Virus record (IMG/VR): IMGVR_UViG_3300017754_001581
Span: 1-25,635 of that record
Length of the DNA: 25,635 nt
Direction: 5' to 3' (one strand)
Source of the DNA: a virus
Lineage: Duplodnaviria; Caudoviricetes
Shown: positions 1-25,635 of the stretch, piece by piece
Position numbering within the stretch: the stretch's first letter is position 1
Layout: every line of letters begins with the position of its first letter
Program-made: the position numbers and the translations under genes
The notes under the pieces: generated by a model
What the model saw: only the letters and a program-made list of their open reading frames with translations
Database searches by the model: none
What the model was told of the DNA's origin: nothing

Positions 1-367
1 GAAGATCGACCCGCCGGAATGGCCGGTTGCGCTCGACGCGGCGGAAGTCTGGTCGGACCGCGAGGGGCTGGTGGAGTGCAGCATGCTCCCCACGGGCTTC
101 ATGCGGATTCACCGCTCGGTCTTTGAGGCCATGGACGTGCCGCGCTACGCGATCCCCGGCGAGGGCGAGGCGGGCGCCTATTTCCAGTGCGTTGTGCGTG
201 ACGGCCAGTACATCGGCGAAGACGTGGAGTTCTGCCACCGCTACCGCGCGCTGGGCGGCAAGCTCTACGCCTTCGCGGACATGGACCTTCGCCACGTCGG
301 CCACGCCAAGACCTTCCGGGGCAACTGGAGCCACTGGCTCAAAGAACAGATGAAGGAAGCCGCATGA
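1..367 (+). CDS. Glycosyltransferase family 2-like phage protein, 5'-truncated by window edge
   Basis: Frame open from base 2 (KIDPPEWPVALD...). Motifs TGFMRIHRSVF and GEDVEFCHR..ALGGKLY...LRHVG match the GT-A fold C-terminal 'ED' signature. Confidence 0.6.
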   Translation, partial: KIDPPEWPVALDAAEVWSDREGLVECSMLPTGFMRIHRSVFEAMDVPRYAIPGEGEAGAYFQCVVRDGQYIGEDVEFCHRYRALGGKLYAFADMDLRHVGHAKTFRGNWSHWLKEQMKEAA

Positions 368-708
368 ACGGTTCTGTCTCCACCGCCATGACCGAGGCGG
401 GCGTGAACGCCTACGAGCGCATCCAGCGCACGAAGCAGTCGCAGCAGGTCATCGTGGCGTCCGTATTCCAGGCGATGGACGCCGTGCGCCGCCGCGAGGC
501 CATCAAGGCGCCCGGTGCGGCTCCCGTGTACGTCCATCAGGACTGGCCCTCGTGGCGCTACGGTCCGAACGGCGAACGCAAGGTATTCGCTTCCCCCGAC
601 GATGTGCCGGACGGCTGGACCGATTCCCCCGACTTCGTGGCTGCGGCCAAGGAGATCGGCGCCGAGATCGTGGCGGACCTCCCGCGCGGGCGCCGGGCTC
701 GTGGCTAA
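364..708 (+). CDS. Hypothetical phage protein (head region)
   Basis: ATGA overlap with upstream stop; AAGGA RBS; WPSWRYGPNGE..VF....VPDGW.D.P motif. Confidence 0.7.
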   Translation: MNGSVSTAMTEAGVNAYERIQRTKQSQQVIVASVFQAMDAVRRREAIKAPGAAPVYVHQDWPSWRYGPNGERKVFASPDDVPDGWTDSPDFVAAAKEIGAEIVADLPRGRRARG

Positions 709-1033
709 CGTCCAGAACTTCGACATAGCGGCGGGCGAGGTTCGTACCCTCACGATGTACGCCCGCGACTACGCCAACGCCGTGCAGAGCCTTTCCGGCC
801 TCACGGTGCAATGGCGCGTCGGCAAGCCGCCGTGGGACCCCATGAGCGGCACGCCGACCTTCACCAAGACGGCCACCATCGTCTCGGCCGCAGCGGGCTC
901 GTTCACCGTCTCGCTGACCTACGACGACACCTACCAGATCGAGGGCGATTTTCTGCACCAGGCAGTCACGTCCTCCGGGCTCGTGGTGGTCACGGGCCGC
1001 CTGCACGTCCGACCCAGCATCAGGAGCGGCTGA
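701..1033 (+). CDS. Small beta-rich virion protein (BppU-N/Ig-like candidate)
   Basis: GTG at 701 overlaps upstream gene end; Thr/Val-rich strands; stop overlaps next ATG (TGATG). Confidence 0.55.
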   Translation: MANVQNFDIAAGEVRTLTMYARDYANAVQSLSGLTVQWRVGKPPWDPMSGTPTFTKTATIVSAAAGSFTVSLTYDDTYQIEGDFLHQAVTSSGLVVVTGRLHVRPSIRSG

Positions 1034-1437
1034 TGGCCACCAGAACCGCACGCGATGTGATCTCTTATGCCTTCTGGGATCTCGGCGTCGTGGCCGACCA
1101 GGAGGCGCTGAACGACACTCAGGCCAATTCCGGGTTCCGCAAGCTCAACGACCTGATGGCCGGTTTCGAGAGCGAGGGCATCCGCTACGCCCACACCGAT
1201 CTTGCTACGCTGGACTCGACCGTGAACGTGCCGGACGGGCAGCTTCGCAATCTGGGCCTGATGCTACAGCGCGAGCTTGCCGACCAGTACGGCGTGCAGT
1301 TGAGCCCCGAGAATCAGGACGCCATCCGCAACGCCAAGACGGCGCTGCAATCCTACTACTACGTGCCGATCACCTCGGCGCCGGACCTGTCGCTGCGGCC
1401 CCGCCAGTTCGGGCGCTATAATTTCACGCAGGGGTGA
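1033..1437 (+). CDS. Head-tail adaptor, P22 gp4-like DNA stabilization protein
   Basis: MATRTARDVISYAFWDLGV...LNDLMAGFESEGI pattern; AGGAG RBS; synteny before gp10-like gene. Confidence 0.75.
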   Translation: MATRTARDVISYAFWDLGVVADQEALNDTQANSGFRKLNDLMAGFESEGIRYAHTDLATLDSTVNVPDGQLRNLGLMLQRELADQYGVQLSPENQDAIRNAKTALQSYYYVPITSAPDLSLRPRQFGRYNFTQG

Positions 1438-1440
1438 ACC

Positions 1441-2562
1441 GTGGCCGACAAGCCTAAAAACTGGCTGGGAAGAGCCCTCGACGCCGTAGCGGCGACGGAA
1501 ACCAATCCGCTCGCGCTGGCGTGGCGCATGCTCCCGCCGGAAGCGCGCAAGTCGTATGCGAGCCTGCCGAATGCCGTTGCCGAGCTGACGCCGGGCGCGG
1601 CCATCCGCGACACGGTGCAGGCAAGCGGCGACACGGCAAACGCAGTCGCACAGGGGCGTGGATGGGATGCCGCAAGCGGTGTTGCCAACATGCTGACGGC
1701 GGCGGCGGGCGTCCTGCCGGGCGGGAGGCTCATCACCAAGGGCGCAAGGGAACTCGCCCAGCCCATCCGTGCCTATCACGGCAGCCCGCACAATTTCGAC
1801 CGCTTCGATATGTCCAAGATCGGCACAGGCGAGGGCGCGCAGGCTTATGGGCATGGGCTTTACTTTGCGGGCAACGAGGCTGTGGCGAAATCATACAAGA
1901 GCGCTGGGCCGGCGGCATACTCCGCAGTCGACGATGTTAACAAGCGCCTTAGCGCGCTTGCCAAGGAGATGGACGCCAACAGCAACGGCTACCGTAACTG
2001 GAGAGATCCAGTTTTGGGGGAAAAGCTTGCGGCGGAGTATGACGCGCTCATGGCGAAGCGCCGCGACCTCGGACACATGTACGAGGTCAACATCCACGCC
2101 GACCCGGCTAAGTTCCTCGATTGGGATAAGCCGCTGAGTGCGCAAAGCGCGCCCGTGCAGAAGGCGTTGGAGCAGTTCGGCATTAGGGCACAGCCGGAAC
2201 AAATGCGCGCATACGACGATGCGTTGTTGGAAGCTCTGACAACCAACAAAAACGTGACTCTTCCGAAGCAGCCCCGCGACCCTCTAGGAAACGACATATA
2301 TCACGGCGGACCGCGCACTGGCGGATTGGGCGGGTATAGCAATCCCGTCGCGGCATCCAACACGCTCCGCGACGCAGGCATCCCCGGCATCAAATACCTA
2401 GACGGCGGCAGCCGAGCGGCGGGCGATGGCTCGCGCAACTACGTCGCCTTTGACGACAAGATAATCGAGATACTCCGCAAGTACGGACTTCTCCCCGTTG
2501 CGGCTGGCGGCGCTGCCATTGCTGCGAACCCGCTCAGTGTCGGCGAAGGGGAGGCTTACTAA
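1441..2562 (+). CDS. ADP-ribosyltransferase-fold protein (ART-PolyVal-like), probably virion-associated
   Basis: AYHGSPHNFDRFDMSKIGTGEGAQAYGHGLYFA, GHMYEVNI and GIPGIKYLD...NYVAFD motifs. Confidence 0.7.
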   Translation: MADKPKNWLGRALDAVAATETNPLALAWRMLPPEARKSYASLPNAVAELTPGAAIRDTVQASGDTANAVAQGRGWDAASGVANMLTAAAGVLPGGRLITKGARELAQPIRAYHGSPHNFDRFDMSKIGTGEGAQAYGHGLYFAGNEAVAKSYKSAGPAAYSAVDDVNKRLSALAKEMDANSNGYRNWRDPVLGEKLAAEYDALMAKRRDLGHMYEVNIHADPAKFLDWDKPLSAQSAPVQKALEQFGIRAQPEQMRAYDDALLEALTTNKNVTLPKQPRDPLGNDIYHGGPRTGGLGGYSNPVAASNTLRDAGIPGIKYLDGGSRAAGDGSRNYVAFDDKIIEILRKYGLLPVAAGGAAIAANPLSVGEGEAY

Positions 2563-3983
2563 TGCGCGGCCCGTTCGCCCTAGGCTTTGCCCAACAGCGC
2601 TCCCGGCCGGTCAACGCCGCGCGGGTGGTGAACCTGTACGCGGAAGCCACGCCCGAGGGCTCGCGCTCCAAGGTGGTGCTGTACGGCACGCCCGGACAGA
2701 AGGAATGGCGCACCATCGGCAACGACACGGTCCGCGCCGGGATCGAGGCGCAGAACGTCTGCTACGTCCTGTCGGGCACGACGCTGTGGAAGACCGAGGC
2801 GGACGGCACCACGACGGCCTGCAGCGGCGACGCGATCCCGCCCACGGGCGCGGCGACCCTCATCAATAACGGGCAGCAGATCGGCTTGCTCGTCGTCCCT
2901 GACTTCTTCGTCATCACCGATACGGTGGTGGTCAAGAACGCCTCAGCGGGCGTGCCGGCTGTCGGCTTCTCATCGGTGTCCTATATCGACGGCTACGGCA
3001 TCCTGACGGTCAACGACTCGTCGGGGCAGTTCTGCATCACCGGCTTGCTAGACTTCGCCACCATCGACGCCCTCGACTTCGCCAGCGCGGAGAGCAGCCC
3101 GGACGGGCTTGTCGGCGTCCTTGTCGATCACCGCGAGATTTGGCTGTTCGGCACCAGCACCATTGAGCCGTGGAGCAACACGGGCGCGTCTCCGTTCCCC
3201 CTTGAGCGCGTGCCGGGTGCCTTGCTTGAGCGCGGGTGCGCGGCGGCCCGCAGCCCCGCCAAGATGGACAATTCGGTGTTCTGGCTGGGGGATGACCGCA
3301 TTGTGTACCGGGCGGACGGCTACCAGCCCATCCGCATCTCCACCCACGCAATCGAGGAAGTGTTGCGCGTTGGCACCGTGAGCGACGCCTACGGCATGAC
3401 GTACTTCCAGGGTGGGCATCACTTCTACATCCTGACCCTGCCAAGCCTCAACCGGACGTTCGCCTACGACCCTGCGGCCTCCGCCGTGGCGGGTGCGCCC
3501 ATCTGGCATGAGCGCCAATCGGGAACCTCGCTGACGCCCGTAGCGTGGAACGTCCAGTGCATGTTCTCCGCCTTCGGCAAGACGCTGGTGGGTCTGCAGG
3601 GCGGCCGGGTCGCGGAACTGGACCTCGATACCTACACCGACCTCGGTGAGCCCATCCGCAGCGTGATCGTCGGCTTCCCGTTCTTCGGGGAAGGCATGCG
3701 CGCCATGATGATCGACTACGAGATTGAGTGCGAGTTCGGCATCGGCCTGAACACCGGGCAGGGCAGCGACCCGCAGGTGATGATGCGCTTCTCAGACGAC
3801 GGCGGCTTCACCTGGAGCCCCGACCGCCGGGCGAGCATGGGCCGCATGGGCGTCCGCCTCATCCGCGCCATGTGGGACCGCCTTGGCGCTTTCCGCCAGC
3901 GCGCGGTCGAAATTTCCATATCAGATCCAGTGAAAAAGGCTTTCTACGGCATGCGGACCAATATCCGGCCGCTTTCCCGATGA
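2562..3983 (+). CDS. Tail hub / packaged DNA stabilization protein, P22 gp10-like
   Basis: 473 aa; FASAESSPD, GCAAARS, FWLGDD..VY, ISTHAIE, SDDGGFTWS, WDRLG..RQR motifs. Confidence 0.85.
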   Translation: MRGPFALGFAQQRSRPVNAARVVNLYAEATPEGSRSKVVLYGTPGQKEWRTIGNDTVRAGIEAQNVCYVLSGTTLWKTEADGTTTACSGDAIPPTGAATLINNGQQIGLLVVPDFFVITDTVVVKNASAGVPAVGFSSVSYIDGYGILTVNDSSGQFCITGLLDFATIDALDFASAESSPDGLVGVLVDHREIWLFGTSTIEPWSNTGASPFPLERVPGALLERGCAAARSPAKMDNSVFWLGDDRIVYRADGYQPIRISTHAIEEVLRVGTVSDAYGMTYFQGGHHFYILTLPSLNRTFAYDPAASAVAGAPIWHERQSGTSLTPVAWNVQCMFSAFGKTLVGLQGGRVAELDLDTYTDLGEPIRSVIVGFPFFGEGMRAMMIDYEIECEFGIGLNTGQGSDPQVMMRFSDDGGFTWSPDRRASMGRMGVRLIRAMWDRLGAFRQRAVEISISDPVKKAFYGMRTNIRPLSR

Positions 3984-4249
3984 CGGCGCCGCTCAACACC
4001 TCCGCCGTCATTGTAGACAGCGCAGGCCGGGCAACACGCGCCCTGATTGCGTACTTCCAGAGCCTTGGAACCGGCGTCGTGAAGCGCACGACGTACACCT
4101 ATGCGGAGATCGCGCTCATGACGCCGACCGCTGGCGACACGGTCGTTTGCACAGACGCCAGCACAACCACCATCGGCAGCACCTTGGCCGGCGGCGGCGC
4201 GAACATCGTTCAGGCCATCGGCAACGGCACCAACTGGAAGGTCTTTTGA
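3980..4249 (+). CDS. Short tail needle/plug-like protein (gp26 position)
   Basis: ATGA overlap at 3980; C-terminal GGGANIVQAIGNGTNWKV knob-like motif; synteny. Confidence 0.55.
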   Translation: MTAPLNTSAVIVDSAGRATRALIAYFQSLGTGVVKRTTYTYAEIALMTPTAGDTVVCTDASTTTIGSTLAGGGANIVQAIGNGTNWKVF

Positions 4250-4692
4250 TGATCCGGCAAGCTGAACCAAAAGACATGCCCTCCATCATTGAAATGGGTG
4301 AGGCTTTCTTCGCTGAGGCGGGATGGGCGGCGCGCGCCGAGTTCTGCCGCGAGTCCTTTAGCGAAACCGCAACCACGATGATGGAGAAGGGTATCCTTCT
4401 CGTTGTCGACAAAGGCGGCGAGGCGGTCGGCATGGCCGCTGCGGTGTCGTCGCCCGCCTACTGGAACAGAAAAGTCTTTATTGGGCAGGAGCTTTGGTTA
4501 TACTGCAAGCCAGCCCACCGTAAAGGTGTTGGCGCAGAGCTTCTCAGGCAGCTCGAATCCGCCGCCAAGGCGCGCAACGTAAAATTCTTCGGCATGGTGG
4601 CGGAGCATGGTCTCCGTCATGAGGCACTCGCTCAGGTTTACAAACGAGCGGGCTACTCCCTTGCCGAACACACGTTTTGCAAGGCGCTCTGA
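4249..4692 (+). CDS. GNAT family N-acetyltransferase (P22 gp14 position)
   Basis: MIRQAEPKD start; LYCKPAHRKGVGAELL acetyl-CoA motif A; VYKRAGY motif B. Confidence 0.8.
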   Translation: MIRQAEPKDMPSIIEMGEAFFAEAGWAARAEFCRESFSETATTMMEKGILLVVDKGGEAVGMAAAVSSPAYWNRKVFIGQELWLYCKPAHRKGVGAELLRQLESAAKARNVKFFGMVAEHGLRHEALAQVYKRAGYSLAEHTFCKAL

Positions 4693-5363
4693 TGGCGATT
4701 TTCTCCGCTCTTGCTGGTTCGCTTGCCCAATCCGGCGCACAGGCCGGCGGCGATATGGCGTGGAACGCGGCCAACCAAGGCGCGAACCAGAACCTTCAGG
4801 AAGCCCAGAAGGGCCGCGCCGCTGCCTCGCCGTGGACCAGCTCGGGCACGTCGGCTGTCGGCAAGATCACCAACCTGCTCGGTCTGGGCACGCTCACGCA
4901 GCAGGGCAACAACCAGGGGATCTATTGGGTCGATCCGACTGACGCCAAGGGCGCGCAGGAGCGGGCCATGGCCGATTTCCAGACCGACCCCGGCTATCAG
5001 TTCCGTGTCGACGAGGGAGCGAAGACCCTCGACCGATCGGCAGCCGCGCGCGGGCTTCTCCGCTCCGGCGCACAGATGAAAGCCCTTACCGACTTCGGCC
5101 AGCAGATGGGCTCGCAGGAGTACGGCAACTATTTCGACCGGCTGTTGAAGGTTTCCGGCATGGGCGGGGAGTCGACCGCCGCCGCCAACAGCAACGCGGC
5201 CGGGCTCACGCAGGGCGCTGGCAACATGCTGTCGCAGGGCGGCGCGGCGCGCGGTTCGGCCTACGCAGACGGCGCGAAGTCGATGGCGTCGGGCATCAGC
5301 TCCGGCGTCAACAATATGATGGCCGGCGCGTACCTGTTCGGCGGGTACGGGAAGCCCAAATGA
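4692..5363 (+). CDS. DNA ejection protein, P22 gp7-like
   Basis: Ala/Gly/Gln-rich; PGYQFR...G....DRSAAARG.L.SGA..KAL..FGQ motif; TGATG coupling. Confidence 0.8.
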   Translation: MAIFSALAGSLAQSGAQAGGDMAWNAANQGANQNLQEAQKGRAAASPWTSSGTSAVGKITNLLGLGTLTQQGNNQGIYWVDPTDAKGAQERAMADFQTDPGYQFRVDEGAKTLDRSAAARGLLRSGAQMKALTDFGQQMGSQEYGNYFDRLLKVSGMGGESTAAANSNAAGLTQGAGNMLSQGGAARGSAYADGAKSMASGISSGVNNMMAGAYLFGGYGKPK

Positions 5364-5368
5364 GCAAC

Positions 5369-5572
5369 CTAGTTGCACTGCACCATGTTGCCGACCCTGT
5401 AGCAGTACCGGCTAGTCGGGACGCTTATGGCCGGCGCGCTGGTCGCAAACGGATTGGGTTTGTTCAGCACGCTCGAAACCACGATGGCGTCGGCTATAGG
5501 GTCACGCCCCTCGCGGGCGCCCGCGCAGGCAGAGAGTGCAACGCAGGTCAGCAGAATAGCAATCTTTTGCAT
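5369..5572 (-). CDS. Small antisense lipoprotein (moron; superinfection-exclusion candidate)
   Basis: GGAGG 5 nt before ATG 5572; signal peptide MQKIAILLTCVALSAC with lipobox; C-terminal CYRVGNMVQCN Cys pair. Confidence 0.75.
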   Translation of the reverse strand: MQKIAILLTCVALSACAGAREGRDPIADAIVVSSVLNKPNPFATSAPAISVPTSRYCYRVGNMVQCN

Positions 5573-5592
5573 GTTCACCTCCGCCCCGCCGT

Positions 5593-5621
5593 AACATCGG
5601 ACTCCGGGGCAGGCTTGGCAA
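5593..5621 (-). promoter_or_regulatory. Putative sigma70 promoter of antisense lipoprotein
   Basis: TTGCCA-17-GATGTT upstream of RBS. Confidence 0.35.
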
Positions 5622-5634
5622 GGGGGGCTGCGTA

Positions 5635-7704
5635 ATGGCCGGCGGGCTCCTTTTCCCCGACGTGGCCGGGACCCTCGCGCCGCTCATGCGGATGCGTCAG
5701 GCCGAAGAGCAGAACGCCTTTCAGATGGAGCGCGCCCGCAAGGCCGACGAGGCCGACGCCCGCGAGCGCGAAGCCTCTCAGTATGTGCCGGCGGCCCTTG
5801 GCGGAGATCGCGAGGCGCTGAACCGCGTCGCCAGCATTTCGCCCGGTACGGCGATGAAGCTCGCCCCCTTGCTGGACCGCGCGGACGCGGCAACGCGCAC
5901 ACGGGCCAAGGAGGCGGCGGAGTGGACGACGCGGGCCGCTATGGGGGTTTTGAGCCTGCCGCCCGACCAGCGCCCGGCAGCGTATCAAGCCGCCCTGGCT
6001 GAAGGCCAACAGCTTGGATACAAGATCGACATGCCGCCGCAGTACGACCGCGCGGTGGAGGGGCGCCTTAATCAGGTCATCAATCAGGCGCGTCCGATTA
6101 CGGACTACTTCAAGAATCAGGGCGATGGCCCGCAGGCGATGCCCGCGCCGGGTGGAGCGATGCCCGCAGGTGGCGACCGTTCGGCCAATGCCATCGCCGG
6201 CATCGAGTCGGGTGGACGCTACGACGCCGTAGGGCCGCCTGCCAACGAGAAGGGCCAGCGCGCCTACGGCAAATACCAGATCATGGACTTCAACGTCGGC
6301 CCGTGGACGCAGGAAGTCCTCGGGCAGGCGATGACGCCGCAGCAGTTCCTTGCCAGCCCGCAGGCACAGGACGCCGTGTTCAAGGCCAAGTTCGGCCAGT
6401 ACACGCAGAAGTTTGGCAGCCCGGAAGCCGCGTCGCGTGCGTGGTTTGCGGGTGAGGGCGGGATGAACAACCCTGGCGCAAAGGATGTGCTGGGGACCAG
6501 CGTCCAGGGCTACGGCGACAGGTTTGCACAAGCCTATGGTGCCGGCGCCACCGGCCCCGGCCCGCAGGTCGCACAGGGCGACAACACGCGCGCCGATGGC
6601 TCGGGCAACGCGCTTCCCCCAGCCGGTCAAGCCCCGGCCGCCATTGGCGCCGAGATCGACGACATTCGCCGGCAAGTCCGCTCTACCGGCGGCGATCTGT
6701 TCCAGAGGAACGGTCAGATCGAGATTCAAAACAACCACTACGTTGTGCGCTCGATCCAGAACCCGCGCCAGATCGTCGGCATGATCCCCATCAAGCCGCC
6801 GAAGGAGCAGGGCGCAGGCCCGTTCGCCGGAACGGGCATGGACCAGCAGGCCATGAATATTCTTCTGAGGGGAGATCCTGCGTCTCCCGAGTACGCGCTT
6901 GCTTACTCGCATCTCAGCAAGGCCCGCACGACAATTAACGATGAAGGGCGGCCCGTCACCATTCAGCCGATGGACCTGTCCGCAGTTCGGAGGCCGACCG
7001 GTGCGGCGGCGCCGCAGCCGCAAACTGGCGGTGGCGCAATGCCGCCTGTGGCCGCTCCGGCGCCGGGTGTTGCGCCTCCTCCCGCCGCTCCAGGCGCTGG
7101 AGTCACGACCAGTTTGCCGGGTGGTGGGTCTGTCACTGTTGGTGAGCCTGTCGCGCCCAAGGGGCCTAGCAGCACAGAAATGGCTAAGCTGCGTAATGCT
7201 CGCGCCGAAGCCGAGAAGATCACGGCGGCGGCGAACGACTTTAAGTCGGAATGGGCGAAAGCCTCTGTATCCGACCGCGCACGCGCGCTTGCCGGGGCTA
7301 ATACGCCACTCAACGCTGCGTACAACAACTTCGCCTTGCTGGCGAAGGGCGATGCCTTGTTCCAGTTGGGCGTCCTGAACGGCCCTGACCTCGAAATCAT
7401 CCGCCGCACCATCCCGGACCCGTCCACGGGTAAGTCGATCATGACGACCGAAAACGACGTTACTTCGTCGGTGGATAAGGTGCTGAACATTCTCAACACG
7501 GGCATTTCGGCCACTGAGAAGCAGCTTAACATCACGCAGCCGCAACAGAAGCCCGCGCCCCAAGGCGCCACCAAGGGCACTTACACCGGCCCGGACAACA
7601 AGCCGATCAGTTGGCAGGAGATCGAAGCCACCGCGAAGAACCGGGGGATGAGCGCCGACGAGGTAATTGGCAGGCTCGGCTTGAAGCCGACCGGGATGCA
7701 GTAA
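5635..7704 (+). CDS. Ejection protein (gp20 position) with lytic transglycosylase/lysozyme-like domain
   Basis: AIAGIESGG (catalytic Glu), AYGKYQIM, AWFAGEG motifs inside an Ala/Pro/Gln-rich helical protein. Confidence 0.75.
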   Translation: MAGGLLFPDVAGTLAPLMRMRQAEEQNAFQMERARKADEADAREREASQYVPAALGGDREALNRVASISPGTAMKLAPLLDRADAATRTRAKEAAEWTTRAAMGVLSLPPDQRPAAYQAALAEGQQLGYKIDMPPQYDRAVEGRLNQVINQARPITDYFKNQGDGPQAMPAPGGAMPAGGDRSANAIAGIESGGRYDAVGPPANEKGQRAYGKYQIMDFNVGPWTQEVLGQAMTPQQFLASPQAQDAVFKAKFGQYTQKFGSPEAASRAWFAGEGGMNNPGAKDVLGTSVQGYGDRFAQAYGAGATGPGPQVAQGDNTRADGSGNALPPAGQAPAAIGAEIDDIRRQVRSTGGDLFQRNGQIEIQNNHYVVRSIQNPRQIVGMIPIKPPKEQGAGPFAGTGMDQQAMNILLRGDPASPEYALAYSHLSKARTTINDEGRPVTIQPMDLSAVRRPTGAAAPQPQTGGGAMPPVAAPAPGVAPPPAAPGAGVTTSLPGGGSVTVGEPVAPKGPSSTEMAKLRNARAEAEKITAAANDFKSEWAKASVSDRARALAGANTPLNAAYNNFALLAKGDALFQLGVLNGPDLEIIRRTIPDPSTGKSIMTTENDVTSSVDKVLNILNTGISATEKQLNITQPQQKPAPQGATKGTYTGPDNKPISWQEIEATAKNRGMSADEVIGRLGLKPTGMQ

Positions 7705-9515
7705 TGGCCGACCTGTTCGACCGCTACGGCATCGCGACCAGCCCGGCAGCGGCAGCGCCTGCGCCTGCATCGGCTCCGGACCTGTTCGACAGGTATGAGT
7801 TTGCAAGCGACGGCATGCCGTCCGGTGGCGTTCAGGATTGGGAGCCGCAGGGCTACAGCGGCACGCAGATGGCCGCCCGCAAGGTCGGACTGGCCGCGCA
7901 GGGCGTGAACGACGCCATCTTGCCCACGATCATCGGCGCGCCCGTGGATGCTGTGGCGTGGGGCCTCCGTCAGGTCGGCGTCCCGGTCAACGACCCGCTG
8001 GGCGGTTCCAAGTCCATCAAGCGCGGGATCGACTACGCGGCGACACTTCCGGGGCGTGTCTCCGATGCTGTATCGCAGGGCTCGACGGCGCCCCTCACGG
8101 ATGACCGGACCTCGCGCATCGAGCCGGTGACGGCGGGCGAAAAGACCGCCTATGGGGTGGGCGAGGGCGTCGGCAATGCCCTGTCTGTTGCAGTACCCGC
8201 CGGCATGGTGGCGCGCGGCGCACAGGCCGGGACCGCAACGCAGGGCGTGGCGAACGTGCTGGCCTCTCAGCCTGTCACGCAGGCGGTTGCCGGCGGTGTG
8301 GGCGGTGGCGTCACCGGAGCAACGGATAACCCTCTATACGGCCTCGCGGCCTCTCTGGCGGTGCCTGTGGCTGCGGCCGGTGTGCGCGGCGCGATTTCGC
8401 CCGTCACCAACCGCCTGTCGCCGCAGGAACAGCGCCTCGTGCAGGCCGCGCAGGCCGAAGGCATCCAGCTTACCCCGGCACAGATGACAGGGAGCCGCAG
8501 CCTTCGTGGGGCGGAGGAGACGATGGCGCGCATGCCGTTGTCCAATACGCCCATGCAGGCCGCTTTCGAGACGCAGCGCGGCCAGTTTAATCGCGCCGTC
8601 ATGCAGCGTGCGGGCGCGGTTGCCGACGATGCTTCACCCGACACAATGCAGCGGGTTTTCACGGGGCTTGGGCAAGTCTTCGACGACCTGTCTGCGCGCA
8701 CGACGGTCAACGTCGACCCGCAGTTCGGCCAAGCCGTGCAGCGTGTCGCCGCCAACTATGGCCGACGCCTTGAAACCGACGTGGCCCCGGTCTTCCAGTC
8801 CTACCTTGACGACCTGACCCCGCTCATCCAGGCGGCCAACACGCCGGGCGCGGCGCCGCAGATTGCCGGCGATGTCTACCGGACGATGCGTAGCGACATC
8901 ACCACGCGCATGCGGGAGACCAACAACCTGCCGCTTCGCCGGGCGCTGGGCGGGCTGGTCGAAGCCCTTGACGATGTGATGGAGCGCAGCACGTCGGGCG
9001 CCCTGCGGCAGGAATGGCAGGAAGCGCGCCGCAACTACGCGAACCTGATGACGATCGACCGCGCCATGCAGGGCGGCACGCAGGCAGGCCGCTCGGCCGG
9101 CGATGTGCCGTTCAATGCCCTGTCGACTGCGGTCAAAGGAAGCGACCGGACCGGCTACACGCGCGGGCGCGGCGACCTCAACGAGCTTGCGCGCATTGGC
9201 GACTACATCGCTGACAAGGTGCCCAATTCCGGCACCCCGGAGCGGTTGGCGTGGCAGAACATCCTGACGGGCGGTGGCCTGTTCACGGCTGGTGCCGCCT
9301 CGGGAATCGGCATGCCGGCGGCGGCGGTGGGCGCGGCAAGCCCGTGGCTGATCTCGCGCCTCTACAACTCGCCCGCTGGTCGCGCCTACCTGACCAATCA
9401 GTTGGCCGGCAATACCAACTTTAATGCCTTGTACGGATCAACGGCGGCGCAACAGGCGCTCCCAACCGGCCCCGAGAGACAGCCGAACGTGCTGCGTCTG
9501 CGAGGCGGACAATGA
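7704..9515 (+). CDS. Large ejection protein (gp16 position)
   Basis: TAATG coupling at 7704; duplicated DLFDRY N-terminal motif; Gly/Ala hydrophobic stretches; PNSGTPERL and YNSPAGRAYL C-terminal motifs. Confidence 0.75.
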   Translation: MADLFDRYGIATSPAAAAPAPASAPDLFDRYEFASDGMPSGGVQDWEPQGYSGTQMAARKVGLAAQGVNDAILPTIIGAPVDAVAWGLRQVGVPVNDPLGGSKSIKRGIDYAATLPGRVSDAVSQGSTAPLTDDRTSRIEPVTAGEKTAYGVGEGVGNALSVAVPAGMVARGAQAGTATQGVANVLASQPVTQAVAGGVGGGVTGATDNPLYGLAASLAVPVAAAGVRGAISPVTNRLSPQEQRLVQAAQAEGIQLTPAQMTGSRSLRGAEETMARMPLSNTPMQAAFETQRGQFNRAVMQRAGAVADDASPDTMQRVFTGLGQVFDDLSARTTVNVDPQFGQAVQRVAANYGRRLETDVAPVFQSYLDDLTPLIQAANTPGAAPQIAGDVYRTMRSDITTRMRETNNLPLRRALGGLVEALDDVMERSTSGALRQEWQEARRNYANLMTIDRAMQGGTQAGRSAGDVPFNALSTAVKGSDRTGYTRGRGDLNELARIGDYIADKVPNSGTPERLAWQNILTGGGLFTAGAASGIGMPAAAVGAASPWLISRLYNSPAGRAYLTNQLAGNTNFNALYGSTAAQQALPTGPERQPNVLRLRGGQ

Positions 9516-9678
9516 CCTGCGTGTATAGCCACGCGGCGCCGAAGCCGAAGAATATGACGCCCAGCAGCCACGATTGCGCCGTGGGGAGCGGGTCGACCGC
9601 AGCTTGGTATCGGTCGAACGCGAACGCCGCGCCCACCGAAACGACGAGCTGCGACAGCTCCATCCAATCAATTCGCAT
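9421..9678 (-). CDS. Small antisense membrane protein (sieA-like position)
   Basis: Hydrophobic segments LVVSVGAAFAF and WLLGVIFFGFGAAWLYTQVIV; fills the gap between ejection and tail genes; TG-c-TAGGCT extended -10 six nt before ATG. Confidence 0.6.
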   Translation of the reverse strand: MRIDWMELSQLVVSVGAAFAFDRYQAAVDPLPTAQSWLLGVIFFGFGAAWLYTQVIVRLADAARSAVSRGRLGAPVAPPLIRTRH

Positions 9679-9694
9679 GGCGGGAGCCTAGCAG

Positions 9695-10855
9695 ATGTCC
9701 GCGCTCTTCACACCCCCGCGCTACAGCCCAATGTCGGGCAACGGCGCGTCCTATCCCGGCGCCAAGCTGTATTTCTACATCACCGGCACCACGACGCCGA
9801 AGGACACCTATTCCGATAGCGGGCTGGTGACGCCGAACGCAAACCCGGTCGTTGCGGACGGCAATGGCCTGTTCGGCTCGATCTATCTGGCGGCGGGCGA
9901 CTACAAGGTCATCCTCCAGGATGCGAGCAGCAATGTCCTCTGGACCGTCGACCCCCTGTCCGGTCTGGGCGCGGCCGACACGCTGACCACGCGCGGGGAT
10001 CTGCTGACCCGCGACGCCACCGGCTACGAGCGGCTTGCCATCGGCACGGCGGGCAAGGTCCTGACCAGCAACGGCGTTGACGTTCTGTGGTCCACGCCCG
10101 TCTCCCCGCGCTCGGCAGTGCAGGGCCTCACCTACGCCAACAACGGCACCGACGCGACCAATGACATCGACATTGCGACCGGCTCCGCGATGGACGCGAC
10201 CAATGCCGTGATGATGGTGCTGGGCTCGGCTTTGACCAAGCGGCTGGATGCGGCGTGGGCGGTCGGCAACAACCAGGGTGGGCTCGATACCGGATCGATC
10301 GCGGATACCGACTATTTCATCTGGCTCATCAACCGGCCCGATACCGACGTGACCGACGTGCTGTTCTCGACCTCGGCCACGTCTCCGACCATGCCGACCA
10401 GCTACACCTACAAGAAGCTGATCGGGTGGTTCAAGCGGGTGTCGGCCGCCATCGTCGCGTTCAACACCTACGAAGGGCCGGGCGGGGCGCTGGAGTTCAA
10501 ATGGAAGGCGCCGACGCTCGACGTGGACCTTGCCAACACGCTGGAGGACGTGCGCCGACTGGATGCCCTCAAGGTGCCGCTGGCGTTCTCTGTCGAGTCG
10601 ATTGCCCGCTACGAGATGTATGACAACGCGAATGCCACGATTGGGCGCGTCTGTTGTCCCGATGAGACGGACGCGGCCCCCCGGCAAGGCGACGCGCCAC
10701 TGAACAACCTGTTCAGCTATCCCAACATCTTCGCTGTTCAGGAATTGCGCATCCGCACCGACTCGTCCGGCCGCGTCGCCTCGCGCGCCTTCGGACCGAC
10801 GACCGTTGATACCTACGCAATCGCGACTGTCGGCTTCATCTGGGCGCGGAGGTGA
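9695..10855 (+). CDS. Tail fibre/spike with N-terminal virion-anchoring (head-binding-like) domain
   Basis: GAKLYFYITGTTTPKDTYSD...NANPVVADGNG....YKVILQD...LWTVDP N-terminal domain; GGGAG RBS. Confidence 0.75.
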   Translation: MSALFTPPRYSPMSGNGASYPGAKLYFYITGTTTPKDTYSDSGLVTPNANPVVADGNGLFGSIYLAAGDYKVILQDASSNVLWTVDPLSGLGAADTLTTRGDLLTRDATGYERLAIGTAGKVLTSNGVDVLWSTPVSPRSAVQGLTYANNGTDATNDIDIATGSAMDATNAVMMVLGSALTKRLDAAWAVGNNQGGLDTGSIADTDYFIWLINRPDTDVTDVLFSTSATSPTMPTSYTYKKLIGWFKRVSAAIVAFNTYEGPGGALEFKWKAPTLDVDLANTLEDVRRLDALKVPLAFSVESIARYEMYDNANATIGRVCCPDETDAAPRQGDAPLNNLFSYPNIFAVQELRIRTDSSGRVASRAFGPTTVDTYAIATVGFIWARR

Positions 10856-10862
10856 TCCGGCA

Positions 10863-11210
10863 ATGAGCGATGCCGCCCCCATCAATATCACCGCATTCCA
10901 GCCCTTCGAGGGCGGCCGGGGCAGGCGCCTGTCTGTCGCGACGACTTCGGCGCGCGTGGAGCTTCCCGGAACGCAGGCGGTGTCCAATCCCGAGCGGCTG
11001 CGCGTCCTCGTCACCAACCCCAACAGCTTCACCGTCTCGATCCTGATGGGGCAGAGCGACGTGGTGGCGACGACCGATTGCCAAGAGATCCTGCCGGGAA
11101 CGCAGGTGCTTTTCACCCCCCCGACCGTGGCCCCCGACGGCGTGTGGATCGCGGTCATCTGCGAAGGCGGCTCGGGCCACATTCAAGTCACGGCTGGATA
11201 CGGAACATAG
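10863..11210 (+). CDS. Small beta-rich virion protein
   Basis: GGAGG RBS before ATG 10863; EILPGTQVLFT...IAVI......IQVTAGYG pattern. Confidence 0.65.
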   Translation: MSDAAPINITAFQPFEGGRGRRLSVATTSARVELPGTQAVSNPERLRVLVTNPNSFTVSILMGQSDVVATTDCQEILPGTQVLFTPPTVAPDGVWIAVICEGGSGHIQVTAGYGT

Positions 11211-11216
11211 GAGACC

Positions 11217-11516
11217 ATGATGCCCCCCAAAGTTGAAGCGGTTGAAGGCTCCGTCCAGGAGCGAGGCTATGAGCAGATCACCAGCCTCAGCGCGGCGGTC
11301 GGCCTGACGGTGCCCGAAAACACCACGTTCGCCATGATCGGCGTGGAGTCTCAGGCCGTGCGGTATCGCGCGGACGGAACCGACCCAACGGCCTCTGTCG
11401 GCAAGCAACTCGCGGTCGGTCAGGAGATCAAATACACGGGCGACCTTAAGGCCGTGAAGTTTATCGAAGTGGCGGCGAGCGCGAAGCTCAATGTCAGCTA
11501 CTACGGGGTCGTGTGA
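11217..11516 (+). CDS. Small beta-sandwich virion protein
   Basis: AGGAG RBS; GYEQITSLSAAVGLTVP...VRYRADGTDPTASVG...LNVSYY pattern. Confidence 0.7.
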   Translation: MMPPKVEAVEGSVQERGYEQITSLSAAVGLTVPENTTFAMIGVESQAVRYRADGTDPTASVGKQLAVGQEIKYTGDLKAVKFIEVAASAKLNVSYYGVV

Positions 11517-13090
11517 TGGAGATTTACACGCCTCCGTCTCAATCGGTCCTGCTGGCGCCGTTGAACGTCGGCGCCGTTGACCTGATCTCCTATCTGGAAC
11601 GCGGCCAGCCGGTCGAGTTGCAGGCCGGGACGGCCGACATCACCCTGACGACCTCCGCTCAGGCACTGTCGTTCCTCTACCGCGCGCACATGCTCAGCGC
11701 CCCGGAAGGGGAAGAGGTTGTCATCAACCTGCCGGCGATGGACGAGACGTGTACGCAGACGCTTCTGGCGACCACGCGCAATATCACCGTGCGCGGCGCG
11801 GCGTACACCAGCACGACGCTCTCGACGCCGTTCGCCTCCATCACCAGTTCGGCGGCCGGCAATCACCGCGTCGATCTCACGGTAGCGTCTGCCACCGGGG
11901 CGGTTGTCGGCGGATTCGTCGTCATTACCAGCATTACGGACGGCTCGGGGCGCGGGCGCAATCTGCTCGGTTGCCACGAGATCACCGCCGTTAGCGGAAC
12001 CACCGTCACCATCAAGCACAAGTCGCGGCAGAGCGCGCTTCCGTCGCTGGCCGGGATCAGCGCCGGCAGCGTGCGCTTCATGTCGACAATCCTGCGCTTT
12101 GTGGGCCGCACCGGAATCGACATCAGCGGTTACTACGGCGGCCTGTATCAGCGCATGGTCCTGGCGGGCGATGGCACCGGCTCCAACGTATACGGCGTGA
12201 AGGTTGCCGATGGCGCCTCGCTGCGTTGCGGCTGTTCGACCTCGCAGACCTTCGCCGCCGTCAACTTCGCGGAGCATGGGTTTTACGCGATCCAGCGCGC
12301 GACGCTGGAGGCATTCGACACCTACGCCACCGGGAACACCGGGTCCGGTTATCTCATCGGCAACGAGAGTCACGCCACGCTTACCCGCGCGGTGGCCACC
12401 GGCAATAACTCGAACGGAATTTCCGTCAGTTCGCAGTCGGTGCTGACCGCTACGTCGGGCAGCGCGCTTGGCAACGGCGGAAACGGCTACAACGGCAATG
12501 GCCCCAGTCAGTTGGTCGGCGCGTCCACGTTTGCCTTCGATAATGTCAGCAGCGGCTACTACGGCTCAGAACTGACCTATGTCGACGCATCCAGTGGCAA
12601 TTCGCAGGGCAACTTGTACGGCGCCCGCGCCAACAACTCGGAAATCAACATCACCAGCGCGACGGTGTCTAACAACACCACGGGTGACAAGAAGCGCGAG
12701 AATAACGGCCGACTGGTAACAACCAGCACGGCGGCCGATTATCAAGTCCTCGCTGACTCGATCTACACCATGAAGGCCACGGTCGCCGACGATGCCGCGA
12801 CCAGCTTCCTGGTGGACGCGAACGCCAGCCGCAATCTCGGCTGGCAGGTGTTCGTCAACAACTCAGGCTTCAAGGGCAGCGGCCACTGTCAGGTGACGGC
12901 GTCCGTGTTCTGCACGCTCGACGCTGACAGCGTCAGCATGGCGGCGACCACGGGCGTTCTATCCGGCACGACGGGCGCGGACGGCGTTGTCACCGTGTCC
13001 GCCGCTACGGATGGCCGGTTTTACATCGAGAACCGTTCCGGCGCCTCGCGCTCTGTCACCCTCATTTTCACGGGGCAGTCCACGTCATGA
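11513..13090 (+). CDS. Right-handed beta-helix tailspike (depolymerase candidate)
   Basis: Periodic ATGNTGSGY / ATGNNSNGI / ALGNGGNGY / AFDNVSSGY / SQGNLYGA coils. Confidence 0.7.
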   Translation: MMEIYTPPSQSVLLAPLNVGAVDLISYLERGQPVELQAGTADITLTTSAQALSFLYRAHMLSAPEGEEVVINLPAMDETCTQTLLATTRNITVRGAAYTSTTLSTPFASITSSAAGNHRVDLTVASATGAVVGGFVVITSITDGSGRGRNLLGCHEITAVSGTTVTIKHKSRQSALPSLAGISAGSVRFMSTILRFVGRTGIDISGYYGGLYQRMVLAGDGTGSNVYGVKVADGASLRCGCSTSQTFAAVNFAEHGFYAIQRATLEAFDTYATGNTGSGYLIGNESHATLTRAVATGNNSNGISVSSQSVLTATSGSALGNGGNGYNGNGPSQLVGASTFAFDNVSSGYYGSELTYVDASSGNSQGNLYGARANNSEINITSATVSNNTTGDKKRENNGRLVTTSTAADYQVLADSIYTMKATVADDAATSFLVDANASRNLGWQVFVNNSGFKGSGHCQVTASVFCTLDADSVSMAATTGVLSGTTGADGVVTVSAATDGRFYIENRSGASRSVTLIFTGQSTS

Positions 13091-13365
13091 GAACCCTTTC
13101 CGTTGAAGGCAATACCCACACCGTCGACATCGACGGCACGATCCACACCGTCGCCATTCCAGAAGGCGCCGATCCGAAGGTGGCAATCCCGGCCGCGCTC
13201 AAGGAAGCCGCAGAGGTACGCCCGCCGACCTACCGCGAGCGCCGCCTTGCCGAGTACCCGCCGATCCGTGAACAGCTCGACATGCTGGCGAAGGACCCGG
13301 AGTCGTGGCGCAAGACGATTGCCGCGATCAAGGCCCGCCACCCGAAGGTCGCCGGCAAGGTCTGA
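13087..13365 (+). CDS. Tail fibre assembly/chaperone-like protein
   Basis: YRERRLAEYPPIREQLDML...W...IAAIKARHPK motif; ATGA coupling. Confidence 0.65.
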   Translation: MRTLSVEGNTHTVDIDGTIHTVAIPEGADPKVAIPAALKEAAEVRPPTYRERRLAEYPPIREQLDMLAKDPESWRKTIAAIKARHPKVAGKV

Positions 13366-15995
13366 TGCTCCGCGCGCAGACCCGAGGGCCGCTCCCTGGC
13401 GGCTTGCCCTACGACCCGGCCTTTTTCAGGCCCACGGGCGGCGGCATCGGCGCGTCCTCGGTCATCGGCAATACGGACTATTCGCACTTCCCGCAGATGG
13501 AGTTGGGCGCCCGCCAGCGCCTGCATGAGTTCAACTACGAAGGCCCGGAGCATGGGCAGGACTCAGACGAGGCGGTGTGCCTGCGTCAGTTGGGCTTTGC
13601 CGGTGTAGACCTCACCATCGACGGCACGTTCGCGACGGGCGGTGTCGCTTATATCCCGTCCATTACCCGCATCGTCATCGACTCGGTCTATGACATCTCC
13701 GACGTGACCTTCACGGTCTATGGTTTCGATGAGCTGGGCTCGCCGCAGACGGAGACCATCACCGGCCCGGACGACGGGCGCACGACAGGCACGCTTTACT
13801 TCGCCGACCGCATCACCCGAGTTTCATGCAGCGGAAACACGGCGGGCATGCTGTCCGTTGGCTTTCAGGTCACGCCCGGCAAGATGGCGTACCGCTATTC
13901 CGACAATTTCGGGCGCAACTGGTCCACGCCCAACTATCTGGTCGACGGCAACGACAACCGGGGATACCGCCCGGCGCTCATGTCCTATGCCAGCGGCATC
14001 GTCGTCGCGCTCTACTTCAAGCTGGACATTCCCCTCTACGAGACGGGCAACTTCCGCCGCGTCTCCTACGACAACGGCGTCACCTGGGGGCCGGAGGAGG
14101 AGGTTACATTCACGGGGCTGGATACCGGCGACACGGTGGTCTTCCATTCCCGCTGGCGCCAGCTTGGCGACATAAACGGCGCGGAGGTGCAGGTATCGGT
14201 CGGCGCCTCGGGCAACCGCTCGTACACGCTGCGGACTTCGGACTACGGCGCGACCATTGCCAGCATCAAGTTCGCGGAAGTCGACCACGGCGCCGACAAC
14301 GACCTGATCTATGAAATCGACAGCATCAACGACGGGACGAACACGGTCACGCTCAAGTCCTCGCATGGCGACGTGACCGCCTACTGGCCCGCCAACATGG
14401 CAAGCACGATCACCGGGACGGGTGGAGCGAACGGCAACAGCTATGTCATCTCCAGCTCGTTCGGCGCGGGCCAAACCAGCATCGTCCTGAACGAGCTGGC
14501 CGCCGGCACGGTCAGCGCCTCCTCCAAGATCAAACGCCTATACGGCCCGCGTCAGGTTCTCGATGTCGACACCGGCACGAACACCATCCGGATCGAGGGC
14601 GACCAGACGGCCAACATCATCGCCGGATCGGGCCACTATATGGGCTTCAACGGCTTCTCGTCGGGTGGCGTCGGCTATCTCGACGGTGTCGTGGCGGGCG
14701 CTACGTCCGTCACCTACGAGGCGGGCACGCCCGGCAGGACGGCCATCGTGCTATCGGAGCCGATTCCCACCGGCACCATCGCGCGGCCTTTCTCGCGCCT
14801 GTCCGACGTGCAGTTGGGCGAGTGGGGCATCGGCTGCCTCACGGATCTGAACTGGACGCTGGTTCCCCGGACCAACGCCATGCCCTCCGCGCTGCCCCGG
14901 TTCGTGACCAACGACGGAGGCACCACCGTCTCACTCGTCGGCGCCACGCCCACGGTAGAGGGCTCCTACGTCGCGCTGGAGGTCGATTTCGTGCCGACCG
15001 ATCACGGCATAATGGAGCTTATTACCTGCTACGCCCGCAGCACGACGGACAAGTTCTTTGCCGTCTCCTGCGATGCCCTGCTGGCGCGCACCTCGTCGGA
15101 TTATTTCTGCCCGCCCTGGTACTTCCTCAGCATTCCCGACGACTACAACAACTCCGGATACCACAGCATCGTCTTCCCCAACGGGGACGGCTTTGGCGTC
15201 ATGGCCTATGGTAAGGAAAAGACCGAATCGACGGCTGAGGTTCTATGCCGGGTGGTGGATTTCGGGCCGGTCCTGTCCGATGTGACCTATGCCAGCCGCG
15301 CTCCCACCGCCTCCGACGACATCACCGCAGGCTTCGTGCCTGGCCGCCGCTGGGCGCTCTACGACGGTAGCGACCTCTACACGGCGATTTCGACCGTGGA
15401 GGATGAAGCCTCCTGGTTGAGCGCAATCCCCGGCCCGAAACTCAAGTCCGGCCAGTATTACGGCAACAGCCTGGCGGGCGCCGTGGCGACGCAGGCGATC
15501 ACCGAGAACCGCCTCCACTTCGTTCTGGTAGAGGCCCCCGGCCGCCGGATCAGCGTGCAGGCGCTCGCGGTCTATGTCCGCAGCGCAACCAGCATGACGG
15601 GTGCCGAGCAGTTCAAGATGGCCGTCTACGACGACGACGAAGGAACGCCGGGCGCGAAACTCTGGGATGCCGGGACGGGCACCTTCACCGGCTCGGCAGG
15701 CAATCAGCGCCTTGAGGTTGAGGAGACAGTCGGCCCCGGCCGCTTCTGGATCGCCTTCATCGCCAACCTGAACGGCGGCGGCGCGATGCCCGGCCTTCCG
15801 AGTTCCGCAAGCGGCGGCTATGGCCAAGGCATCATCGGATATACCGGCGGCAACTACGCCAGCTTTGTCCGCTACGTCTACAGCGACCAGACCATCCCGA
15901 GCTGGGCGGCCTACACACTGCCCGACCCGGCACCGGCCGTCACCTACAACGACAGCACCGGCAACGCGATCCAGTTGGTTTTCCAAGTTGAGTAA
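13365..15995 (+). CDS. Asp-box (BNR/sialidase-like) beta-propeller tail protein
   Basis: SDNFGRNW, SYDNGVTW, TSDYGAT, TNDGGTT Asp-box-like motifs; TGATG coupling at 13365. Confidence 0.65.
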   Translation: MLRAQTRGPLPGGLPYDPAFFRPTGGGIGASSVIGNTDYSHFPQMELGARQRLHEFNYEGPEHGQDSDEAVCLRQLGFAGVDLTIDGTFATGGVAYIPSITRIVIDSVYDISDVTFTVYGFDELGSPQTETITGPDDGRTTGTLYFADRITRVSCSGNTAGMLSVGFQVTPGKMAYRYSDNFGRNWSTPNYLVDGNDNRGYRPALMSYASGIVVALYFKLDIPLYETGNFRRVSYDNGVTWGPEEEVTFTGLDTGDTVVFHSRWRQLGDINGAEVQVSVGASGNRSYTLRTSDYGATIASIKFAEVDHGADNDLIYEIDSINDGTNTVTLKSSHGDVTAYWPANMASTITGTGGANGNSYVISSSFGAGQTSIVLNELAAGTVSASSKIKRLYGPRQVLDVDTGTNTIRIEGDQTANIIAGSGHYMGFNGFSSGGVGYLDGVVAGATSVTYEAGTPGRTAIVLSEPIPTGTIARPFSRLSDVQLGEWGIGCLTDLNWTLVPRTNAMPSALPRFVTNDGGTTVSLVGATPTVEGSYVALEVDFVPTDHGIMELITCYARSTTDKFFAVSCDALLARTSSDYFCPPWYFLSIPDDYNNSGYHSIVFPNGDGFGVMAYGKEKTESTAEVLCRVVDFGPVLSDVTYASRAPTASDDITAGFVPGRRWALYDGSDLYTAISTVEDEASWLSAIPGPKLKSGQYYGNSLAGAVATQAITENRLHFVLVEAPGRRISVQALAVYVRSATSMTGAEQFKMAVYDDDEGTPGAKLWDAGTGTFTGSAGNQRLEVEETVGPGRFWIAFIANLNGGGAMPGLPSSASGGYGQGIIGYTGGNYASFVRYVYSDQTIPSWAAYTLPDPAPAVTYNDSTGNAIQLVFQVE

Positions 15996-16001
15996 ATGAG
16001 T

Positions 16002-16079
16002 AAAGCAAGCGGCCCCCGACGATGCGCCACACCGCCGGGAGCCTGACCACCACCGACCCCAAGGAGGCCGGCAATGGCT
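16002..16079 (-). ncRNA. Predicted cis-antisense sRNA (SymR-like architecture) covering RBS and start of first lysis gene
   Basis: Two hairpins (16046-16078, 16011-16043) whose 8 mismatches on + are all A/C, i.e. G-U pairs on -; promoter immediately upstream; U-rich tail. Confidence 0.7.
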
Positions 16080-16403
16080 GAGGAGAGCATGAGCGAGAAC
16101 GGACGCAGAGTCAGCCTTGGGGTGCAGGCCTACCGGTGGCTTGTCGCCACAGGCCTAGGGCTTCTGGTCCTCCTGTCGCAGCGGACGCTTGCGGGAATCG
16201 ATGAAACGGCGGCGTCCGTCCGGGACCTGAAATCACAGGTCGCCACCATGCAGGGCACCACGGAAAGCCGGTTCAATGCCCATGCCCAGCGGCTCGACAT
16301 GGTCGACCGCCGCAACGACACGCAGGACACCAAGATCGACGGCCTTTGGCAGCGCCTGTGGAGCTTTCAGTCCGGGCCGAACAACCCGAGAGGCACGCCA
16401 TGA
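16074..16403 (+). CDS. Lysis-cassette membrane protein (holin-like; 1 TM plus coiled coil)
   Basis: AAGGAGG RBS; TM WLVATGLGLLVLLS; ATGA-coupled to endolysin. Confidence 0.6.
   Translation: MAEESMSENGRRVSLGVQAYRWLVATGLGLLVLLSQRTLAGIDETAASVRDLKSQVATMQGTTESRFNAHAQRLDMVDRRNDTQDTKIDGLWQRLWSFQSGPNNPRGTP
16086..16114 (-). promoter_or_regulatory. Antisense sigma70 promoter embedded in lysis gene 5' end
   Basis: CTGACT-17-CATGCT; predicted +1 at A 16079, at the base of hairpin 1. Confidence 0.6.
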
Positions 16404-16918
16404 GCGACGACGTTGACGACCTGATCTCCGACATCATCCGCCGCGAGGGCGGCTATGTGAACCACCCGGACGACCGGGGCGGCCCGACCAACTACGGGAT
16501 CACGCAGGCCACCCTGTCGGAGTGGCGGCGCCAGCCCGTGACCGAGTTCCAGGTCAAGACCCTGTCGGAAGGCGAGGCCCGCGAGATCTACCGCGACCGC
16601 TACGTCACGAAGCCGGGCTTCGACGCCATCCCCGACGCGGGCGTGAAGGCGTTCCTGATCGACTACGGCGTCAACTCCGGGCCGGGAACGGCGGTCAAGG
16701 CCCTGCAAAGCGTGCTGGGCGTGCAGGCTGACGGCGCGTTCGGCCCCCAGAGCAAGGCAGCCCTCGCCAAGGTCACGAATTGGCCGGCGCTCTACAATGC
16801 GCTGATCGCCCAGCGTTCGCAGTTCTTCCTCGGCATCGTGGGCCGGGATCACTCTCAGGCCGTGTTCGCCCTTGGGTGGCGCAACCGCATTGCCGAGTTC
16901 AAGCCGAGGATTGCCTGA
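16400..16918 (+). CDS. Endolysin, glycoside hydrolase family 108 with C-terminal peptidoglycan-binding domain
   Basis: REGGYVNHPDDRGGPTNYGIT, DYGVNSGPG, DGAFGPQS, FALGWRNR motifs. Confidence 0.92.
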   Translation: MSDDVDDLISDIIRREGGYVNHPDDRGGPTNYGITQATLSEWRRQPVTEFQVKTLSEGEAREIYRDRYVTKPGFDAIPDAGVKAFLIDYGVNSGPGTAVKALQSVLGVQADGAFGPQSKAALAKVTNWPALYNALIAQRSQFFLGIVGRDHSQAVFALGWRNRIAEFKPRIA

Positions 16919-17472
16919 TGCCCCTCATCCCCCTGCTGCTCGGCCTCGCGCCGACCGTCGCTTCATGGCTCATGGGCGACAAGACCGGCAAAGCCGTGGA
17001 GACGGTGACGGGCATCGCCCGCGACATTCTCGGCACCACGGACGCGGACGGGATCGAGAGGGCGGTCGCGGCCGACCCGAACCTCGCACTGCAATTCAAA
17101 ATGGCAGTTTTGCAGGCTGAGGCCGACGCCCGCGCGCATACCGAGCGGCTGCGGCAACAGGATCTCGACGCGGTGAAGGCCCAGCTCGCTGACGTGGCGA
17201 GCGCCCGTTCCCAGACCGTCGATCTAGCCAAGGCGGGATCATCGATCGCCTGGAGCGCCCCGGCCATCAGCACGCTCGTCACTGTCGCCTTCATGGGTGC
17301 CCTGTGGGTGGTCGTGACGCAGGAAATCCCGGTCAACTCGCGCGAGATCGCCTACATCCTGCTGGGCACGCTGGCGGCCAAATGGGGCGACGTGGTGGCC
17401 TATTGGGTCGGCTCGTCCAGCGGATCGGCGGCGAAGGATGCCACCCTACGGGCGGCTGTCAGTCAGAAGTAG
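16918..17472 (+). CDS. Holin-like membrane protein (3TM/GTA-holin-like)
   Basis: N-terminal hydrophobic helix, DVASAR motif, two C-terminal TMs, YWVGSSSGSAAKD. Confidence 0.65.
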   Translation: MPLIPLLLGLAPTVASWLMGDKTGKAVETVTGIARDILGTTDADGIERAVAADPNLALQFKMAVLQAEADARAHTERLRQQDLDAVKAQLADVASARSQTVDLAKAGSSIAWSAPAISTLVTVAFMGALWVVVTQEIPVNSREIAYILLGTLAAKWGDVVAYWVGSSSGSAAKDATLRAAVSQK

Positions 17473-17497
17473 GGGTTCATCGCCTGCGGCGATGCCC
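17473..17497. terminator. Hairpin between convergent genes, possible bidirectional terminator
   Basis: GGG-tt-CATCGCC-tgc-GGCGATG-CCC directly after lysis stop; weak U tracts. Confidence 0.45.
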
Positions 17498-17532
17498 TGT
17501 TCCCCTCCGGCGGCTAGACCTTCCGGCTTCCG

Positions 17533-17700
17533 TCAATGGATTTCGTCAGCGCCTCGCGCGGCTTTCTCTTGGGCGAGATGCTTCATTTGCTCAACCTCCT
17601 CGTCGGTAAGAGGCTTCCGGCGCAAGGCGTCCACGTTGAGCCAAACGTCCCCATCGCGGTCCATCCACCAACGGCGGGTTGATTCCTGGGGGCGTTTCAT
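17533..17700 (-). CDS. Hypothetical 55-aa protein
   Basis: AAGAGAGG RBS before ATG 17700 (MKRPQESTRRWW...). Confidence 0.55.
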   Translation of the reverse strand: MKRPQESTRRWWMDRDGDVWLNVDALRRKPLTDEEVEQMKHLAQEKAARGADEIH

Positions 17701-17710
17701 ACGGCCTCTC

Positions 17711-17739
17711 TTGCTGTCAAGCGCGAGCGTTGTTAGACT
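17711..17739 (+). promoter_or_regulatory. Putative sigma70 promoter for sRNA
   Basis: TTGCTG-17-TAGACT with extended TG. Confidence 0.55.
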
Positions 17740-17745
17740 GCGCTT

Positions 17746-17810
17746 GGGTTGAACGAATTGCAAAGACTGTTACCCCGGCGCCGACTTCACTCGGCGCCGG
17801 GTTTATTTTT
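17746..17810 (+). ncRNA. Predicted ~65-nt small RNA
   Basis: Promoter at 17711-17739, AU-rich 5' segment, intrinsic terminator at 17774-17810; no complete ORF inside. Confidence 0.45.
17774..17810 (+). terminator. Rho-independent terminator (probably also ends the leftward operon)
   Basis: Perfect 11-bp stem CCCGGCGCCGA/TCGGCGCCGGG, 6-nt loop, then TTTATTTTT. Confidence 0.85.
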
Positions 17811-17976
17811 GCTTCGGTGCCTGCGGCCTTTCGGACAGCACGACAAGCGCGGCGGGGCGGAAATCCTCCCAAGCCGGATACGAAAACGACGACCGCCCAT
17901 AATCTCGCAAATAGCGGTCGGGGTTCTGGCCGGCGGCCTTGCATAGTTGCCGCGCTATTTGCTCAACGGCATCCAT
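17803..17976 (-). CDS. Hypothetical 57-aa phage protein (absent from ORF track)
   Basis: Manual translation MDAVEQIARQLCKAAGQNPDRYLRDYGRSSFSYPAWEDFRPAALVVLSERPQAPKQK; TGATG-coupled to upstream gene; stop abuts the terminator. Confidence 0.7.
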   Translation of the reverse strand: MDAVEQIARQLCKAAGQNPDRYLRDYGRSSFSYPAWEDFRPAALVVLSERPQAPKQK

Positions 17977-18257
17977 CAATGCACCACGCGCAAGTCGGTT
18001 CGGCGGCGCATCTCCGCAAACCCGTCGTATCCGTAAATGATTTCTGCCGTGCCATCCTCGATGGACCGCAGGAGGCGCACGGCGCCCAGAATAGGGTTGC
18101 GGCCAAGCCCCTCATTCTTGCAGGCGGTCACAGCAAACCCCAAAACAAGATGGCCGATGATGCGCCGGTCTTCCTCGTCCAAACCAAGGAACCGAGGGAA
18201 CCAGACGATAGCGCCCTGATAGGTTTCGCGGCAGTTGATCCCGTTTTGCAACATCAT
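17976..18257 (-). CDS. Hypothetical protein
   Basis: AGAAGGAG RBS; coupled to next gene. Confidence 0.65.
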   Translation of the reverse strand: MMLQNGINCRETYQGAIVWFPRFLGLDEEDRRIIGHLVLGFAVTACKNEGLGRNPILGAVRLLRSIEDGTAEIIYGYDGFAEMRRRTDLRVVH

Positions 18258-18273
18258 GCGTCACACTCCTTCT

Positions 18274-18513
18274 CTAAAGTAGGCCGGTCGGCGCGGCTAA
18301 ACCTTCCAACGCATTGAGGGCCGCACAAACTGTGTCGGCATCTTCCTCACAAAAGCATTCGCAGATGGTTTCGTAGACAGCCCCCTCGGGCAGCACCATC
18401 TGCTTTCCATCGCCGCCGATAACTGGCTCCATGGTGTCGACCACGGTGTGCGTGAAGCAACAGTGCGCCGATTTGCTGCCTTTAATCACAAGGTATCTTG
18501 CGGGCTTGTTCAT
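18274..18513 (-). CDS. Cys-rich hypothetical phage protein
   Basis: GAGG RBS; SAHCCF..TVVDT and ICECF...DA..VCAALN motifs. Confidence 0.7.
   Translation of the reverse strand: MNKPARYLVIKGSKSAHCCFTHTVVDTMEPVIGGDGKQMVLPEGAVYETICECFCEEDADTVCAALNALEGLAAPTGLL
18278..18296 (-). repeat. 19-bp gene-boundary repeat, copy 1 (CCGCGCCGACCGGCCTACT)
   Basis: Near-identical to 18533-18551 and 19606-19624. Confidence 0.8.
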
Positions 18514-18532
18514 CGGTCTAATCCTCTTATGC

Positions 18533-18551
18533 AGTAGGCCGGCCGGCGCGG
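18533..18551 (-). repeat. 19-bp gene-boundary repeat, copy 2 (CCGCGCCGGCCGGCCTACT)
   Basis: 18/19 identical to copy 1. Confidence 0.8.
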
Positions 18552-18582
18552 TATGGCGTCCTTTAGGGCGCCCGCGTAGCCA

Positions 18583-18789
18583 TTAATCCTTGGTAGAAGG
18601 GGAGAGCGCGGCGTCTATGGCCGCCCGATATTCGACGTAAAGAATATCACCCAAAGTCCGCCGCCTGCCGGTGGGACGAAAGCAAGTCGCGGCTGCCTCC
18701 AGCATCCCCTCCGTAGGCTCGCGCATTGCCTCGATAGCCGCTCGGGCTGCGTAGAGCGCAATTGTATTCAGCCGGTCGGAATGGCTCAT
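18583..18789 (-). CDS. Hypothetical phage protein
   Basis: ARAAIEAMREPTEGMLEAA...YRAAIDAAL motif common in phage early regions. Confidence 0.7.
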   Translation of the reverse strand: MSHSDRLNTIALYAARAAIEAMREPTEGMLEAAATCFRPTGRRRTLGDILYVEYRAAIDAALSPSTKD

Positions 18790-18793
18790 GGTA

Positions 18794-18859
18794 TTATCGG
18801 GCGCGAGTCAACGTGCGACGCGACCAGCCCAACCGCTCGGCGGCCTCGTTGAGCGTCAT
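18794..18859 (-). pseudogene. Truncated excisionase-like HTH remnant
   Basis: Manual translation MTLNEAAERLGWSRRTLTRAR* (21 aa) with GAGG upstream; N-terminal half of a Xis/HTH_17-type domain. Confidence 0.55.
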
Positions 18860-18909
18860 CGCCTCACTCATCCTTCTTCTCCTGCACCACGGGGTTGCGG
18901 TCTGTCATT

Positions 18910-19269
18910 CTATTGGTCCTTATGGAAGTGGAGTGGCTCGCTGCGTGGTCTATTGCGGCAGCGTCCTTTATTTTTCTTATCGGCCATGTTTTCGGCGTGT
19001 GTGCCCAGTCGCAGGTGATTAACGTTGATGCAGCTTGGAACGTCGCATTTGTGAAGTACGAACAGACCGGCAGGAATGGGACCTCTTGCGTCCACCCACG
19101 CCATACGGTGAGCGGGCTCTTGCTTCCCCCGCCATGATACTTTCCCGTACCCCATGTCACCGGCTGTCGCCCCCATCCATAGAACGCATCCGCTGTTCGG
19201 TTCGGGAATAGAAAAGCAATCAAGCCGCTCCCGTAAAGAAGCAAACCAAGGGCTACCTCTCTTGGGCAT
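18910..19269 (-). CDS. HNH homing endonuclease (HNH_3 type)
   Basis: GCVLWMG, GYG, AHRMAW...GPIP.GL.VLHKCD.PSCIN.NHL.LGT..EN..D. Confidence 0.9.
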   Translation of the reverse strand: MPKRGSPWFASLRERLDCFSIPEPNSGCVLWMGATAGDMGYGKVSWRGKQEPAHRMAWVDARGPIPAGLFVLHKCDVPSCINVNHLRLGTHAENMADKKNKGRCRNRPRSEPLHFHKDQ

Positions 19270-19296
19270 CTTTCACCTGTTCCGCTCTCTCAACTG

Positions 19297-19584
19297 CTAC
19301 CTTCCGGCTTTGATCGCTCCACTGACCGCTGCGGCAACACGCTTGCCGAAGTGTTCGACAACGCCACCGCTGTAAGCGTTCACCGTGCTGATCGCCGCAT
19401 GCGAAATCAGATCAAGAGACACAACATCAAGAGAAACGCTAATAGGCGGTTCGATGATCTTGCAAGCGTCTAGGTCCGCAACAAGGATGGGAATAAACCC
19501 GCCATCCTCCAGTGCCTTGCGATGATCTTCGCTGAGTGCAGCGCCATCGGTGTAAAGGAAAATACGAAGCGGCTTCTTAGACAT
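19297..19584 (-). CDS. Hypothetical protein
   Basis: GGAG RBS; fills the operon gap. Confidence 0.65.
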   Translation of the reverse strand: MSKKPLRIFLYTDGAALSEDHRKALEDGGFIPILVADLDACKIIEPPISVSLDVVSLDLISHAAISTVNAYSGGVVEHFGKRVAAAVSGAIKAGR

Positions 19585-19605
19585 CTTTCACACTCCATTA
19601 ATTGC

Positions 19606-19624
19606 AGTAGGTCGGTCGGTGCGG
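19606..19624 (-). repeat. 19-bp gene-boundary repeat, copy 3 (CCGCACCGACCGACCTACT)
   Basis: 17/19 identical to copy 1; shares downstream GGAGTGTGA with copy 1. Confidence 0.75.
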
Positions 19625-19648
19625 AGCGGCAACGCCGCGAGCCAGCCC

Positions 19649-20017
19649 CTATTCCTTTTGTGAGAGGGCGCGGATGGATGCGGCAATCGTCGCGCATGTT
19701 TCCAGATGCGATCCGATCTGGACGCGACGGTCGCCAGAGCCCTTGAGGCGCACAAGCTCGCCGGCAAGTTGCTCCGCCACCTTCGCCGCTTCTTCCAGCG
19801 CCTCTCTCCTCACGTCCTCACTTGAGGAGGGGGAGCGGCGGTTCCATACGGCGATGGCTTCTGCGGGCGTCGGTTTGGCTGGACCATACGCCGCGCACGC
19901 ATCGCACGTCACATAACTCCAAAACCTAATACAAAGACGCACGCGCTCCGCGTTATCGCACCACGGGCACGGCTTAAGCGTCTCCCCCTTCTGGGAGGGG
20001 ATGGCGGTGGAGGTCAT
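19649..20017 (-). CDS. Lar family restriction-alleviation protein with C-terminal extension
   Basis: LKPCPWC...VTCDACAAYGP.....EAIAVWNRR; ATGA overlap at 20014-20017. Confidence 0.8.
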   Translation of the reverse strand: MTSTAIPSQKGETLKPCPWCDNAERVRLCIRFWSYVTCDACAAYGPAKPTPAEAIAVWNRRSPSSSEDVRREALEEAAKVAEQLAGELVRLKGSGDRRVQIGSHLETCATIAASIRALSQKE

Positions 20018-20346
20018 GGCTCGATCCTTCGGGTCCAGTAATTGTATCCGGGCGGGGGCTTGGGGAAGCTGCTGGGCTTCTTGATGCCGAGGTGTTTGCG
20101 GGATTGCCGCTTGGCTTTGGCAATGCGCGGCTGGTCGATGGTGGCCGTGTGGACCTTGTGGCAGGTCCGGTGCGCGACCTTGAGGTTGTCGCCGCCATCC
20201 TCGCCCAACAGTGCCAGGGGCCGGTCGTGGCTCACGTCCCATTCCTCACCAACGCGGATTTTGCGCTCGCACAGGTGGCAGACGCCGCCGTTGGCGAGGA
20301 AGATTCGCTCGCGCTGCATGTCCGAGATTTTGCGGCGGGCGGTCAT
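20014..20346 (-). CDS. HNH endonuclease
   Basis: CHLC...WDVSHDRPLALLGED...NL...H..CHK.HT. Confidence 0.85.
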   Translation of the reverse strand: MTARRKISDMQRERIFLANGGVCHLCERKIRVGEEWDVSHDRPLALLGEDGGDNLKVAHRTCHKVHTATIDQPRIAKAKRQSRKHLGIKKPSSFPKPPPGYNYWTRRIEP

Positions 20347-20804
20347 GCGGCTGCCTTTTCCGCGTCGGCAAGCAAGTCGCCCGGATCGGTGAGCGCCACG
20401 CCTCTCTCCGAAAAGTGCCGATGCACGCCGTCCAGATAGGCCGTGGCCTGCTTGGTCGTCATGAGCCGGGTAATCGGGAAGTCCATGGGCTCCATCATGA
20501 GGGCCAGTTTCTGCTCGTAGGGCAGAGGCCTCACGATGGCGTCGTAGCGTTCCCGGAAGCCCTCATGCTCTGCCCGCAGGATCGGGACGCCGATGGTCAG
20601 CTTGCAATAGCCGCGCACTTCCTCCGGTGTCTGGTCGCCCAACTGCTCGGCAATCTCGTTGATCCACAACCGTTGCAGCTTGTTCTGCCGCAGGGTCCGC
20701 TTTCCGCCTTTGGACAGGGTGACGGTCAGCGGCAGCGGCTGATCCTCGATAAAGCGGAGCAGCAGCCGGCGGTCGGCTTCTGTTTCGAGGAAGCGCGTGG
20801 TCAT
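20343..20804 (-). CDS. NinB/Orf-like recombination protein
   Basis: KRTLRQNKL..LW..EIAEQ, CKL..GVPIL, TRLMTTKQ...YLD...GV.L motifs; start at ATG 20804. Confidence 0.7.
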   Translation of the reverse strand: MTTRFLETEADRRLLLRFIEDQPLPLTVTLSKGGKRTLRQNKLQRLWINEIAEQLGDQTPEEVRGYCKLTIGVPILRAEHEGFRERYDAIVRPLPYEQKLALMMEPMDFPITRLMTTKQATAYLDGVHRHFSERGVALTDPGDLLADAEKAAA

Positions 20805-21436
20805 CGGATCGCCGTCCGGACCTGCTCGAAGATGCGGACGCCGGGGATCTCGCGCCGCCCGCCGGCAATGGCCGCCTTGATGGCCGCCTCGTTGACCATC
20901 AGGTACTCGCGCGGCACCTGGGCGGCGTCGGTGACTTCGTGAACCCACTTCACGGACGCGGCGGCCTTCGTCCCGCTGAAGCCGACCACGCGAGCGGCCT
21001 CCTTGGCGATCACGGGCGCGCTGGGCGCGGGTGCCGGTTCCTCGAAAGCCTCGGCCTCCTTGCGGGCGCGCTCATCGGCCTCGCGCTGGATGCGGCGCTG
21101 CTCCTCCAACTTCTTCGTCTGGAAGGCGTTGATCGCGGCAACGACACGATCCGCCGCCGCCTTGACCGGCTCCGACATGACGGCGAAGTGCCCGTCGATC
21201 GCGCGGCCATCCTTCAGGATTTGGTCCTTCTCCTTCTTGCGCGCCGTCTCGATGGCCGTCAGGCACGCCTTCAGGGTCTTGGCCGTCTCGGCATAGGCCC
21301 CGGCATCGTCGTCGGTCGTGACCGGCGCGAGGGTTTCGGGGACCAGCGCCGCGCACTCAACCGCTTTGGCGGAGAGGTCGGCGTGTTCGATCTCCAGCCG
21401 CTCGGCCAGCGGCGGGGCGTTGTGGTGGCGGTCCAT
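20801..21436 (-). CDS. Coiled-coil recombination-module protein (Gp157-like C-terminus)
   Basis: VPREYLMVNEAAIKAAIAGGRREIPGVRI; adjacent to erf. Confidence 0.6.
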   Translation of the reverse strand: MDRHHNAPPLAERLEIEHADLSAKAVECAALVPETLAPVTTDDDAGAYAETAKTLKACLTAIETARKKEKDQILKDGRAIDGHFAVMSEPVKAAADRVVAAINAFQTKKLEEQRRIQREADERARKEAEAFEEPAPAPSAPVIAKEAARVVGFSGTKAAASVKWVHEVTDAAQVPREYLMVNEAAIKAAIAGGRREIPGVRIFEQVRTAIR

Positions 21437-22215
21437 CAGGCGTCCACCTTCCGCTCAAGGGCTTCGTTGTAGGCGTCGAGCAGGCGCTCGTATTCGGTGG
21501 GCAGCGCCGTCTCGATCACATCGACCTTCAGCTTGTTCTCGGCCCACCAGTCGCGGGCGATGTGTTCGTCGGTGTTGTCCTGGCGGAGGAACGCGACCGA
21601 CTCCTTGACCCACTGGATGCGCTTGACGGCATTGCCTGCGGCTTCCGGGGCGTTGATGGGCGCGGCGGCTTTGCCGGGAAGTTGCCCCTTCGGCCGTTCG
21701 GCGATGAGATGCGGTTCTTCCTGGGCCATGCGCTGGCCGGTGGCCGAACCCTGCCGACGCTCGGGGCGGAAGTGCGCGCCAGCGCCCGCTGAGCCCACAG
21801 GCCCCACAGCCGCGTTGCCGTCATCGTCCTCGGGCGCGACACCAACCAGCGCCATCAGGGCGTAGCGGCGGGCGTAGGTGGCTGCCGAGCCGTAGCCCTG
21901 TGCGTCCTGCTTACTGGCCGGCATGGCGAGCACGGAGCCGATCTGCTGGCCGCTGGTGTGCAGGAGGATCGTCTCGACCTCGATGCCGTTCTGGACATCA
22001 CGAAGGAGCTGCACCACCGACAGGCCGTTGCTGGTCAGCGGCTCGCGGATGGCGGCCCACACGGCGGCAAGGTCCGCGTACTTGTTCTTGAAATGCGGGT
22101 TGGTCGCGTCCTTCTTCGCGCCTTCCATCTGGGCCTGGGCCTTACACAAGGCGGCGGCCAGTTCAGCGATGGGCGGTCGGGTCAGGCTTTCGGGCTGGAT
22201 CATCGTGTCAGGCAT
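21436..22215 (-). CDS. erf: ERF family single-strand annealing recombinase
   Basis: KDATNPHFKNKYADL, QGYGSAATYARRYAL, EDDDGN; AAGGAG RBS before ATG 22215. Confidence 0.92.
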   Translation of the reverse strand: MPDTMIQPESLTRPPIAELAAALCKAQAQMEGAKKDATNPHFKNKYADLAAVWAAIREPLTSNGLSVVQLLRDVQNGIEVETILLHTSGQQIGSVLAMPASKQDAQGYGSAATYARRYALMALVGVAPEDDDGNAAVGPVGSAGAGAHFRPERRQGSATGQRMAQEEPHLIAERPKGQLPGKAAAPINAPEAAGNAVKRIQWVKESVAFLRQDNTDEHIARDWWAENKLKVDVIETALPTEYERLLDAYNEALERKVDA

Positions 22216-22253
22216 CTGTTCTACTCCTTGGGTTGTAGGCGGTGGGTTGGGGT

Positions 22254-22418
22254 TCACCGCTTCGCGGTGCCCTGTTCCCCTTCGTCATCGGCCATCTCGT
22301 CCGCGCAATCGGCACAGAGGAGTTGGTGCGGTCGGTGATACTTGGACGCGGGCGCTTCCTCGCAGCCGTCGTCGCTGTCGCGGAGGTTTTGGCACTCGGC
22401 GCAGAAAAACATGCTCAT
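22254..22418 (-). CDS. Small zinc-finger protein
   Basis: CAEC...CADC; GGAGG RBS; ATGA overlap. Confidence 0.65.
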   Translation of the reverse strand: MSMFFCAECQNLRDSDDGCEEAPASKYHRPHQLLCADCADEMADDEGEQGTAKR

Positions 22419-22720
22419 GCCTGCCTCCCTTCGCGAACCATCGCCGCCACGTTCCGCAGGGGCAGGGGGCCGATCACGTCGCCATCCTTGAAGGCCACGA
22501 TGGAGCCGACGATGCCGTCGCGCTCGCCGCTCTCGACTTCGCCGTAGTGGTCCACGGCCTCGTTGAGATTGAAGAACGTCTCCGCGCTCCACAGGACCTT
22601 CTGGAGGAGCCTGCTGTGCTTGCCGACCGTGACCACCCAGGTATCGGCGGTGCGGACGGTGACGCGGGCATCCCCACGCGGCGCGCTGTCTAGAACGGGG
22701 GAGAGGCTGTCGGGGGCCAT
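22415..22720 (-). CDS. Hypothetical protein
   Basis: AGGAG RBS; starts MAPDS. Confidence 0.65.
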   Translation of the reverse strand: MAPDSLSPVLDSAPRGDARVTVRTADTWVVTVGKHSRLLQKVLWSAETFFNLNEAVDHYGEVESGERDGIVGSIVAFKDGDVIGPLPLRNVAAMVREGRQA

Positions 22721-22731
22721 GTTATGCTCCT
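22706..22731 (-). repeat. 26-bp exact direct repeat, copy A (AGGAGCATAACATGGCCCCCGACAGC)
   Basis: Identical to 23317-23342. Confidence 0.9.
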
Positions 22732-23074
22732 ATCGGTCGGCGCGGAGTTCGGCGGCGTAGTCGCGGGCGTCTGCGTGGTCGGCTGTGGCAATTTCAATCG
22801 CGGCGTCGTAGCCATCGCTTGAAAGCCAAGTGTCCGCCTCGGATTCGAGCGCGGCCTGCGCGAGGTCGGAGAAGGCCCCAGCGTCGCCCGCGCCGGGGCT
22901 GATCGACACGAACTCGATCTCGTCGGGATCGGCCGGGTATCCGGGATCGCCGTTGCGGAGATACATCACGGCCGGGCGCCCGGCGCGGAACTCGAACGTG
23001 ATCTCCTGTTCATCCTCCCAGTCCATGCCGTTGGTGGTGCCGTGGCGGTGCCACGTGATTTTGTGCTTGCTCAT
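22730..23074 (-). CDS. Acidic hypothetical phage protein
   Basis: NGDPGYPADPDEIEF motif; TGATG coupling. Confidence 0.7.
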   Translation of the reverse strand: MSKHKITWHRHGTTNGMDWEDEQEITFEFRAGRPAVMYLRNGDPGYPADPDEIEFVSISPGAGDAGAFSDLAQAALESEADTWLSSDGYDAAIEIATADHADARDYAAELRADR

Positions 23075-23331
23075 CACGCGGCCTCGTCCAGGAGGCCAAG
23101 ATCAGCGGCCTCGATGGCGCGCGGCTCGGCGTGGTTGATCGCGTTCTCCAGCGCGATGGACAGGGCGCAGGCGTCGGCCATGCCGAGGATAACATTGAAC
23201 TCGCCACCCGTCGCGTTGTCGCCAAACTTGAGGTTGACGAACGCGTGGTGATTGTCGGCGGGGAACCCGGTGGCGCGGATGCCCGGCTTGCCGTCGCGCT
23301 TTACGCTGAAGGTCTTGCTGTCGGGGGCCAT
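23074..23331 (-). CDS. Hypothetical protein
   Basis: AAGGAG RBS before ATG 23331; starts MAPDS. Confidence 0.65.
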   Translation of the reverse strand: MAPDSKTFSVKRDGKPGIRATGFPADNHHAFVNLKFGDNATGGEFNVILGMADACALSIALENAINHAEPRAIEAADLGLLDEAA

Positions 23332-23342
23332 GTTATGCTCCT
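23317..23342 (-). repeat. 26-bp exact direct repeat, copy B
   Basis: Identical to 22706-22731. Confidence 0.9.
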
Positions 23343-23941
23343 TCGGTTGAGGTTTCGATGCGGCCCCACTGATCACCCATGGCGTCAGCGATGCCGGGTT
23401 GTGTGCGGCTGCGAATCTTCCAACGGTCATCGCTCGGCGGTGTGAGCCAGCACGCGGGATGGCGGCCGGGTTCCTCGGGCGTCGTGGGCGCTAGTGGCGG
23501 CAAACCGTCCAGCCAAAGGCAGGTTTCCTTGACTTCGCCTTTGCCCGGCTCGCTCAGGTGCCAGAACTGCCACGGGTGGATGGCCTGCATGGGCCGCTTC
23601 CACATGGTCGAGAGTGCGCCGCGCGGGTTCTCCAGCGCCTTGCGTTTGATGGGAAGCGCCCAAAGCGTGCGGACCATGGCGAGCGCCCAATGCCGCGCCT
23701 GCATCCGCCATTCCTCGTTGGCCCAGCGGTTTGCCGATACGGTCAGATAGGTGCAGTCCGGGAACGCAATCAGCATGTCCCAGCCCATCTTGACGATGTC
23801 GTGGTCGATGACTGACTGGTGAAAATGGTACGGGCTGTTGTCGTCGGCCGGGAGAATGTCGCAGGACCAAGCGTCGTGCCCGCGACGACGAAACGCCTCG
23901 CGCACCATGCCGCTAGATTCACAGGCGACAAGGACACGCAT
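23333..23941 (-). CDS. DNA cytosine methyltransferase-like protein (short phage type)
   Basis: VLVACESSG (motif I-like), SCDI, IAFPDCT (motif IV-like), LENP (motif VI), RSRTQPGIADAM..QW. Confidence 0.8.
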   Translation of the reverse strand: MRVLVACESSGMVREAFRRRGHDAWSCDILPADDNSPYHFHQSVIDHDIVKMGWDMLIAFPDCTYLTVSANRWANEEWRMQARHWALAMVRTLWALPIKRKALENPRGALSTMWKRPMQAIHPWQFWHLSEPGKGEVKETCLWLDGLPPLAPTTPEEPGRHPACWLTPPSDDRWKIRSRTQPGIADAMGDQWGRIETSTEGA

Positions 23942-24177
23942 CAGCCCAGCCTCTCGATGAGATCGAGAAGCACCGCCTTCGGATCATCAAACACTGGCGA
24001 CGGCGCAGTGTAGCGGTCGGCAATGTCCTTGCGGTTTGCGATGAAGGTCCAGCCTGCAACACGGCCGATGCGCGGGATCGCGGGGAAGTAGGCAATAAAG
24101 CCTATTACCCGCTTACCCTGCCGCACCTTGCGCGTGCTGGTGTCTGGTACGGTCTCCATGGTGACGAGGGCGCGCAT
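23941..24177 (-). CDS. Hypothetical protein
   Basis: TGATG coupling at both ends. Confidence 0.6.
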   Translation of the reverse strand: MRALVTMETVPDTSTRKVRQGKRVIGFIAYFPAIPRIGRVAGWTFIANRKDIADRYTAPSPVFDDPKAVLLDLIERLG

Positions 24178-24317
24178 CAGGCGACCACCGGCAACGCGAG
24201 GCCAAGAACCCGGTGCATCTCGGTGAACCACGCTCGGCGCGTGTCTTCGGTCCAGCCCTTGGCGCGGGCCGCCTGATAGAAGGCTTCAAGATATACGGCT
24301 TGTGTGAGCGCGCCCAT
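24177..24317 (-). CDS. Hypothetical 46-aa protein (absent from ORF track)
   Basis: Manual translation MGALTQAVYLEAFYQAARAKGWTEDTRRAWFTEMHRVLGLALPVVA; TGATG coupling at both ends. Confidence 0.7.
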   Translation of the reverse strand: MGALTQAVYLEAFYQAARAKGWTEDTRRAWFTEMHRVLGLALPVVA

Positions 24318-24478
24318 CACAGGCCATCCGACAGATCGATGCCGCACCACGCAGCGGCAAACCCAGCCTGAAGGCCACGCGCATAGTGCGGCTCCAGATT
24401 GGCGTAATGGACGCGGATCGGGAGAGCGCCCGTGCCCGCAAGGTAGCCCGCTAGATACCCGGCTCGATCAAGGCTCAT
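24317..24478 (-). CDS. First gene of leftward operon, 53-aa hypothetical
   Basis: GAGGGAG RBS before ATG 24478; GYLAGYLAG and YARGLQAG motifs. Confidence 0.65.
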   Translation of the reverse strand: MSLDRAGYLAGYLAGTGALPIRVHYANLEPHYARGLQAGFAAAWCGIDLSDGL

Positions 24479-24524
24479 TTCCGTCTCCCTCTCCGGGAGC
24501 GCTGCGCTCCCTGTTGATGACTGG

Positions 24525-24553
24525 AGATTACGAAAGGCGTACATACCCGTCAA
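24525..24553 (-). promoter_or_regulatory. PL-like early promoter
   Basis: TTGACG-17-TAATCT. Confidence 0.8.
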
Positions 24554-24631
24554 GCGCCCAATTACGATTTCGGAAATTATTTTATCGCGATCCTCGTATT
24601 CCCGCTTGACGCCCGAAATCCGATAAGCGTA
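24529..24631. promoter_or_regulatory. Putative operator array, consensus TACG-N5-CGTA
   Basis: TACGaaaggCGTA 24529-41; TACGatttCGGA 24563-74 (N4); CGCGatcctCGTA 24586-98; TCCGataagCGTA 24619-31. Confidence 0.55.
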
Positions 24632-24635
24632 ATCT
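24606..24635 (+). promoter_or_regulatory. PR-like early promoter
   Basis: TTGACG-18-TAATCT, 6 nt before the ATG of the Cro-like gene. Confidence 0.8.
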
Positions 24636-24641
24636 CCACCC

Positions 24642-24872
24642 ATGAGCACACACCTCCCCATCGACTTCGACAAGGCAAAAAAAGCCTACGGGACCATCAA
24701 GGCATGGTCCGACCGGCTTGAGGTTCCCTACACGACGGTCATCGGCTGGCGTGACTCTGGCGCCGTACCCCGGTGGCGTCTCTCCCATGTTGCTGGGGTT
24801 GCCCGCGAGGATGGGAAGGACATCTTTGGCAAGGCGGTGAAGGCCGCCCCCAAGCGGAGGACCGCCGCATGA
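24642..24872 (+). CDS. Cro-like HTH regulator (carph-isopro-like)
   Basis: GTIKAWSDRLEVPYTTVIGWRDSGAVP HTH; first gene after PR. Confidence 0.75.
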   Translation: MSTHLPIDFDKAKKAYGTIKAWSDRLEVPYTTVIGWRDSGAVPRWRLSHVAGVAREDGKDIFGKAVKAAPKRRTAA

Positions 24873-25189
24873 GCGCAGAACAGATCGACGCGGAGAAGCT
24901 GGAAGAGGCACTCACCACACTTGAAGGCTGGGTCGGGGAGAGTTGGGAGATCATGCCGGACGTGCATGTCATCGTAAAAGCCGCCCGCGCCCACTTGGCC
25001 ACGCTGCCGAGAGTGAAGGACGTGGAGGTGTGGCGCGTCGAGTACGCCTATCGGTGCGGCGGCCACTATGAGCCGACCGTCGCGCAATACTCTTCGCACG
25101 AGATGGCGCGCAATCACGCCGTCAACCTTGGCGGCGCTGCAAGCTGCATCACCGTCACCGGCCCTCACAAGCAGAAGGTCCCGGCCTGA
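24869..25189 (+). CDS. Hypothetical protein
   Basis: GGAGG RBS; ATGA overlap. Confidence 0.7.
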   Translation: MSAEQIDAEKLEEALTTLEGWVGESWEIMPDVHVIVKAARAHLATLPRVKDVEVWRVEYAYRCGGHYEPTVAQYSSHEMARNHAVNLGGAASCITVTGPHKQKVPA

Positions 25190-25190
25190 C

Positions 25191-25298
25191 ATGCTCAACC
25201 AGGTTCTCACAGAGCTTGCCGCTTTCCTTCTGGTGATCCTCGTCGCGCCGGGCCTGCTGTGGCTGGCCTTCGACATCGTGATCGAGGGCGAGAAATGA
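25191..25298 (+). CDS. 35-aa single-TM protein
   Basis: MLNQVLTELAAFLLVILVAPGLLWLAFDIVIEGEK; coupled to neighbours. Confidence 0.6.
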   Translation: MLNQVLTELAAFLLVILVAPGLLWLAFDIVIEGEK

Positions 25299-25477
25299 GC
25301 GACTGGCAAGACGCCACCGACCCGACGCAGCCCGTGCGGGAACGCGAACTCTCGATTGCCGAAAAGCGGCGTCGCCTCGCGCTCCGCAAGATCGCCAAGC
25401 GTGAATGGCTCCGGCCCGGCGCCGATGCCGTCAGCACCTACCACATTGACGACGATTTCGAGAACACGGGGGCCTGA
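25295..25477 (+). CDS. Hypothetical protein
   Basis: ATGA overlap; GAGG RBS. Confidence 0.6.
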   Translation: MSDWQDATDPTQPVRERELSIAEKRRRLALRKIAKREWLRPGADAVSTYHIDDDFENTGA

Positions 25478-25635
25478 ATGGAACGCCTTGGCATCGTTGA
25501 TGAACTGGTAGAGCGGCGCGAGTCGGTGGTGGCCAGCCTCAGCCCTTCGGCTCGTCATCAGGCGTTCCCCACGGTCTACGCGCGTCCGGTTCCCATCGGC
25601 GAGAAGCGCGGCGAGCAAGTGCCGAAGCTGTCGGC
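25478..25635 (+). CDS. Hypothetical protein, 3'-truncated by window edge
   Basis: ATG directly after previous stop; frame open to window end (MERLGIVDELVERRES...). Confidence 0.5.
   Translation, partial: MERLGIVDELVERRESVVASLSPSARHQAFPTVYARPVPIGEKRGEQVPKLS

What the first reader, a model, noticed from the sequence alone, without database searches (positions are those of the whole stretch)
16002..16114. SymR-like antisense RNA gating the phage lysis cassette
Seen: two adjacent stems, 13 bp (16046-16078) and 14 bp (16011-16043). All 8 non-Watson-Crick positions are A/C on + and so G-U on -, meaning only the antisense strand folds fully. A minus-strand promoter CTGACT-17-CATGCT lies in codons 5-14 of the first lysis gene and puts +1 at 16079, the base of stem 1. 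Stem 1 exposes UCCUUGG in its loop, complementary to the AAGGA of the RBS. Stem 2 is followed by GCUUGCUUU (terminator-like). Predicted length is ~78 nt. Known: this is the layout of the type I antitoxin SymR, whose promoter lies in the symE 5' coding region and which covers its RBS. Inference: a type I toxin-antitoxin-style RNA switch sets holin/endolysin expression and lysis timing. This is the best candidate for an undescribed system in the window.
Basis: partly seen in the sequence, partly recalled or inferred. Interest (0 to 1): 0.85.

Follow-up and report, generated by a model that had tools for sequence, protein, structure and literature searches.

The report
Antisense RNA switch heading phage lysis
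Just in front of this uncultured phage's cell-bursting genes sits a conserved two-hairpin element that folds only on the opposite strand and likely makes a small antisense RNA that would hold back lysis, a known type of switch that related phages keep in place even when they swap in unrelated lysis genes.

Summary
The minus strand of 16079-16002 folds into two hairpins (-52.1 kcal/mol, z -5.4; plus strand z 0). It is the most stable and most strand-biased of 4260 windows in the contig.

The element is a copy of a portable cassette found in hundreds of phage contigs. The cassette covaries strongly and carries a -10 box inside the first codons (46 of 70 copies against 6 of 221 control starts). 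It is a sub-threshold relative of Rfam symR, RepX/R1162 and PtaRNA1. A sibling phage's copy scores 40.2 bits against symR (cut-off 61); the window's copy does not hit symR. Its commonest named clients are HNH-type nucleases and antirepressors; lysis genes are rare.

New here: eight distinct leaders keep it at the head of the lysis module, before two unrelated holin-position genes and four endolysin families. In five it drives an 11-19-codon leader peptide that stops on the lysis gene's start codon.

Against: no RNA was observed, most homologues lack it, the window's promoter is weak, and the holin identity is inferred. Verdict: new variant of a known kind. An antisense brake on lysis-gene translation is likely; a lysis timer is plausible but untested.

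The parts
16002..16079 (-). Predicted ~78-nt cis-antisense RNA (two hairpins and a short U-rich tail), covering the RBS and start codon of the first lysis-module gene
   Evidence: Fold z -5.4; CM score 74.7 bits, but the window was a model seed; RNA not observed
16046..16078 (-). Stem-loop 1, 13-15 bp, complementary to RBS AAGGAGG (16061-16067) and ATG (16074-16076); G-U pairs become A/C mismatches on the mRNA
   Evidence: 29/30 and 27/30 identical in L083 and L085
16011..16043 (-). Stem-loop 2, 14-15 bp, predicted intrinsic terminator followed by GCUUGCUUU
   Evidence: against L083 2 double and 2 single changes, against L155 4 double and 5 single, over 14 pairs all kept
16086..16091 (-). Predicted -10 box CATGCT; overlaps the second ATG (16089)
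   Evidence: Family register ATG+12; same in L083 and L085; TACGCT or TACCCT in the other five lysis leaders; SymR uses CATTCT
16109..16114 (-). Predicted -35 box CTGACT in the R-V-S codons
   Evidence: RVS kept in 9 of 10 protein clusters that begin MAE[ED]SM; also present in L086, which lacks the hairpins
16074..16403 (+). First lysis-module gene, 109 aa, holin position; short hydrophobic stretch and weak XhlA likeness; 5-residue cassette stub MAEES fused in frame to a second ATG at 16089
   Evidence: Pfam XhlA E 0.0012, 19.4 bits, below the 34.7 cut-off; no 19-residue window above 1.6 hydropathy; named homologues are from Reyranella and an unclassified Rhodospirillales
16400..16918 (+). Endolysin (glycosyl hydrolase 108 with PG_binding_3), start overlapping the upstream stop (ATGA)
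16918..17472 (+). 184-aa membrane protein, third gene of the module, start overlapping the endolysin stop
   Evidence: phrog_1544, unknown function; hydropathy
13305..15995 (+). Large upstream gene (putative tail or receptor-binding protein), ends 15 nt before stem 2; its 3' end is unrelated in L083 and L085
   Evidence: function inferred from position only
17774..17801 (+). Terminator-like hairpin that would end the rightward late transcript after the lysis module
   Evidence: consensus scan only

Best explanation
A SymR/RepX-type cassette sits at the start of the phage's lysis module and likely makes a ~78-nt antisense RNA that would pair with the ribosome-binding site and start codon of the first lysis gene and so likely repress its translation. 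Shown: the strand-specific fold, the conserved pairing, the promoter-like boxes in the first codons, and retention before unrelated lysis genes. Inferred steps: (1) Host RNA polymerase fires the embedded minus-strand promoter from 16079 and stops at stem 2. (2) G-U pairs let the antisense RNA fold while the mRNA leader stays weakly folded. (3) The lysis genes have no promoter of their own and arrive on late read-through transcripts, which the RNA titrates. (4) Repression passes downstream by translational coupling: directly here (in-frame stub, ATGA overlap with the endolysin), and through an 11-19-codon leader peptide in five relatives. The effect would be a threshold: little lysis protein until late mRNA outnumbers the antisense pool, which would suppress leak and could delay lysis.
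For: Fold: antisense z -3.06 to -5.40 in 8 of 8 distinct lysis leaders; sense z between -1.43 and +2.07 in 7 of 8 (L102 -2.65). Covariation: 73 distinct family members, 93.6% of cells paired, 19 of 25 pairs with double changes, 0 of 500 shuffles as high, slid controls 39-47% (alignment fitted to the model). The unfitted 10-sequence alignment gives 91.7% paired, with 8 of 11 stem-2 pairs showing double changes. Promoter: TAnnnT at ATG+12/13 in 46 of 70 copies against 6 of 221 control starts, outside the search pattern and model; an xAxxxT hexamer 6-7 nt from the predicted +1 in 8 of 8 lysis leaders. Homology: symR 40.2 bits, E 1.3e-4, full model, antisense strand, for L082; other copies reach RF00043 52, symR 47.1 and PtaRNA1 41.3 bits. 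Retention: related phage G005 (one virion protein 77% identical) has no homologue of the three window lysis genes yet has the cassette at the same hinge. It is present in 5 of 11 loci of that second, LydA-like holin family. Endolysins behind it belong to GH108, GH24 lysozyme, GH19 and PF11860. Leader peptides of 14, 14, 14, 11 and 19 codons all stop on the lysis ATG. Ten protein clusters keep 7-8 of the first 8 residues while the body ranges from 35 to 77 of 82. A sense -10 precedes stem 2 in 21 of 26 nuclease clients but 0 of 5 lysis leaders tested. Where hairpins are lost or decayed the -10 is too (L086, L374).
Against: No RNA was observed. The cassette is optional: found at the gene start in 6 of 59 loci of the window's gene family (two loci lacked enough upstream DNA) and weakly in 1 of 18 Reyranella-genus genomes carrying the gene. 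It is absent from the complete relative G008. The window's promoter has only 7 of 12 consensus matches. The window's own copy does not hit symR even at E 10. At DNA level codons 1-14 (38/42, 39/42) are barely more conserved than codons 15-97 (88%, 86%). The eight leaders probably share one ancestor, so they are not eight independent gains. The second ATG at 16089 has a possible RBS of its own (GAGGAG, 3-nt spacing) just outside the predicted RNA and might bypass control. Holin function of the first gene is not shown.
Confidence: 0.7

Rival explanations
1. Inherited relic: the cassette was left behind by a lost nuclease or antirepressor gene and is now kept only as a ribosome-binding site, with stem 2 acting as a plain terminator for leftward transcripts; little or no regulatory RNA is made.
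For: Nucleases are the commonest named clients (27 of 82). HNH genes lie in and beside these lysis modules, one with its own cassette (L084:3391-3471). Lysis copies lack the sense -10. The short leader peptides look like stubs. Many relatives do without it. L086 and L119 keep only the RBS-like part.
Against: A terminator alone does not need stem 1, its G-U bias, or a -10 box in register in 8 of 8 leaders. Stem 2 keeps all 14 compared pairs through 4 and 9 changes. The five leader peptides differ in sequence and length yet all stop on the lysis ATG.
Confidence: 0.17
2. An mRNA structure on the plus strand hides the RBS, or sets a dual-start ratio between Met1 and Met6, as the lambda S107/S105 holin leader does (lambda comparison recalled, not from a call).
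For: Two in-frame ATGs 15 nt apart in the window, L083 and L085. The predicted mRNA fold pairs part of the RBS.
Against: Plus-strand folding is no better than shuffles (z -0.03 and +0.25; +1.1 and +2.1 in L083 and L085). The conserved pairs include G-U on the minus strand. In five leaders the first ATG is out of frame with the lysis gene, so no dual-start protein pair is possible.
Confidence: 0.07
3. The RNA is made but works mainly in trans, on other genes of the phage or host.
For: SymR was reported in about 10-fold excess and unusually stable, and its authors raised extra functions (PMC1891008 passages).
Against: No second copy above 15 bits in the window and one copy in G005. Perfect cis complementarity over RBS and start codon explains the layout.
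Confidence: 0.05

Closest known systems
SymR/symE of E. coli (Rfam RF01809; PMC1891008, passages read)
   Same: 77-nt cis-antisense RNA opposite the gene's 5' end, promoter embedded in the coding sequence, -10 CATTCT against CATGCT here. The sibling copy L082 aligns to the full model at 40.2 bits.
   Different: Below the 61-bit cut-off; the window's copy has no hit. The target is a lysis-module gene, not SymE. No dedicated sense promoter is seen. Some copies use a coupled leader peptide.
RepX / R1162 antisense RNA of IncQ plasmids (Rfam RF00043; PMC8136791, passages read)
   Same: 75-nt RNA over the RBS and start codon of repA, two stem-loops with a GUUA spacer (GUCA or GUUA here). It is the window's best Rfam match, 24 bits; family members reach 52 bits. 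The match is on the mRNA strand, so the Rfam consensus appears to be written in mRNA sense.
   Different: Below the 55-bit cut-off; controls plasmid copy number, not lysis.
PtaRNA1 (Rfam RF01811; model hits only, paper not read)
   Same: Family members score 33-41 bits on the antisense strand.
   Different: Below the 47-bit cut-off; no hit for any lysis copy searched.
P22 sar RNA (review passages PMC12197685, PMC5415839)
   Same: 68-69-nt phage antisense RNA that blocks translation initiation of an antirepressor; 6 of 82 clients of this cassette are antirepressor or Rha genes.
   Different: No sar model appeared in any of the five Rfam scans (and the window rescan counted as 100); different target.
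PAK_P4as15 of Pseudomonas phage PAK_P4 (PMC5563952 and PMC12197685, passages read)
   Same: A phage antisense RNA proposed to repress a lysis gene and delay lysis.
   Different: About 550 nt, matches the endolysin gene, function only proposed; not described as a short structured cassette over a start codon.

Membership tests
Rfam symR (RF01809) | Score at or above the 61-bit gathering cut-off | tested here: not met
   Window: no hit at E 10; sibling L082 40.2 bits
Rfam symR (RF01809) | Target gene encodes a SymE-family protein | tested here: not met
   Pfam and PHROG scans show only weak XhlA and no SymE
Rfam Plasmid_R1162 / RepX (RF00043) | Score at or above 55 bits and a repA target | tested here: not met
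   24 bits, E 0.06 on 501 nt; phage lysis-module target
SymR/RepX-type cis-antisense RNAs (works-like) | About 75-80 nt, two stem-loops folding on the strand opposite the gene | tested here: met
SymR/RepX-type cis-antisense RNAs (works-like) | Covers the RBS and start codon of the target | tested here: met
   AAGGAGG 16061-16067 and ATG 16074 lie within stem-loop 1
SymR/RepX-type cis-antisense RNAs (works-like) | Own promoter embedded in the target's first codons | tested here: inconclusive
   Clear for the family (46 of 70 against 6 of 221) and in register in 8 of 8 lysis leaders; weak for the window alone (7 of 12)
SymR/RepX-type cis-antisense RNAs (works-like) | RNA is expressed and represses translation | not testable with these tools
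   Only assembled contigs were available; they show neither strand nor ends
Type I toxin-antitoxin system | Target protein is toxic on its own and the RNA neutralises it | not testable with these tools
   Holin-like role inferred from position and weak matches only
Type I toxin-antitoxin system | Stand-alone two-gene locus with its own sense promoter | tested here: not met
   No sense -10 before stem 2 in 0 of 5 lysis leaders tested, against 21 of 26 nuclease clients; the gene sits in a late operon
Holin (XhlA family, PF10779) | Score at or above the 34.7-bit cut-off | tested here: not met
   19.4 bits, E 0.0012

The most novel reading that the evidence does not exclude
A lineage of Reyranella-type podophages has captured a SymR/RepX-type cassette as a plug-in lysis timer. 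A host-polymerase antisense RNA sets a threshold that late mRNA must exceed. The cassette, with its promoter-carrying leader peptide, is the fixed hinge onto which unrelated holins and four endolysin families are swapped. Lysis time would then be set by RNA titration rather than by holin-antiholin protein ratios.
Probability: 0.4. Interest if true: 0.8.

Novelty: new variant of a known kind. Interest (0 to 1): 0.6.

Why it matters
Lysis timing is normally explained by holin proteins and antiholins (established knowledge, recalled). The one antisense precedent I found is an untested proposal for a ~550-nt RNA in PAK_P4. A compact 78-nt switch with its promoter hidden in the first codons makes RNA-level control of lysis directly testable: two silent changes in the -10 box in a reporter suffice. 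It would also be a ready-made part for tunable lysis. The results further tie three separate Rfam families (symR, Plasmid_R1162, PtaRNA1) to one portable cassette that is common in phages.

Tried and rejected
Expression: no RNA holder listed among 24 runs. Four RNA-guess runs and four DNA runs were laid as contigs and show no strand or ends. In one RNA-guess run, contigs at least 80% alike piled up over 16008-16095 (summed depth 104-158 against at most 11 beside it). These may be other organisms' copies or DNA, and a conserved endolysin motif piled up more, so I draw nothing from it.

blastn of the element against 50,697 phage and 72,556 plasmid records gave only short matches; none covered more than 34% of the query among the 30 rows listed for each. 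The single-protein locus search and an exact 21-nt pattern found nothing in viral contigs. A 19-nt RBS-plus-start pattern gave 42 loci, of which only the L155 contig had the cassette at the match. None of 80 GH108 endolysin loci had a copy above 18 bits. Two other strand-biased windows in the contig (22700-22790, 20040-20130) were not significant (z -0.9 and -1.8).

Lifestyle is unresolved: no tyrosine or serine integrase in G008 (complete, lacks the cassette) or G005 (71% complete); L081 and L083 records could not be searched. The L119 row was mis-anchored and is not used. The ESM Atlas gave no named family for the window's first gene.

Literature: ten searches (listings and abstract starts only, except papers named as read) found no report of such a cassette on a holin start. 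The library lacks most subscription papers. PMC10690425 (candidate viral RNAs) has 20 mentions of holin in one supplementary table, of which I saw one row; three of its files could not be searched, so this motif may be listed there unnamed. bioRxiv supplements were closed.

Full report
Setting. The window is a 25.6-kb virus record. It has rightward virion genes (phage stabilisation protein) and leftward early genes (ERF recombinase, HNH nucleases, methyltransferase). The named homologues of the gene under study are mostly from Reyranella, so the host is probably an alphaproteobacterium of that group (inference). The rightward block ends with a 109-aa gene (16074-16403), a GH108 endolysin (16400-16918) and a 184-aa membrane protein (16918-17472), each overlapping the next. 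The first gene is only weakly XhlA-like (19.4 bits, cut-off 34.7). It has no 19-residue window above 1.6 hydropathy and no named Atlas family. I call it the holin-position gene; holin function is not shown.

Observation. The minus strand of 16079-16002 folds at -52.1 kcal/mol (z -5.40, 0 of 200 shuffles), the plus strand at -23.5 (z -0.03). It is the most stable and most strand-biased of 4260 windows. The promoter boxes are where stated but score 7 of 12 and were not listed by the scan.

A portable family. Pattern scans of viral contigs gave 48 and 120 loci; the tool estimated about 360 stretches for the second. A covariance model from 10 copies matched 86 places in 100 of the 120 loci. On the 73 distinct rows, 93.6% of cells pair and 19 of 25 pairs show double changes, above all 500 shuffles and all slid controls. 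That alignment is fitted to the model, and the base of stem 1 was fixed by the search pattern. Stem 2 was not, and it also covaries in the unfitted alignment (8 of 11 pairs). For the promoter test I used 64 distinct hits of 30 bits or more (12 duplicates and 10 weaker rows dropped) plus 6 earlier copies. TAnnnT lies at ATG+12 or +13 on the antisense strand in 46 of 70, against 6 of 221 control starts. Some of the 70 are related to each other. Of 82 downstream proteins, 27 are HNH, endonuclease VII or GIY-YIG nucleases, 6 antirepressor or Rha, 3 RuvC-like, 4 other and 42 without a PHROG hit (some are cut by locus ends). Only one of the 120 loci had a lysis client (L308, the L155 contig). A sense -10 precedes stem 2 in 21 of 26 nuclease clients, 0 of 5 antirepressors, 5 of 39 others and 0 of 5 lysis leaders tested.

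Relation to known RNAs. The window's only notable Rfam match is Plasmid_R1162 at 24 bits (cut-off 55). The sibling copy (L082-L084) aligns to the whole symR model on the antisense strand at 40.2 bits (cut-off 61). Among 20 loci, other copies reach 52 (R1162), 47.1 (symR) and 41.3 bits (PtaRNA1), none at cut-off. SymR is a 77-nt RNA whose promoter is embedded in symE, with -10 CATTCT (PMC1891008, passages). RepX is a 75-nt two-stem RNA over the RBS and start codon of repA (PMC8136791, passages). So the element works like these on anatomy and is probably related to them, but it is a member of none by score or target.

The lysis link. In the window's gene family the cassette is at the gene start in 6 of 59 loci, which are four distinct leaders (window = L081, L082-84, L085, L102). 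It is decayed in 1 of 18 Reyranella-genus genomes that carry the gene (L374). Most other homologues follow directly on the upstream gene, and the complete relative G008 has no copy. A related phage, G005, shares virion genes (up to 77% identity) but none of the three lysis genes. It has the cassette at the same hinge, before a LydA-like holin (Atlas lead 0.90; no Pfam hit) and a lysozyme two ORFs further on. In that second family 5 of 11 loci, 4 of 8 distinct leaders, carry it. All eight full leaders fold on the antisense strand (z -3.06 to -5.40). All have an xAxxxT hexamer 6-7 nt from the predicted start. The endolysins behind them belong to four families. In five leaders a peptide of 11-19 codons starts at or beside the cassette and stops on the lysis gene's ATG; in three the stub is fused in frame. 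In L102 and L387 the predicted RNA covers the RBS but not the ATG. Stem 2 keeps all 14 compared pairs through 4 changes (L083) and 9 changes (L155). Ten protein clusters keep MAE[ED]SMS almost unchanged while the body falls to 35 of 82; their DNA could not be fetched. One low-depth contig shows 17 listed differences, all in 16122-16217 and none in 16042-16121 (weak). These leaders probably descend from one capture, so this shows retention through module swaps, not repeated invention.

Mechanism. Shown: fold, pairing, box positions, retention, coupling geometry. Inferred: host polymerase makes a stable ~78-nt RNA that pairs with the late transcript over the RBS and start codon and blocks initiation. 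The block would spread by translational coupling, so lysis proteins appear only once late mRNA outnumbers the RNA (confidence 0.7 for repression, 0.4 for a real timer). Whether this matters in the lytic cycle or against leak in a carrier state is open, since no integrase was found in the two relatives searched. The main rival is a relic of a nuclease cassette kept as RBS and terminator (0.17). A plus-strand or dual-start reading fits poorly (0.07).

Novelty. The switch type is known. Earlier notes of this scan already report similar cassettes before nucleases (unchecked AI notes, not counted as support); none holds all of the words SymR, antisense and holin. In print I found only PAK_P4as15, a ~550-nt RNA proposed to delay lysis (PMC5563952, passages; review PMC12197685, passages). 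Ten searches of an open-access library found nothing closer. Unread supplements of PMC10690425 may list the motif. Verdict: new variant of a known kind, interest 0.6, limited mainly by the absence of any RNA evidence.

Noticed in passing
L084:3391-3471 (minus) and 3464-3952: A second copy of the cassette in the sibling phage heads an HNH nuclease right after the lysis module, with its own sense -10; the window has a homologous HNH at 18910-19269 without a detectable cassette.
   Followed up: partly
Loci, e.g. L199, L204, L212, L241, L248: Nuclease clients form self-contained units with facing sense and antisense promoters (sense -10 in 21 of 26), unlike antirepressor and lysis clients.
   Followed up: partly
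L379, L380, L381, L387, just upstream of the holin ATG: The predicted -35 (TGGACN, 18-nt spacer) is read from the same bases that form the stop-start junction, so the leader peptide spans exactly the antisense promoter.
   Followed up: partly
Rfam RF00043, window 16010-16081: The Plasmid_R1162 model matches on the mRNA strand in every hit seen, so its consensus appears to be the reverse complement of the RNA.
   Followed up: no
window 1441-2562: 373-aa protein with an ART-PolyVal ADP-ribosyltransferase domain among the virion genes; no homologue found in the related record G005.
   Followed up: no
window 22713-22730 and 23323-23340 (minus): Two early genes start with nearly the same RBS and first codons (GGAGCATAACATGGCCCCCGACAGC), a short repeated translation start.
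   Followed up: no
L083:5019-5336: An HNH gene sits in reverse between the endolysin and the third lysis gene in the sibling phage.
   Followed up: no
L156:323-400 and L162:896-962: Stem-1-only versions of the cassette (18-24 bits) before a small membrane protein and a probable tail protein.
   Followed up: no
window 24642-24872: 76-aa rightward ORF that looks Cro-like by eye, diverging from the early operon; no Pfam or PHROG hit and no repressor gene recognised nearby.
   Followed up: partly
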